Positions 1 through 64,000 of a stretch of 64,000 bases of DNA are shown in pieces. The translations under genes were made by a program, and so were the position numbers. The notes under the pieces are model-generated. The model was not told the origin of the DNA, searched no databases, and saw only the letters and a list, made by a program, of their open reading frames with translations. This stretch comes from an uncultured Gemmatimonadaceae bacterium. GTDB lineage: Bacteria > Gemmatimonadota > Gemmatimonadetes > Gemmatimonadales > Gemmatimonadaceae. The stretch spans positions 2,944,001 to 3,008,000 of the forward strand of contig CAVXGK010000002.1 in NCBI GenBank assembly GCA_963761305.1. Direction: 5' to 3'. How positions within the stretch are numbered: position 1 is the stretch's first letter; each line of letters begins with the position of its first letter.

Positions 1-1388
1 AGCGAATCGGGAACCGCGTCCCCCGTGAGCACCACGGGCATCACGTCGGCGAGCGGCGTTCCGGCGTATCCGCCTTCGGCGAACGCCCGGCGCCCGCCGA
101 GCAACAGGAGTCCGCCGCCCCGCACGTTCACGAAATCCGAAAGCATCGCGAGCTGGTCATGCGTGAAGAAGCTCGCTTCCACGTCGCCGATGATGATCGC
201 GCGATAGCGGAACAGATCGGCGCGCGTCTTCGGAAAGCCCGTCGCCAGATCGTTCGCGCTGTCGACGTTCAGGCGAAGGAACTTGTTGTCCGCCGTCCGC
301 TGCAACACGACGAGCTGCAGGTTGGAATCCGCTTCGACGGCCGCGCGGATGAAGCGCATCTCGGGACGCGGCGTGCCCTCGAAGTACAGCACGCGCTCGC
401 GATCGTTGCGCACGTCGACGAGCGCCTGCTGCGAATTGTTCTGCGTGACTTGCTCGCCCGGCTGGGGCGGAATGCGGAAATTGAGGGCGCGCGCACCGGG
501 ATCGTTCGCCGCGACGCTCACGCGCACGGGCGCCACGTCGCCGTCCGGCGGCAGGGTGATCGAGTCGCGCGACACGATGCGCCCGCCGTCCTCGACGACC
601 AGCGGCACTCGCTGCCCCGCGTAGCCGCGCTGGCGAATCATGATGTCCGCGACGAGCGTCCCGCCGCGCAGCACCGACGGCGACGTCTCGACGCGCTGGA
701 TTTCGATGTCCTTGTCGAATCGCTCGGCGCCGAGTCCGATCGTGAAGATCGGCACCGACTTGGCGCGCAGCGCGAGCAGCTCGTCGCCGATCGGCGCGCG
801 CGAATTGTCGGCGCCGTCGCTCAGCACGACGAGCCCGGACAACGGCACCGCGTCGAGCTCTTGCCGCGCCTGCTCGATCGCGTCGGCGACGTGCGTCTCG
901 CCGGCGTTGAAGGTCAGCGCCGACGCGCTGTCGATCCGCTGCGCGCCGGACGAAAAGCGGAACACGCGCACCTGGAATTTCTTGCGCAGCGACGCGAGCA
1001 GCACGCTGTCGGGACCGCCGAACGCATGTTCGGCCCACGCGCTGCGCGGCTGGCCGTTGCGATCGGCGATGCGCATGCTGCGTGAATCGTCGATCAGCAC
1101 GCCCACGTAGTTCCGTTGCGGCACCGCGGCCGACAGCAGGAGCATCGGGCGCATGAGACACGCGAGCAGCACGACGAGCGCCGACACGCGCAGCGCGCCA
1201 AGCACCCACCGGTCGCGGCGCGTGCTCTTCGCTCGCACGCCGGCGTAGCTCAACACAGCGGGCACGCCGATGGCGGCCGCCGCGAGCAGCAGCAGCATGA
1301 CCGAAAACGGGACGCCGAACGCCAGATTGCCGTTCGCGAACTCGTTCGGACGGTACTTGAAAAGGAACTGAAAGAGAGAGGCGAGCAA
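1..1388 (-). CDS. Membrane protein with VWA-like and GATase1-like domains (3' end runs off the window)
   Basis: Hand-translated frame absent from the ORF track: FLFKYRPNEF..., two hydrophobic helices, VLIDDSRSM (MIDAS-like), VVLSDGADN, VLYFEGTPRPE, GGGLLLLGGRRAFAEGGY. TTG start uncertain. Confidence 0.7.
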   Translation of the reverse strand, partial: MLASLFQFLFKYRPNEFANGNLAFGVPFSVMLLLLAAAAIGVPAVLSYAGVRAKSTRRDRWVLGALRVSALVVLLACLMRPMLLLSAAVPQRNYVGVLIDDSRSMRIADRNGQPRSAWAEHAFGGPDSVLLASLRKKFQVRVFRFSSGAQRIDSASALTFNAGETHVADAIEQARQELDAVPLSGLVVLSDGADNSRAPIGDELLALRAKSVPIFTIGLGAERFDKDIEIQRVETSPSVLRGGTLVADIMIRQRGYAGQRVPLVVEDGGRIVSRDSITLPPDGDVAPVRVSVAANDPGARALNFRIPPQPGEQVTQNNSQQALVDVRNDRERVLYFEGTPRPEMRFIRAAVEADSNLQLVVLQRTADNKFLRLNVDSANDLATGFPKTRADLFRYRAIIIGDVEASFFTHDQLAMLSDFVNVRGGGLLLLGGRRAFAEGGYAGTPLADVMPVVLTGDAVPDS

Positions 1389-1473
1389 TGTGACCAATCA
1401 GTGTTGCAAACAAGGTTGAGACACGCGCAGACAACCGCCAGTTCCTTCACCTGAGCAACTACATTTTCCCTAC

Positions 1474-2382
1474 ATGCGCGCCCGCTATCTCACCGCCGAC
1501 GTCTTTACCGACCACCTCTTTGGCGGCAACCAGCTCGCGGTCTTCCCCGACGCCCGGGAGATCGAACCGGGCCTCATGCCAAAGATCGCGCGGGAGTTCA
1601 ACTACTCGGAAACGACGTTCGTTCTCCCCCCTGACGACCCGAGCCATACCGCCAAGGTGCGCATCTTCACTCCCGGGGGCGAGCTGCAGTTTGCCGGCCA
1701 CCCCACAATCGGGACCGCGCACGTGCTCGCCACGATCGGCGCAGTCCGATTGACGGGGTCCGAGACCCGAATCGTGCTCGAGGAAGGCGTCGGGCCCGTT
1801 CCGGTCACCATACGGGCGACGAACGGGCGGCCGGAGTTTGCACAGCTCTCGGCGGCCAAGCTGCCGGAAGTCGGCCCACCCCCTCCGTCAAGGGAAACAC
1901 TCGCGGACATGCTCTCGTTGGCCGCGGGCGATCTGCTCGACGGGACCACGCTCCCCGAATCGGTCTCTTGCGGTACGCCGTTTCTCTTCGTTCCGCTGCG
2001 CGACCGCCGCACCGTGGGCCGGGCCCGCGTCCGAAGCGATCTCTGGGAGTCCGCGCTCACCGGCTACGTGACCGACAAGGTCTTCGTGTTCGCGATGGAT
2101 CCGGAGCACGTCGGGCACCACGTCCGCGCGCGGATGTTCGCACCCGGCATCGGCGTCCCCGAAGATCCGGCCACCGGCAGCGCCTGCGTCGCGCTCGGCG
2201 GGTATCTTGCCGCAAGAGATCCCCGGACGGACGGCACGCTTCGCTGGGTCGTCGAGCAGGGCTTCGAGATGGGGCGGCCGAGTATTCTCGAGGTCGAGGC
2301 CGACAAGAAGGCCGGCCGCACGACCGCCGCACGCGTCGGCGGCCAGACTGTCGTCGTGTGCGAAGGAGAGATGCAGCTGTGA
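1474..2382 (+). CDS. PhzF-family isomerase/epimerase
   Basis: DVFT..GGNQLAV, NYSETTF, ELQFAGHPTIG, EDPATGSA, QGFEMGRPS motifs. Confidence 0.9.
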   Translation: MRARYLTADVFTDHLFGGNQLAVFPDAREIEPGLMPKIAREFNYSETTFVLPPDDPSHTAKVRIFTPGGELQFAGHPTIGTAHVLATIGAVRLTGSETRIVLEEGVGPVPVTIRATNGRPEFAQLSAAKLPEVGPPPPSRETLADMLSLAAGDLLDGTTLPESVSCGTPFLFVPLRDRRTVGRARVRSDLWESALTGYVTDKVFVFAMDPEHVGHHVRARMFAPGIGVPEDPATGSACVALGGYLAARDPRTDGTLRWVVEQGFEMGRPSILEVEADKKAGRTTAARVGGQTVVVCEGEMQL

Positions 2383-3125
2383 CGATCGAATCGAACGGCG
2401 ACCTGACCGGGATGCGCGCCGTGGGCCGGCTGGTCGGACTCGCGCTGCTGGAGATGAAGAACGCGGTTCGGCCCGGAATGACGACCGCCCAGCTCGATGA
2501 TGTCGGCGCGGCGTTTCTTCGCCGCCACGGTGCGCGATCGGCGCCGCAGCTCACCTACGACTTCCCCGGCTTCAACTGCATCAGCGTGAACGACGAGATC
2601 GTGCACGGCGTTCCCGGCCGACGGAAAATCCTCGCGGGCGACGTCGTGAAGATCGACGTGACCGCCGAGCTCGATGGCTTGATCGCGGATTCGGCGATCA
2701 CCGTGTTGGTGCCGCCGGTCGCGTCGCGTGGACGGAAGCTCGCTCATTGCGCCAAGTCGGCCTTCGATCTCGCGCTCGCCCGGGCCGCCGCGAACCTGCG
2801 CATCTCCGAATTGGGCAGAACGGTCGAGAACGAAGTGCATCGCTGGGGTCTCTCGGTCGTTCGTGACATGACCGGTCACGGCGTCGGGCGCGCGCTGCAC
2901 GAAGAGCCGGCGGTCCCGAACTTCTATAGTCCGTTCATCCCCGGGCGCCTCGAAGAAGGCATGGTGATCGCGCTCGAGCCGATCATCAGCGAGCGGCCGA
3001 CCGCTCTCGTCGAAGCCGAGGATGGCTGGACCATTCGCACCGCCAACGGCTGCCTCGCCGCGCACCACGAGCACACGATCGTGATTCGCCAGGGCCGTGC
3101 CGAGGTGCTCACACTCGCCGCCTAG
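2379..3125 (+). CDS. map: Type I methionine aminopeptidase
   Basis: GTG start overlapping phzF stop; CISVNDEIVHGVP, KIDV, DSAIT, GHGVGRALHEEP, ALEP, AHHEHTI metal-ligand motifs. Confidence 0.92.
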   Translation: MTIESNGDLTGMRAVGRLVGLALLEMKNAVRPGMTTAQLDDVGAAFLRRHGARSAPQLTYDFPGFNCISVNDEIVHGVPGRRKILAGDVVKIDVTAELDGLIADSAITVLVPPVASRGRKLAHCAKSAFDLALARAAANLRISELGRTVENEVHRWGLSVVRDMTGHGVGRALHEEPAVPNFYSPFIPGRLEEGMVIALEPIISERPTALVEAEDGWTIRTANGCLAAHHEHTIVIRQGRAEVLTLAA

Positions 3126-3140
3126 CGGCGGTGCGTGCGG

Positions 3141-4040
3141 TCAGGCGTTGAGGCGTTCTTCCATCTCGTCGAGACTGCGGGGCCAATCCTCCTTGAGTAG
3201 TCGGGACAGGCCGCGATCCGCGAGCAATTTGCCGTCGGTCTGACAAATCGCGCAGTAGTTCGTCTCGTTGTCGGCGTAGCGAATGCGCTGAACCGGCGAA
3301 CCGCACACTGGACACGGCTCGCGATACTTGCCGTGCACCGCCATCTCCGGGCGAAACGCAGTCACCTTTTCGGGAAACTCGCCGCCCGACTCGGCGCGCA
3401 GGCGCTCGGTCCACTCGCGCAGCGTCGAAAGCGTCGCCGAGAAGAGCACCGCGATTTCGTCGTCGGACAACCGGCTCGTCAATTTCACCGGCGACATCCG
3501 CGCGCGGTGCAGCATCTCGTCCGAGTACGCGTTGCCGATGCCGCTGAAGAGTCGCGGATCGGTGAGCGCGCGCTTGACGGTGTGATTCTCCGATCGCAGC
3601 CGCGCCGCGAACGAATCGAGCGTGGCGTCGAGCACCTCGAGCCCGCCGCGATCGATCTGCGCCATCGCGTCGCGTCCGCGCACGAGCGAGAGTGATGCTC
3701 GTCGTTTCGAGCCCGCTTCGGTGAGCGTGAGCCAACCCTTGGGGAATCCGAATGCCGCGAGGTCGGTCTTCTTGTGGGCTTTCGGTCCCACCGGTTGCCA
3801 GTGCAGCCGGCCCGCGATCATGAGATGCAGGACCATGAACAGCTCGCCGTCGAACGCGAACACGATGCGCTTGCCGAGCCGGTCCACGCTCTTCACGGAC
3901 TTGCCAATGAACGCGTCGAGCCGCGGCTCGACGGTGCGCAGCAAGAACGGCGTCTGGATGAGAATCGTCTCGAGCGGCTTGCCGACGACGCGCGCCCGGA
4001 TCGCTTCGATGTAGACCGTGATGTCGGGCAGCTCGGGCAT
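3141..4040 (-). CDS. Fpg/Nei-family DNA glycosylase/AP lyase
   Basis: N-terminal MPELP, RLGK, HLMIAG, H2[12 protein letters not shown], zinc finger CPVC...CAIC. Confidence 0.9.
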
Positions 4041-4135
4041 GGGCGAAATCTACGGTGAGACGGCGGTCGGTCTCACCGCGATCGGCGGGACGCGCACTGC
4101 GGGCAACCGTTTCCCCGGCAGCCGTGTCTGAAGGA

Positions 4136-4166
4136 TTGCTCCCCCTGAACGCCTGAGGGGAGTAGC
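4136..4166. promoter_or_regulatory. Inverted repeat upstream of PadR, candidate operator
   Basis: CTCCCC-N12-GGGGAG about 55 bp before the PadR start. Confidence 0.4.
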
Positions 4167-4217
4167 GCGAGCGCGGTTCGTCGCGCAGGATTCCGACAAC
4201 CACTCTCCGGGACCCAC

Positions 4218-4550
4218 GTGGCGACCACCGATCTCGATCTGCTTCAAGGCACGCTCGACCTGTTGATCCTCAAAGCCCTCACGTGGGGCGCGAGGCACGG
4301 ATACTCGATCGCCTGGTGGATCCGCGAGACCACGCACCAGCGGCTGCAGATCGAAGACGGCGCGCTCTACACCGCGCTCCATCGCATGGAGAAGCGCCGG
4401 TGGATCGAAGCCGAGTGGGGTGTCTCCGACAACAACCGCAAAGCGAAGTACTACCAGCTCACGACGCAGGGCCGGCGACAGCTGCGCAGCAAGACCGCGG
4501 TCTGGACGGAGTACGCGACCGCGGTCTTTCAGGTCCTTCGAACGGTCTGA
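4218..4550 (+). CDS. PadR-family regulator (acidobacterial type, ADOP-associated)
   Basis: LLQGTLDLLIL, HGYSIA, GALYTALHRME, WGVSDNNRKAKYY. Confidence 0.92.
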   Translation: MATTDLDLLQGTLDLLILKALTWGARHGYSIAWWIRETTHQRLQIEDGALYTALHRMEKRRWIEAEWGVSDNNRKAKYYQLTTQGRRQLRSKTAVWTEYATAVFQVLRTV

Positions 4551-4556
4551 CGCTCC

Positions 4557-7280
4557 ATGACTCGCCGATTCCCCGGATTGAAACGGCTGCTGCGCATCGA
4601 TCGCGGACGCGCGACGGTCGATCGCGCCGTCGACGACGAGCTGCGATTCCACTTCGAGATGACGATGACGGAGCTCATGGCCAGCGGCATGACACCGGAC
4701 GACGCGCGCCGCGAAACGGAGCGGCGCTTTGGCGACTTGCAGCGCACGCGCAAACGCCTGGCGACGATCGACCGCGGCCGCGTCGAACAGGAGCGGCGCG
4801 CCGAGTGGTGGAGCGGATTCGCGCAGGATTTCCGATACGCGCTGCGCGGGCTGCGACTCAAACCGTGGTTCGCCGTCGCCGTGATCCTCACGCTCGGACT
4901 CGGCATCGGCGCCAACGCGGCGATGTTCGGCATCGTCGATCGCCTGCTGTTCCGGCCGCCGGCCTTCCTCAACGCGCCCGATCGCACGGCGCGCTTCTAT
5001 CTGGCTCGCTCGTTTCGCGGCGTCGAGAACTTCGGCAGCTACACCGGATATCGTCGCTATCTCGACCTGCGCGAGGGCACGACGTCGTTCGACGCGATGA
5101 CGCCGTACTACACAAACGATCTCGCCGTCGGAATGGGCGACGCGACCAAGGAAATGCGAGTCGCGGTGAGCGGCGCCGACTTCTGGAAGATGTTCGACAT
5201 CAAGCCGGTGCTCGGCCGCTTCTTCTCGGATGCCGAGGACGTGCCACCGGTCGGGACGCGCGTCGCCGTGCTGTCATTCGCGTACTGGCAAACACAATAC
5301 GCAGGACGCAGTGACGTGCTCGGTTCGCCGATGGACATCGGACCGGCACGGTACACGATCATCGGCGTGGCGCCCGAGGGCTTCAACGGATTCGAGACCG
5401 ATCCGGTCGTCGCATTCCTTCCGATGGCGGCCGAGAACGGGGCGGCGTCGCGCGGGAATACGAAGAATCCGTGGTACAGCACCTACAACATGACGTGGTT
5501 CGAGGTGTTCGCACGCCGCAAGCCAGCGGTCAGCGCGCAGGCGGCCACGACGGATCTGACGCGCGCGTACCAGCAGAGCTACAAGAAGCAGCTCGCGGTG
5601 AATCCCGGGACGACGGCGTTCGACATCGCCAAGCCATACGCGATCGTCGGCCCCCTGCTGCGTGACCGCGGACCAAACGAGGGCAGCGACGCAAAGGTTG
5701 CCAGCTGGCTGATCGGCGTGGCGGCGATGGTGCTGCTCATCGCGTGCGCGAACGTCGCGAACCTCTTGCTCGCCCGCGCGCTCAGGCGCCGACGAGAGAT
5801 CGCGGTCCGGATCGCCCTCGGCGTGAGCCGAAGCCGGCTGTTGATGCAGCTGCTCACCGAGAGTCTGTTGCTCGCGGCACTCGGCGGCGTGACCGGCCTT
5901 GCGATCGCGCAGTGGGGCGGCGCCGCGATGCGGCGTCTCCTGCTCAACGAAGCGGATTCCGGGGCGACGGCGTTCACCGATCCGAGGCTGATCGGCCTCG
6001 CCGCCGCACTGGCGATTCTCGCCGGGCTCCTGACCGGGCTGGCGCCTGCCTTCCAGACGGGACGCGGTGACGTGGCGGCGGCACTCAAGGCGGGTGCGCG
6101 AGAGGGCGTCGTGCATCGGTCGCGCCTGCGCGCGGCGCTGCTCATCGCGCAGGCGGCGATTTCCGTGGTGTTGTTGATCGGCGCCGGACTGTTCCTGCGC
6201 AGCCTCTCGAACGTCGAGAACGTTCGCATGGGTTACGACGCCGACCGTCTGCTGTGGGTGGACCTGCGCGCTCGCGGCGTGACGCGCGATTCGGCGCAGA
6301 ACCTCGCGCTGCGTCGCGAGCTGCTGGCGCGTGCGCAGTCGCTGCCCGACGTCGAGCGCGCATCGCGCGCGCTCACGGTGCCGTTCTGGTCGACGTGGGA
6401 GTACGAGCTATTCGTTCAAGGCATCGACTCGGTTTCCCGGCTCGGCGACTTCACGATGCAAGGGGCCACACCCGGGTTCTTCGCCACCATGGGTACGCGC
6501 CTGCTGCAAGGCCGCGCGTTCACCGACGCGGACGGTGCGAACGCGCCACACGTGATGGTCGTCGGACAGTCGATGGCGAAGAAGCTCTGGCCCGGCGAGA
6601 GTGCGCTCGGCAAGTGCGTTCGCATCAACGCCGACACCGTGCCGTGTACAACGGTCATCGGTATCGCCGAGGACGTGCGCCGCGGGAGCATCGCTGAAAC
6701 GGAGATGCACTATTACATGCCGATCGACCAGTTCCAGCCGGCGAACGGTGGACTGTTCATTCGCACGCGCGGCATCGCGGCCGGAAAATCGGAGGCGATC
6801 CGTCGTGCGCTCCAGCCGCTCATGGAAGGCGGATCGTACGTGACCGTGACGCCGATGACGACGATCATCGCCCCGGAGATCCGATCGTGGAAGCTCGGCG
6901 CACTGATGTTCTCGATCTTCGGCGCGCTCGCGTTGGTGCTCGCGGCGATCGGGCTCTACAGCGTCATCGCGTACAACGTGACGCAGCGGACGCACGAGAT
7001 GGGCGTCCGCGTCGCGCTCGGCGCGCAAGCGCGAGACGTGATCCAGCTGATCGTCAGCGAGGGATTGCGAATCGTTGTGCCGGGGGTGGCCCTCGGCGCG
7101 GTCATCGCGCTCGTCGCCGGGAAGTGGATCGCGCCGCTGCTGTTTCAAGTGTCGCCGAAAGATCCACCCGTGCTGGTCGGCGTCGTGACGATCTTGCTCG
7201 CGGTGGCGATCGCCGCCAGCTGGTTGCCGGCGCGGCGCGCGGCGCGCGTCGATCCGAACGAGGCGTTGAGAGCGGACTGA
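4557..7280 (+). CDS. ADOP-family duplicated ABC permease (MacB/FtsX-like)
   Basis: DDELRFH prefix domain, TLGLGIGANAAMF, LLIACANVANLLLAR, C-terminal RVDPNEALRAD. Confidence 0.92.
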   Translation: MTRRFPGLKRLLRIDRGRATVDRAVDDELRFHFEMTMTELMASGMTPDDARRETERRFGDLQRTRKRLATIDRGRVEQERRAEWWSGFAQDFRYALRGLRLKPWFAVAVILTLGLGIGANAAMFGIVDRLLFRPPAFLNAPDRTARFYLARSFRGVENFGSYTGYRRYLDLREGTTSFDAMTPYYTNDLAVGMGDATKEMRVAVSGADFWKMFDIKPVLGRFFSDAEDVPPVGTRVAVLSFAYWQTQYAGRSDVLGSPMDIGPARYTIIGVAPEGFNGFETDPVVAFLPMAAENGAASRGNTKNPWYSTYNMTWFEVFARRKPAVSAQAATTDLTRAYQQSYKKQLAVNPGTTAFDIAKPYAIVGPLLRDRGPNEGSDAKVASWLIGVAAMVLLIACANVANLLLARALRRRREIAVRIALGVSRSRLLMQLLTESLLLAALGGVTGLAIAQWGGAAMRRLLLNEADSGATAFTDPRLIGLAAALAILAGLLTGLAPAFQTGRGDVAAALKAGAREGVVHRSRLRAALLIAQAAISVVLLIGAGLFLRSLSNVENVRMGYDADRLLWVDLRARGVTRDSAQNLALRRELLARAQSLPDVERASRALTVPFWSTWEYELFVQGIDSVSRLGDFTMQGATPGFFATMGTRLLQGRAFTDADGANAPHVMVVGQSMAKKLWPGESALGKCVRINADTVPCTTVIGIAEDVRRGSIAETEMHYYMPIDQFQPANGGLFIRTRGIAAGKSEAIRRALQPLMEGGSYVTVTPMTTIIAPEIRSWKLGALMFSIFGALALVLAAIGLYSVIAYNVTQRTHEMGVRVALGAQARDVIQLIVSEGLRIVVPGVALGAVIALVAGKWIAPLLFQVSPKDPPVLVGVVTILLAVAIAASWLPARRAARVDPNEALRAD

Positions 7281-7307
7281 GCGCCCGCTCTCGACGCCGT
7301 CCGTCGC

Positions 7308-7586
7308 CTAGCGGCGCGCTTCCCAACCCTTCTTCGCGGAGCGGCTGCGCTCGGCGCTCGACGCGTTCGAGCTGGCTTTGAGCCCGCCGCGGCGCGACGG
7401 CTCCGAGATCTCGGCGCGTCCGCGGGCCGTGCCCGACTTCTTGGCGCTCGGCACGATGTTCACGCTCCCTGACGCGCGACGCGCGGACTCTCTCGATGAG
7501 GCGCCGCGTCCTTCGTCGCCGCGCGGGGCGTGCTCGGCATGGCGTTTCTGCTTGCTCGTGTCTGAACTCTTGCTGCTTCGTGCCAT
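7308..7586 (-). CDS. Small basic hydrophilic protein (resembles the so-called 'plasmid stabilization' stress-protein family)
   Basis: AGGAGG RBS; MARSSKSSDTSKQKRHAEH...SRRGG...RSRSAKKGWEARR. Confidence 0.6.
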   Translation of the reverse strand: MARSSKSSDTSKQKRHAEHAPRGDEGRGASSRESARRASGSVNIVPSAKKSGTARGRAEISEPSRRGGLKASSNASSAERSRSAKKGWEARR

Positions 7587-7758
7587 CGTGTCCTCCTGAT
7601 TCCGTCCGAAAATTGGCGAGCGGTGATCGATTGTCCTGACGTCGCACGCGTCGTGCCGCCCGCGTCGCAACGCGGCGATTCGCTTGCCGGCCATTGACGC
7701 TGCGTCGCACGCCGCGGAGCTTCATCGAGCCTCGTCAACACGCAATGGAGAGCAGTCG

Positions 7759-10641
7759 ATGTTGTCCGTGATTCTCACCGCGGCTCTGCTGCAGGCCGCG
7801 AGCACGCCCGATTCGAGCGGGATCCGCAATCCCACGTACGCGCGCGACGGCCGCCTCGCCGTGAGCGTGGCCGGTGACATCTGGATCGTGTCGAAGTCGG
7901 GCGCATGGTCGCGTGTGACGTCGGGGCCGGCGTGGGACCGCGAGCCGGCGTGGACGCCTGACGGCGCGGCCATCGTGTTTTCATCCGATCGATCGGGCAC
8001 GTTCAGTCTGTGGCGTGTCGAGGTGCGCGGGGAGCAAGGCGCCACCGAGCCCGCACCGGAGCGCCTGACGTCGTCATCGCTGCCCGACGCCGAGCCGACC
8101 GTGTTGCGCGACGGCCGGGTCGTGTTCGTGCGCGGACGGTTGGGCGCGGCTCGCCTTTGGATTCGCTCGACGGCCGGTGCCGAGTCGCGTCTCACGAAGG
8201 ACGACGCGTCCGAAGAATGGCCGGTGGCGTCGCCGGACGGTTCGCGCATCGCCTACGTGTCGATCGCGTCCGGATCGAGAAAACTGCAAGTCCGCAACGC
8301 CGACAACGGACAGGACAGCACCGTGCTGACCGACGCGCGCGTCGAGCACCCGGCGTGGTCGCCGTCCGGCGATCGTCTCACGTGGACGGCGACCGGCGCG
8401 CGCGGCGCCGTGTACGTGTCGCCGCTCGACGGGCGCTACGTGAACGTCGCGAGCGCGCGCCACGCCGAGTCGGCGTGGAATCCCGACGGAAAGACGATCA
8501 CGCTCGCCGATCTGCCTCCTTCGGAGCCGATCGCGCCGGTCGCCTACAACGGAGACCCCGACCGCACCGGCGATCGCGAAGCGAACCTGCTGGCGTCGGC
8601 CGGCGGACGTATGTGGACCGTGTCGGCGCCGGTTCCACCGGACGTCGAGCTGGTGCAGCAGCAGGGTTCACCGGCGCTCGATCGCGCCGCGCGCAACGCC
8701 GACGCGTTCGACCAGCTGTGGGATCGCACGGCGGCGTTGTACTACTCGTCTGCCGACGCGGCGCCGCGCCGCGCCCAGTGGGAATCGCTGAAATCCAAAT
8801 ACCGTCCGCGCGCGATCGCCGCCAAGAACGATGACGAGCTCGCGTTGGTGCTGCACGACCTCGTTCGCGAGCATCCGCCGTATCGTCAGTCGGCGACCGG
8901 ACGCGCCGCGGTGTCGAGCGCGCATCCCGTCGCCACCGCCGCCGGACTCGAGATGCTCGCCAAAGGCGGCAACGTGGTCGACGCCGCCGTCGCGGTGTCG
9001 TTCGCGCTCGGCGTCGTCGAACCCGACGCGAGCGGTCCGGGCGGATACGGACAGCTGCTCGTCTTCACGCAAGGGCTCGACCGTCCGCAGCTGATCGAAT
9101 TCATGTCGCGTGTGCCGGAGGACGCTGGGCTCAACAACACGTCGCTGCTCACGAACGGCCGATTGCCGGACGGCGGACCGGTGTTGGCGAACGTGCCGGG
9201 AACCGTCGCTGCGATGTATCTCGCGTGGCAGAAGTTCGGCAGCAAGAAGCTTCCGTGGTCCGACCTGCTTCAGCCGGCGATCCGCGCCGCGCGCGACGGC
9301 TACGTCGTGAGCGAAGGTCTCGCGACGACGCTGGCGACCGAACGCGACCAGTTCCTCAAGTATGACGCGAGCCGCGCGTTGTTCTTCCGCGACGGCGAGC
9401 CGGTGCACGCGGGCGACACGATCAAGAATCCCGATCTCGCGTGGACGCTCGATCAGATCGCGCGCGGCGGCGCCGACGCGTTCTACAAGGGCGACGTCGC
9501 GATGAAGATGGTCGCCGACCTTCGCGCGCACGGCAACGCGATGAAGGCGAGCGATCTCGCGCGCTACTTCGCCGCCGAGCGCGATCCGGTCTCGAGCACG
9601 TATCGCGGCTACACGCTGTTCTCCACTGCTCCGCCGGTCGCCGGCGGAGCGGAGCTCGCCGCGAAGCTCAACTCGCTCGAAGCATTCGGAGCGCTGCAGC
9701 CGTATCCCGACGACGCGACTTCCCTGCACGCCATGATCGCGGCGTGGCAGCTCGTGCCGTCCACGCGCAACCGCATCGCCGACCCCGGCATCTGGTCGAC
9801 GAACGTCGAGCCGTTCACCGACAAGGACACGGCACGCGCGCGCTGGCGCTGCTTCGAGCGCGACAAGGCGATCAGTCTCGCGACGTTGCGCGGCGACACG
9901 CTTCGCTGCGGCGACGCCGCCAAGACGGCGAGCGTCGAGCTGGCGCGTCCGCCGGAGTGCATCGCGCACGGATACGACGCCAACCAGGCCGCGTCGTGCC
10001 GTTCAGCGGGAACGACGGCGTTCGTCGTCGCCGACGCGGCGGGCAACGTCGTCGCGGCGACGCAAACGCTCGGCACCTGGGGCGGCGGGTTCTACGTGTC
10101 ACCCGGATTGGGATTCTTATATAACGACAAACTGGCGTCGTACGGAACCGACCCGGGCGGTTACGGGTCGCGGGTTCCGTACGCGCGCCACGGCAGCACG
10201 ATCGCGCCGACGATCGTGTTCGAGGGCAGCGGCAAGTCGCGCCACACGGTGATGGCCGTCGGCGCCGCGGGCAACGCGTGGATCACGTCGGCCGTGTACG
10301 AAACGCTCATCGGCATGATGGATCAACACCTCGGTCCGCAAGCCGCGCTCGAGCTGCCGCGGTTCCTCGTCGGCGGCGGATTCGGCGGAGGAGGAGGCCG
10401 CGGCGGCGGGCGAGGCGGAGCCGCCGCCCAACCGGCGCCGAGCGGGGCGACGATCGAGCTCGAGGACGGATTCTCGCCCGAGGTGATGAAGCGGCTCGGG
10501 GAGCTCGGATACCGCACGCAGCTCGTGTCGCTGCCTGGCGAGCTGCGCGAAGGCTACGGCGCCGCGTTGCGCATCGATGGCGGACGCGTGACCGCCGGCG
10601 CCGATCCTCGCCGAGCGGGCGCCGCCGGCGCGATTCCGTAG
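7759..10641 (+). CDS. Secreted fusion: TolB/PD40 beta-propeller + gamma-glutamyltransferase-family Ntn hydrolase
   Basis: Signal peptide; PD40 repeats (PAWTPDG, PVASPDG, PAWSPSG, SAWNPDG); GGNVVDAAVA, VVEPDASGPGG, VPGTVA, GTTAFVVADAAGN, GADPRR. Confidence 0.85.
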   Translation: MLSVILTAALLQAASTPDSSGIRNPTYARDGRLAVSVAGDIWIVSKSGAWSRVTSGPAWDREPAWTPDGAAIVFSSDRSGTFSLWRVEVRGEQGATEPAPERLTSSSLPDAEPTVLRDGRVVFVRGRLGAARLWIRSTAGAESRLTKDDASEEWPVASPDGSRIAYVSIASGSRKLQVRNADNGQDSTVLTDARVEHPAWSPSGDRLTWTATGARGAVYVSPLDGRYVNVASARHAESAWNPDGKTITLADLPPSEPIAPVAYNGDPDRTGDREANLLASAGGRMWTVSAPVPPDVELVQQQGSPALDRAARNADAFDQLWDRTAALYYSSADAAPRRAQWESLKSKYRPRAIAAKNDDELALVLHDLVREHPPYRQSATGRAAVSSAHPVATAAGLEMLAKGGNVVDAAVAVSFALGVVEPDASGPGGYGQLLVFTQGLDRPQLIEFMSRVPEDAGLNNTSLLTNGRLPDGGPVLANVPGTVAAMYLAWQKFGSKKLPWSDLLQPAIRAARDGYVVSEGLATTLATERDQFLKYDASRALFFRDGEPVHAGDTIKNPDLAWTLDQIARGGADAFYKGDVAMKMVADLRAHGNAMKASDLARYFAAERDPVSSTYRGYTLFSTAPPVAGGAELAAKLNSLEAFGALQPYPDDATSLHAMIAAWQLVPSTRNRIADPGIWSTNVEPFTDKDTARARWRCFERDKAISLATLRGDTLRCGDAAKTASVELARPPECIAHGYDANQAASCRSAGTTAFVVADAAGNVVAATQTLGTWGGGFYVSPGLGFLYNDKLASYGTDPGGYGSRVPYARHGSTIAPTIVFEGSGKSRHTVMAVGAAGNAWITSAVYETLIGMMDQHLGPQAALELPRFLVGGGFGGGGGRGGGRGGAAAQPAPSGATIELEDGFSPEVMKRLGELGYRTQLVSLPGELREGYGAALRIDGGRVTAGADPRRAGAAGAIP

Positions 10642-10648
10642 CGGCGAG

Positions 10649-11269
10649 CTAGTCCGGCTTCTTCGCTCCGCGCTGCGGCGCCGGCTTCGTATTGGAAGGC
10701 GGCGTCGCGGTCGAGGGCGACATGCCGGGCATCGTCGCGCCCGGCGGCATCGCGGCCTGCGCGGAATCAGGCAACGTCGGCACGTCGGACAGATGCTCCT
10801 GCACGACGTACCAGCGTGAGCCGCGCTTCTCGAACGCGGCCGTCCACGCGCCGGCGATCACATGCGGCTGGTTCCGCGGCGTGAGATGCGGAATGTGGTA
10901 CGTCGCCGTCATGACCGCCGCGTTGGGAGCGAGAACGTCCACGACCATTTCGTCCCAGACCCACTGCGGTTGGCGCATGTTCACGCCGACATTGTCCCAG
11001 AACGCCTTGATGCCCATCGCAAGCGTGTCTCGAGAAGTGATCATTCGCCCCGCCGACGCGGAAACGATGGGGCCGGCCGGCGGATAGAGACTCAGCATCC
11101 GCTGGGCGACGTCGGGTTTGGACAGGTCGTACGCCGCCCTCACCTGGCGGGCGAGCGAGTCGGCGATGGCTCGGCGGTCGCCCGACGAGAGCGTCGACGA
11201 GTCGCACGCCGTGATCGCCGCCGATAGGCAAGCCGCCGCGAGGATTCGGAACGAAGTTGTGCGTCGCAT
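10649..11269 (-). CDS. NTF2/SnoaL-like (DUF4440-type) lipoprotein
   Basis: Lipobox-like AITAC; VDVLAPNAAV, WTAAFEKRGSRWYVVQEHLS. Confidence 0.75.
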   Translation of the reverse strand: MRRTTSFRILAAACLSAAITACDSSTLSSGDRRAIADSLARQVRAAYDLSKPDVAQRMLSLYPPAGPIVSASAGRMITSRDTLAMGIKAFWDNVGVNMRQPQWVWDEMVVDVLAPNAAVMTATYHIPHLTPRNQPHVIAGAWTAAFEKRGSRWYVVQEHLSDVPTLPDSAQAAMPPGATMPGMSPSTATPPSNTKPAPQRGAKKPD

Positions 11270-11492
11270 GTGGTTGAGTACCCGCCTGAGGTGGCGACGG
11301 CCACGCTCAACCGACACCGGAATCCGGCGAAACACCCACGAAACACCGATGAGAACGCGGAGCCGGCGCGAACATATCGGACTCGAGTCGTAGGGGACAG
11401 CTGTGCCCCGCGTGTCCTCGGACTGGGACGGGGTGCGTCCTGCGAGAGAGACGGAGCTCGGCACGTAAGTTTCTCTTTCGACCGTTTACAAT

Positions 11493-11507
11493 TGGCGCGT
11501 GGTGTGC
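11493..11507 (+). promoter_or_regulatory. Possible sigma54 promoter
   Basis: TGGCGCG-N4-GTGC (GG-N10-GC), about 60 bp upstream of the CDS at 11570, with an AT-rich patch upstream. Confidence 0.35.
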
Positions 11508-11569
11508 CATTGTCAGAGTTCGACCATCGCGCGCGCGACGCGCGAGTCGTCCCGCCCTGGGGGGCTACG

Positions 11570-12178
11570 ATGCGAAAACTCGTGTCATTGGCGCTCGGAT
11601 CGACCGCGATCGTGGCGCTCGCGTGCGGAAAGTCGAAATCGAACGCGACCGCGTTGAACGACGACCTCAAGCGCGACCTGCAGATGGCCACGCAGTCGCA
11701 GGCGATCCAGATCAGTCCGGACGAGATCTCGCCGCGCAGCCATCAGGAGATGGCGCTCAAGCCGAAGGCGGCGCCCAGCGGGCCGCGCACCATCCGCAGC
11801 GACCACCCGACCCGAAAGGCGTCGGTGACACCGGTCCAGGAAGCCAACATCAAGACAGAGCTCCCGCCGGCCCAGGTGATGGCGTCCACGGCGACGGCCG
11901 CCCCGTCGCCGGCGCCCTCGAATGACGCACCGCCGCTCGCACGCCCATCGCCCCTCCCGGCGCCGAGTTATCCGGCCGCCGCCCCGATCGGCGACAACGG
12001 ACCGGGCGGAGTAGGCGCGGTGCTGGGCGGAATCTTTGGTGCGGTGATTCGCGGCGGAGTCATCGACGACGATCACTGCGATCCGCGCCGCGCGCCACGC
12101 ACCGGCAGGCCCATCGGAGGCGACATCCCGACGGGGATTGGCCGTTCGCCGATCTTTGGCGGAGGCCGGCGGTTCTAG
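11570..12178 (+). CDS. Hypothetical Pro-rich lipoprotein
   Basis: MRKLVSLALGSTAIVALAC lipobox; low-complexity Pro/Ala region; C-terminal IRGGVIDDDHCDP. Confidence 0.7.
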   Translation: MRKLVSLALGSTAIVALACGKSKSNATALNDDLKRDLQMATQSQAIQISPDEISPRSHQEMALKPKAAPSGPRTIRSDHPTRKASVTPVQEANIKTELPPAQVMASTATAAPSPAPSNDAPPLARPSPLPAPSYPAAAPIGDNGPGGVGAVLGGIFGAVIRGGVIDDDHCDPRRAPRTGRPIGGDIPTGIGRSPIFGGGRRF

Positions 12179-12201
12179 GCGGGCGGTAGTTCTGGTGTGG
12201 C

Positions 12202-12236
12202 AAACGGGGCTCCCGAGAGGGGGCCCCTTCGTTTTT
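12202..12236 (+). terminator. Intrinsic terminator
   Basis: GGGGCTCCC-GAGA-GGGGGCCCC stem followed by TTCGTTTTT. Confidence 0.75.
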
Positions 12237-12362
12237 GATGCCGTTCGTTCTCCCGGTCGCTGACGCTGACTGCGTACTTGTCTGCGTTTCGCCAAGTGCT
12301 CGAACCCTTTCCCGCCGCCAACTGTCGAATCCGAACGCCCTTCCCTCCCCCCGAGGTCCCTG

Positions 12363-14804
12363 ATGGACGCCCTGCTTCGCGATATCGGCTACAGCTTTCG
12401 GCGACTCAGAAAGAGCCCGGTTTTCACGGCGATCGTCCTCGTCACCTTGGCGCTCGGCATCGGCGCGAACACGGCGATTTTCAGCGTCGTCAACACGGTC
12501 CTTCTTCGGGCGCTTCCCTATCGCGACCCGGGCGCGCTCGTCTCGATCGAGCATTTCTATCCGTCGCTCAACAGTATGGAAGCTCCGGTTTCTGCCGCCG
12601 GCTTCCGCGACTATCGCGACAAGACGAGCAGCTTCGAGTCGGTCGCGGTCGAGACGAATTTTGGCGCGAACCTCACGGCGGCGGGCGGCGATGCCGAGCG
12701 CGTGCCGGGTGAGCGGGTTTCCGGCGATTGGTTCCACGTGTTGGGTGTGGCGCCGCAGGCGGGCCGCGTGATTCAGCGCGATGACGACCAGCCGGGACAC
12801 GAGCACGTCGTGGTCATATCCGACGGACTGTGGACCCGGCTGTTGGCACGTAAACCATCGGCAGTCGGTTCGACCATCGAGCTGAACGGCGAGTCCTACC
12901 AGATCATCGGCGTGATGCCGCCGGAGTTCCGCGCCTTCTACTCTCGCTTGGCGGATCTCTACGTGCCGCTCGCGCTCGCGCCCGCCGCGTTCAACTCGGG
13001 CTACACCAACGAGTACCTCAACTCGGTCGCGCGCCTCAAGAGCGGCGTGCCACTCGAGCGCGGACAGGCGGAGATGAAGATCTTCGCCGAAAACTTGAAA
13101 AAGGCGAATCCGAACAACTTTGCGCCGACCTGGACGCTCAAGGTGCGCAGCCTCGACGACCTGTCGACGGGACGCATTCGTCCGGTGCTGCTCGTGCTGC
13201 TCGGCGCCGTCGGCTTCGTGCTGCTCATCGCCTGCGCCAACGTCGCCAACCTGTTGCTCGCCCGCGCGGCGATCCGCATCAAGGAGATCGCGATTCGCGC
13301 TGCGCTCGGCGCCGACCGCGCGTCGTTGGTTCGGCAGCTCCTCACCGAGAGCATGATGCTGGCGTTGGGCGGCGGCGTGCTCGGACTCGCGCTCGCGCGG
13401 TGGAGCGTGGCGTCGCTCGTCGCGCTCAATCCGACTCTGCCGCGCGCCAACGAGGTCGGCGTCGATTGGCACGTCATGCTGTTCACGCTCGGCCTGTCGA
13501 TCGCCACGGGACTCTTGTTCGGACTGGCGCCGGCGTTGCAGACGTCGCGCACGAATCTTCACGAAACGCTCAAGGACGGGAGCCGCAGCGGAGCAGCCGA
13601 TTTCGCGGGGCGCAGCGTGCGGCGCGGGCTGGTCGTCGCCGAGGTGGCGCTCTCGCTCACGTTGCTCGCCGGCGCCGGCCTCTTGATCAAGAGCGTGGCG
13701 CGCCTCGAAGGCGTCGATCCGGGCTTCGACCCGCACAACGTGCTCGTCTTCAATCTCAATTTGCCGCGCGTGAAGTACGGCACCGACACGGCGCAGATCC
13801 TGTTCATGCAACAGCTCATGCCGCGCCTCAACGCGATCTCCGGCGTGAGGGCGGCCGGAGCGACGTCGGTCATCCCGTTCGGCGGCGGATGGTCCACGGC
13901 CAGCTTCAGCATCGAGGGACTGACCGTCCCGCCGGGGCAGAACGGTCCCTGGGGCGACCTGCGCGTCGTCTCGCCGCGTTTCTTCGACGCCATGCGCATC
14001 CCGCTCAAGAAGGGACGCGTCTTCGACGACAACGACCGGCAAGGCGGACCGCAGGTCGCGATGATCGACGAGCAGTTCGTGAAGAAGTATTTCCCGCACA
14101 CCGATCCGATCGGCAAGCGCATCACGTTCGGCCCGACCAAGCGCGGGGCATCGGATTCGACCTGGATCACGATCGTCGGCGTCGTGGGACACGCGGCGCA
14201 TGAGGGACTCGACGCGGAACCGAGGCTTCAGTACTACTTCCCCACGAGTCAGTCCGGCATCGGGGGCATGACCGTGGCCGTGCGCGCCACCAGCGGGAAT
14301 CCCACCGCGCTGCTCTCCGCGGCGCGCGAGGCGGTGCACTCGATCGACCGCAACTTGCCGCTGTCCGCGGTGAACACGATGGACAAGCTCGTCGAATCGT
14401 CCGTCGGCCAGCGCAAGCTGTCGATGATGTTGCTCGGATTGTTCTCGCTGATCGCCGTCGTGCTCGCGTCGATCGGCATCTACGGCGTGATGAGCTACTC
14501 GGTGACTCAGCGGTCCCGCGAGCTCGGAATTCGCATGGCGCTCGGCGCGGCGCGCTCGCGCGTCCTGGGGCTCGTCGTCGGCCAGGGAATGACGCTCGCC
14601 GCCGTCGGCATCGTGATCGGCCTCGTCGCCGCGTTCGCGCTCACTCGGTTCCTCTCCAACCTGCTGTTCTCGGTCGGCGCCACGGATCCGGGCACGTTCC
14701 TACTCGTCTCGGCGGTGCTGGTCGCGGTCGCGCTGCTGGCGACGCTGATTCCGGCGCTGCGCGCTACGCGCGTCGATCCGGTCGTCGCGCTGCGCGACGA
14801 GTAG
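12363..14804 (+). CDS. ADOP-family duplicated ABC permease
   Basis: LALGIGANTAIFS, LLIACANVANLLLAR, ELGIRMALGA, RVDPVVALRDE. Confidence 0.92.
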   Translation: MDALLRDIGYSFRRLRKSPVFTAIVLVTLALGIGANTAIFSVVNTVLLRALPYRDPGALVSIEHFYPSLNSMEAPVSAAGFRDYRDKTSSFESVAVETNFGANLTAAGGDAERVPGERVSGDWFHVLGVAPQAGRVIQRDDDQPGHEHVVVISDGLWTRLLARKPSAVGSTIELNGESYQIIGVMPPEFRAFYSRLADLYVPLALAPAAFNSGYTNEYLNSVARLKSGVPLERGQAEMKIFAENLKKANPNNFAPTWTLKVRSLDDLSTGRIRPVLLVLLGAVGFVLLIACANVANLLLARAAIRIKEIAIRAALGADRASLVRQLLTESMMLALGGGVLGLALARWSVASLVALNPTLPRANEVGVDWHVMLFTLGLSIATGLLFGLAPALQTSRTNLHETLKDGSRSGAADFAGRSVRRGLVVAEVALSLTLLAGAGLLIKSVARLEGVDPGFDPHNVLVFNLNLPRVKYGTDTAQILFMQQLMPRLNAISGVRAAGATSVIPFGGGWSTASFSIEGLTVPPGQNGPWGDLRVVSPRFFDAMRIPLKKGRVFDDNDRQGGPQVAMIDEQFVKKYFPHTDPIGKRITFGPTKRGASDSTWITIVGVVGHAAHEGLDAEPRLQYYFPTSQSGIGGMTVAVRATSGNPTALLSAAREAVHSIDRNLPLSAVNTMDKLVESSVGQRKLSMMLLGLFSLIAVVLASIGIYGVMSYSVTQRSRELGIRMALGAARSRVLGLVVGQGMTLAAVGIVIGLVAAFALTRFLSNLLFSVGATDPGTFLLVSAVLVAVALLATLIPALRATRVDPVVALRDE

Positions 14805-14873
14805 CGATCGCTGCATGCACGGTTGCGGGATGACGGCCCCGGCGGCAACGTCCGGCTGTCTCCCGCAACCTTC

Positions 14874-16523
14874 ATGACGACACGACGCGATTTTCTGAAA
14901 ACCGCGAGCGGCGCCGCCGCCGCGTTCGCCGCCGCGCCGGCGCTGCATCTTCGCTCGCATGCCGCGGCGGACGTCGTCGTCCGCGGCGGAACGGTCTTCG
15001 ATGGCTCTGGTGCCGCGGGACAAGAGCTCGACGTCGTGATCGCCGGCGGCAAGATCAGCGCGCTGAGTCGTCGCGCCGGCGAACGAGGAGCGGTCGAGAT
15101 CGACGCGCGCGGACGCGCCGTGGCGCCGGGATTCATCGACATCCACTCGCACGGCGACGGATCGCTCTGGGAAGACGCGCGCTCGGAATCGTTGATCCGC
15201 CAAGGCGTGACGACGATCGTCGTCGGACAGGACGGCTCGTCGCGCGCTCCTCGCGCGCACGGCGGCGGCGCCGAGGACGACGCGCGCCATCAGTTCGACG
15301 CGTTTCGCGATCTCTGGTCGGCCCTCGCTCGCGTGCAACCATCGGTCAACGTCGCGTCGATGGTGGGTCTCGGCACGATTCGCGATGTCGTCGTCGGAGG
15401 CGACAATCGGCCGGCGACGGCGAGCGAGCTGGCGCGCATGGAGCAGTTCGTTCGCGCCGCGTTGGCCGACGGCGCATGCGGGGTGTCGACTGGACTCGAG
15501 TACACGCCGGGCGCCTTCGCGCTGCGCGACGAGCTGATCGCGCTGTGCAAACCGCTCGCCGGAACGGGGCTTCCCTATGCGACACACATGCGCAACGAGG
15601 ACGATCACGTCCTCGAGGCCATCGACGAAGCGATCGCCGTGGCGCGCGGCGCGAACTGCGCGCTCCAGATCTCGCACCTCAAGACGCAGGGTCCGCGCAA
15701 CTGGGGCAAGCTCGACGAAGCGTTCGCGCGCGTCGCCGCCGCACGGTCCGCCGGCTGCGACGCGGCGTTCGACCGGTATCCTTACATCGCCTATCAGACC
15801 GGCCTGACGAATCTCTTTCCGGTCTGGAGCCGCGACGGCAGCAACGACGCGTTTCTCGCGCGGCTCGGCGACCTGGCCACGGCCGATCGCATTCGAGCCG
15901 AGACGCTGGCCAAGGTCGAGCTCATCGGCGGCTGGAACAACGTGCTGATCGCCAGCGTCGCGAACGTCGCTGATCGTGCCGCCGAGGGACAACGGCTCGA
16001 CGCGTACGCAGCGAGCCAACACGCCGAGCCGTACGCGACCGCCGTCGCGCTGCTCCAGCGCAACCGCGCGAACGTGGGCATGGTGGGATTCGCGATGAGC
16101 GAAGACAACCTCGCGCGGATTCTCGCCCATCCGCACGGCATGGTGTGCAGCGACGGTGGCGCTTTCGCCATCGACGGGCCGTCGCGACGCGGACATCCGC
16201 ATCCGCGCGGACTCGGCACGTTCCCGCGAGTGCTCGGGCGTTATGTACGCGAGCGAAAGGCGCTCACGCTCGAACAGGCGATCAACAAGATGAGTGCGCT
16301 GCCGGCCTCGCGCGTGCACCTGCGAGATCGCGGCCGGCTCGCCCCGCGCATGGCGGCGGACGTCGTCGTGTTCGACGCGGCGACCGTCATCGACAAGGCG
16401 ACGTACGAGGATCCGTTCCAGTACCCGGTCGGGATCGACGCGGTGATCGTGAACGGCGCGATCGCGCTGCGCGACGGCCAGCGCGGTGCGGCGCACACCG
16501 GTGCGGCCCTGCGGCCGATCTGA
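14874..16523 (+). CDS. Tat-exported N-acyl-D-amino-acid deacylase (amidohydrolase)
   Basis: TRRDFLK Tat motif; PGFIDIHSH, STGLEYTPG, THMRNE, ISHLK, HPRGLGTFPRVLG. Confidence 0.88.
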   Translation: MTTRRDFLKTASGAAAAFAAAPALHLRSHAAADVVVRGGTVFDGSGAAGQELDVVIAGGKISALSRRAGERGAVEIDARGRAVAPGFIDIHSHGDGSLWEDARSESLIRQGVTTIVVGQDGSSRAPRAHGGGAEDDARHQFDAFRDLWSALARVQPSVNVASMVGLGTIRDVVVGGDNRPATASELARMEQFVRAALADGACGVSTGLEYTPGAFALRDELIALCKPLAGTGLPYATHMRNEDDHVLEAIDEAIAVARGANCALQISHLKTQGPRNWGKLDEAFARVAAARSAGCDAAFDRYPYIAYQTGLTNLFPVWSRDGSNDAFLARLGDLATADRIRAETLAKVELIGGWNNVLIASVANVADRAAEGQRLDAYAASQHAEPYATAVALLQRNRANVGMVGFAMSEDNLARILAHPHGMVCSDGGAFAIDGPSRRGHPHPRGLGTFPRVLGRYVRERKALTLEQAINKMSALPASRVHLRDRGRLAPRMAADVVVFDAATVIDKATYEDPFQYPVGIDAVIVNGAIALRDGQRGAAHTGAALRPI

Positions 16524-16532
16524 TTCGCAGAA

Positions 16533-17282
16533 TCAGCCGGAGTACGTGCACCCCGCTTCCTGCGCGCGGTGCACCGCGTAGATCCCCGACGGTTGCAGAA
16601 TGACGCCCGGGATCAAGTTCGCTTTGAGCTCCTCGTAGACCGCGCGATCCTCGCGCTTCGTCTTCTGGGCGATGATCTGCGACATGCCGCGCGTGGCGAG
16701 GTCGCACGCGAGAAGGACGTGACCGTTCTGCGCGAACCACGCCAGGTTGCTCGCCGGCCGGTCGGGCGAATTCGGCCGCACGGTCGAGTCGGTCGGGCTC
16801 ACGCGCTGAGGCGATCCGTACGGATTTCGCACGGCCCATTTGCCCGTGAGGTCGTCTTTCACCTTGCGCTCCTTACCGAGTTCGTATTTCGCCCACATCG
16901 CGTCGTTGAATGCGAGTATGACAGCCGCGTGGCGAATGACGACCACCGCCTGCGCGTCGCTCGGCGCCGCGCCGAGCGCGTCGTATGTGCCTCGCAGCCA
17001 AAGCACCGCGTGCTCGATCGCCAGGCCGTCGTCCACCTCCGGCATGTCGAACACCGCCTTGTGCTTGGCCGTGAGACGCGCGAACCATGAATCATCCCAG
17101 TGCGTCGTCCGCGCCGGCGGTTCCCCTGATCCACTGGGTGCTGGTCCCGGAGTCGGGGCGGGAGCCGTTTGGGGCGCAGCCGCCGGCGTCGCGCAGGCCG
17201 TGCCGGCCAGAACGATCGCCGAGGCCGCGATCTGACCGAGGAATTCGCGCCGGTGCGTCGGCTCGTTGGATCGACTCGACAT
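16533..17282 (-). CDS. Tat-exported (lipo)protein, DsrE-like hypothetical
   Basis: HRREFL, LAGTAC; KHKAVFD, VVIRH, LACDLA, PSGIYAVHRAQEAG. Confidence 0.6.
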   Translation of the reverse strand: MSSRSNEPTHRREFLGQIAASAIVLAGTACATPAAAPQTAPAPTPGPAPSGSGEPPARTTHWDDSWFARLTAKHKAVFDMPEVDDGLAIEHAVLWLRGTYDALGAAPSDAQAVVVIRHAAVILAFNDAMWAKYELGKERKVKDDLTGKWAVRNPYGSPQRVSPTDSTVRPNSPDRPASNLAWFAQNGHVLLACDLATRGMSQIIAQKTKREDRAVYEELKANLIPGVILQPSGIYAVHRAQEAGCTYSG

Positions 17283-17312
17283 GGTTGGGTTGGGGTTGAA
17301 GCGCGTGAAAAG

Positions 17313-18176
17313 CTACGCCAGCCGCCGCACGATCGCGCGCGCAAAACGATCGGCCGATCCCTGAGCCGCCGCGAGAAAGACGTTCGGCTCGATGAGCTCG
17401 AGCTCCATCAAACGGAACGACCGCTCGTCACCGACGCCGTCGACGCGCGCGTAGAGCGGCACCTCGTCGAGCACATCCAGCGAGGCCTTCGCCCGGGCGA
17501 CGATCGCCGGCAGGACATCGACCGGCGCGACGGTTCCACCGTGCTCGGTCTGCACGCGAAAGTCGCCGTGACGCGTGCGCTTGATCGCCGCATGGCTGAA
17601 CACGCCGTCGAAGAAGATGAGCGACAGCTCTCCGTCGGTGGGCACTTCGTCGAGAAACGGCTGCACCAGCACGTCGCCTTGCGCGACGACGCGATCGATC
17701 GCCGCCTGATCGCCGTCGGCGAGCGGCAGACTGAGCGCGTGCGTCTCGTATGCGCTGGCCGAAACGGCCGGCTTCACGACGAACCGCGCCCAACCCTCGG
17801 CGCGAGGCACGTCGATGACATGACGAGATCCCCGCTCGACGATTCGCGTCGGCACGGTTGCCACGCCGCGACTCGCCAGATCCACCAGATACCGCTTGTC
17901 CGAATTCCAACGCACGACCGACGTCGGGCTCCACACTCGGCAGCCGGCCGCGTCGAGATGATCGAGCCACGCCATGAACTCGGCGTGACGCCGGTGATAG
18001 TCCCAGCACGATCGAATCACTACGGCGTCGAACGTCTTCCAATTCACGGACGCATCCGACCACACCGCGGGCGTCGTGCGGACGCCGGCGCGAGCGAGCG
18101 CGGCGGCGAGAAGCCGGTCATCGGCCGCGAGCTCGGGCGCGCCGGCGTACGTGGCGAGCGCGACGAACGCCGCCAC
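17313..18176 (-). CDS. ATP-grasp protein (RimK/glutathione synthetase-like)
   Basis: RSCWDY, WNSDKRYL, VVKPAVSASA, VQPF, DFRVQ..HGG, YARVD, LMELELIEP. Confidence 0.8.
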   Translation of the reverse strand: MAAFVALATYAGAPELAADDRLLAAALARAGVRTTPAVWSDASVNWKTFDAVVIRSCWDYHRRHAEFMAWLDHLDAAGCRVWSPTSVVRWNSDKRYLVDLASRGVATVPTRIVERGSRHVIDVPRAEGWARFVVKPAVSASAYETHALSLPLADGDQAAIDRVVAQGDVLVQPFLDEVPTDGELSLIFFDGVFSHAAIKRTRHGDFRVQTEHGGTVAPVDVLPAIVARAKASLDVLDEVPLYARVDGVGDERSFRLMELELIEPNVFLAAAQGSADRFARAIVRRLA

Positions 18177-19433
18177 CTATTGGCGGCAATTCACGTGCGG
18201 ATTCGTCGGCCGCGGCGCGTCGAGCCGAGGCGCGTGATCCGCGTTCGCCACGAACAGCGCCGCGTCGAACACCATCTGCACGAGCCGAGTGTAGTCCGGA
18301 TAGTCGATATACTGCGACTCGTCCGTCACTTGGTGATAGTCGCGATGCTCGCCGCGCGAGAGCGACACGCTTGGAATGCCGTAGCGCGCGTAGCTGTAGT
18401 GGTCGGCGCGACAGTAGTACTGCAGCGGATGGCCGGGCACGTCGAACTCGTAGTCGAACACGAACGGCTGCGGCTCTTTCGCGTTCACCGATTCCACCCA
18501 GTCGCCGAACTCCTTCGACAACCGGCGCAGGCCGACGACCTCGAGATACGTCGGACCACCGCCCGCGATGTCCGACGCCGCGCCGCGCCCGATCATGTCG
18601 ATGTCGAACTCGGCGACGATCGAATCGATCGGTACCGTCGCGTGATCGGTGTACCACGCCGAGCCGAGCAGTCCCTTCTCTTCCGCCGTGTGCGAGACGA
18701 GGAGAATCGAGCGCCGCGGATGGACACCGCTCTTCGCGAACGCCTCGGCGATCTCGATGAGACCGATCGTGCCGCTCCCGTCGTCGTCGGCGCCATTGTA
18801 GATCGAGTCGAGCCGCGGTGTGTGCAGACGCCGCAGCGAATCGAGAATCGTGCGGATCTGCGCGGCTTCCTCTGGCGACGGCGCATGCACGCGACTGTCG
18901 GCGCCGAGCGGACGGATGACCTGATCGAAGGCGCGGATCGAGTCGTGATCCACCGGCGCGTGGTTGAATCCGACGTGATCGTTGTGTCCGCTGATCGACA
19001 CGTACTCGCCGCGCAGCGCCGGGTCGCTTCCCGGAATGACGGCGATGACGTTTCTGGCCGGTCCGCGCGGTGCCTGCGCGTCGCGCACGCGGATGTTGGG
19101 GACGGTCTGGAAGTAGCCGCCGTCTTCACCAGCGGGCTGCAACCCGAGCGCCTGAAACTGCGCCGCGACCCAATCGGTCGCCTTCACGTTCCAGATCGTT
19201 CCCGCTTCGCGGCCCATCATCGTGTCGTGGGCGAACGCGGTGAGGCGCACTTCGAGATCGTGTGCCGTGATCGCGGCCGACGTCGCATACATGGACGCCG
19301 ACGGCATCGGCGCCGCCGGCGTTGGACTTGTCACGGGCGCGTTGGCCGGATGCGCGCACGCTGAGGGCATCGCGAGCACGAGCGCCGTTCCGGCGACGGC
19401 GGTGATTCGCGTCAACGCTTGATTGGGGTGCAT
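18177..19433 (-). CDS. M28-family metallopeptidase, probably a lipoprotein
   Basis: SGHNDH, NGADDDGSG, AEEKGLLGS, DMIG, ADHYSY, DYHQVTD. Confidence 0.9.
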   Translation of the reverse strand: MHPNQALTRITAVAGTALVLAMPSACAHPANAPVTSPTPAAPMPSASMYATSAAITAHDLEVRLTAFAHDTMMGREAGTIWNVKATDWVAAQFQALGLQPAGEDGGYFQTVPNIRVRDAQAPRGPARNVIAVIPGSDPALRGEYVSISGHNDHVGFNHAPVDHDSIRAFDQVIRPLGADSRVHAPSPEEAAQIRTILDSLRRLHTPRLDSIYNGADDDGSGTIGLIEIAEAFAKSGVHPRRSILLVSHTAEEKGLLGSAWYTDHATVPIDSIVAEFDIDMIGRGAASDIAGGGPTYLEVVGLRRLSKEFGDWVESVNAKEPQPFVFDYEFDVPGHPLQYYCRADHYSYARYGIPSVSLSRGEHRDYHQVTDESQYIDYPDYTRLVQMVFDAALFVANADHAPRLDAPRPTNPHVNCRQ

Positions 19434-19576
19434 GTGCGCAAGATCGCGTTTGCGTGAAGCCGCGGGCAAGCTCTGTAGTCAGACCGCGCGAAACCTTACA
19501 GATATTTCGGCGTACGAATCGGCGGCGCACGCTTCGTTGTTGACCCGCCGCCGGACGTCCCGCCTCCTCCCTGGTC

Positions 19577-20587
19577 ATGAGAAGCCTCCGAGCCGCCATT
19601 TCCTCATTTGCCCTGGTCGCCGCCCACTCGCTGTCGGCGCAGGTTCTCGATCTCACGGTCCACGACGTGGGCCTGGCCATCGGCGACAAGCCGACGATGA
19701 CCGGGCTACGGCTCAATTTCCGCGACGGTCAACTCGAGCGGATCACCGGCGCGAACGTCACCATCTGGGGGCCGTACAAACCGGTGCACGGCGTGGTGCA
19801 GGGACTCGCGCTTGGCATCCCGGTCACCGGCGCGAACCGAATCGACGGTTTCGGCGTCGGGTTGCTCGGCCTGAGCGCCGACAACTCGATCACGGGGCTG
19901 GGCGTTGCCGGCCTCGGTCTTGGGTCGGGCGGCGATCTGCACGGCATCATGCTGGGCGGCATCGGCGTCGGCTCCGGCGGCAGCGTCGAGGGCATCACGC
20001 TGGGAGGAATCGGCGTGGGAGCCGGCGGCCGACTGCGCGGATTTCAGGCCGGCGGAATCGGCGTCGGCTCCGGCGGCAACGTGAGCGGAATCAGTCTTGG
20101 CGGCGTCGGTGTCGGCGCGGGCGGAAATCTGACCGGTCTCGCCATCGGAGGTGTCGGGGTCGGCGGCGGCGGTGATTTCAAGGGAGTGGCCGTCGGCGGA
20201 GTCGGCCTCGGCGTGGGCGGCGACGCAACCGGGATCATGATCGGCGGCATTGGCGTCGGCGCCGGCGGAAAGTTGAAGGGGCTGACGATCGGCGGCATCG
20301 GCGTCGGCGCGCCGGCGATCAGCGGCGTCGTGCTGTCGCCCGTCGCGGCCGGCGGCCTCAACGTTCACGCGATCGTCGTGAGCGGACTCTATTTCAAGAT
20401 CGAAGACGCCGGCCGATTCGACGGCGGCGCGGTCAGCGCGATCTCATACATCCAGGGTGCCCAGCACGGCCTGACGATCGGTCTGTTCAACTACGCGCGC
20501 GAGCTCCACGGCGCACAGATCGGACTCCTCAACATCTCCGACAACGACGGGCACCGCCACGTGATTCCGATTCTCAGCATTCGCTGA
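19577..20587 (+). CDS. Secreted Gly-rich repeat protein (LA_2272-like surface repeat, predicted beta-solenoid)
   Basis: Signal peptide; about 9 tandem 16-aa units GxxxGGxGxGxGGxxx; C-terminal GLTIGLFNYARELHGAQIGLLN. Confidence 0.75.
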   Translation: MRSLRAAISSFALVAAHSLSAQVLDLTVHDVGLAIGDKPTMTGLRLNFRDGQLERITGANVTIWGPYKPVHGVVQGLALGIPVTGANRIDGFGVGLLGLSADNSITGLGVAGLGLGSGGDLHGIMLGGIGVGSGGSVEGITLGGIGVGAGGRLRGFQAGGIGVGSGGNVSGISLGGVGVGAGGNLTGLAIGGVGVGGGGDFKGVAVGGVGLGVGGDATGIMIGGIGVGAGGKLKGLTIGGIGVGAPAISGVVLSPVAAGGLNVHAIVVSGLYFKIEDAGRFDGGAVSAISYIQGAQHGLTIGLFNYARELHGAQIGLLNISDNDGHRHVIPILSIR

Positions 20588-20600
20588 GCGCGCGTCACCG

Positions 20601-22313
20601 TCAGCTCCGTCGCGGGGCGCGGCTGACTTCGTCGAGGTACGTGATCACACTGAGCAGCATCTGGTCGAGCCCGGCGAGCACTTCGGTTTTCGGGACGGCA
20701 CGCATGGTCGCTACCCGCATTCGATAGGACTGCACGGCGCCCAGGTCATTCACCTGGAAGTAGAGAAACGCCGAGTCGTGCGGCAGCGCGGTGATGCGAA
20801 TGGCGACCGACAGATCGCTCGACAGGCTGTGCGTCAACTCGGCGAGATCGCGCGTCGTCCCCAGCGCCAGCTTGACCGAGTCCGGGTCGACGATGGTGTA
20901 CTGCCTGGCGCGTGAGCGCAGCATGCGTCGCAGGCTGTCGGCGACGGCATGCCCGAGAAGCTGTGCCTCGGGCCAGTTGCGGACCGATGGTGGTTCGGTG
21001 ATGACCAGACGCCGCGGTCCGATGGCGGTCGGCGCGCCGCCGCCATTCGCGGCAATGATGGAGTCCATCATCTTGCGCTCGGTTTCTTCCTGCAGCCGTG
21101 CCTTGGTGATCGAGTCGCGCGTCTTCGCCGCGGCGAGTCGCTTTCTCACCGCTTCGGCGATGCGTAGGGAATCGTCGTGCGTGATGACCGGCTTGGGCGT
21201 CGGCGGCGGTTTCATCACCGTCGCCGCGGGCGCGCCGGCGGGCGTCGGAGTCGCGGCGGGCGAGGCGGCGGGTGCCGACGGGGCAGCCTGGGCCGGCCGC
21301 GCCACCCGTGTGCTCGAGTCCGGTCGCGCGGTCGGAACGACATATCGTCGGGAGACGCCATATGCCGCCAGCGCAGCGACGATGAGAGTAGCCGCCGCAA
21401 TGCCCGGCGCCATCCACGATCGGCCGCGAGGCTTCGCGTCGATGCCCCCGTTTTGAGGCGTGACGCCGAGCGGCATCGTCATGGCATCGAGTTCTTTCAG
21501 GATCTCTTCGGCGCGCTGCGGACGCCCGGCCGGGTCTTTCGCGAGGCATCTCATCACCACTGCCGACAGCCCTCGCGGGACTTCGGGCAACACCTCGTGC
21601 AGCGGCTTCGGGTCGCGCGTGAGCTGGGCGGCGAGCGTTTCTCGAGGCGACGGGCCGGTGAACGGCGATGCGCCCGTCAACAACTCGTAGGCGAGCAACC
21701 CGATGGCGTAGATGTCGATGCGATGATCGGCCGCCGAGTCGCCGGCGAGCTGTTCCGGGGCCATGTACGCCGGCGTTCCGATCGCGATGCCGGCCGAGGT
21801 GACACCGCTGATCGGCAGCGCCGCGCTGAGCGCCTTGGCGACGCCGAAGTCGGTAACGAGCGCGTGCGATCCTTGGCGGAGGATGTTGCCGGGTTTGATG
21901 TCGCGGTGGATCACGCCGCGCGCGTGGGCGAACGCGAGCGCGTCGACGACGTCGTGCATGATGCGTGTAACTTCGCGAACTCCGAACGGCTTCTTGCGTT
22001 CGAGCACGGTGCGGAGCGATTCGCCGTCGATGAACGGCATGGTGTACCACAGCAGGTCGCCCTGCTCGCCCGCCGAAAGCAGCGGGACGATGTGGGGATG
22101 CTGCAGCTGGGCGGCGACCTGGATCTCCCGTCGGAAGCGCTCGCGATTGACGCCGGCAGCGAGGTCTGGCGGCAGGACTTTGACGACGACCTTCCGGCCG
22201 AGCGAGCGGTCGACGGCGACGAAGACGCGGCTCATGCCTCCGCCGGCGAGCTCGGACTCGAGTTGATACCCGGTGCCGAGCGCGGCCTGAAGTTGTTCAG
22301 CGAAGTCAGTCAT
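20601..22313 (-). CDS. Hanks-type Ser/Thr protein kinase with TM helix
   Basis: AGGGMSRV, VVVKV, HRDIKPGN, DFG, GTPAYMAPE; TM segment followed by Pro-rich linker. Confidence 0.93.
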   Translation of the reverse strand: MTDFAEQLQAALGTGYQLESELAGGGMSRVFVAVDRSLGRKVVVKVLPPDLAAGVNRERFRREIQVAAQLQHPHIVPLLSAGEQGDLLWYTMPFIDGESLRTVLERKKPFGVREVTRIMHDVVDALAFAHARGVIHRDIKPGNILRQGSHALVTDFGVAKALSAALPISGVTSAGIAIGTPAYMAPEQLAGDSAADHRIDIYAIGLLAYELLTGASPFTGPSPRETLAAQLTRDPKPLHEVLPEVPRGLSAVVMRCLAKDPAGRPQRAEEILKELDAMTMPLGVTPQNGGIDAKPRGRSWMAPGIAAATLIVAALAAYGVSRRYVVPTARPDSSTRVARPAQAAPSAPAASPAATPTPAGAPAATVMKPPPTPKPVITHDDSLRIAEAVRKRLAAAKTRDSITKARLQEETERKMMDSIIAANGGGAPTAIGPRRLVITEPPSVRNWPEAQLLGHAVADSLRRMLRSRARQYTIVDPDSVKLALGTTRDLAELTHSLSSDLSVAIRITALPHDSAFLYFQVNDLGAVQSYRMRVATMRAVPKTEVLAGLDQMLLSVITYLDEVSRAPRRS

Positions 22314-22546
22314 CAAGGTCTCACAAAGATCATCGCGCAATGATTTGCGCGTTCATCGCCAGCGTTCTGATATTCCGATTCGTACTACGGGTGAATCGGA
22401 TGGTGCGTGGGAGGTCGTGAATTGGACACAAAGAAAAGACAAATCGACTCGCCAAAAATCACATTCGACCCTTTCGTTCGGGGCCGGTTGCGCTAAGATT
22501 AAAGCGCTCTAATGTTTCAGGACATCCTCCTCTGACCCAACGGACC

Positions 22547-22843
22547 GTGGCTAGATCCCATGCGCTGCGCCGCCCTCGGGCGGTCCCCGAATCCGTGATC
22601 CCGAAGAATGTCCTCGCGAAGGAAATCGCGAGCATTCTCGACGATCAACAGCTCACGCAAACCGAAGCCGCTTACATCATGCGAGACGCACCGTCGCAGA
22701 TCTCCCTGGTAGTTACGGGGAAATTGCGCGGTTTTTCCACCGAGCGCCTCATTCGCATGCTAGCTCGGCTCGGCCGCGACATCGATATCGTGATTCGCCC
22801 CGCCAAGGGCAAGACGGGTAAGGTCACCGTCACCCGCCGCTAA
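22547..22843 (+). CDS. XRE-family HTH protein (HTH_37-like)
   Basis: LTQTEAA, GKLRGFSTERLIRMLARLGRDIDIVI. Confidence 0.8.
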   Translation: MARSHALRRPRAVPESVIPKNVLAKEIASILDDQQLTQTEAAYIMRDAPSQISLVVTGKLRGFSTERLIRMLARLGRDIDIVIRPAKGKTGKVTVTRR

Positions 22844-22855
22844 CGGCGGCGTGGA

Positions 22856-22904
22856 CGCCCCTCGCGCCATGGCGCGAGGGGCGCCGCGGCTCGACGAGCC
22901 GCGG
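22856..22904. terminator. Two adjacent perfect hairpins between convergent genes
   Basis: 28-bp palindrome CGCCCCTCGCGCCATGGCGCGAGGGGCG, then CCGCGGCTCG-A-CGAGCCGCGG; no U-tract. Confidence 0.5.
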
Positions 22905-22915
22905 TTCCTACGAAA

Positions 22916-24229
22916 TTAGGTGCTGGAGTTCGAAACGAGCGGGATGTCGTGAGCCGGTGTGAGCGACGTCGCGAACGCGTCGTCCCATTCTCGCACCTGG
23001 TCGCGCCCGCCACGTTTCGCGGCGTAGAGCGTGACGTCCGCGCGCTCCTTGAGGCTCGACGCGACCGCGTCGCCGCCGACGCCGGGCGACGTCACCACCC
23101 CGACGCTCACCGTCAGCTTGAGGCGCGTCCCGTTCACCATGAACGAGTGATTGCGCACGGTCTCCCAAGTACGGACGGCCATGCGATACGCGCCCTCGGG
23201 TCCCGTCTGTGGCAGCAGAATCGAGAATTCTTCACCACCGGTTCGCGCCACCATGTCACCGGAACGAGCCGCCTGGCCAAGCAGCATCCCGAGCTCGCGC
23301 AGCACGACGTCGCCGGTGATGTGGCCATAGGTGTCGTTGACCTTCTTGAAATGATCGAGGTCGACGGCGATGAGTGAGATCTGCTGGCCGGTGCGTCCCG
23401 CGCGCGCGATCTCGCGGGCCAGCACCTGATCCAACCCTCGGCGGTTGAGACACGCTGTGAGCGGATCGGTCAGCACCATGCTCGCGAGCTGCAACCGCAC
23501 CCGGTTGTAGGCACGGCCCACGCGTGTGATCGACTCGGGGTTCGTCGTCGTGTTGACGTCGTACGCCCGGCTGAAATCGCCGTCCTCCGCCCATTCGAAC
23601 AGCTCGACGATGTGTTCGAGGCGGCGTTGGATGTTGCCGAACTGCGCGATAAAGAGCAGGCCTGCCGTCGCGAACAGCGCGATCGACCACAGCTCCTGGA
23701 TAGGGTCCTGCGCCGCCCCGTGCGTGATCGCCCCCACACGCACCGTGACGAGATATCCGACCACCACGGCCAACAGCGTCAGCGTCGCGGGCGTGCGCCC
23801 GAAGTACGACTCGACCGAATGAATGACGAAGAACGACAGGATGAGGATCCTGTCATAGTACCCGACGGGCGACGACGCGATCGTCGATATGAAGATGAAC
23901 GCCAGATCGGCGAAGATCGTCGTCGAAATGAGCAGGTTGCCTGCCGTCCCGGTCTCGCGCATGCGATGGCTGAGCAGCCGGACGGCGATGACGTAGCCGA
24001 CGAGCGCGGCCGCCACCCACAGGTCGCTCCCCCCGAGGATGTCGAGTTGTTGAAAGAGCAACTCGAACAGCCCGAGGAACATCGCGATCGCGATGCGGCC
24101 TGGAGCCTGCCAAAGCAACACGTCCGCGTTGGCGCGGGCGGGATCAACTGTATCCTGTTTCACGCTTGAGAATGAACCGGGAGAATGTGCGTTCGCTGGC
24201 GCATTTCCGCGCCGGAATTCCTTGCCCAT
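22916..24229 (-). CDS. Membrane-bound diguanylate cyclase
   Basis: Several TM helices; TDPLT..NRR, DLDHFKKVNDTYGH, RSGD I-site, GGEEF. Start uncertain. Confidence 0.9.
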   Translation of the reverse strand: MGKEFRRGNAPANAHSPGSFSSVKQDTVDPARANADVLLWQAPGRIAIAMFLGLFELLFQQLDILGGSDLWVAAALVGYVIAVRLLSHRMRETGTAGNLLISTTIFADLAFIFISTIASSPVGYYDRILILSFFVIHSVESYFGRTPATLTLLAVVVGYLVTVRVGAITHGAAQDPIQELWSIALFATAGLLFIAQFGNIQRRLEHIVELFEWAEDGDFSRAYDVNTTTNPESITRVGRAYNRVRLQLASMVLTDPLTACLNRRGLDQVLAREIARAGRTGQQISLIAVDLDHFKKVNDTYGHITGDVVLRELGMLLGQAARSGDMVARTGGEEFSILLPQTGPEGAYRMAVRTWETVRNHSFMVNGTRLKLTVSVGVVTSPGVGGDAVASSLKERADVTLYAAKRGGRDQVREWDDAFATSLTPAHDIPLVSNSST

Positions 24230-24407
24230 TCGTAAGTTTCGACCCCACTGGCGACAACTGAGCCTGCCTGTCCAACTCTTTGCAACGGATTGATTTAAGT
24301 ACGTCCGCAACCCCTGTTTAGCGGACATCCGTTGTCAAGTCCTTCGCCGCAGCCTATCGCGGCCGTCCGCGCGGGACTCAGCGCCTCGCCGCAGTCGCCA
24401 GCATTAC

Positions 24408-24462
24408 AAATGAACGACCCGGCGCACCCCCGCAACGGGGGTCGCCGGGTCTGGCTTCATTT
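24408..24462. terminator. Strong hairpin downstream of the LLM gene, probable terminator
   Basis: AAATGAA..GACCCGGCG..ACCCCCG / CGGGGGT-CGCCGGGTC..TTCATTT. Confidence 0.5.
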
Positions 24463-24528
24463 CGGCTTGTGTTCGGCTCGTCCTTCGGGCTCCGATCGAC
24501 TTTTGAGGTCGGTCCCAGTCCGCCTCTG

Positions 24529-25581
24529 CTAGACCCGAGCCGAAATCACCTCTTCGGCGAAGCGCTCCATTTCCTCCAGCTGCGGGCTGCATTGAAGCAG
24601 CAGCAGGTCGACTCCCGCTTCGGCGAATTGCGCCGTCCGTTCCGCCACCTGGTCTGGCGTACCCACGAGCCCAGCGCGCAGTCCACGATTCGACACCGAG
24701 TAGTCCTGCAGGGTCACCTGCTGCTCGAGCTTCGTGTTGGCGATCCAGTCGCGGTAGTTCCCGTAACCCGGCGACCCGATCGCCACGTTCGTGATCCGCT
24801 CGATCTCCCTCTTGACCTCTGCCTCGGAATCGCGGACGATCGTGTACGCCGCGACGCCGAACTGCATCGGCGCGAGGTCCACGCCAAGCGCCTCGGACGC
24901 CTGCTCCCGGCGCCCGCGCATGTCGGCGATCTTGGGCGCGATCCGCTCCGGCGGATCGCCGTGCATGACGTACGCATCGCACTGGCGCGCGATCAGCGTC
25001 TTCGCCGCGTCGGATTCCCCGCCCGCGTAGATCGTCGGGCGCGGACGGCCCAGCTTCGGCACCGGCTTGGGCTCGAGCACGATGTCGTCGTGATTGTAGA
25101 ACTTGCCGTGGTACGTGAACGCCGGCTCCCGCCACGCGCCGTCCACGACGTCGAGCCACTCACGGGTGCGCGCGTAACGGTCGTCGTGCTCGTCGAACGC
25201 CGCGCCGAATCGGCGCGCTTCGTCCTTCCACCACGCCGAGACGACGTTGAGCGCGAGGCGTCCGCCTGAGATCTGATCGATGTTCGCCGCCTGCTTGGCG
25301 AGAATGGCCGGCGGATGGAACGACGGCCGCACGGCGACCATCAGCTCGAGCCGCTCCGTCACCGCCGCGAGCGCGGCGGCCGTGGACCAGGCATCCAGCG
25401 ACGGCGCGTTGATCCCCTTGATGTCGTTGAGCAACAGCTCGGCGATCAGCGTCAGATCGTAGCCGATCTCCTCGCTGCGCTGCGCCAGACGGCGCACGTA
25501 GTCCCACGACGCGGCCATCCCTTCGTCGTCGACGTTGCGCAGCCACCCGCCGAAGACCGGCAACCAGTAGCCGTATCTCAT
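24529..25581 (-). CDS. LLM-class flavin-dependent monooxygenase (SfnG/SsuD-like, probably organosulfur-acting)
   Basis: MRYGYWLPVFGG, LDAWSTAAALAAVT, IDQISGGRLALNVVS, RPTIYAGGES, LVGTPDQVAE; ATGA overlap with the upstream gene. Confidence 0.85.
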   Translation of the reverse strand: MRYGYWLPVFGGWLRNVDDEGMAASWDYVRRLAQRSEEIGYDLTLIAELLLNDIKGINAPSLDAWSTAAALAAVTERLELMVAVRPSFHPPAILAKQAANIDQISGGRLALNVVSAWWKDEARRFGAAFDEHDDRYARTREWLDVVDGAWREPAFTYHGKFYNHDDIVLEPKPVPKLGRPRPTIYAGGESDAAKTLIARQCDAYVMHGDPPERIAPKIADMRGRREQASEALGVDLAPMQFGVAAYTIVRDSEAEVKREIERITNVAIGSPGYGNYRDWIANTKLEQQVTLQDYSVSNRGLRAGLVGTPDQVAERTAQFAEAGVDLLLLQCSPQLEEMERFAEEVISARV

Positions 25582-26585
25582 GGCAAGCTCGCCTGGAACG
25601 TCGAGCGCTCCCGGGTGCGCTCGACGGTGCGGCGCGCCGGCGCGCCGCGCGAGACGAGGTAGTCGACGAGCTTCGCCCACGGATCGAATCCGATCACGTT
25701 CACCGGATCGGCCACGAAGTTGGACAGCGCGTTGACGTCGTAGAAGTAGTGTTTTCCGTCGCGGTCGTCGATCAGGTACTCGATGCCGCCGACGTCGAGT
25801 CCGGCGCGGCGCGAGATCGCCTCGACCTGCGCGATGATCTCCAGCGGCGCGTCGTAGCGTTCGACGCGAAGACCGGTCTTGGGCGCATCGACCGCGCACG
25901 CGCCGCGCACGAGCTCGACCCCGTCGGCAGTCTGGCAGGCATCCGCGGGACAGAGATCGAACGATCCCACCGCCGGGAACACCTTGATCGCATACAGATA
26001 TTTCCCGCCGAGTGTTTCGACGCGCACGATGTGGCCGTCGCGAAGCGGCGCCGATTCCTGCACGAGCGCCACGCCGTCGACTCCCAGCTCCACTTCGCCG
26101 CGCTCGATCGCGCCAGCGAGCGCGGTCTCCGACTCGTACCGCACGATGCCCGCGCCGCTCCCCCCGATGTTCGCCTTCACGAGCACCGGATAGCGCAGAC
26201 CCTTCGCCGCCTTCAACGCCACGGCAGGATTGTTGATCGCCCGTGCGCGCGGAAATGGAAGTCCGAGCTCCTCGAGGAGATCGAGCTGCGACGCCTTGGA
26301 GAGCTCGAACGCGTACACATGCGCGCCGTTCACGACCGGTACGCCGATGCGCTCGAGATGCCTCAGCCAGTGCAGCGTGTGAAACGTGGTCTGGCGATGA
26401 TTGCGGAGATACGCCGACGGGCTCGCCCGATTGAACACGAGCGAGTACGGCACGTCGTCCTCGGACGGATCGAACACGTGCAACGCGGCGTCGACGCGTT
26501 CGTACGGAAGTCCGCGCCGCTCGAGCTCGAGGAAGAGCGGCTTGAACCAGTCGGGATGTTCGTGGAAAACGGCGATCGGTTGCAT
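25578..26585 (-). CDS. ATP-grasp ligase (RimK-like)
   Basis: ELSKASQL, PVLVKANIGGSGAGI, LVQE, GGIEY, YDVNALSNF. Confidence 0.8.
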   Translation of the reverse strand: MQPIAVFHEHPDWFKPLFLELERRGLPYERVDAALHVFDPSEDDVPYSLVFNRASPSAYLRNHRQTTFHTLHWLRHLERIGVPVVNGAHVYAFELSKASQLDLLEELGLPFPRARAINNPAVALKAAKGLRYPVLVKANIGGSGAGIVRYESETALAGAIERGEVELGVDGVALVQESAPLRDGHIVRVETLGGKYLYAIKVFPAVGSFDLCPADACQTADGVELVRGACAVDAPKTGLRVERYDAPLEIIAQVEAISRRAGLDVGGIEYLIDDRDGKHYFYDVNALSNFVADPVNVIGFDPWAKLVDYLVSRGAPARRTVERTRERSTFQASLP

Positions 26586-26660
26586 GGCAGTCCTGAGTGT
26601 GGGTCGCGGGTCGTGCGGTTCGCGGGGTTTTCACTCGGGACCGGCGGCGACTTCAGGAGA

Positions 26661-26698
26661 ACAAAAACGCCCCGATCCCTTGGTGGGGAACCGGAGCG
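26661..26698 (-). terminator. Attenuator intrinsic terminator
   Basis: RNA CGCUCCGGUUCC-CCACCAA-GGGAUCGGGGCG-UUUUUGU, located between the leader ORF and the ATP-grasp gene. Confidence 0.8.
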
Positions 26699-26718
26699 CG
26701 AGTCGCTGCTAAGAAGTG

Positions 26719-26802
26719 CTAGATGCGAACGCCCAGAGCCTCACATGTCGGTTGACACATGGGACACATGCACATACAACACATGGTTTGGGCGCGGCTC
26801 AT
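26719..26802 (-). CDS. Cys/Met-rich leader peptide, 27 aa (MSRAQTMCCMCMCPMCQPTCEALGVRI)
   Basis: 6 Cys and 4 Met within 14 codons; preceded by a promoter and followed by a terminator. Confidence 0.8.
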   Translation of the reverse strand: MSRAQTMCCMCMCPMCQPTCEALGVRI

Positions 26803-26809
26803 GGCACAG

Positions 26810-26837
26810 AAGGTAAGGCTGGGTGGAAGCGCGTCAA
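26810..26837 (-). promoter_or_regulatory. Sigma70-type promoter for a leaderless leader transcript
   Basis: TTGACG-N16-TACCTT, then 7 nt to the ATG at 26802; no SD sequence. Confidence 0.7.
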
Positions 26838-26869
26838 GGCTCGTCACACAATCTTGACGAACCCTTTCA

Positions 26870-29350
26870 TCAGAACTTCGATTCGAGGTACAGATCGACA
26901 CGGAACTGCTTTCGCGGATACAGGCCGCGAGCGACGTCGAAACGAAATAGGCCATCGAGGAACGACACGCCCGTGCCGACGCCGCTCATCGGTCGGCCAA
27001 TTTGACTGAGCTGTGTGCGATCGCCGACCCACCCGAGATCGGCGAACAGCGCTGGGCGGATTCCCGCGTCATTCGTGCCGAGCTCGGCCCGCGTCAACCA
27101 AAACGCGTTCCCGCTTTGTGCGGTATCAGGGCTCTGTCCGCGCACCGTCTGCGAACCACCGAGATACCATCGGCGCTGCGGCGGCAGTTCCCCGACCGAT
27201 GCACCCGCTGACGCCGTCAGCGACGCGGCCACGCGACCAAGTCCGTGCGACGCGGTCACGTCGAATGCGGCCCGTCCATACGCGGAATCGCCGGTCCCGA
27301 TCGCGCTCTCGAGACGCAGGCTCGAGAAGATGCGCAGCCCCTGCGGGTCGAGTCCCGACACGTCATCGATGTGGGCCGAGAAACCCAGGTACCCGCCGCG
27401 TTGCGCGACGAGGTTCGCCGGAAAATCGGAGCCGTCGACGGCGAAGTTCGTCTTTACCGCCGCGGTGCGCTCCTGTTCGGCGAACACACGCCACCCGAGC
27501 TGCGCGCCGCCGCCGAACGCGCCGTCGAGCGAACGCGTGAGGTCAACGCCCGACGCGCGATAGTAGAATCCTTCGTCGCGCCCGAACATCAGCGCCGAGA
27601 ACGAGCTTCCGAAGCTGAGCGGATGTCCCCAGTCGCTGGCGCTCACGAGACGGTTGTACGCCGTGAATCGAATCGTCTTCGTGAGGTTCGAACGCGCCAC
27701 CGAGAGCTCCACGTTGGGCTCGAGGTCGGCGAACCCGAGGCGCCCCACCGCCATTCCGCTGTAGCCGCCGCCAAGTTGCTGCTCGACCGACGCGCCGACC
27801 GAGAAGCCTTCGACGCGATTATAGCGCATGAGCGCCGGCCCATACGAGATCGTCGGCGGAGGCAGCATCGACAACCGGAATTGCAGCGGCGCCTGCGCGT
27901 CGAGCGAGAGCGCCTCCGCCTTGAGATCGGCGAGATCCTTGGCGGCGAAGAGCTCTTCGCCGGCGTCATAGATCGACGGCGGCAGATCGGGCGAGTGGGA
28001 GAGCTTCGCCGTGTCGCACGGCACGCGCAGCGCCACCGGCATCGAGACGTCGTAGCGGCGAGTGGTCGTCACGCGCACGTCGGACGTGTCGCACTGCGTC
28101 GAGCGCGGCTCCGCCTTCTTGAGTCCTTGTCGGATCGAGTCGCGCACCGCTCGCGAATGCACGCGGCTGGCCGTGCGCACGGAATCGCGCCACGCGATTC
28201 TCGCTTCTTCACTCAACGAGTCGGGCGGTTGCCCCCGACCCGGTTGAAGATGAATCATCGGCAGCGTGTCGGTGCCGTTCACGCTCGCATACTTGAAGCT
28301 CTCTTCGATCTTCACCGGCACGCGCATGAAGCTGACCTGCGCGTAGGCCTCGGCGAGTCGAAGACGCGGCAACCAGAAACGACCCTCGTGCAGGCTGTAC
28401 TCGACCGCGATCGCGGAGACTTCCGCCTTCATCGGCGTGATGAACGGCTTGACCCACACCGGGACGTCGTCCATCGACTTGGGATCGTCCTCGGTCGCCA
28501 CGGCCCAGATGTCCATCGGGACCGACAACCGGTACGCCGCGCGGACGAGCTGTCCTGAATGCGTATCGAACCACAGCGAGCCGACGCCCAGATTCCATTT
28601 CGGCTGCCGCGGCCGAACGCGCAGCTCGCGCAGCTGAATGACTTTTCCGTCCGGCAGCTTGAAGCTCACGGAATCGCCGGTCTCGTACGTGTAGTACGCC
28701 TCGGCCCCATCGGCGATCGGATGGACGATCTCGGTTTCGTCGACCTGGGCGCGGGCGATGTCACCGCCGCCGACCCACAACGGCTCGTATCCCGGATAGT
28801 AGGGGATCTCCCCCATCAGGTCGGGATCGTTCGTGTCGTTGTTGATCTCGACGTCAGCCTTGGTTCCCAGCATGGGGGCGGCGTTGCGCGCGCCCTTCAC
28901 GTCGACGTATGCGCCGACGCCTTGGCGCCACCGCACGTGCGTCGCCGCCTCGTGTCGAAACAGAAGCCGGTCGCGGCCGATGCTCCCGAATCCGAAGCCC
29001 ACGGAGATGCGCTCGTACGTCGTCGCGTCGTAGGCAACCAACGCCGAATCCTGTTTGAGGCGCGCGGCGCGTGCGGCTAGCAGCGTTATCTTGGCCGTCG
29101 CGTCCTTGAACGCCGTTGCCTGAAGCTCCGCGGTGACCGCGCGGCGCACGCCCTGGTGCCGCCGCCCACTCGCCGAATCACGCGGCTCGTCGGTCGTGCT
29201 GTCGCGAACGACGGGCGTTCGTCCGCGCCTGGCCTGCTGCGCCGGAGCCGACGCCGGGGTCGGGGGAGCCGGCGGCGTCTTTGGGGGCTGAGCGGGGGGC
29301 GAACCCTGAAAGTTCAGCGCGGCGACAACGCCGAAAACGAGGAGAATCAC
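26870..29350 (-). CDS. Outer-membrane protein with probable C-terminal beta-barrel
   Basis: Signal peptide; RYNRVEG; alternating beta-strand pattern; ends FRVDLYLESKF (beta-signal-like). Confidence 0.7.
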   Translation of the reverse strand: MILLVFGVVAALNFQGSPPAQPPKTPPAPPTPASAPAQQARRGRTPVVRDSTTDEPRDSASGRRHQGVRRAVTAELQATAFKDATAKITLLAARAARLKQDSALVAYDATTYERISVGFGFGSIGRDRLLFRHEAATHVRWRQGVGAYVDVKGARNAAPMLGTKADVEINNDTNDPDLMGEIPYYPGYEPLWVGGGDIARAQVDETEIVHPIADGAEAYYTYETGDSVSFKLPDGKVIQLRELRVRPRQPKWNLGVGSLWFDTHSGQLVRAAYRLSVPMDIWAVATEDDPKSMDDVPVWVKPFITPMKAEVSAIAVEYSLHEGRFWLPRLRLAEAYAQVSFMRVPVKIEESFKYASVNGTDTLPMIHLQPGRGQPPDSLSEEARIAWRDSVRTASRVHSRAVRDSIRQGLKKAEPRSTQCDTSDVRVTTTRRYDVSMPVALRVPCDTAKLSHSPDLPPSIYDAGEELFAAKDLADLKAEALSLDAQAPLQFRLSMLPPPTISYGPALMRYNRVEGFSVGASVEQQLGGGYSGMAVGRLGFADLEPNVELSVARSNLTKTIRFTAYNRLVSASDWGHPLSFGSSFSALMFGRDEGFYYRASGVDLTRSLDGAFGGGAQLGWRVFAEQERTAAVKTNFAVDGSDFPANLVAQRGGYLGFSAHIDDVSGLDPQGLRIFSSLRLESAIGTGDSAYGRAAFDVTASHGLGRVAASLTASAGASVGELPPQRRWYLGGSQTVRGQSPDTAQSGNAFWLTRAELGTNDAGIRPALFADLGWVGDRTQLSQIGRPMSGVGTGVSFLDGLFRFDVARGLYPRKQFRVDLYLESKF

Positions 29351-29803
29351 AGTGCCTCGGGGAACGTGCGGCTCAACGCGATACGGGTGCGGACCAGCCC
29401 AGGTTTCGCCTGCCCCTGCGTGGCGCCGGCCTCATGGCCGCCGTCGCGCCGTCTCGGGATCACGGGTCCAGAGTGCGATCAACCCGCGTATCGTGCCGCG
29501 GGTTCTGGACTCGGCGGGGGTTTCGGACGCGCTACGGTACACCTCGATCCCTCGAGCGATCCCGGTGGGAAATCGTCGCTCCCATTCGGGTGGGGACTGG
29601 CGTCCACGTGCAGAAGAACGGCACAGGTCGCCTCGTTCGTGGAGTTGGACGAGCGCCGCGTGTGCACCGGCTGCGGCTCGCCGGCCGCCCGTGGCGAGAC
29701 GGTCACACCAGGGACGCATCGAAGCAGCTCGCTGACGGATGCGGAGCGCCGTTTCTCGACGTCGTCTCGCGTGACGAACAGAGGCTGTAGGTTACAGCCC
29801 CGT

Positions 29804-30751
29804 ATGTCCCCCCCAGCGAACCCGTCGTCCGCGCTTTTTGTTCAGGATCTTCACAAGCACTACGGCGACGTGCGTGCGGTGGACGGACTCGACCTGGACG
29901 TCGGCGCCGGTGAATGCTTCGGGCTGCTGGGCCCGAACGGCGCCGGCAAGACGACGACGATCGAGATCTGTGAAGGCCTGCTCACGCCGGATTCGGGCCG
30001 GGTGGAGATCCTCGGCCTTCGCTGGGACCGTGACGAAAACGAGCTGCGTCAACGACTCGGCATTCAACTTCAAGAAACACAGCTCGCCGACAAGCTCACC
30101 GTCGCCGAGGTCGTGCGCCTCTTCCGCAGCTTCTACGATCGCGGGCGAGCCGTGGACGACGTCATCCGGCTCGTGCAGCTCGACGAAAAGCGAGACGGAC
30201 GCGTCGGGAAACTATCGGGCGGTCAGAAGCAGCGACTCGCGCTCGCCTGCGCGATCGTCGGCGATCCCGATCTCCTGTTTCTCGACGAGCCGACGACGGG
30301 CCTCGACCCGCAGTCGCGGCGCCAGCTCTGGGACTTGATCACCGATTTCAAAGCGCGCGGCCGCACGATCATGCTGACTACGCACTACATGGACGAGGCC
30401 GAGATCCTGTGCGACCGCGTGGCGATCGTCGACCATGGCAAGGTGATCGCGCTCGGCACGCCGAGCGATTTGATTCGTTCGCTCGGCGCGGAACACGTCG
30501 TCGACTTCGCGCTCGGCAACGACGGGGCGAGCCTCGATGAACCGACGCTGCGGTCGATCACCGGCGTGCGCGCTGCGCGACCGCGGGCGGGCGGCTACGA
30601 GCTCAACGTCGCGGCCCTCCACCAAACGGTGCCCGCGCTGCTCGGCTTTCTGGCCGAGCGACATCTCGAGCTCGCGCAGCTCACCACGCACTCGGCCACG
30701 CTCGAGGACGTCTTCGTGTCGTTGACCGGCCGCCAACTCCGGGAGGATTGA
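29804..30751 (+). CDS. ABC-2 exporter ATP-binding subunit
   Basis: GPNGAGKTT, LSGGQKQR, LFLDEPT, TTHYMDEA. Confidence 0.93.
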   Translation: MSPPANPSSALFVQDLHKHYGDVRAVDGLDLDVGAGECFGLLGPNGAGKTTTIEICEGLLTPDSGRVEILGLRWDRDENELRQRLGIQLQETQLADKLTVAEVVRLFRSFYDRGRAVDDVIRLVQLDEKRDGRVGKLSGGQKQRLALACAIVGDPDLLFLDEPTTGLDPQSRRQLWDLITDFKARGRTIMLTTHYMDEAEILCDRVAIVDHGKVIALGTPSDLIRSLGAEHVVDFALGNDGASLDEPTLRSITGVRAARPRAGGYELNVAALHQTVPALLGFLAERHLELAQLTTHSATLEDVFVSLTGRQLRED

Positions 30752-30753
30752 GC

Positions 30754-31800
30754 ATGGCGGAGCGCGACAACCCTCTCCTGCAGCTCATCACCGTCCGGTT
30801 CAAGGAATACACGCGCGAACCGGAGGCGCTCTTCTGGTCGTTCGGCTTTCCGATCCTGCTGGCGATCGGGCTCGGCATCGCCTTTCGCGCGAAACCGCCC
30901 GACGTCGTTCACGTCGCCGTCGCCGAGGGCACGCCGCAGTCGACGACGCTTACTGCTTCGCTGCGCCGCGATTCGTCGCTGGCGGTCGAAGCGATGTCGC
31001 TCGACAGCGCGCGTCTCGCGCTGCGCAGCGGACGCGTCGCCGTCGTCATCGAACCGACGGGCGATCGCGGCGTCGCATACGAGTACGACGACACGCGTCC
31101 CGACGCGCGGACCGCGCGGCTCATCGTGGACGACGACATCCAGCGCGGCGCGGGACGCGCCGACCTGTTGCCGGCGAGCGAGAAGCACGTCCGCGAAGCT
31201 GGGTCGCGCTACATCGACTTCGTGGTGCCGGGCCTGCTCGGCATGACGATCATGGGCGGCGGCATTTGGGGACTCGGCTTCTCGATCGTGGATCAGCGGC
31301 GGCGCAATCTGCTCAAGCGACTCGTGGCGACGCCGATGTCGCGGGCCCAGTATCTGGCGTCGTATCTGATCTCGCGTCTGGTGCTGCTGGCGATCGAAGG
31401 CATCGTGCTGCTGGGCGCGACGCTCGCGCTGTTCGGTGTGCCGCTGCGCGGCGGACTGGGTCCGGTGGCGGTGATCGTCGTCGTGGCGGCGATGGCGTTC
31501 GGAGGACTTGGACTGTTGATCGCGGCGCGTCCGTCGACGATCGAAGGCGTGTCGGGGCTGATGAATCTCACCATGCTGCCGATGTGGGTGCTCTCCGGCG
31601 TCTTTTTTTCGTCGGAGAATTTTCCGCGTGTCGTGCAGCCGTTCATCAAGGCGCTGCCGCTGACGGCGACCAACGACGCGTTGCGCGCCAGCATGCTGCG
31701 CGGCGCGCCGCTCCACTCGCTGTGGCCCGAGTTCGCCGTCTTGCTCGCATGGATGATCGTTTGCTTCACCATCGCGTTGCGAGTCTTCCGGTGGCGATGA
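30754..31800 (+). CDS. ABC-2 exporter permease
   Basis: REPEALFW, YIDFVVPG, LKRLVATP, multiple TM helices. Confidence 0.9.
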   Translation: MAERDNPLLQLITVRFKEYTREPEALFWSFGFPILLAIGLGIAFRAKPPDVVHVAVAEGTPQSTTLTASLRRDSSLAVEAMSLDSARLALRSGRVAVVIEPTGDRGVAYEYDDTRPDARTARLIVDDDIQRGAGRADLLPASEKHVREAGSRYIDFVVPGLLGMTIMGGGIWGLGFSIVDQRRRNLLKRLVATPMSRAQYLASYLISRLVLLAIEGIVLLGATLALFGVPLRGGLGPVAVIVVVAAMAFGGLGLLIAARPSTIEGVSGLMNLTMLPMWVLSGVFFSSENFPRVVQPFIKALPLTATNDALRASMLRGAPLHSLWPEFAVLLAWMIVCFTIALRVFRWR

Positions 31801-33236
31801 CCGGCGACTTGCCGCGCGAGGAGCTGCTCGCCCAGGGACGCGCAGTACTCGACTGGATCGCGAATTACCTCGACACGCCAGAGCGCTATCCGGTGGTGTC
31901 GCGCGCGCGCCCCGGTGAAATTCGCGCTCAACTTCCGAAATCGCCGCCGGCCTCCGGCGAACCGATGGCGGACATCCTGCGCGATTTCGAGACGACGATC
32001 GTTCCCGGCATCACGCACTGGAATCACCCATCGTTCTTCGCCTACTTCGCGACGTCGGCGGCAGCGCCCGGCATTCTCGCCGAGATGCTGACCGCGACGC
32101 TCGACGTGAAGGCGATGCTGTGGAAGACGTCACCCGCGGCGACAGAGCTCGAACAAGTCGTGACCGATTGGTTGCGGCAGATGCTCGGCCTCGACGAGGG
32201 TTGGTTCGGACTGACGACGGATACGGCGTCGATCTCCACCATGCTCGCGGTCGCGGCGGCGCGCGAAGCGAAGCCGGAGCTCGCGATTCGAGAGCGCGGC
32301 TTGGCGGGACGCTCGGATCTGCCGGTGCTCCGGGTGTATGCGTCCGAGCACGCGCACTCGGCGATCGACAAGGCGGCGATCGCGCTGGGCCTGGGGCTCG
32401 AGAATCTCGTGCACGTGCCGAGCGACGCGGCATTTCGAATGCGCCCCGACGTGCTCGGCGCGGCGATCGCCGACGATCGCGCGCGCGGGTTCATCCCGCT
32501 CGCGTGTGTCGCGACCGTAGGAACGACGAGTACGGCAAGCATCGACCCGCTCCCCGCGATCGCGGAGATCTGCCGGCGTGAAGACGTCTGGTTGCACGTC
32601 GACGGGGCGTACGGCGGGGTGCTCGCCATCGCGCCGGAGTTTCGCTCGGTGCTCGACGGCCTGGAGGGTGCGGACTCGTTCGTCGTGAATCCGCACAAGT
32701 GGATGTTCACGCCGTTCGATTGTTCGGTGCTGTTTCTCAAGCGGCCCGACGTGCTCAAGCGCGCATTCTCGCTCGTGCCCGAGTTCCTCGTCACTCGCGA
32801 GCAGGACGAGGTGGTGAACTACATGGACTACGGCGTGCAGCTCGGGCGGCGATTTCGCGCGCTCAAGCTGTGGATGATCATCCGCGCGTTCGGCGTCGAC
32901 GGGTTGGCCGAGCGGATGCGGGCGCACTGTGCGCTCGCGCGCACGTTCGCGGGGTGGGTGCGCGAGACGCCGGGGTGGGAAGTCGTCGCACCCGTCGACT
33001 TTTCACTCGTCTGCTTCCGCTTCGCGCCGTCGGGAACGAGCGAGGAGCGACCGGACGCGATGAACGAGGAGATCATGCAGGCGGTGAACGCGAGTGGGGA
33101 GGCCTATCTCTCGCACACTCGGCTCAACGGACGACTCGTCCTCCGGTTCGCGATCGGGAATATCAGAACGGAAGAGAAGCACGTCGCGAAGGCGTGGGCG
33201 AAACTGAAAGGCGAAGGTGACAAACTCCGAAGGTGA
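31797..33236 (+). CDS. PLP-dependent group II (aromatic L-amino-acid-type) decarboxylase
   Basis: PGITHWNHP, SPAATELE, AHSAIDKA, WLHVDGAYGG, NPHKW, RFRALKLW. Confidence 0.92.
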   Translation: MTGDLPREELLAQGRAVLDWIANYLDTPERYPVVSRARPGEIRAQLPKSPPASGEPMADILRDFETTIVPGITHWNHPSFFAYFATSAAAPGILAEMLTATLDVKAMLWKTSPAATELEQVVTDWLRQMLGLDEGWFGLTTDTASISTMLAVAAAREAKPELAIRERGLAGRSDLPVLRVYASEHAHSAIDKAAIALGLGLENLVHVPSDAAFRMRPDVLGAAIADDRARGFIPLACVATVGTTSTASIDPLPAIAEICRREDVWLHVDGAYGGVLAIAPEFRSVLDGLEGADSFVVNPHKWMFTPFDCSVLFLKRPDVLKRAFSLVPEFLVTREQDEVVNYMDYGVQLGRRFRALKLWMIIRAFGVDGLAERMRAHCALARTFAGWVRETPGWEVVAPVDFSLVCFRFAPSGTSEERPDAMNEEIMQAVNASGEAYLSHTRLNGRLVLRFAIGNIRTEEKHVAKAWAKLKGEGDKLRR

Positions 33237-33388
33237 CGAACGGCGAGACTAACGAACGACGAGGGTGACGAACGCCGAGAAGGGCGAGAAGGGCGAATCA
33301 GATTCGCCGTCTCGCCCTTCTCGCCCTTTGTTACCTTCGCAGTTCGTTACCTTCGGAGTTCGTTACCTTCGCTGTTTGTTAGTTTCGC
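33211..33388. repeat. 178-bp imperfect palindrome built from 16-bp tandem units
   Basis: 4x [CGAAGGTGACGAAC-like] + GGGCGAGAA repeats, centre GAATC-A-GATTC, then the mirror image with 4x [GTTCGTTACCTTCG-like]. Confidence 0.85.
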
Positions 33389-34029
33389 TATTCGTGCGCA
33401 GCGAGCTTGTCGGTGAAGAACTGCGGAAAACTCTTCTTCAAGTTCACCACCTTCGGCGCGTCGTTGATCGCGATGTACGGCTGATCCGGGTGCAGCTCGG
33501 CGTAGTTCTGGTGATAGTCTTCGGCGCGATAGAACGCCTTGAGCTTCTGCACCTGGGTGACGATCGGCTTCGAGTACAGGTGTGACCCGTTGAGTTGGGC
33601 GATGTACGCCTCGGCCATGTCCCGCTGCTCGTCGGTCATGTAGAAGATCGCCGAGCGATACTGCGTGCCGACGTCCGGGCCTTGGCGGTTGAGCTGCGTC
33701 GGGTCGTGCGCCACGCTGAAGAACACGCGCATCAGGTCGGCGAACGAGACCTGCGCCGGATCGAACGCGACGCGCACCGACTCCGCGTGCCCCGTGGACC
33801 CGGAGCTGACTTCCTCGTAATCCGGGTGATCCTTCGTCCCGCCGGCATAGCCGGAGGTCGCGCTGACCACGCCTTTGACGTGCTGGAAAACCGATTGAAT
33901 TCCCCAGAAGCAGCCGCCGGCGAACACGACCGTCTCGGTCTTGGGCGACGCCGCGTTCGGCCGCACCATCGCCGAGGTCGCCGCGACGAGGCCGGCAGCG
34001 ATGATTCCCCGAGTCAATACACGCATCAT
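33388..34029 (-). CDS. msrA: Peptide-methionine (S)-S-oxide reductase with signal peptide
   Basis: GGCFWG, GHAESV, HDPTQLNRQGPDVGTQYRSAIF, AEDYHQNY. Confidence 0.95.
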   Translation of the reverse strand: MMRVLTRGIIAAGLVAATSAMVRPNAASPKTETVVFAGGCFWGIQSVFQHVKGVVSATSGYAGGTKDHPDYEEVSSGSTGHAESVRVAFDPAQVSFADLMRVFFSVAHDPTQLNRQGPDVGTQYRSAIFYMTDEQRDMAEAYIAQLNGSHLYSKPIVTQVQKLKAFYRAEDYHQNYAELHPDQPYIAINDAPKVVNLKKSFPQFFTDKLAAHE

Positions 34030-34099
34030 GGTCCCACCCTCCGTTCCTTAAGAGTCGTTCACTTTCGGGATCCGTCGATCGCGCCGATCACATCCAACT

Positions 34100-34723
34100 T
34101 CAATCCTCGCTGTCGGCGTTTCCAGGAGTCGGCATTTCCTTTGTGTCGCCCGACGCCAGCACTTCGACCACTTCCTCCGGAACGTGCCGGGCCCGCACGA
34201 TCCAGAAACCGAGCCCCAACAACAGAACGAATAACGCCACCAAGAAGTTCTCGTAACGGCGAACGTGCCCGAGAATGATCAAGGTCGTCTCGCCGAAGGC
34301 CCATCCGATTCCGGTGAAGACGAGAGCCCAGCTGGCGGCGCTGATCGCGCTTCCGACCAAATACACCGGGAGCGGCACGCGCGCGGCCCCACAGGCGATC
34401 GGCAACGTCAACCGTAATCCGTACGCCCACCGAACCGCGACGGATGCACGCCACGGGTGGCGTCGAACGACCTTGAACGTGCGGACCATCCAGTCGCGCA
34501 ACCGTGGCCAGCGCTGCCGAGCCCAGCGGCCCTGCCAACGTCCCACATAATACAACCCCAGGTCGGCGAGCCACGTTCCGACGGCGATGGCAAGGAACAC
34601 CGTCGTGAGACGCAAATAGCGGTCGTGGGCCATGAGGCCGCCGATGAGCGGCGTCGCCTCTTCGGTGACGATCCCGGTCGCGCCGAGCGTGATGTATGCC
34701 CACAAGCGGTGGAGCGCGGCCAT
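34100..34723 (-). CDS. DedA/VTT-family membrane protein
   Basis: GTWLADLGLYYVGR, VRWAYGLR, CGAARVP. Start uncertain. Confidence 0.8.
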   Translation of the reverse strand: MAALHRLWAYITLGATGIVTEEATPLIGGLMAHDRYLRLTTVFLAIAVGTWLADLGLYYVGRWQGRWARQRWPRLRDWMVRTFKVVRRHPWRASVAVRWAYGLRLTLPIACGAARVPLPVYLVGSAISAASWALVFTGIGWAFGETTLIILGHVRRYENFLVALFVLLLGLGFWIVRARHVPEEVVEVLASGDTKEMPTPGNADSED

Positions 34724-34799
34724 GGCCTGCGGATGCCGCGTCGCGATCTGCAGAAGCGCGAGAATCGTCGTCGCCCTCGAGCCGTTGTGAAGGGGCGAT

Positions 34800-35690
34800 T
34801 CAGGGCGCGATGGACGCGACCACGGGCGGATCCGCTGGCCGAAGCGCGTCCAAGCGCGCGCGCAACTCGGTCTGCAGACGGCGGGCAATTGGGCCCGGTT
34901 TCCCCTCGCCGACGACTTTGCCGTCGAGCCGAACCACGGGCATTACGTCGGTCGTGGTGCCGACGAGAAACAATTCCTCAACCCGGGCGAGGTCGCGCTC
35001 GCCGAACGCCGCTTCTCGTACGGGCACGCCAAGCGATCGCGCGATCTCGAGGATGACGGCTCGTGTGACACCCGGAAGGATCAAGTGATTCGCCTGGTGT
35101 GTGCACAGTGCGCCGTCGAGCACAACGAAAACGTTGGTGTGCGACCCTTCGGTCACGACGCCGTCGCGTATCATGATCGCTTCGATCGCGTGACGTTCCT
35201 CGGCGGCTTGTTTGGCCAGGACGTTGGGCAGCAGCTGGATGGATTTGATGTCGCAGCGCAGCCACCGAACGTCGGGCACGGTGATGCATTCGGCGCCGTG
35301 CTCGCGGACGTCTTCCGGGGTGACGAGACGATTCGCCGTGGCGTAGACCGTCGGCGACACGCGCGCCGCCGGGAACTGGTGCGTTCGCGGCGCCACGCCG
35401 CGCGTGATTTCCAGATAGAACGTCGCGTCGCCGTCGAGCAGATCGGAGTCGGTCAGGAGCCGGCGGGCGATCTCGTGAAGTCGGTCGCGCGTCGACACGT
35501 CGGGGCGCGCGATTCTCAGCTCGTCCAGGCCGCGATGGAGTCGTGCGATGTGGCGATCGCTCTCGAACAGCGAACCGCCGACCGCGCGCCACACCTCGTA
35601 GACGCCGTCGCCGAAGACGAAGCCACGATCGTCGACCGGAATGGAGGCGGCGGAGCGAGGAAGGAAGTGACCGTCGAGGTACGCAAGCAC
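34800..35690 (-). CDS. Class IV aminotransferase (D-amino-acid aminotransferase-like)
   Basis: DRGFVFGDGVYE, ITRGVAPR.H, RWLRCDIKS, TEGSHTN, ILPGVTR. GTG start assumed. Confidence 0.88.
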   Translation of the reverse strand: MLAYLDGHFLPRSAASIPVDDRGFVFGDGVYEVWRAVGGSLFESDRHIARLHRGLDELRIARPDVSTRDRLHEIARRLLTDSDLLDGDATFYLEITRGVAPRTHQFPAARVSPTVYATANRLVTPEDVREHGAECITVPDVRWLRCDIKSIQLLPNVLAKQAAEERHAIEAIMIRDGVVTEGSHTNVFVVLDGALCTHQANHLILPGVTRAVILEIARSLGVPVREAAFGERDLARVEELFLVGTTTDVMPVVRLDGKVVGEGKPGPIARRLQTELRARLDALRPADPPVVASIAP

Positions 35691-35748
35691 GTGGCGTATT
35701 GGAGAGGATGGACCGGCTGGAAGGTAACTTTGGACGGGTGCCTCGGAC

Positions 35749-36279
35749 ATGTCCAACGTCATTCTCGAAACTCCGCGTCTCCGACTGCGCGAGCTAGCGG
35801 CGAGCGATCTCGATTTCGTCGCCGCGATGCTCAGCGACGCCGACGTCATGCGCTACTACCCGAACCGCCTCGACCGCGACGGGTCGCTGGCCTGGATTGA
35901 ACGCCAGCAAATGCGGTACGCGCGCGACGGACACGGCCTCTGGCTGCTCGTGAATCGCGAAACGGACGAACCCGTCGGGCAGGTCGGGCTCGTCATGCAC
36001 GAGTTGAAGGGCCTGCCTCGGCCGCGCTATCCGGAAATCGGCTACCTGTTGCACCGACCCTTCTGGCATCGCGGATTCGCCACCGAGGCCGCAGTCGGCG
36101 TGCGCGACTACGCGTTTCACGTTCGCGCCTACGATCAAGTCATTTCGCTCATTCGTCCGGTCAACGAGCCGTCCCAGGCAGTCGCGCGCCGTCTCGGCAT
36201 GTCAGTCATCGGCGAGACCGAATTCGCCGGACTCTCGCACCTCGTTTTCGGATTGAACGCCGAGCGCGCGCCGCTCTGA
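35749..36279 (+). CDS. GNAT N-acetyltransferase (RimJ/RimL-like)
   Basis: LETPRLRLR, EIGY, FWHRGFATEAA, NEPSQAVARRLGM. Confidence 0.9.
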   Translation: MSNVILETPRLRLRELAASDLDFVAAMLSDADVMRYYPNRLDRDGSLAWIERQQMRYARDGHGLWLLVNRETDEPVGQVGLVMHELKGLPRPRYPEIGYLLHRPFWHRGFATEAAVGVRDYAFHVRAYDQVISLIRPVNEPSQAVARRLGMSVIGETEFAGLSHLVFGLNAERAPL

Positions 36280-36353
36280 GGCTGTTTCCACCGAGGCTTT
36301 ACAACTGACGCCGTCGCCTTGCGAGGCAAAGCGCTTTGGCGTCGATTCAGCAA

Positions 36354-37829
36354 ATGCCCTTCGCGCCCCGACAAACGAACGGCGAGCGGACGGGCGCGAC
36401 GGCAGCGCTGCTGTTTTTGGCGCTGACCTCGCTCCCAGCCACGTCGCTCGCACAGCACCAGACGATCTCACGGGCTGATTCCGCCCTCGTCTTCCGCATT
36501 CTGACGGCCGAGGACCGGCGTGATACGGCGGACGCGTCGCTCGCTCAAGGTGAACAGTCCGCCGATCAGCGAATCCGGCTGCTCGCACGGCGCGCGCTCG
36601 GCCGCATCCGCGATCCGCGGTTCGCGGCGCGCGATTCGTTGCCGGCGCCGCGGGCACCAATGGCGTGGCCCGAGCCGGCGTGGCGTCTTCGCTACCGCGC
36701 GCTGACCGCGCAGTCGGACTGCGGCGTGATTCGAACGGCGTTGGCCGACAGCGCGTGGCCTGTGCGCCTGCATGCCGCCGATCTCGCGAGCGCGTCGTGC
36801 TCGGGCGATTCCGCCGTCGTCGCGACGCTCGAGCGGTGGGTCGACGTTGTGCCGGTCGTCGCGTCGCAGCGCGCGCCGGGAGGCGTGTCGTGGCAAGCGG
36901 CGGCGCACGCGATCGTCGGGCTCTCCCGCGTGGCGCCCGACCAGGCGCAGCGTCGACTCGCTTCGCTAGCGGCCCACCGTCAATGGCAGATCCGGGCGTA
37001 CGCCGCTCGCGCGGCCCGCGTGCTGTCGGACACCGCGCACCTGCGAACGCTCGCGCGCGACGCCAACGACAACGTGAAAGAGCAAGCGATCGACGCGCTG
37101 AGCGCGTTGACCCGACACATGGACGATCGCCTGTTCATCGCGGTGCTCAATTCGCCGACCGCGGGCGCGCAAGCCGTTCGCGCCGCGGCGCGGGCGCTGC
37201 TCGGATCGCCAGATCCCGCCGCGCACGCCGCCGAGAACGCGGCGTTCGCCCGGTGGGTGGCGCGCGACAACGCGTCGGCGCGAGACGCGCGCGTCGCGCT
37301 GCTCGAAGCCGCCGGACGTCCGGCGAGCGAGGACCGGCCGCCGACGACGCAGGTCGATCTTCCCGCCCGCGTGGTACCGTTGGCACTCGGCGCCGAAGCC
37401 CGCGTGCGCGTGACGATGGCGCGTGAGAACGGAGGCGGTTCGTTCGTCGTGTGGATGCGCGGCGACGTCGCGCCGATCATGGTGGCGCGCGTCCTCGGGC
37501 TCGTGAAGTCGGGCTACTACAACGGGTACGGTTGGCACCGCGTCGAGCCCGATTTCGTGATTCAAGGTCCGAGTGCGGGCGACAACGAGTACGTCGGCTA
37601 CTCGCGCTACTTCCGCGACGAGTTGAGCACGCTGCCCCACGCCCGCGGTACCGTTGGCATGAGCACGCGCGGACACGACAGCGGCGACGGGCAGTGGTTC
37701 ATCAACCTTCGCGACAATCTGCGGCTCGGCCGCGACTACACCGTGTTCGGCGAGGTGGTCGAGGGGATCGACGTGGTCGACGGCATACTCGAAGGCGACG
37801 TCATCGCGCGCATGGAAGAGATCCGGTAA
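36354..37829 (+). CDS. Secreted HEAT-repeat protein with C-terminal cyclophilin-type PPIase domain
   Basis: HEAT-like repeats; HRVEPDFVIQG, RGTVGMSTRGHDSGDGQWFIN, YTVFGEVVEG. Confidence 0.85.
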   Translation: MPFAPRQTNGERTGATAALLFLALTSLPATSLAQHQTISRADSALVFRILTAEDRRDTADASLAQGEQSADQRIRLLARRALGRIRDPRFAARDSLPAPRAPMAWPEPAWRLRYRALTAQSDCGVIRTALADSAWPVRLHAADLASASCSGDSAVVATLERWVDVVPVVASQRAPGGVSWQAAAHAIVGLSRVAPDQAQRRLASLAAHRQWQIRAYAARAARVLSDTAHLRTLARDANDNVKEQAIDALSALTRHMDDRLFIAVLNSPTAGAQAVRAAARALLGSPDPAAHAAENAAFARWVARDNASARDARVALLEAAGRPASEDRPPTTQVDLPARVVPLALGAEARVRVTMARENGGGSFVVWMRGDVAPIMVARVLGLVKSGYYNGYGWHRVEPDFVIQGPSAGDNEYVGYSRYFRDELSTLPHARGTVGMSTRGHDSGDGQWFINLRDNLRLGRDYTVFGEVVEGIDVVDGILEGDVIARMEEIR

Positions 37830-37860
37830 GGAGCCGCGACGTTGGGTCAGCGCCGCGACA

Positions 37861-38382
37861 TCAACCGCCCGTGTGCTTCGTGACCTCGTCGAAGACGAGC
37901 TTCTCGAGGCGACCCGTCGAGTAACAGGCCTTTGCCATCCGGATGGGCCCTGTCAGATCGCGGCCGCTGGCGACCGTCGACACGCCGAGCCGCGTTCCCT
38001 TCCCCGGCAGCGGCACGACGTACGCGACGACGACGATGTCGAGTTGGTACGAGTCGGCGTACGGGCCGGTGGGGCCCTCACCGCAGTCGTACGATTTCGA
38101 CAAGAGCGCGCCCGCCAAGTTGCGCGAGCGCTGGAATCGTTCGCTGCCGATGACGCCTTGCGTGTTGGCCGTCTGGCCGACGGGGATGTCGAGCGCGGGA
38201 TACGCGTGCAACACGGCGTCGTAAATCTTGGCCGGTTCCGCGCGGAATTCACGCTGGACTTGCATGGTGTCGAGCAGAACGGGCTCGGTCCATGCCTGAA
38301 GACGGATTCGTACGTTCTGTGCGGTCGCGACGTTGGCGAGAACGACGAGTGCCAATGCGACCGGGGTGGGGGTTCGGCGCAT
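37861..38382 (-). CDS. Hypothetical secreted protein
   Basis: Signal peptide; two Cys (YDCG, CYSTGRLE). Confidence 0.65.
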   Translation of the reverse strand: MRRTPTPVALALVVLANVATAQNVRIRLQAWTEPVLLDTMQVQREFRAEPAKIYDAVLHAYPALDIPVGQTANTQGVIGSERFQRSRNLAGALLSKSYDCGEGPTGPYADSYQLDIVVVAYVVPLPGKGTRLGVSTVASGRDLTGPIRMAKACYSTGRLEKLVFDEVTKHTGG

Positions 38383-38437
38383 GACCTATCGTGGCACCGA
38401 ATTCGGCGCCGGGCAAGACTGCGCCGGTTGAATCCTG

Positions 38438-39568
38438 TTAGACGCGCGCGAACCGACGCCGTTCGGCCAATTCCACGATCGCGTCTTCGCACTCGTTCAA
38501 GCACGCCTCGACGCGCGCGACCGAGTGGTCACCCATGTGGCCGATGCGCACCGTCGACTCGCGGAGCTGACCGTAGCCGCTGCCGATCGTGAAACCGCGC
38601 GCCTGCACAGCCTCGATCATCTCGGGGCCGCGCATGCCCGTCGGCAGCACGATCACCGACACGGTCGGCGAACGCGCTCCCTCAGGCGCGACGACACCGA
38701 GATCGAATCCGCGGCGGCGCGCGACCCCGGCGACCCAGTCGATCGTGGCGTCGCGCATGGCGAGGTGTCGATCCCACCGTTGCTCGATTCCTTCGCGCCC
38801 GATGTCGCCCATCTGCGTTTCGAGCGCGTAGAGCAGCGACGTCGCCGGCGTGCTCGGCGTCTGGTTCATGTTGGCGAACTTCTCGTACTGCAACACGTCG
38901 AAGTAGAAGCCGCGATCGCGCACCGACGCGGCTCGTTCCACGTACTCCTTCGATGCGACGGCGAAGGCGAGTCCCGCGGGCAGCGCGAGCGCCTTCTGCG
39001 ACCCGGTGAGCACGAAGTCGAGCTGCCAGGCATCCACCATCAGCTCCGCGCCGCCGGCGCCGGAGACGCTGTCGACGATCGCCATGGCGCCGTAGCGATG
39101 CGCCAGCTCGGCCACGGCGCGCACGTCGGTCAGCACACCGGTCGACGTCTCGGAGTGCGCGACGGTCACCGCGGACAACTCACGGCGCCTGAGGGCGTCC
39201 TCGACGGCGTTCAGGTCGAACGTGGCGCCCCACGGCACCTCGACGCGCTCGACGACGCGCTCGCACGACTCGGCCACGGCGGCGAATCGCTCGGAGAACC
39301 CGCCGTTGACGAGCGAGAGGATCGCGCCCGCGCGCACGTTGCGGATCGCCATCTCCATGAATCCGGTCGCCGACGTCGCGCCGACGTACACCGGCCGCGC
39401 CGTGAGCAGCACGTCGCGAAGCCCCGCCTCGATACGCGCGAACATCGCCTCGAACTCGCGACCGCGGTGCACGATCATCGGGCGCGTGAGCTCGGCGAGG
39501 ATCTCCGGACGAATCTCGGTAGGGCCGGGAACGAAGAACGTCCCGAACTCGGAACGGTACTCTGCCAT
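38438..39568 (-). CDS. Class V aminotransferase (alanine-glyoxylate/serine-pyruvate type)
   Basis: PGPTE, HSETSTGV, VDSVS, TGSQKALALPAGL, RIGHMG. Confidence 0.92.
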   Translation of the reverse strand: MAEYRSEFGTFFVPGPTEIRPEILAELTRPMIVHRGREFEAMFARIEAGLRDVLLTARPVYVGATSATGFMEMAIRNVRAGAILSLVNGGFSERFAAVAESCERVVERVEVPWGATFDLNAVEDALRRRELSAVTVAHSETSTGVLTDVRAVAELAHRYGAMAIVDSVSGAGGAELMVDAWQLDFVLTGSQKALALPAGLAFAVASKEYVERAASVRDRGFYFDVLQYEKFANMNQTPSTPATSLLYALETQMGDIGREGIEQRWDRHLAMRDATIDWVAGVARRRGFDLGVVAPEGARSPTVSVIVLPTGMRGPEMIEAVQARGFTIGSGYGQLRESTVRIGHMGDHSVARVEACLNECEDAIVELAERRRFARV

Positions 39569-39607
39569 GCCCAAAACTATACGCGGTCGGGTGCGGAGAC
39601 CGGACCG

Positions 39608-41173
39608 CTAACGACGCGTGAGCACCCGGCCCGCGAACGCGTTGGCGAATCGTCCGCCGTCGACCGTCACCGTTCCGTTCACGAGCAGGTAGCGCACACC
39701 GGTCGCCAGCAGCGTGGGCTGCTCGTACGTCGAGCGGTCGGCGAACGTCGCTTCGTCGAACACCACGACGTCGGCAAACGCGCCGGTGGCGATTCGTCCG
39801 CGGCCCTCGAGCCCGAGGATTTCGGCGGTCTCCGCGCTGCTACGCTGCACGGCGCGCTCGAGCGTCAGCACGTGCTTCTGCTCGACGTACTCGTGGAAGA
39901 GTTTCGGAAACGTGCCGTACTTGCGCGGGTGCCCGTCGCTGCCGTCCGATCCGGTGACGACGAAGTCCGGCGTCATGAAATTCTCGATGTCCTTCTCCGT
40001 CATGTTGAACGACGCGACGCCGGGATCGGCGCCGGCGAGGATGATGGCGAGCGCCGCGTCGACGGGCGTGGTGTGTCGCCGCTGCGCGATCTCGTCGAGG
40101 CGCTTGCCGAGGAGGCTCGTGTCGCGCGTCGACGAGATGAGCAGCGCGTGCGCGCCGTTGCGGCGCTTGAGATTCGTCTCCATCTCGGCGACGAGCCGCG
40201 CGCGCGTCGCCGGATCGTTCGCGCGGGCTCGCAGCGAATCGCGGCCACCGGCCTCCGCCCACCTCGGCAACAGCGACGCGCCGAGGCTCGTGCCCGACGC
40301 GTCGTACGGATATTGGTCGGCGGTGACGACGAGGCCCGCCGCGCGCGCCTTCTTGATGATGGCGATGACGCTGTCGCTCTCGCCCCAGACGTCCGTGCCG
40401 AGCGCCTTGATGTGCGAGATGTGAATCGGGATGTGGGCCTCGCGCCCGATGCGGATCGCTTCGTTCACGGCGCCAATGAGGCCGATCGTGTACGAGCTCT
40501 CGTCGCGCAGGTGCGAGTCGTACAAGCCGCCCTTGGCCCCGGCGACTTTCGCGAGCTCGATGACCTCTTCGGTCGACGCGTAGCTCCCCGGCGCGTAGTA
40601 GAGTCCAGTCGACATGCCGAGCGCGCCCTGATCCATCCCGCGGCCCACGATCGCGCGCATCGAATCGAGTTGCGCCGGGGTCGGGGCGCCCGACGACATC
40701 CCGAGCACCGCGCCGCGAACGGAGCCTTCTCCGATGTAGACGGCCGCGTTCGTGCCGATGCCGCCCTTTCGCCACGAGTCGAGCGTCCGGCCGATGTCGA
40801 TCGACCCACCGCCATCGTTGTTGGTTATGACCGTCGTGACGCCCTGCATGAGGTAGGCGAGATTCGCGCGCCGGGCCGGCGACGAGAGATCGGCCTGTGT
40901 GTGCGTGTGCGGATCGATGAATCCCGGCGCGACGATGAGACCCGTCGCGTCGATCGTGTGAGTCGCGTTCACGTGGCTCGCCGCCGCGTCGCCCACGAAC
41001 GTGATTCGATCGCCCGTGACTCCGACATCCGCCCGCCGCCGAGCCGTTCCGCTCCCGTCGACGAGCGTGCCGCCGCGAATCAGAATGTCGGCCCGCTGCT
41101 GTGCGCCCGCCATCACGGGGAGCAGCAGCCGCAACGCGAGGCCGAGGCCGGACAGTCGACGAAGTTTTCTCAC
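39608..41173 (-). CDS. Secreted N-acyl-D-amino-acid deacylase (amidohydrolase)
   Basis: PGFIDPHTH, STGLYYAPG, SHLRDE, ISHIK, HPRKYGTFP. Start uncertain. Confidence 0.85.
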   Translation of the reverse strand: MRKLRRLSGLGLALRLLLPVMAGAQQRADILIRGGTLVDGSGTARRRADVGVTGDRITFVGDAAASHVNATHTIDATGLIVAPGFIDPHTHTQADLSSPARRANLAYLMQGVTTVITNNDGGGSIDIGRTLDSWRKGGIGTNAAVYIGEGSVRGAVLGMSSGAPTPAQLDSMRAIVGRGMDQGALGMSTGLYYAPGSYASTEEVIELAKVAGAKGGLYDSHLRDESSYTIGLIGAVNEAIRIGREAHIPIHISHIKALGTDVWGESDSVIAIIKKARAAGLVVTADQYPYDASGTSLGASLLPRWAEAGGRDSLRARANDPATRARLVAEMETNLKRRNGAHALLISSTRDTSLLGKRLDEIAQRRHTTPVDAALAIILAGADPGVASFNMTEKDIENFMTPDFVVTGSDGSDGHPRKYGTFPKLFHEYVEQKHVLTLERAVQRSSAETAEILGLEGRGRIATGAFADVVVFDEATFADRSTYEQPTLLATGVRYLLVNGTVTVDGGRFANAFAGRVLTRR

Positions 41174-41223
41174 GCGTAGACGATGCGTTGTTTCGCGCGA
41201 GAGCGCGAGTGTCGCGGGTCGAG

Positions 41224-41913
41224 TCAGTTCTGAATTCGGTATCCGGTCTTTCGTACCGTGAGAATGTGCCGCGGCTCGGCGGCGTTCTCCTCGAGCTTTC
41301 GCCGCAGCTCGGCGACGTGCGTGTCGACCGTACGGCTGTACACCTCGCCCGAGTAGCCCCACACCTCCTCGAGCAGCTCGGTGCGCGACGCCACTTGGCC
41401 GCGTCTTTGGAGCAACGCGATCAGGAGGTCGTACTCCTTCGGCCGCAATTGCACTGCGCTTCCCGCGCGCTGCACCGTGTGCGTGCGAGGATCCACGTGC
41501 ACGTCGCCGAACGTCACCGGTGCGGCCAGCTTGCTCGTCGATCCAGCGGTCGCCGCGCGACGCAGCAGCGCGTCCACGCGCGCCAACAACTCGAGCAGGC
41601 CGAACGGCTTGGCGACGTAGTCGTCGGCCCCAAGCCTGAAGCCGAGCACTTTGTCCGCCTCTTCGCCGCGCGCGCTCAGGATCAGCACCGGCGTGTCGAC
41701 GCCGTCTTCACGCAGCGACGCCAGCACGCGGTAGCCGTCCATCCCCGGCAGCATCAGATCGAGAATGATGAGGTCAGGGCCGGACGATCGCGCGAGCGCC
41801 AATCCCGACGGACCGTCAGCCGCAACGGACACATCGTGGCCTTCGATCTCGAGGTTGTTGCGCAGCCCCGTCGCCAAGTTGCGGTTGTCCTCGATGACGA
41901 GAATGCGCGTCAC
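41224..41913 (-). CDS. OmpR-family response regulator
   Basis: ILVIED, LDLMLPGMDG, GADDYVAKPF, RTVDTHVAELRRKLE. Confidence 0.95.
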   Translation of the reverse strand: MTRILVIEDNRNLATGLRNNLEIEGHDVSVAADGPSGLALARSSGPDLIILDLMLPGMDGYRVLASLREDGVDTPVLILSARGEEADKVLGFRLGADDYVAKPFGLLELLARVDALLRRAATAGSTSKLAAPVTFGDVHVDPRTHTVQRAGSAVQLRPKEYDLLIALLQRRGQVASRTELLEEVWGYSGEVYSRTVDTHVAELRRKLEENAAEPRHILTVRKTGYRIQN

Positions 41914-43607
41914 GGGTGGACAGGTAGACGGTTGGCCCGGTGTTCGTCCGTAAAGCCGGCGGCGCGCGGCGCGGCGTTCAACTCGATCACGACGCGCGCT
42001 CCCTTCCCCGGCGCGTCTTCGATCCACGTGTCGCCGCCGTGCAGACGCGCCAACTCGCGCACCACGTAGAGCCCGATGCCGCTGCCCGCGACCGCAGCAT
42101 CGGCGTGTCGATCGAGCCGATAAAACGACGTCCACACCCGTTCGCGCTCGCGCTCGGGAACTCCCTCACCTTCGTCGTCGATCCACAACCGGACGCGATC
42201 GCCTCGCGCGGCGGTGCCCACGGTGACCGTTTGCGGATGCGCACCATACTTCACGGCGTTGTCGAGCAGGTTGAGCACCATCTGTCTCAACGCGGCCCGA
42301 TCCGCCATCGCGAACACGTCCGGCGTGAACGCGGTTGCCAGTCGCACGTCCGCCGACGCGGCGAGCGGCATCCAGTCGTCGATGATCTCCTGCACCGCGC
42401 GATTCAGATCGATCGGCTCCGGTCCCAGCCGCGTCATCTGCCGTTCCGCACGCGAGAAGTGGAGGATGTTCTCGACGAGGTGCATCAACCGCCGGCCTTC
42501 CTGGACGATGACGCCCGTCGCCGCGTGGCGCTCGTCGTCGGTGCGCACGCGGCCCAGGTTGAGTGTCTCGGCGAACAGCAGGATCTGCGACAGCGGTGTG
42601 CGCAGCTCGTGCGAGACGCTCGAGATGAAATCCGAGCGCAGCCGTGACAGCTCGTGTTCGCGCCTCAGCTGCAGCACGGTGAGCACGATCATCGCCGCGG
42701 TCAGCGTGAGCAGGCCGACGAGAATCGGCACGCGCGATTCCGGCAGCGCGCCGAGCGCGAGGACTTCCACCGCGCGCGGCCGGATCGCCGCGTGCACCAA
42801 AAGCCCGCCGACTTGCTCGATCGATACGTCGGCCGAATAGGGCGACGTCGCCGTCGACGCGGCCGTCTGGAACACGGGACGACCGCTCGGATCACGGACG
42901 CTGATCGCCAGAATCGAGTCGTTCGGCGCGCCGCCGGTCGCCGAAACGGGGAGGAGCGCGCGCCGCGCGACGACGTCGCGGATCATCGCCTGGCCAACGG
43001 CGTCGGCGCACGTCCGAACTCCGTACGCGGCGATGGGCGCGCGATGCTCGGCGTACTTCACCGCGTACGCGATCGCGATCGGCGGTTCGTTCGGCAGCGT
43101 GCCGAGTATGACTGCGTAGTTCCAGTCAGGGCGATACTCGGTGCGGGGACTGGCGATCGTGTCGGCCAGCCATTGGCGCATCGCCGGGGACACGGCCGCT
43201 CCGGCGGTCGCGAGCGACCCGTCGCGAAGGTCGATGCTGAAATAGAAGCGTGACGAGTCGTTTGTCGTCGGGCAACGCAACACCCCGTCGGCGGTCGACG
43301 CGAGAACGGCCGGCGGCAGCAGCAGCTCGTAGGGCGTCGTCGCTTGGGCACGCGTAAGCGGCGCGAGCGCGGTGCCGAGCGTGGTCTGCAATTCGTCGTT
43401 GACGCCCGCGACCAGCTCCCAGGCCGCAACGGCGGCGTAGTCGTGCAACGCCCGTTCGGCCGTCGCGCGATGCGAGACAGCCGCCTCGTGCGCTTCGTAG
43501 GCGAGCATCGTGGCGAGCACGAGCGTGCATGCCAGCAGCAACGCGAGCAACAGCGCGCGCGAACGGCGTCGACGTGGTGCGTTGAACCGGAAGGAATTCG
43601 AGACCAT
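41910..43607 (-). CDS. Sensor histidine kinase
   Basis: Two TM helices; SHELRTPL, NLLDNAVKY, DEGEGV, GSGIGL. Confidence 0.93.
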   Translation of the reverse strand: MVSNSFRFNAPRRRRSRALLLALLLACTLVLATMLAYEAHEAAVSHRATAERALHDYAAVAAWELVAGVNDELQTTLGTALAPLTRAQATTPYELLLPPAVLASTADGVLRCPTTNDSSRFYFSIDLRDGSLATAGAAVSPAMRQWLADTIASPRTEYRPDWNYAVILGTLPNEPPIAIAYAVKYAEHRAPIAAYGVRTCADAVGQAMIRDVVARRALLPVSATGGAPNDSILAISVRDPSGRPVFQTAASTATSPYSADVSIEQVGGLLVHAAIRPRAVEVLALGALPESRVPILVGLLTLTAAMIVLTVLQLRREHELSRLRSDFISSVSHELRTPLSQILLFAETLNLGRVRTDDERHAATGVIVQEGRRLMHLVENILHFSRAERQMTRLGPEPIDLNRAVQEIIDDWMPLAASADVRLATAFTPDVFAMADRAALRQMVLNLLDNAVKYGAHPQTVTVGTAARGDRVRLWIDDEGEGVPERERERVWTSFYRLDRHADAAVAGSGIGLYVVRELARLHGGDTWIEDAPGKGARVVIELNAAPRAAGFTDEHRANRLPVHP

Positions 43608-43663
43608 CACGTCGCAATCTGCCGCCTTGCTCGGGTCCCCGGCAACGTGAACGGTGTGCGGCC

Positions 43664-43688
43664 TGTAACTCTGACACCGTTCTGACAC
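43664..43688. promoter_or_regulatory. OmpR-type tandem direct repeat, candidate response-regulator operator
   Basis: TCTGACAC at 43670 and 43681 (11-bp period). Confidence 0.55.
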
Positions 43689-43753
43689 AGGGTAAGGGAA
43701 GCCGAATCGCATCCTGTTGACAGCCCTTTCAATGGGTTCGCAGGTTGTGGGGG

Positions 43754-45457
43754 GTGACGACCGATCTGATCGCAGACACGGCCGCCCCCCGCGTTGCTCG
43801 GCGGGCCGGGACCGGACTCGAAGCGCTGATACGCTCCGAGACCATGTGGTTGGCGGCGTGCCTTGTCGCCGGCGCCGCGGATGCGTTCATCGGGCGCCAC
43901 GCGATGAACCCGGACGGCATCAGCTACATCGACATCGCGCGGACGGCGATGCTCGCCGGACCTCGCGGACTGATCAACGGGTACTGGAGTCCCGGCTATC
44001 CGGCGCTGATCGCGGCGGTCATGCGAATGACGCGCCCCGTCGCAGCGGCGGAGTTTCCCGTGGTGCACGCTCTCAATTTCATGATCTTCGTCGCGAGCCT
44101 CTGGGCGTGGCGCGCGTTGTTGCAATCATGGATCAACGAACCCTCGTACGGCGATAGTCGGTGGGGCCGGACTCGACAGGCGCTGATTCCGCTTGGTTTT
44201 GGAATCTTCATATTGATGACGCTCGCTGCGACGCCACTGAGTTTGGTGACGCCGGACCTCGCCGCACTCGGAACGACGGTGCTGATCGCGGTGTGGTACC
44301 AGCGGCTCCGCACGTCCGCGGATTGGACGGCGGCCTTACTTCTCGGCGCGTTCTGCGCGCTGGGATTCTGGATGAAGACCGTGATGTTCCCGATTGGCGC
44401 GTTGTTGCTCGTTCTTTTGATGCTCTTCCCGCCGCCGATTCCTCGCGCCCGCGCCAAGGTTCTCGCGGCCGTCGCCGCGTGGCTAGCGCTCTCGGCGCCA
44501 CTGATCGTCCTCGTTTCGATCAGGGTGGGACGCCTGAGCTACGGAGAGACGGGCCGCGTCAACTATGCGTCGCACGTGTTGCGCGAAGACGCCGTCGACG
44601 AAGGAACTCCATATAGTCCGGCGTTGGTACATCCGCCTCGGGTATTGCTCGTGCAGCCGCGCATCATCGAGTTCGGATCCCCGATCACGGCGACCTACGC
44701 CATTCATTTCGACCAGTCGTATTGGGCGGAGGGAACGCCGGTGCGATTTGCGCTCGGCCCGCAGGTCCGCGCGCTCGCCAAGAACGCGGTCGAGTATGCG
44801 AGACAATGGCTGTTCGAGTATCCGGTTGTTCTTGCAGCGCTCATCGGCCTCGCGGTCTTCTCTCGCGCGCCGCGCCGGGACGCTTCGACCTTCGCGGCCT
44901 ATGTCCTGGTCTACTGGGGCGCGGCGTGGCTTGCCCTCTATGCCGCCATTCACGTCGAGACGCGGCTGACGGCTCCGGCCTTTCTCCTTCTGGCCGCCCT
45001 GCTCGCCCGGAGGCTCTCGCTGGGCACATCCCCGCGAGCAGCGTTCGCCGTCTCCGCGGTGCTTGCCGGATTCGTTGCCGTGAAGAGCGCGGGTCAAGCG
45101 TGGACGATTGCTGAGCAGTTGCGCAATCCAGAAACCCCGCCGTACCTCGAGCTCGCCGCGGCGCTCGGCGAACTCGGCCTGACGCCCGGCTCGCAAATCG
45201 CCGTGGTCGGAGCGCGCGACGCCTACCAAGCGGCGTACGCCCACGCGGCTGGATTGCGGGTCGTCGCCGAAATCTTCGATGCCGACGGCGGATTGGAAAT
45301 GACCAACGCTGAGATGGACACGGTGCGGGCGACGCTTGCCAGCGCCGGGATCCGTGCCATCGTGAGAACGGCGGGGCCACTTCCGGTCGCGGACTCCGGA
45401 TGGAGGCGCATCCACCTCAGCAACGGCGTGGCCGGCGTACTTCTCACGGCGCCGTAG
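43754..45457 (+). CDS. Polytopic membrane protein, GT-C (ArnT/PMT-like) glycosyltransferase candidate
   Basis: Many TM helices; MNPDGISYIDIA, YWSPGYP, TPD. Confidence 0.6.
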   Translation: MTTDLIADTAAPRVARRAGTGLEALIRSETMWLAACLVAGAADAFIGRHAMNPDGISYIDIARTAMLAGPRGLINGYWSPGYPALIAAVMRMTRPVAAAEFPVVHALNFMIFVASLWAWRALLQSWINEPSYGDSRWGRTRQALIPLGFGIFILMTLAATPLSLVTPDLAALGTTVLIAVWYQRLRTSADWTAALLLGAFCALGFWMKTVMFPIGALLLVLLMLFPPPIPRARAKVLAAVAAWLALSAPLIVLVSIRVGRLSYGETGRVNYASHVLREDAVDEGTPYSPALVHPPRVLLVQPRIIEFGSPITATYAIHFDQSYWAEGTPVRFALGPQVRALAKNAVEYARQWLFEYPVVLAALIGLAVFSRAPRRDASTFAAYVLVYWGAAWLALYAAIHVETRLTAPAFLLLAALLARRLSLGTSPRAAFAVSAVLAGFVAVKSAGQAWTIAEQLRNPETPPYLELAAALGELGLTPGSQIAVVGARDAYQAAYAHAAGLRVVAEIFDADGGLEMTNAEMDTVRATLASAGIRAIVRTAGPLPVADSGWRRIHLSNGVAGVLLTAP

Positions 45458-45487
45458 CCACTCGGTTGTCGGGTGGCTCGAGCCGCG

Positions 45488-47019
45488 TTACGCCCTCGCC
45501 ACGCGCAGCACTTCGTCGAGCGTCGTGACGCCTTCTCGCGCCGCGCGGACGCCGTCGTCCAGCAGCGTGCGCATGCCCTTCGCGACCGCCATGCCGCGCA
45601 GCTCTTCGGACCCGCGGCGGCGCTGCACTTCGAGACGCAGATCGTTGTCCATCACGAGCAGCTCGTACACGCCCGTGCGCCCTCGATAGCCCGTCCCCCG
45701 GCACTGATCGCATCCAGCGCCCTTCCACACTCGCGTGAGTCCGAGCGCTACGACGTCGAGACGACGCGCCGCGGCCTTGTCCGGCGTCGTTTCCGTCTTG
45801 CAGCTCGGACAGATCATGCGCACGAGCCGCTGCGCGAGCACCGCGTCGACCGTGCTCGCCACGAGATACGCCGCGACGTCGAGGTCGAGCAGACGCGTGA
45901 GCGCCGTCGGGGCGTCGTTCGTGTGCAGCGTCGACAGCACGAGGTGCCCGGTGAGCGCCGCTTGCGTGGCGATCTGCGCCGTTTCGGCGTCGCGAATTTC
46001 GCCGAGCAGGATGATGTCCGGGTCCTGCCGAAGCAGCGATCGCAGCGCGGCGGCGAACGTCACGCCGACCTTCTCGTTCACCGGCACCTGCGGCACGCCG
46101 GAGAGCTCGTATTCCACCGGATCTTCGACCGTAAGGATTTTCTCACGGCCGGTGCGGATCATCTCGATCGCGCCGTAGAGCGTGGTCGTCTTGCCGGAGC
46201 CGGTCGGCCCCGTGACGAGGACGATGCCGTGCGGGCGCGACACGACCTCGCGTGAACAGCTCGAGCGTATCCGCGGCCATGCCCAGTTCGGCCAGCGAGA
46301 TGCGGCCGCGCTCCTTGTCGAGGAGACGCAGCACGACGCTCTCGCCGCGCAGCGTCGGCACGGTCGAGACGCGCACGTCGACCTGGCGATTCTGCAACCG
46401 CAGCCGAATGCGGCCGTCCTGCGGCAGGCGTCGCTCGGCGATGTCCAGCTCGGCCATGATCTTCAACCGGCTGATGATCGCCGCGGTGAGATGCGGCGGC
46501 GGCGACGGCGCGTTCTGGAGGACGCCGTCGACGCGATAGCGCACGCGCAATCCGTCCTGATACGCCCTCGAGGTGCACGTCCGACGCGCGCGCGTCGAGC
46601 GCTTCGATCAAGAGCAGGTTCACCAGCCGGACGACCGGCGCCTCGTTCGCAAGATGGAGCAGGTCGTCGAGCGGAATGTCGTCCACGTTCGCCGCCTGCG
46701 CTTCGCCCGACATGCCGGCGATCATGCCTTCCGCGGTGGCCGCCTCCGGCGCGTACACGCGTCGAATCGCCGTCCGGAGATCGTGCTCGGCGAACCGCAC
46801 GAGCGACACGTGCGCGGCGAACAACAGCCGCAGATCGTCGAGCGCGAGCGGCTCGACACGATCCAGCCACGTACCGACGGTCAGTTCATCGCGTTCGAGG
46901 CCCAGCGGCAGCACGCCGTACTGCTCCAGCCAATCGGCGGACAGCCCGGTCGTGAGGCGCTCGACCTCGAGCAGCTCGGTCGCCGAATGTTCGGTCTCGG
47001 GACGGTCGGCTATTGCCAT
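45488..47019 (-). CDS. gspE: Type II secretion ATPase, split over three frames (apparent +1 indels near 46565 and 46251)
   Basis: [17 protein letters not shown] | [16 protein letters not shown] | [30 protein letters not shown], CxxC pairs. Confidence 0.85.
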
Positions 47020-48923
47020 CGCGAGGCGGACGGCGGCTTTGGCGCCGGCAGCGCGTCGACCGGTGGCGGCCCGGCCGGCGTCGAGTCGGGCGCGGCCGGC
47101 GGGCGCGGACGCAGTCGCGTCAACGAATCGGGTTGCGTCGAATCGGTCGGCGGCTTCGTTCCCGGAGGAACGATGGGCCTCGTCGGCACGGTGAGCGTAT
47201 CCGTCTTCGGCTGAATGTGCGGACCGACATTTACTTGCTTCAGCAGGTCGCTGCCGTCCTTCACGGCGTCGCGCAGCTTGTCGATGTCTTCGTCGCTCGA
47301 GATGATGTGCGGCGTGAGGAAGAGAAACAGCTCGTTCGTCGTCGTCGCTCTTCGAGATGTTGGCCGAACAGCAGCGCGCCGATGAACGGAATCCGGCTGA
47401 GCAGCGGAATGCCCGACTGATTCCCGGATCGTCGTGTTGTCGGCGAGCCCGCCGATCACCGTCGTCTGCCCGTCGCGAATGAAGATCTGCGTCGTCGCTT
47501 CGCGCTTGTCGATCACCGGCGCGTCGAACTGCACTTCGTTCGTCGCGCTGTTGTCGGTCTGCGACACCTGCAGGTTGACGTAGCCGTCGGGGTTGATCGT
47601 CGGCGTGATCGTGAGCGTGGTGCCGACGTCGATGTACTGGACGGTCTGCACGCGGTCGGTCGGGTCGTTCGGCACCGTCTGCGAGATCTGCACGAACGGG
47701 CGCGACGACCCCACGTTCAGCGTCGCCTGGCGATTGTTCTGCGCGATGATCACCGGCAGCGACAACACGCGCACGTCGCCGCGCGCTTCGAGAGCGGCGA
47801 TCGCGACGTCGTAGCTGATCGCGCCATGTCCGCCGGCGAGCTCGTTGATCAAGTCGAGCGCGCTGGCCTGCGACGGAACCGTCCCCGAGATGACGTTCCC
47901 GTGTGAATCCTTGTGTGACACCGAGCCGGACACGCCGAAGTCGAGCGACCGAGTGCGCTGCACCTCGGCGATCGTGACCTCGATCAGCACCTGCAACGGC
48001 CGCAGATCCACACCGGAGATGACTTGCTGCACGAGCTGCCAATCCGAATCCGTCGCGCGCACGAGCAGCGAGTTGCTCGATTCCTCGGCGATGATCCGAA
48101 TGTCGCCGGCCTGAGAAGAGAGCGCTCCGGGCGCCGCCTGGAACGCGGTGGTGAGCGCGTTGGCCAGAGGATTTCCGGCGGCGACGTTAGCCGGGTTGCC
48201 GCCGACACCACCGCCCGCGCCGTTGTTGCCAAACCGGCCGCCGCGACCGGCACCACCGCCGCCACCACCACCCCCGCCCGCGGCGAACGGCGTCGCGATG
48301 TTGCCCGGCGGAGTCGTGAAGGTCGTGAAGCCGCCGTTGCCATTGGGAATGACGGTCGTTCCGCCGCGCCCGGCGAGCGTCGACGAGTATCCCGAGAAAA
48401 GGTTCGCGAGCACCGGCGCGAGCTGCACGGCGCTCGCGTGCCGCAGGCGATACGTGAAGAGATGCATCTGCTGCGCTTGCACCTGTTGCGCCAACTGCTG
48501 CGCGAACTGTTGCTGCGGCGTGACCGTGGGGCGCGTGGGCTCCGGCGTAGGACCGGAGATCTGCACCAGCGACGGACCCACCGTCACCTTGAGCCCATTC
48601 GCCTCGGCGACGGTCTTGAGCAGCTCGATCATTCCGTCGCGCGTGACGGGACGACCCATGTGCACCGTCGTTCGCTGCGCGGGAATGTTGGTGAGCGAGA
48701 CGTTGATTTCACCCGCCGCGGCCAGCGCGTCGAGCACCACCTTGAGATCCTGGTCCTGGAAATCCAGCGAGACCGCCGGCGGTGCTTTCGCCGTGTCGGC
48801 CTTGGTCGGTGCGCGGGTCGGTTTCCCGCCGGTACCGCCTCGCTGGGCGAGCACGACGCTGGGCGGCACGGCGACGGCGCCGGCCACTACACACGCGATG
48901 AGTACTCTGTGGACAGAATGCAT
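47010..48923 (-). CDS. gspD: Type II secretion secretin (compensating indels at about 47345-47425)
   Basis: SLDFQDQDL, SNSLLVRA, QVLIEVTIAEV, DVGTTLTITP, DGQTTVIGGL; the GIPLLSRIPFIG motif lies in an alternate frame. Confidence 0.85.
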   Translation of the reverse strand: MHSVHRVLIACVVAGAVAVPPSVVLAQRGGTGGKPTRAPTKADTAKAPPAVSLDFQDQDLKVVLDALAAAGEINVSLTNIPAQRTTVHMGRPVTRDGMIELLKTVAEANGLKVTVGPSLVQISGPTPEPTRPTVTPQQQFAQQLAQQVQAQQMHLFTYRLRHASAVQLAPVLANLFSGYSSTLAGRGGTTVIPNGNGGFTTFTTPPGNIATPFAAGGGGGGGGGAGRGGRFGNNGAGGGVGGNPANVAAGNPLANALTTAFQAAPGALSSQAGDIRIIAEESSNSLLVRATDSDWQLVQQVISGVDLRPLQVLIEVTIAEVQRTRSLDFGVSGSVSHKDSHGNVISGTVPSQASALDLINELAGGHGAISYDVAIAALEARGDVRVLSLPVIIAQNNRQATLNVGSSRPFVQISQTVPNDPTDRVQTVQYIDVGTTLTITPTINPDGYVNLQVSQTDNSATNEVQFDAPVIDKREATTQIFIRDGQTTVIGGLADNTTIRESVGHSAAQPDSVHRRAAVRPTSRRATTTNELFLFLTPHIISSDEDIDKLRDAVKDGSDLLKQVNVGPHIQPKTDTLTVPTRPIVPPGTKPPTDSTQPDSLTRLRPRPPAAPDSTPAGPPPVDALPAPKPPSASRWQ

Positions 48924-48926
48924 TGG

Positions 48927-49439
48927 TCAGGATCCCGGCTTGGGCACGACGAGGTCAGCTCGCGTGCCCGATGAGTTCATTATCGTCACTTTCCCCCGAT
49001 CGATGGCCTTTACGACCCACTCGCCGATCTTGTCGCCGACATGCACCAGCGTGGGGCGCTCCTCGCCCAACTGCAGTGTCGCGAAGCTCTTGCCGTCGTT
49101 GGCCACCGCGGTCCCGAGGACCACGGGTTTCGGCGGTTCGGACGCCTGTTTGACCTCCGGCGACTTCTCGCCGGGTAATCGATAGGCCGCCGACGGCGCG
49201 CTGCGGTCGGACGCGAAGAGATCGTTCTCGACGGCGGCTTGGACGTCGGCGGGAGCGGGCAACACCGCCCTCTTGATCGGCGCGGTGTTGTTCGACGACG
49301 GCGCGGACTCCGGCAACGGATCGGCGCGCACCGCGTGAACCGTCGTCCAGCCGACGGTCGCAACGGCGACGATGAGCAGCGTGCCCGCGACGCGCATCGC
49401 CGGCGTCTTGATCCACACGCGAAGGTCGCCCGTCGTCAT
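48927..49439 (-). CDS. T2SS GspC-like protein
   Basis: Single TM, VVLGT, VHVGDKIGEWVVKAI; position between gspM and gspD. Confidence 0.6.
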   Translation of the reverse strand: MTTGDLRVWIKTPAMRVAGTLLIVAVATVGWTTVHAVRADPLPESAPSSNNTAPIKRAVLPAPADVQAAVENDLFASDRSAPSAAYRLPGEKSPEVKQASEPPKPVVLGTAVANDGKSFATLQLGEERPTLVHVGDKIGEWVVKAIDRGKVTIMNSSGTRADLVVPKPGS

Positions 49440-50083
49440 CGACGCACGCCTCCTGCCGCCGCCGACAGCTCGGCGACGGTCGGTTGAGCATCCGTCGTCG
49501 CCGCCGTCGTGGAATCGGTCACGCCGAATCCGGAAATCGTCGCGGCGATGGACAGCACTTCCATATCCGTGTCGCCCGCACGCGACGACCGCGTGACGTC
49601 CAGACGATCGACGCGCAGCAGCTTGTCGCCGCGCTCCAGGGTCTGCAAAAAGAGCAGCATCCCGAGCAGATCCGACTCGGCGCGAATTTCGACGCGCAGC
49701 GTGCGCACCCCGCTCGGCAACGGCGGCGCGGGACGCGTGGCGGCATCCTGCAGAAAGACCCGCGTTCGCTTCGCCACGTCGCCGAGGTACGAGGCCAGCT
49801 CGGCGCTCGCCATCACGTCGTCCTTTCCCTCAAAGAGACGCGAGCGCGTGTTCTGCATCGCCGAGTCGGCCATCCGCCGCAGCTCGGGGTTGCGTCGCGA
49901 TTCGGCCACGGCCGCCCGCTCGCGAGCCAGCGTCGCGCGTTCCGTGGCCAGTTGATCCTGTCCGTCGGCCAGCGCCGCGCGATACGGCCGCACGACGTAG
50001 AGCGCCGTCAGCGAGACGATCGTGATCACCGCGCCGAGCGTCACCGTGCGCCGTTCCCGCGCGCTGAGCGTGCTCCACTTCAT
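49436..50083 (-). CDS. gspM: T2SS inner-membrane protein M
   Basis: MKWSTLSARERR + TM + coiled coil + ferredoxin-like domain; ATGA overlaps. Confidence 0.7.
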   Translation of the reverse strand: MKWSTLSARERRTVTLGAVITIVSLTALYVVRPYRAALADGQDQLATERATLARERAAVAESRRNPELRRMADSAMQNTRSRLFEGKDDVMASAELASYLGDVAKRTRVFLQDAATRPAPPLPSGVRTLRVEIRAESDLLGMLLFLQTLERGDKLLRVDRLDVTRSSRAGDTDMEVLSIAATISGFGVTDSTTAATTDAQPTVAELSAAAGGVRR

Positions 50084-51495
50084 CGGGGCACCTCGCCGCT
50101 CCGTGCGGGCGCGGTGTGCGTCACGTTCGACGCCGGCGCCGTCTGCGACGGACGCACGGGTTCCACGCGAACCGCGATCGTAAAGTGCTCGAGCGCCGGC
50201 CCGTCTTCCTGCAGCTCGCGTCGCACGGGAGCGGCGGACTTCACGTCGATGAATCCGCGCGTGCGCTCGAGCGCGTCGAACACCCGCGCCGCGTGGCCGG
50301 CGAGTCCGTCGACGATGAGCGAATCCTGCCGCGCGCGAATCGCGGTGAGGTACGCCTCGTCCGGCACCGACTGGCTGAGCGTCGTGATCACCGCGGACCA
50401 GCGCGGCGACGTCGACTCGATCTGATTGAGCGAGACGAGGTGGCGATACGTCGCATCCACCGTCGTGCGGCCGACCATGGTCTCCGCCAGCTGTGGGCGC
50501 AGCGCCTCGCGCGCGGCACGCACCTCGGCCAGTTGATGACGCACGCCCCACAATTCGATCGCCGCCGACGCGGCGAACAACACGATCGCGGCGGCCGCGA
50601 CGATCCACGCGGCTTTCCGCGCGCCCGCGCGCTCCGTCGCGATCGAATCGTCGCCACGCAGCACGGGACCAACGCGGCTCGCCGCATGACGCGCCGCGAG
50701 CGCGTCGGGGCGTTCGGACCCGCTCGCGCCGTCGGTCGCGCGCACGGCCGAGATGCCGAGCGACGCGAGCGCGGCCGCGAGATCGCGCGCCGGACCCGGC
50801 GCGCCGATGATGCCGATGCGCCCCGACGGTCCGATGCTGTCGACGATCATCGCGGCGTCTGCCGCGCCCGGACGGAACCGGCGCACACCGGCGAGCCGGC
50901 CGCCGTCGAACTGGAGCATGTCGGTGCGATCGTCGTGCGCGACGAGCGCGTGGCCGCCTTGTTTCGCGAGGACCGGCCAGAGCGCGAACGCCGCGGCGGT
51001 CCACGCCGTCTCGGCGGGTACGATCGCGTCGACCATCCATCCCGCTTGTTGTGCCGCGCCGCGAATGGCGGCCATGAGGCGCGCCGGAGCCGCTGTGGCG
51101 ACGACGGGCACCGGACCTCGGCGTGGACGGCGAGCAGGCAGCGACACGCCGACCGCCTGCGCGCCGCGCGCCTGCACGAAATAGCGCGACGCGTCGCGCG
51201 TGAGCGTTCGCTGCAACTCGTCCGCGCGAAGCGGCGGGAGCTCGAGCCGCCGCACTTCGGTGAGCGGCGGCATCAACGCGACAATGAGCGTTCCGTTGTC
51301 CGCGCCGGTGCCCACCGAACCGCCGACCGCACGCGCCAGTTCGGCGAGCGCCACGGCGAGCGACGTCCAGCCGTTCGTCTCGCTGGGCGGCTCGAGCGGC
51401 ACGCGCCACACGCCGTCGTTCGCGCGCAAACGCGAGTCGACGACCGTGAGCTCGTTGAGTGAGATCGCGATCATGGCGCGAGGCTGACTCACCAT
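50080..51495 (-). CDS. gspL: T2SS GspL/PilN-like protein
   Basis: Cytoplasmic actin-like region, TM helix, C-terminal PilN-like domain (VPDEAYL, IVDGLA). Confidence 0.65.
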   Translation of the reverse strand: MVSQPRAMIAISLNELTVVDSRLRANDGVWRVPLEPPSETNGWTSLAVALAELARAVGGSVGTGADNGTLIVALMPPLTEVRRLELPPLRADELQRTLTRDASRYFVQARGAQAVGVSLPARRPRRGPVPVVATAAPARLMAAIRGAAQQAGWMVDAIVPAETAWTAAAFALWPVLAKQGGHALVAHDDRTDMLQFDGGRLAGVRRFRPGAADAAMIVDSIGPSGRIGIIGAPGPARDLAAALASLGISAVRATDGASGSERPDALAARHAASRVGPVLRGDDSIATERAGARKAAWIVAAAAIVLFAASAAIELWGVRHQLAEVRAAREALRPQLAETMVGRTTVDATYRHLVSLNQIESTSPRWSAVITTLSQSVPDEAYLTAIRARQDSLIVDGLAGHAARVFDALERTRGFIDVKSAAPVRRELQEDGPALEHFTIAVRVEPVRPSQTAPASNVTHTAPARSGEVPR

Positions 51496-51502
51496 GCGCG
51501 CG

Positions 51503-52468
51503 TCACCACTTCTCGCTGCTGATGTCGGCCGTCGACCCGGAGTTCCTGAGGACGGCGATCAACACGGTCGGCGGCGCCTGCGGGCCGACGCGCGCGGTGA
51601 TCGTGAGCTCGACCTGCGTCGTGTTCACCGTCGTGCGGCCCCGCAACGCGTTCACCGCGGCGGTGCTGGCGAGCTGACCGGGCAACGGCCGGCCCGCGCG
51701 CCCCGGCTGCGAGAAGATCTGCGACACGTCCGAGATGCGCCGGCCTTGCGACCGGAGCTGCAGAATCAGGTTGAGCGTCGCGTCGGTCATCCCGGGGAGC
51801 GATCGAAGCACGGGAACGGGAGCATCGTTGAGGTTGATCGCGCCCGCGCCGCGCGTCGTGAGGTACGGCGCGACCTGGGCGTAGATGTCCGGCGTCACCC
51901 CCATGACGTTCCGGAGCTCGCTCACGTCTCCAAACAGCGTATTGGCCGGCAACGCGAGCATCTCAGCCTTGATGTAGTCGTCGCGCTCCGCGCCGCTCGG
52001 ACGAGGAATGCTGTCGGCGTCGCGCCAATCCAGGATCGTCTGCGAGAGCTGCGTCGACTTGGTATAGTCGCCGAGCAGGAAGCTGAAGAACTGCTGCAGC
52101 TCCGTTTCGGTCGCCGTGTTGAGGTTCAGCCTCTCGCCGAGGTCGTGCGCGACGATCTTCACCGGCACGCTGTCGACGTACACGGTTCCGGTGTAGAGCG
52201 AATCGACGTTGGACCAGGGATCGCTCGCCGCGAGGATCGCGATGTTCGGGTTGCTGCCAGACGGCGCCACGCGGATCGCGTACTCGAGTTTGGCCTGCAC
52301 GTAGGCGAGCGCGCCGAGCGCCAGCGCGCGCTGCTGTCCGCGCTCGGAGGCGAGAATGCCGAGTGCGCGCCGCTCGCGCGCTTCGATGCTGAATTGCAGC
52401 GCGACCGTCGCGATGGCGACGACCAGCCACATGGCGGCGAGCAGCGCCACTCCGCGTCGCGATCTCAT
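51503..52468 (-). CDS. gspK: Minor pseudopilin K
   Basis: RRG|VALL, RLNLN, ILDWRDAD, ELRNVMGVT, INLNDAP. Confidence 0.88.
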   Translation of the reverse strand: MRSRRGVALLAAMWLVVAIATVALQFSIEARERRALGILASERGQQRALALGALAYVQAKLEYAIRVAPSGSNPNIAILAASDPWSNVDSLYTGTVYVDSVPVKIVAHDLGERLNLNTATETELQQFFSFLLGDYTKSTQLSQTILDWRDADSIPRPSGAERDDYIKAEMLALPANTLFGDVSELRNVMGVTPDIYAQVAPYLTTRGAGAINLNDAPVPVLRSLPGMTDATLNLILQLRSQGRRISDVSQIFSQPGRAGRPLPGQLASTAAVNALRGRTTVNTTQVELTITARVGPQAPPTVLIAVLRNSGSTADISSEKW

Positions 52469-53144
52469 TGGCCCCCCCCGCCACCACCCGGCGCGCGTTG
52501 GCGATCGGATAGATCATCGGCACCGAGAGGATCGGCGGCGCGGTGTGATGCTCGCCGGGGAGCATCGTGATGCGAACGACGGTCGGCGTGATCGTCGCCG
52601 CCTCGGACGAGTGGTACCAGCGGTGCGTGCGATCGTCGAGAAACTCCACGTACAGCGTGTCGATCGTCGAGTCGAGCATCTTGCGTACGATCGGCTGCTG
52701 CGCGTTGGGTTGATACTCGATCGTGAGACCTTTTTCCGGCGTGTTGTTGTCCGCGTCGACGAACAGCCGGATGCGGACGATGCTGAGCAGTCCGGGATTG
52801 GCCGCGCTCGTCGTGAACGTGACCTCGTCGCCCGCAGCCTGCGCCGCGCTCACGGCCGACGTGCTGTTGCTCATGCCGGGCGCGGCAGTGGTCGCCGCCC
52901 CACTCGAGAGTCCGCGCGGTCCGCCGCCCTGCTGGATCTGCACCTGGCCGGTCGACAGCCACGCGCGAATCATCTCGCGCAGCGCGACGGCGCGTTCCGT
53001 CGACACGGCTGCGTCGCGGATCACCTTGCGATGGCTGATGATGGCTTCGAACGCGCCCGCACCGGCGGCCGCCATCATGCTCGTGATCGCCAATCCGATC
53101 ACGAGCTCCATCAACGTCATCCCCCGCCGCGCGCGCAGCATCAT
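52465..53144 (-). CDS. gspJ: Minor pseudopilin J. As assembled the frame runs on to 51963; the probable true end is 52465.
   Basis: RRG|MTLMEL prepilin site; G8 tract just before the expected ATGA overlap with gspK. Confidence 0.7.
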
Positions 53145-53542
53145 TGGCGCGTCGCCAGGGCGGGCGTGATGTAGCGATACGTGCGCAGCGCGTACGAGCC
53201 CCCGGACCAATTGACGCTGATCCGGATGTCGTACAAGCCGTTCGGATCCGAGATCGGCGTCGACGTCGTGATCCACGTGTACTGGTCGAAGGGCGCGGGG
53301 AATTTTCCGCTCGACACGGAGTCCGGCAGGGCTTGCAGCTCCGTGCTGGTCAGAAGATTCATGAACTCGAGCCGCGACGTCGCCAGCTCTTCGACTTCGA
53401 TCGCGCGGCGCGCACGCTCGGCCGTGCGCATCTCGCCGCCCGCGGCCTCGAGGGCCGCCACGGACGTCGTCCCGACGATCGCGATGGCCGCGACCGCCTC
53501 GAGCAGGGTGATCCCGCGGCGCGCCTTAGCGAGAATCCGCAC
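53141..53542 (-). CDS. gspI: Minor pseudopilin I
   Basis: RRG|ITLLEA prepilin site; position in the cluster. Confidence 0.72.
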   Translation of the reverse strand: MRILAKARRGITLLEAVAAIAIVGTTSVAALEAAGGEMRTAERARRAIEVEELATSRLEFMNLLTSTELQALPDSVSSGKFPAPFDQYTWITTSTPISDPNGLYDIRISVNWSGGSYALRTYRYITPALATRQ

Positions 53543-54008
53543 GCGCCACTCCGCTCCAGGGGTCCACTCGCACGATCAACGGAACCTGTCCGCCGTGTAC
53601 GACAGCCGTGTCGGCGAACGCCAGGCCCGTGGGCGCAAAGACGAACTGCAATCGTGGTTGGTCCGTCACGATCGTGGACGTCATGCCAAGGTCGAGCGTG
53701 CCGGTGGCGAGCGGTCCCATGCCGAAGCTCGAAGCGGTATCCACCTCGAACTTCAACGTCTTGGGGTCGAGCCTCAGCGTCGTCGTCGCGTTGTAGCTGA
53801 TCGCCGCTTTGCGCGTGTCGCGCAGCAGGCTCAGGACCGCGTCGGCACCTCCGGGCGGCTGCTCGCTGCCGAAGCGCGCGAACGCCGGCGCCACCAACGT
53901 CGCCGCGATGCCCATGATGAGCAGCACCATCGTCAGCTCCCACAGCGTGAAGCCGGGGCGCCGCTGGAGCCGCGCGTCGCGAGTCATCGTCCGCATCGCC
54001 GCCATCAC
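53526..54008 (-). CDS. gspH: Minor pseudopilin H
   Basis: RPG|FTLWEL prepilin site; position in the cluster. Confidence 0.72.
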   Translation of the reverse strand: MMAAMRTMTRDARLQRRPGFTLWELTMVLLIMGIAATLVAPAFARFGSEQPPGGADAVLSLLRDTRKAAISYNATTTLRLDPKTLKFEVDTASSFGMGPLATGTLDLGMTSTIVTDQPRLQFVFAPTGLAFADTAVVHGGQVPLIVRVDPWSGVARADSR

Positions 54009-55210
54009 TTGAACGAGTTGGCGTTGATGCCGTAGATCGCTTGCAGCAGCGAAAGGGCGATGAACGCCACGATGATGCCGAACGTCACGATCATCGCCGG
54101 TTCGGCGAGCGTGGCCAGACGCTGCGTGGCGCGTTCGGTGCGCTCCTCGAAGATGTCGGCGGCCTTCATGAGGAACACGCGCAACTGCCCCGCGTCTTCA
54201 CCGACGCCCACGAGCTGCGCCAGAAGATCCGGAAAGAGCGTGCCCTCGGCCAACGCGGCGCGAAGCGAACTTCCTTCGCGCACCCGCGTTCGCACTCGCG
54301 CCACGTCGTCGCGCGCGAGCGGGTCGCCGATCGATTCGATGGTGTCGTCGAGCGCCGTGAGGAGCGGCGCGCCGCCGCCGAGCAGCACGCCGACGAGTCG
54401 AGCGAAGCGGCCGGCGAGCGCGTACCGCCGCAACGTGCGCACGCCGGGCAGCGCGAGCAGCGTCGCCGACCAGGCGCGCCGTCCGGCTTCCACGTTCGTT
54501 GCCCATGTGGCGAACGCCGCGATGCCGAACGGGATGAGCAGCAGCACCGGCCAGGCGCGATGCAACGCCGACGAGACTGCGAGCAACGTCGCCGTCGACC
54601 GCGGCAACGTGGCGCCGCTCCCCTCGAGCAGCGTCACGAACCGCGGCAGCACGAAGAACAAGAGCACGGTGACGGCGATCGAGCCCGCCGTCGCCAGCAT
54701 CAACGGATAAATCGACGCCGACAGAACTCGACCGCGCAAGACTTCGTCGCGCTCGAGCTGGTCGGCGAGCCGGGCGAACGCGGCGTCGAGATCGCCGCTC
54801 TTTTCACCCGCGCGCACGAGTCCGACGTACAACGGCGAGAACAGCGAGCGATGCTGCGCCAGCGCCGCCGAGAGCGTCTCTCCGCGCTCGACGCGTCCCT
54901 TCACCTCGTTCAGCGCGTCCTTCACGTCGCCGCTCGCCACGCCCGATGCCGCCCTGAGCGCCTGCGCCAGCGGCATGCCGACCGGCAGCAGCGCCGCGAG
55001 GGCGCGCGTGACCTCGAGCACTTCGCGCCGACGGCCGAGCCGAAACGCGCGACGACCGCCGCCTTCGCCATCCGCCGATTCCGCGACGTCGAGCACGAAC
55101 AGACCGCGCGCCTCGAGCGTGCGCGTCAACGCGCCGGAGCTCACGGCCTGCGCGTTTCCGCGCATCCGCTTCCCCTTTCCGTCGACCGCTTGATACGCGA
55201 AGTTCGGCAT
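54005..55210 (-). CDS. gspF: T2SS platform protein F
   Basis: FAYQAVD..G, AGEKSGDL, SIYP, GEDAGQL, LAEP. Confidence 0.92.
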   Translation of the reverse strand: MPNFAYQAVDGKGKRMRGNAQAVSSGALTRTLEARGLFVLDVAESADGEGGGRRAFRLGRRREVLEVTRALAALLPVGMPLAQALRAASGVASGDVKDALNEVKGRVERGETLSAALAQHRSLFSPLYVGLVRAGEKSGDLDAAFARLADQLERDEVLRGRVLSASIYPLMLATAGSIAVTVLLFFVLPRFVTLLEGSGATLPRSTATLLAVSSALHRAWPVLLLIPFGIAAFATWATNVEAGRRAWSATLLALPGVRTLRRYALAGRFARLVGVLLGGGAPLLTALDDTIESIGDPLARDDVARVRTRVREGSSLRAALAEGTLFPDLLAQLVGVGEDAGQLRVFLMKAADIFEERTERATQRLATLAEPAMIVTFGIIVAFIALSLLQAIYGINANSFK

Positions 55211-55228
55211 CGTCGTCGTCGCGACTCC

Positions 55229-55693
55229 CTACTTCCAGCTGAGGATGTCTGCGTCCTCACCTTCGCCGCCGGGCTTTCCGTCGGCGCCGTACGTCATCAG
55301 GTCGTACCCCGTCGGATTCGCCTGCCCGGGCGCGAGGTAGACGTAGGCGTGACCCCACGGGTCGAGCGGCACCGGCTTCCGCAGGTAGGGCGAACGCCAA
55401 TTGTTCGGCGGATCGATCGTCGGCTTTTCCCAGAGGGCGGCGAGGCCCTGTTCGGTGGTCGGATACCCCCCATTGTCCAGGCGGTATGCGTCGAGCGCCG
55501 CACCCAGCATCTCGATCTGCGACTTGGCCGTCGCGCTCTTCGCGGCGCCCACGTGCTGGAAGATGTTCGGCGCAACGAGCGTCGCGAGGATCGCGATCAC
55601 AACAATGACCACGAGGATTTCGATCAGCGTGAATCCGGCGCGGATTCGGGACCGGCGGGTCGGACGGGGCTGGCGAGGAGTCTGGCTGGTCAT
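55229..55693 (-). CDS. gspG: Major pseudopilin G
   Basis: RAG|FTLIEIL, ALDAYRLDNGGYPTTEQGLAAL, DPWG, GADGKPGGEGEDADI. Confidence 0.95.
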   Translation of the reverse strand: MTSQTPRQPRPTRRSRIRAGFTLIEILVVIVVIAILATLVAPNIFQHVGAAKSATAKSQIEMLGAALDAYRLDNGGYPTTEQGLAALWEKPTIDPPNNWRSPYLRKPVPLDPWGHAYVYLAPGQANPTGYDLMTYGADGKPGGEGEDADILSWK

Positions 55694-56055
55694 CGGACGA
55701 GAAGGTCGGCGGTCGCAGTGAGCTCGATCCCGCAGTTCGTGAAAACGCGGTCGGGACGAGGTGGACAATTGGACACGAAGGCAGGCGAAACGGTTTTCAT
55801 CGCGCGACTTAGACGGATGACGGCGGCGCGGAATGCGTCGTTAATCGACGGCGAACCTCGCGCGCGCCGGAAGGCTGTGGCGCAAATGCCCCCGGATGTT
55901 CTAACACGCGGGCGGTATGCGCAGTTTGTACATGGATTTACGGACCGGTCAGGCTCCTGTCCATTGACGGTCGGAACCCTTTGTTGGTTCCACTTCCAGA
56001 CACCCGGGACGCTCTGCCTCCCATGAGCACAAGGGCCGACCGTCCTCCCCGACAC

Positions 56056-56114
56056 TCCCATTGACTTTCTATGGGAAGCGCTCCTACATTCGCAGGCATA
56101 GAATCTCTATGGGA
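56056..56114 (+). promoter_or_regulatory. PadR promoter overlapped by two palindromic operators
   Basis: TTGACT-N18-TACATT; TCCCATTGA-N3-TCTATGGGA and AGGCATAGA-N3-TCTATGGGA. Confidence 0.7.
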
Positions 56115-56122
56115 CGGCGGCG

Positions 56123-56467
56123 ATGACCGAGGCGAACGTCGAGGTGCTGCGGGGCACGCTGGATCTCCTCATCCTCAAAGCGGTTAGCTGGCGACCGACC
56201 CACGGCTATGCCGTGGCTAGGTGGATCGAACAGGCGACTGCCGACGTGCTCCAGATCGAGGAAGGATCGCTTTACCCCGCGCTCCACCGCCTAGAGGCCC
56301 GTGGCTGGATTTCGGCCGAGTGGGGCGCGTCGGAAAACAACCGTCGGGCGAAGTTCTATACCCTGACCGCCAAGGGTCGGTCACAGCTCCGAGTCGAGAC
56401 CGCTACGTGGACGCGTTTCGCCCAAGCCGTGTTCGCCGCCCTCGAGGCGCCGCCGCAGCCCGCCTGA
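56123..56467 (+). CDS. PadR-family regulator (ADOP-associated)
   Basis: LRGTLDLLIL, HGYAVA, GSLYPALHRLE, ENNRRAKFY. Confidence 0.92.
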   Translation: MTEANVEVLRGTLDLLILKAVSWRPTHGYAVARWIEQATADVLQIEEGSLYPALHRLEARGWISAEWGASENNRRAKFYTLTAKGRSQLRVETATWTRFAQAVFAALEAPPQPA

Positions 56468-56477
56468 GGACTCGCCC

Positions 56478-59121
56478 GTGAAAACACCTGCGTGGCGGCG
56501 TTACCTGCGCTTCTGGGGATCCAACATCCACAGCGACGTGAACGACGAGCTCCGATTCCACCTCGACATGCGCGCCGCCGAGTACCGGGCGCGAGGAATG
56601 GCGTCGGACGAGGCACGCCGGCTGGCCGAACGGCGATTCGGCGACGAGCAGAGGGCCCGCGCCGAATGCGTGTCGATCGATGAAACCGCGGCGCGCGTCA
56701 CCCACCGCGGCGCGTCACTCGCGTCGCTCGGCCAAGACATTCAGTACGCGGCGCGTTTGCTGCGACGACAAGCCGCACCGGCGTCGCTCGCCGTGCTCTG
56801 CCTCGCCCTCGGCATCGGCGCGACGACGTCGATGTTCAGCGTCGCCGACGCGTTGTTGATTCGTCCGCTGCCGTTCGTGACCGGCGATCGCCTATACCTC
56901 GTCGCGACGACGCGCGATCGCGCGAAAGACGCCGACGTCTCCTCGTACCCCGACTATCTCGACTGGCGCGCGCACCAGCACTCGTTCACCGAGCTGGCCG
57001 CGTTCGGGCAAACGAGTTTCGCGGTCGCGCTCTCGCACCCGATTCGAGCCGGCGGCGCTGTCGTCAGCCCGAACTTCTTCCGCGCCCTCGGCGTCGTGCC
57101 CGAACGCGGGCGCTTGTTCGTCGACGGTGAGGATCAACCGGACGGGCCCACGATCGCCATCGTGTAGCATGGATTCGCCGAGCGCGAGTTGGGCGGAATC
57201 GATCACGCGGTGGGATCCACGGTTTCGATTCGCGGGATTCCGCGCACCGTCGTCGGCGTCGTGCCCGACGGCCGGGCGATTCCGGTGGGCGGCGAGTTGT
57301 GGACGCCGATTCCTCGCGACTTGGACCGCGCGCTGTTGCCGGGGAAATCGAGTCTGACCCGCTCGAACCGCGGACTACAGGTGATCGGTTGGCTGGCGCC
57401 GAACCCCGGTCGATCAAGCGCGGGCGGAATTCGAGTCGCTCGAAGCGGAGCTCCTGCAAGAGTATCCGTCGATCGACGCCGGGCTTACGACCAAGATCAC
57501 GTCGATCCGCGATGTGTACGTCGGCTTCGCGCGACCTACGCTTCTCGCGATGATCGCGGCGACCATTCTCGTGCTGCTCGTGGCGTGTGCGAACGTCGCC
57601 GGAATTCAGCTCGCGCGCGCGACGTCTCGCATTCGCGAGATCGCCGTGCGATCGGCGATCGGGGCGAGCCGCGGCCGCGTGTTCAGACAACTGCTCACGG
57701 AGAGCGTGATGCTGGCGCTGGCGGGCGGGGTTCTTGGCATCGCGCTGGCGTACCGCTCGTCGGAGTTCGCCGAAGTGTCGGTGCTCGGCCAGTCGCCAGG
57801 ATGGCTCACGCCGTCGGTGGATCTGCGCGTGTTGGCGTTTGCGGCAACCGTCTCGATGCTCACCGGCATCGTGTTCGGGGTCGCACCGGCGATCCGCCTG
57901 ACGCGCGTCGATCCCGCTGACGCACTTCGCGGAGGCCGCAGCACTCTCGGTCCGAGGCGCGGGCGCTTGCAACGGCTCTTCGTCGTCGTGCAGATCGCAC
58001 TCTCGATCGTGCTCGTCGTCGCCGCGGGACTCTCCATGGAAAGCGTGCAACGAGTGGAGAAGCTTCCGCTCGGCTTCGACGAACGTGGCGCGCTCATGTT
58101 CACCGCGGCTCTTCAGACCCCGCAGTACGACATCGCGGGGGCGCGAGCGCGGTTCGCCGAAGTGCTCGAGGAACGGGCGGCCGCGTTGCCCGGCGTGAGC
58201 GCGGCCGGTGCGACGTCGCTCGGCCCGTTCCGGTGCTGCTCGCAGTGGGCACTCGCGATCGACGGCCAGTTACGGCCTCCGGATCAGAAGCTCATGGTGC
58301 CCGGCAACTCGGTGACGCCCGGCTACTTCCAGGCGATGGGCATTCCGCTGGTGCGCGGACGAGCGTTCACGCTCGCCGACGCGGCGGGCGGGGCGCCTGT
58401 CATGGTAGTGAGCGAGTCGTTCGCACAACGCTTCTGGCCGAACGGTGAAGCCGTCGGGCACCTCGTACAGGACGGGGACGATCACGCGGCGATCGTCGGG
58501 ATCGTACGCGACGTTAAGATCACGCTGACCGACTCGCCGGGCCCGCAGTTCTATCGCCCGCTCGCGCAGAAACCGATCACCAACCTCACGTTCGTCGTTC
58601 GCACGCCGAGCGGCGATCCGTCGCGATTCACGGCCGACGTGCGCCGCATCGTGCACGACCTCGATCCCACGCTGCCGATCTACAACATCACCACGGCGCG
58701 CGACATGGTGGACGATCAATTCGCCGGACGCCGAAGCGTCGAGTGGTTGATGATCGCGTTCGGCGTCATCGCGCTCTTGTTGGCGACGATGGGCGTGTAC
58801 GCGGTGACTTCGTTCTTCGTGTCGCAGCGCACGCAGGAATTGGGTCTCCGCGTCGCGCTGGGCGCGGATCGGGTGCGATTGCTCCGGTTGGTGCTGGGGT
58901 CGAGCGTTGGGATGGCGGTGATCGGCGCCGTGCTCGGGCTCGGTGGTGCGTTCCTCGCGGCGCGGTGGTTGTCGCACACGCTGTACGGCGTCGGCACCGG
59001 CGATCCGATGATCTACGTCGTGGCGGCGGGCCTGCTCGTCGTTGGAACGCTCGTCGCGAGTCTCGGCCCCGCCAACCGCGCCGCCCGCGCCGACCCGATG
59101 ACGACGCTGCGCGTCGATTGA
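56478..59121 (+). pseudogene. ADOP-family permease with an in-frame TAG (57165-57167) and a frameshift (about 57405)
   Basis: Motifs continue across the breaks: LALGIGATT...IAIV*HGFAERE...; LLVACANVA...DPMTTLRVD in another frame. Confidence 0.7.
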
Positions 59122-59124
59122 CGC

Positions 59125-59152
59125 GGGAATAATCCGACCGAATGTCGAGTCT
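59125..59152 (+). promoter_or_regulatory. ECF sigma-type promoter
   Basis: GGGAATAA-N15-AGTCT; same motif and spacing as upstream of the ECF gene. Confidence 0.7.
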
Positions 59153-59178
59153 CCGTGTGAAACCACGGAGGCTTCAAC

Positions 59179-60525
59179 ATGTCTTCACATCGCGATCGCG
59201 ATGCGGCGGAATTCGACGCGCACGGCAACACGAGACCGAGCGGCAGCAACTACATCACCAACGATCAGAGCGGCGACGGCATCGACAGGCGCGGCTTTCT
59301 GCGCTGCATGGCGTGGGCGGGCACAGGCGTCGTGTGGGCGCTCGAGGGCGGTCTTCCACTCTCGATCCCGCTGAGCCGCATCGGTTCCCTGACCGAGCCG
59401 CAGAAGAAGAGCATCTTCTTCGCGCAGATCAGCGACAGCCACATCGGATTCAGCAAGGAAGCGAACAAGGACGTCACGGCGACGTTGCAGGACGCCGTCG
59501 TCAAGCTGAACGCGCTGCCGCAGAGCCCCGCGTTCGTGTTGCACACCGGCGACATAACCCAGCTCGCCAAATCCGAGGAATTCGACACAGCGCAGCAGGT
59601 GCTCGCCGGCGTGAAGGCCGAGCGGATCTTCTACGTGCCGGGTGAGCACGACGTCGCGACCGACAACGGCGCGTCGTATCTGCAACGCTACGGGAAAGGC
59701 ACAAGCGGCGGCGGCTGGCACAGCTTCGAGCACAGCGGAGTGCACTTCGTCGGCCTCGTCAACGTGCTGAATCTCAAAGCCGGCGGACTCGGAACGCTCG
59801 GCGCCGAGCAGCTCGATTGGCTGAAGAAAGACGTTTCACGGCTCGCCGCGAGCACGCCGATCGTGCTGTTCGCCCACGTGCCGCTGTGGACCGTGTATCC
59901 GGAATGGGGGTGGGGCACCGACGACTCCGAGCAGGCGCTCGCGTTGCTCAAGCGATTCGGCTCGGTGACGGTGCTCAACGGCCACATTCACCAAATCATG
60001 CAGAAGGTCGAAGGACACGTGTCGTTCCACACGGCGATGTCGACCGCCTTCCCACAGCCCGCGCCCGGAACCGCGCCGGCTCCCGGACCGATGACGGTCG
60101 ATCCGACGCGGCTCAAGAGTGTGCTCGGGATCGCCGACGTGACGTTCATTCCGGGGCGCGGTTCCCTCGCCATCGTCGACGCGACAATCTCAGGGCAGCC
60201 GGCGGCGTTCGACGAGGCGTCCCACGAGGCAATGATGGAGCGCCAGACGAAGCGTCGCAGCATCACGCTCGCCGACAACGAGATCGGCATCGACAACTTC
60301 AACTTCACGCCGCCCGTGCTTACGGTGAAACCGGGCACCAAGGTCACGTGGATCAACAACGACGACGTGCCGCATCTCATCGTGAGCGTGCAGCGATCGT
60401 GGAAGCAGTCGCCGATCCTCGACACCGATCACCGATTCTCGGCGACGCTCACCGCTCCGGGCACGTACGACTACTTCTGCTCGCTGCACCCCAAGATGCA
60501 GGGAAAGATCATCGTGCGGCGTTGA
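59179..60525 (+). CDS. Tat-exported metallophosphoesterase fused to an amicyanin/plastocyanin-like cupredoxin
   Basis: DRRGFL; SDSH, HTGD, PGEHD, AHVP, NGHIH; DDVPH...YFCSLHPKM type-1 Cu site; GGAGG RBS. Confidence 0.88.
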   Translation: MSSHRDRDAAEFDAHGNTRPSGSNYITNDQSGDGIDRRGFLRCMAWAGTGVVWALEGGLPLSIPLSRIGSLTEPQKKSIFFAQISDSHIGFSKEANKDVTATLQDAVVKLNALPQSPAFVLHTGDITQLAKSEEFDTAQQVLAGVKAERIFYVPGEHDVATDNGASYLQRYGKGTSGGGWHSFEHSGVHFVGLVNVLNLKAGGLGTLGAEQLDWLKKDVSRLAASTPIVLFAHVPLWTVYPEWGWGTDDSEQALALLKRFGSVTVLNGHIHQIMQKVEGHVSFHTAMSTAFPQPAPGTAPAPGPMTVDPTRLKSVLGIADVTFIPGRGSLAIVDATISGQPAAFDEASHEAMMERQTKRRSITLADNEIGIDNFNFTPPVLTVKPGTKVTWINNDDVPHLIVSVQRSWKQSPILDTDHRFSATLTAPGTYDYFCSLHPKMQGKIIVRR

Positions 60526-61276
60526 ACGTTTTCACAAATTGCTCGAGCTCGGGGCGGTTGAGGTCCGACACCGCCTCGAGCGATAGGCCGCCGGCGTGCC
60601 AGGCGATCACGTTGTAGCCGTTGCGGTTCGATTCGGACCAGCCCGTACCGCCGCCCTCGTGCGTGTCGGGCCACGAGTACACGTCGATCAGATGCTGGCG
60701 TCGGCCGTACACGACCACCGGCACCGCGCGATCCCGCAGATAGTCGAGCCGTCCGCCGATCAGCGGAAAACCGAGCGAGTCGAGATTCGGCACGGGAGGC
60801 GAAAGATCGACGCGTCCATTGAACCACGGCTTGACGTTGTGCTGGTTCGTCGACGCGACGTCGGTGAGATGCCCCGGCATGAGCGCGCGGATGTGGCTCG
60901 ACACGACCTCGTCGGCGAGCGAATGGCCTGACGCGACGCCGCGCATGATCGCGAACGTGAGAATGCTGCTGGCGACCGCGACGCCGAGTCCGCCGAGGGC
61001 GAGGCGGCGCGTCACCATCGGTTGGGGCGCTTTGGCGGCGGGTGCGAGCGGGTCTGACTGTGCGAGCGCGACTCGAATGCGCGCCTTGAGCACGTCGGGT
61101 GCGGGGTATTTCACGAGCGATTCTCCGATTCGGCGCGACAGGCCGACGATCCGGGCGTGCTCCCGCGCGCAGTCGGCGCACGACGCAATGTGTTCGCGCA
61201 CAGCCGCGTCGTCGTCGTGCGGCAGCTCGCCATCCACGTACGCGTCGAGCAATTCACGACATTGGGCGCATGTCAT
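60509..61276 (-). CDS. Zinc-binding (ZAS) membrane anti-sigma factor
   Basis: AYVDGEL, HIASCADC, TM helix, HNVKPWFNG, LIGGRLDY. Confidence 0.88.
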   Translation of the reverse strand: MTCAQCRELLDAYVDGELPHDDDAAVREHIASCADCAREHARIVGLSRRIGESLVKYPAPDVLKARIRVALAQSDPLAPAAKAPQPMVTRRLALGGLGVAVASSILTFAIMRGVASGHSLADEVVSSHIRALMPGHLTDVASTNQHNVKPWFNGRVDLSPPVPNLDSLGFPLIGGRLDYLRDRAVPVVVYGRRQHLIDVYSWPDTHEGGGTGWSESNRNGYNVIAWHAGGLSLEAVSDLNRPELEQFVKTFNAAR

Positions 61277-61277
61277 C

Positions 61278-61802
61278 TCAGCCGGCCTCCTGCGCGTCGA
61301 ATCCAAGCGCCGAGGCCAGCCGCCGACGTCCGCGCGCGAGACGCGACATCACCGTTCCGATCGGCACGCCGACAACGTCGCTGATCTCACGATAGCTCAA
61401 CCCCTGCACTTCTCTCAGCACGATAACCTCGCGAAACTCGTCTGGCAGCGCCGCCAACGCCCGCTGCAGCGCCGCCCGCTCCGACCGCTCGATCGCTCGC
61501 GCGTCGGTCCCGCGGCCCTCGTGCGCGACGTCGATGTCTTCGACGAACGAAATGTTCGCACGCTCGGCCTGCGCGCGGCGCTGTCGCGTCAGGCAGCAGT
61601 TGCGTACGATGGCCAGGAGCCAGGCGCGCGCGTCGCCGTCGCGATACGTCTCGAAATAGCGGAGCGCGCGCAGCACGGCGTCCTGCACCGCGTCCTGGGC
61701 CTCATGCTGATCGCGAAGCAGGTAGCGGGCGAGCGTGTACGCGTCGTCCAGGTGCGGCAGCACGACTCGCTCGAAGCGTTCGACCTCTGTTGAGGGCATC
61801 AT
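61278..61802 (-). CDS. ECF sigma factor
   Basis: AQDAVQDA, RAWLLAIVRN, LSYREIS..GVPIGTVMSRLARGR. Confidence 0.93.
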   Translation of the reverse strand: MMPSTEVERFERVVLPHLDDAYTLARYLLRDQHEAQDAVQDAVLRALRYFETYRDGDARAWLLAIVRNCCLTRQRRAQAERANISFVEDIDVAHEGRGTDARAIERSERAALQRALAALPDEFREVIVLREVQGLSYREISDVVGVPIGTVMSRLARGRRRLASALGFDAQEAG

Positions 61803-61808
61803 TGGCCC

Positions 61809-61836
61809 AGACTAGCCAAACCGGCGATTTATTCCC
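61809..61836 (-). promoter_or_regulatory. ECF autoregulatory promoter candidate
   Basis: GGGAATAA-N15-AGTCT ending 6 nt before the ECF ATG. Confidence 0.7.
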
Positions 61837-62122
61837 CGGGTCCGACGATCCGACGACGGCGGAACCCGCGATGACTCGCCGGCGAGAGGTCGATCATCAA
61901 GGCGATGACGATTCCGATGATCGGAATGGGCGCCGACCACGCGCCGTGCCACCAGTGCATGACCGCGGTGTACCACAGGAACGTCGTCGGTAGGAAGACG
62001 AAGCCGAGGACCGGCCAAAGCGGCGTGCTGAACAGTCCGCGGAACCAGAATGTGAAGAACCACAGCAGCACGATGACGAGCCGCGGCGTGAACAGCGCGA
62101 TCAAAACGAGAAGACAGGGCAT
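61829..62122 (-). CDS. Small membrane protein, hypothetical
   Basis: Three hydrophobic segments (MPCLLVLIALFTPRL..., GFVFLPTT). Confidence 0.7.
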   Translation of the reverse strand: MPCLLVLIALFTPRLVIVLLWFFTFWFRGLFSTPLWPVLGFVFLPTTFLWYTAVMHWWHGAWSAPIPIIGIVIALMIDLSPASHRGFRRRRIVGPGE

Positions 62123-62176
62123 TGTTTTAGTTGCTCGCTTTTACCTGTCCACCTGTCCACGTGTCCATCTGCATTC

Positions 62177-63502
62177 TTAGATCCCCCACCCCGGCTCGTA
62201 CTCCCGCGACCAGAGCTTCGCGGCGTCCGCGTCCCCGACGATGTGGCCGTTTGCAGGATCCGTGCGCAACGCGCGCCCCGTGGACTGCGCGATGTTGCCG
62301 AGGTGACAAAGAAGTACCGTCTGCGCGGCGTCCTCGATCGGCGCGCGCAGCGTGGCGCCCGTGCGAATGCCGTCGAGAAAATTGTCCATGTGCACCGACG
62401 TCGCCGCGTCGTCACCCGTGAGCTCGAGCCCGTCGCCGGCCTTCGGCTCGATGTTCCGTGCGGTCTCTTTTCCTTTGAGATCGTAGACGACGTACCCGTC
62501 GCGATCGACGACGACGGTGCCGCTCGTGCCATACACCGCCGTGCCTCGCGACCGGTCGAACGTCTTGCAGCCGTTGCAGCTCTCGCCCTGCCAGATGATC
62601 GTCTTGCCGCCGTCGAACTCGAAGGTCGCTTCCTGCGTGTCGGGGAATTGCCAATCGTCGGCGTAGTGCCGGCGCCCGCCGCTCGACAGCACACGCGTCG
62701 GATGCTCGACGCCGAGCGCGAGCCGAGCGATGTCGATCTCGTGCGTGCCGTTGTTGCAGATCTCGCCCGTGCCCCAGTGCGTGAACCAGTGCCAGTTGTA
62801 ATGGATCACGTTGTCGCGATACGGTGTGCGCGGCGCGGGACCCTGCCAGAGATCGTAGTCGAGGTTCTGCGGAACCGGCGCCGTCTTGCCGCGCCCGATG
62901 CCGACGCGCGTGTTGGCGTACCACGCGCGGGCGAGATACGGACGCCCGATCGCGCCCTCTCGAATTCGTTGGAGCGCCTCGATGGTCCGGAGCGACGAGC
63001 GCTGCTGCGTGCCCATCTGGACGACGCGATGCGTCGCCCGCTGTGTGGCGACGAGCACCTCGCCCTCGCGCGGGTTGTGGCCGCACGGCTTTTCGACGTA
63101 CACGTGCTTGCCCGCCTTCATGGCGAGAACCGCCATCGGGGCGTGCCAGTGATCGGGCGTGGCGATCGACACGGCGTCGACGGTCGGATCTTCGAGCGCC
63201 TTGCGGAAATCGCCGATCGCCTTGGGCGGCCGGCTCGCCGTTTTCATTTCGCCGGCGGCCTTCGCCAGCACGGCTGAGTCGACGTCCGCGATGTAGGCGA
63301 CGGAGGAGTTCTTGAGCCGCGAGAAGTTCTGCGCGTGCACCATCCCGCGCCCGTTCAGTCCGAACACAGCGACCGACACATGGTCGTTCGGCGATCTCGA
63401 TCGCAACAACCCCGGCGCGTGCGACGTCATGACGAGTCCCAGTCCTGTGGCCGACGCGGTCTTGAGAAACTCTCGGCGGTCGACGCCGTCGTCCGGTGTC
63501 AT
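62177..63502 (-). CDS. Tat-exported Gfo/Idh/MocA oxidoreductase
   Basis: DRREFLK, ATPDHWH, KHVYVEKP, QMGTQQRS, DYDLWQGPAP, THEID. Confidence 0.92.
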   Translation of the reverse strand: MTPDDGVDRREFLKTASATGLGLVMTSHAPGLLRSRSPNDHVSVAVFGLNGRGMVHAQNFSRLKNSSVAYIADVDSAVLAKAAGEMKTASRPPKAIGDFRKALEDPTVDAVSIATPDHWHAPMAVLAMKAGKHVYVEKPCGHNPREGEVLVATQRATHRVVQMGTQQRSSLRTIEALQRIREGAIGRPYLARAWYANTRVGIGRGKTAPVPQNLDYDLWQGPAPRTPYRDNVIHYNWHWFTHWGTGEICNNGTHEIDIARLALGVEHPTRVLSSGGRRHYADDWQFPDTQEATFEFDGGKTIIWQGESCNGCKTFDRSRGTAVYGTSGTVVVDRDGYVVYDLKGKETARNIEPKAGDGLELTGDDAATSVHMDNFLDGIRTGATLRAPIEDAAQTVLLCHLGNIAQSTGRALRTDPANGHIVGDADAAKLWSREYEPGWGI

Positions 63503-64000
63503 GGTTTCAGCTCCCGGATCTTGATGTCGCGGTAATACGTCTCATCGTTGTGGTCCTGCAGGATGATGTGGCTCGCGTCGCGCCGGTCGGCGAAACCGGG
63601 GATCGTGTGGTATTTGCTCTTGGCGAGCAGCGAATCCATGCGCGGCGTGCCGAGCTCGAACTCGACGATTTTCTTGCCGTTGAGCCAATGCTCGCCGTGG
63701 CGCCCCTGGAAGACGATGCGCGAGGTGTTCCACTGTCCGACCGGCATCAGAAGCTTCGCGTCGTTCGGTGCGATGAGATCGTAGAGCGATCCTGCCAAGT
63801 GCGACGGGATCTTGTTGTCGTCGCTTAGCGAATCGTCGAGTACCTGATACTCGAACCCGAGCGCGGCGTGGTTCGACGCGTGCGCCAGCGAGAATTCCTC
63901 GGAGACGTTGTATTTCACGCCGCTGTTCGCGCCCGGCGCGACTTTCCATTGGAATGACAGCTCGAAGTCGTTGAACGCGTCGATTGTCATCAGGTCGCCG
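63499..64000 (-). CDS. DUF1080 (3-keto-glycoside hydrolase/lyase-like) protein, 5' end outside the window
   Basis: GANSGVKY, EYQVLDD, GSLYDL, GQWN, EHWLNG, LQDH, YRDIKIREL. Confidence 0.9.
   Translation of the reverse strand, partial: GDLMTIDAFNDFELSFQWKVAPGANSGVKYNVSEEFSLAHASNHAALGFEYQVLDDSLSDDNKIPSHLAGSLYDLIAPNDAKLLMPVGQWNTSRIVFQGRHGEHWLNGKKIVEFELGTPRMDSLLAKSKYHTIPGFADRRDASHIILQDHNDETYYRDIKIRELKP

Follow-up and report, generated by a model that had tools for sequence, protein, structure and literature searches.

Among the classical leader-peptide attenuators, the thr leader reads two amino acids within one leader. The mechanism of this class is summarized in the introduction of Canestrari et al. 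(10.1101/834739), whose accessible text describes leaderless poly-Cys short open reading frames (sORFs) of mycobacteria as attenuators that act on translation. Cys leaders without terminators are described for the Actinobacteria in the available part of PMC1262725. In Streptomyces lividans, metL precedes metNIQ and encodes a leaderless leader of 29 amino acids that ends in a Cys/Met cluster, which the available text proposes to be the attenuator of a methionine operon (PMC8079986). The uORFC-8-2 motif before cysS in the Rhodobacterales consists of a predicted Cys-codon uORF and an intrinsic terminator in the portion of the source at hand (PMC8632094), and swaps among riboswitches, T-boxes, and leader peptides are known from the excerpted text of PMC2965389. 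In the open-access literature, with subscription journals mostly outside the search, no tested transcription attenuator was found for methionine, nor one for cysteine that includes an intrinsic terminator, and the open-access search likewise returned no paper on the leader family described here or on SAM-II riboswitches in the Gemmatimonadota.

The window considered here is a stretch of 64,000 nucleotides from an uncultured Gemmatimonadaceae bacterium, on whose minus strand a short ORF rich in Cys and Met codons precedes genes for an ATP-grasp ligase and a flavin monooxygenase. Based on comparison among relatives and on folding models, this leader is very probably a transcription attenuator of the classical type, read by a ribosome and responsive to sulfur amino acids.

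Organization and conservation of the leader

The leader ORF is followed by 19 nt, the terminator hairpin with its U run, and a further 75 nt before the ATP-grasp start at 26585. The features of the promoter and ORF are:

26832..26837, minus strand: -35 hexamer TTGACG, assigned from sequence and leader conservation
26810..26815, minus strand: -10 hexamer TACCTT (TAnnnT), 7 nt 5' of the leader ATG
26719..26802, minus strand: leader ORF of 27 codons, assigned from sequence, with homologues in 25/28 same-genus loci
26755..26784, minus strand: putative sensing run, codons 7-16 (5 Cys, 4 Met, 1 Pro), assigned from Cys/Met occupancy in 33 leaders
26745..26758, minus strand: 5-bp in-ORF hairpin over the last Met-Cys codons, assigned from RNAalifold and covariation

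An orthologue of the ATP-grasp gene is carried by 28 of the 31 genomes of the genus, and the leader is complete in 25 of these 28 orthologous loci. A contig end cuts locus L013, where the 3' half of the leader is present, while L022 is an orthologous locus without a leader. In L162 the Cys/Met run is out of frame with the promoter-proximal ATG, probably through assembly errors, because the ATP-grasp gene of this locus is split too. Nine further leaders form a second clade, which brings the number of leaders to 34. Of 60 more distant loci, many likewise have a Cys/Met-rich sORF in front of the operon, with flanks that are unrelated, and the peptide outside the Cys/Met run shows no conservation across the order. 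Comparison of homologous operons had been proposed as a check in an earlier, sequence-only reading of this DNA, and its outcome favored that reading: the apparently leaderless Cys/Met sORF is conserved, its spacing to the antiterminator strand is fixed, the terminator covaries, and other lineages have SAM riboswitches in its place.

Some loci of these samples have other arrangements. In L114 and L115, leaderless ORFs ending in four Cys codons lie about 180 nt before the ligase gene, and a terminator was not found there; these ORFs, from the same order, resemble the translational type of mycobacteria. In L167 and L169, before a gene read as an FMN reductase, promoter and terminator are kept, and neither a leader ORF nor a riboswitch was found.

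Promoter and probable leaderless start

The sequence-only reading had placed a promoter, TTGACG-N16-TACCTT, in front of an ATG 7 nt farther on that has no Shine-Dalgarno (SD) sequence. This arrangement is present on the minus strand with its spacing of 16 nt, and its -35 motif, as TTG(A/C/G)C 34-37 nt 5' of the leader ATG, is conserved in 33 of the 34 leaders. Where the operon has a SAM-II leader, the same motif lies 34-38 nt 5' of the first bases of that leader in 37 of 39 cases. The leader promoter scores 8/12, and because a consensus promoter scan of the leader called 0 sites, the promoter call rests on conservation. Transcription would then start at about 26802, at or next to the AUG, and the geometry of the promoter points to a leaderless start of the leader ORF. 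In the genome of the window, TAnnnT peaks 12 nt before start codons, with 57 of 1,585 long ORFs having it at -12, compared to 19 at -13 and 3-7 per position at -30 to -16; leaderless starts are therefore in use in this genome.

Directly upstream of the leader promoter lies the gene for an 826-aa Omp85-domain outer-membrane protein (window 26870-29350, minus strand), and 25 of 80 loci have an Omp85-domain gene immediately 5' of the promoter. In the window, 33 nt separate the stop of this gene from the -35 box, which makes read-through into the leader possible. A 78-codon ORF that would extend the leader upstream was set aside, as it overlaps both the Omp85-like gene and the promoter.

The Cys/Met run

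The ORF had been described as a 27-codon, Cys/Met-rich frame in which five of six Cys codons are TGT. This description was borne out: the leader contains 6 Cys codons (5 TGT) and 4 internal Met codons, and is the most Cys/Met-dense of the 25,217 ATG sORFs of 12-50 codons in the genome. Its best 12-codon Cys+Met score is 9, and the next three sORFs reach 6. The genome filter took ATG starts and 12-50 codons, with GTG starts and weaker leaders outside its range; among the sORFs that it covered, none other than the leader scored above 6, no other candidate bore a terminator, and no regulon was found. In the 34 leaders, Cys and Met make up 331 of 985 codons, versus 2.6% in the genome, and the TGT share of Cys codons is 57% (112/198), versus 20% in the long ORFs of the genome (901/4,535).

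When 33 leaders are aligned, Cys/Met occupancy is 70-100% at positions -10 to 0, except -2, and 0-18% at +1 to +10. The distance from the ATG to a fixed anchor takes eight different lengths, all in one frame, so that 34/34 leaders change by whole codons, and the stop-to-terminator lengths of the 34 leaders spread over all three frames; these frame and distance counts are partly circular, because the leaders were chosen partly by Cys/Met content and promoter distance, and related leaders are not independent. The in-frame Cys/Met runs vary among same-genus leaders, and most relatives have a residue other than Cys at codon 20. Tyr codons (TAT/TAC) occur inside the run in L158, L159, L008, and L021.

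Whole-codon length changes in all 34 leaders, the interchange of TGT and TGC, and the Rfam result for the window leader, which matched no family at threshold (only Pxr, at 21 bits versus a cutoff of 80) and contains no riboswitch, all argue against an incidental ORF whose UGU/AUG repeats serve as a protein-binding site or as part of a ligand-binding RNA. Such a site would fit the 122 Cys codons also read in the +1 frame and the covarying hairpin inside the ORF, but it is highly improbable.

Within the attenuator reading, methionine sensing is supported by sequence comparison, because 31 of 34 leaders keep the Met that precedes the last Cys/Trp, with Cys in its place in the other three, and because the last Cys of the second clade is replaced. 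Those nine leaders have Trp or Arg there, which leaves Met as the last codon that would be sensed, and their Met codons are at least as numerous as their Cys codons. A variant of the attenuator reading, not exclusive of it, holds that the leader senses cysteine only, with the Met codons as passengers kept by repeat slippage and RNA structure. Cys outnumbers Met 198 to 133 in the 34 leaders, and the leaders of L010, L020, and L138 are nearly pure Cys runs. It can also be reasoned that methionine starvation would hit initiation too; methionine shortage should lower initiation on the leader, ending in termination in the model.

The in-ORF hairpin bears on this variant from both sides. In this structure 96.5% of cells are paired, which 0/500 shuffles reach, and one of its pairs is U-A 17 times, G-C 9 times, and C-G 8 times, never broken, with at least 6 changes on the protein tree. 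In this covarying hairpin the last AUG has its G paired, as passengers kept by structure would, but its A and U are unpaired yet at least 90% conserved. As the second clade ends its run on Met and the alternative regulators of the operon are SAM riboswitches, sensing of cysteine alone appears possible though not probable. At a guess, the hairpin is a candidate RNA-polymerase pause hairpin.

Terminator, antiterminator, and ribosome-binding site

The pairing regions of the leader are numbered in the direction of transcription:

26789..26795, minus strand: region 1 (codons 3-5), pairing with region 2 without a ribosome in the minimum-energy fold of the leader
26725..26742, minus strand: region 2, candidate antiterminator strand (codons 21-26), able to pair with 26706-26691
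26667..26699, minus strand: predicted intrinsic terminator hairpin (region 3, 5' arm; region 4, 3' arm), 13 pairs counting G-U, with covariation
26659..26666, minus strand: U tract, strong in 25 same-genus leaders
26632..26649, minus strand: region 5, a near-copy of the terminator 5' arm that can pair with region 4 or region 6
26590..26599, minus strand: region 6, the weak site for ribosome binding at the ATP-grasp gene, which region 5 sequesters in the modelled 5:6 hairpin

A conserved, predicted terminator lies between the leader and the first gene. The stem and U-tract that the sequence-only reading had seen before the ATP-grasp gene are present, and the stem covaries in relatives, with 372 of 374 cells paired and three pairs changed on both sides; on four of five measures, only 0-1 of 500 shuffles reach it. 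In the window, the 61-nt fragment that holds it folds with z=-2.67. The U tract is interrupted in the nine second-clade leaders.

The claim of a mutually exclusive antiterminator stood in part. Region 2 can base-pair with region 3 and with a portion of the terminator loop, this complementarity is conserved, and the pairing that had been named is the minimum-energy fold of 26745-26685, yet it is not unusual compared with shuffles (z=-0.91), and the 2:3 duplex of the window is borderline (p=0.055) and among the weaker ones. This duplex beats shuffles (p<0.05) in 23 of the 34 close leaders, comprising 18/25 same-genus and 5/9 second-clade leaders. In the more distant leaders, whose regions were delimited by a crude rule, only 6 of 32 beat shuffles, in a set without L114, L152, L153, and L162, without L115, L123, and L133 (no detected terminator), and with L147 not used. 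The antiterminator core helix is 95% paired but shows no covariation beyond shuffles (217/500 reach it), because region 3 hardly varies. Comparison of cognate with non-cognate 2:3 duplexes gave a mean rank of the own partner of 0.07 in the second clade, 0.31 in the first, and 0.41 in the distant set, so that the own partner is better in the second clade, with a weak effect in the first clade and the distant set. Pairing of regions 1 and 2 is uneven among relatives, with z below -1.5 in 12/25 same-genus and 1/9 second-clade leaders.

The transcript up to the terminator loop was folded with a ribosome mask, using footprints of 9, 12, and 15 nt. In the window, antiterminator pairing is 0.07 with no ribosome, 0.63-0.72 with a ribosome at codons 2-16, and at most 0.02 from codon 20. 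In 33 leaders (L083 was dropped because its arm pattern was missed), sequestration of the terminator arm is 0.81 while the ribosome occupies the last four codons of the run and 0.34 from four codons later, a drop that exceeds 0.2 in 29 of the 33. The sensing run ends exactly where the modelled antiterminator begins to fail, with Cys/Met content going from 76-100% to 0-18% there. A change of 3 nt in the footprint shifts the switch by one codon (26 leaders). Folding with and without a ribosome footprint, also suggested in the sequence-only reading, agrees with its expectation in that a ribosome in the Cys/Met run favors the antiterminator and an absent ribosome, or one past the run, does not. 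Its assignment of the Cys codons as sensors holds in the model for the five in codons 7-16, but the sixth, Cys20, is past the switch point and would not be a sensing codon, because a ribosome there covers the antiterminator strand in the footprint folding. Folded at full length and at equilibrium, the window leader makes the terminator even when a stalled ribosome is present, and any control therefore has to be kinetic, exerted during transcription. Classical attenuators likewise switch during transcription.

Downstream of the terminator, modelled pairings of regions 4:5 and 5:6 suggest a possible second lock on the ribosome-binding site. The 4:5 duplex, at -23.6 kcal/mol in the window, beats shuffles in 18 of 22 loci. 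Its pairs are formed in 88.3% of cells at a +1 slide (64.9% one column off), without covariation, because region 4 is nearly invariant. For the 5:6 duplex, 10 of 22 loci exceed shuffles (p=0.02 in the window). In the 5:6 hairpin 71.7% of cells are paired, a value above 500 shuffles, although a register shift that affects four rows inflates it in part. The modelled opening energy of the ribosome-binding site is 6.8 kcal/mol in the ON state and 6.2 kcal/mol in the OFF state for the window, and so not lower in ON; it is lower in ON for many other loci. The segment of regions 5-6 is absent in 3 of 25 same-genus loci, and those keep the terminator.

These pairings could also serve control that is mainly translational, in mycobacterial style, in which 3:4 rarely terminates and its formation frees region 5 to hide the ribosome-binding site through 5:6. 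The alternative partners of region 5, the interrupted U tracts of the second clade, and the C-terminal poly-Cys ORFs of L114 and L115, where a terminator was not found, are consistent with this. Such control is nevertheless improbable given the window stem of 13 pairs with an immediate U run, the terminator kept in the three same-genus loci without regions 5-6, and an opening energy that is not lower in ON for the window. A further candidate, mycobacterial control by direct pairing of the sORF with the SD sequence without a terminator, was rejected, as a conserved terminator intervenes and region 2 pairs with region 3.

Proposed mechanism

The preferred reading, attenuation of transcription by a ribosome on the leader, joins the modelled switch to four steps that we infer: the start site, translation, stalling, and induction. 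RNA polymerase would begin at the AUG or beside it, with a ribosome loading directly. With charged tRNA-Cys and tRNA-Met plentiful, the ribosome would arrive at the stop codon and cover region 2, allowing the 3:4 hairpin to form and transcription to end at about 26660. If either tRNA were short, the ribosome would wait in codons 7-16 and leave region 2 free; region 2 would then capture region 3 ahead of the synthesis of region 4, and transcription would continue into the ATP-grasp and monooxygenase genes. With no ribosome, 1:2 would form and the terminator would win. On this model, the operon is most likely turned on when sulfur amino acids are short.

The downstream operon

Two genes follow the terminator:

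25578..26585, minus strand: ATP-grasp ligase of the RimK/LysX type, 335 aa (Pfam CPSase_L_D2 and LysX preATP-grasp)
24529..25581, minus strand: luciferase-like flavin monooxygenase, 350 aa (Pfam Bac_luciferase), SfnG-related but not SfnG

The best NCBIfam match of the ligase is rimK_fam, at 51.5 bits and below the cutoff of 143, and the monooxygenase scores 235 bits with the SfnG model, below the cutoff of 383. The start of the monooxygenase gene overlaps the stop of the ATP-grasp gene, and 74 of 80 loci have the monooxygenase alongside the ligase. In some loci an extra gene, read by eye as an FMN reductase, stands in front. The nearest structures to the monooxygenase are 3RAO and 8VW6; the available text of PMC11588060 gives 3RAO as the nearest structure to SfnG, and no paper naming PDB 8VW6 was found in the open-access literature. 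The ligase search, in which 7,999 of 8,000 scored candidates matched, found the enzyme in 99 of 301 genomes of the order sample, including three marked unpublished on which nothing else rests, and in 33 of 151 of the phylum sample. In D. deserti the same gene pair adjoins a D-cysteine desulfhydrase and a cysteine synthase family gene, and in Spirosoma it occurs with amino-acid permeases and without an Rfam match. We consider it most likely that the operon would recover sulfur from an S-containing amino-acid derivative through ligation followed by C-S cleavage.

A small Cys-rich ORF directly 5' of an ATP-grasp gene could also encode the product of the locus, as a RiPP precursor modified by the ligase and monooxygenase or as a metallothionein-like binder, and models of MvdD-type maturases give weak matches (E 8e-4, far below cutoff). 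However, the same enzymes occur without the peptide behind SAM riboswitches in about one third of loci. The number and spacing of the Cys residues vary, Met and Cys interchange, and the rest of the peptide is not conserved across the order; moreover, a terminator separates peptide from enzymes, and the peptide has no Pfam match. A role as product is therefore very unlikely. A graspetide (ATP-grasp RiPP) precursor in particular was rejected, with the peptide absent where SAM riboswitches lead the operon and the maturase models scoring 17-19 bits versus cutoffs of 350-475.

SAM riboswitches at the same position

In other Gemmatimonadales the same gene pair is preceded by SAM-II (RF00521), and in Bacillus sp. 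N5-665 and Deinococcus peraridilitoris by SAM-I (RF00162). The presence of SAM riboswitches before these genes argues that the signal is sulfur or methionine supply and that the peptide is not a needed substrate. Together with the sulfur-related neighbours, it also gives indirect support to a role of the two enzymes in supplying the amino acids that would be sensed. The occurrence of three different sulfur sensors before one gene pair gives a function class to an uncharacterised ligase-monooxygenase pair. When 150 loci, a set that keeps a few near-duplicates, were labelled by pattern and by eye, 69 had the leader (the labels of L152 and L153 being weak), 48 a SAM-II motif, 4 both, and 29 neither; re-inspection of the 29 moved four to SAM-II, one to both, and one to the leader. 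Rfam confirmed 8 of 14 submitted loci of the SAM-II type. On a midpoint-rooted FastTree tree, no fewer than five changes are required to account for the regulator labels.

Tandem leaders were observed upstream of the operon in L028/L051, L050, L101, L105, and L161, with a SAM-II motif, a first terminator, a Cys/Met sORF, and a second terminator. On the tree, L028 and L050 are sister to the clade of the window, which suggests riboswitch loss as a route to the leaderless form. In L049, L055, L068, and L102, a conserved stretch of about 100 nt with inverted repeats, possibly a further structure, lies between the SAM-II terminator and the first gene. The genome of the window itself has a SAM-II with terminator before metH (G000:C2:2538916-2538990, L174); genome-wide, SAM-II was found only there, and SAM-I was not found.

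The most elaborate form of the attenuator reading would be a dual Met and Cys codon sensor with two locks, in which formation of 2:3 lets the terminator 3' arm capture region 5 and uncover the ribosome-binding site, so that transcription and translation open together. The covarying hairpin over the last Met-Cys codons would act as a pause hairpin that times a leaderless ribosome, and the device would have been swapped with SAM-II several times in one order via tandem forms. Taken as a whole, this combination is tentative and somewhat unlikely.

Comparison with known systems

The SAM-II and SAM-I riboswitches share the position of the leader before the same genes in other genomes, and SAM-II stands in tandem with a Cys/Met leader in some. 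In contrast, the window leader has no riboswitch, and the one SAM-II of its genome precedes metH. With the classical trp, his, thr, and ilv attenuators it shares a short ORF rich in the codons that would be sensed, a predicted set of alternative 1:2, 2:3, and 3:4 pairings, and a predicted intrinsic terminator; a leader that senses both Cys and Met would also resemble thr in reading two amino acids. It differs from them in the predicted sensing of Cys/Met, in its apparently leaderless start, and in the possible extra 4:5/5:6 stage at the ribosome-binding site. Its target also differs, being an uncharacterised ligase-monooxygenase pair and not a biosynthetic operon.

As far as the accessible text describes them, the mycobacterial poly-Cys attenuators have a leaderless sORF, runs of Cys, and a sulfur-related operon; the window leader resembles them in its Cys run and in what are probably a leaderless start and a sulfur-related operon. 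Unlike theirs, the run of the window is central, mixed with Met, and followed by an intrinsic terminator (10.1101/834739). The uORFC-8-2 motif has two Cys codons, with no Met run mentioned in the available part of the source, its target is cysS, and it is a prediction only (PMC8632094). The metL leader lacks a typical Rho-independent terminator, is read as methionine-dependent, and belongs to another phylum and another target, according to the text available (PMC8079986). The sequence-only reading knew of no described dual Cys/Met attenuator with an intrinsic terminator in this lineage; the novelty is narrower than that reading implied, as a leaderless Cys/Met leader, though one without an intrinsic terminator, was already in print for metNIQ of S. 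lividans, according to the same partial text (PMC8079986). The leader provides a compact, well-sampled test case, including for how a ribosome senses methionine when initiation needs methionine too. Compared to the described systems, it would be new in the amino acids sensed, in lineage, and in target.
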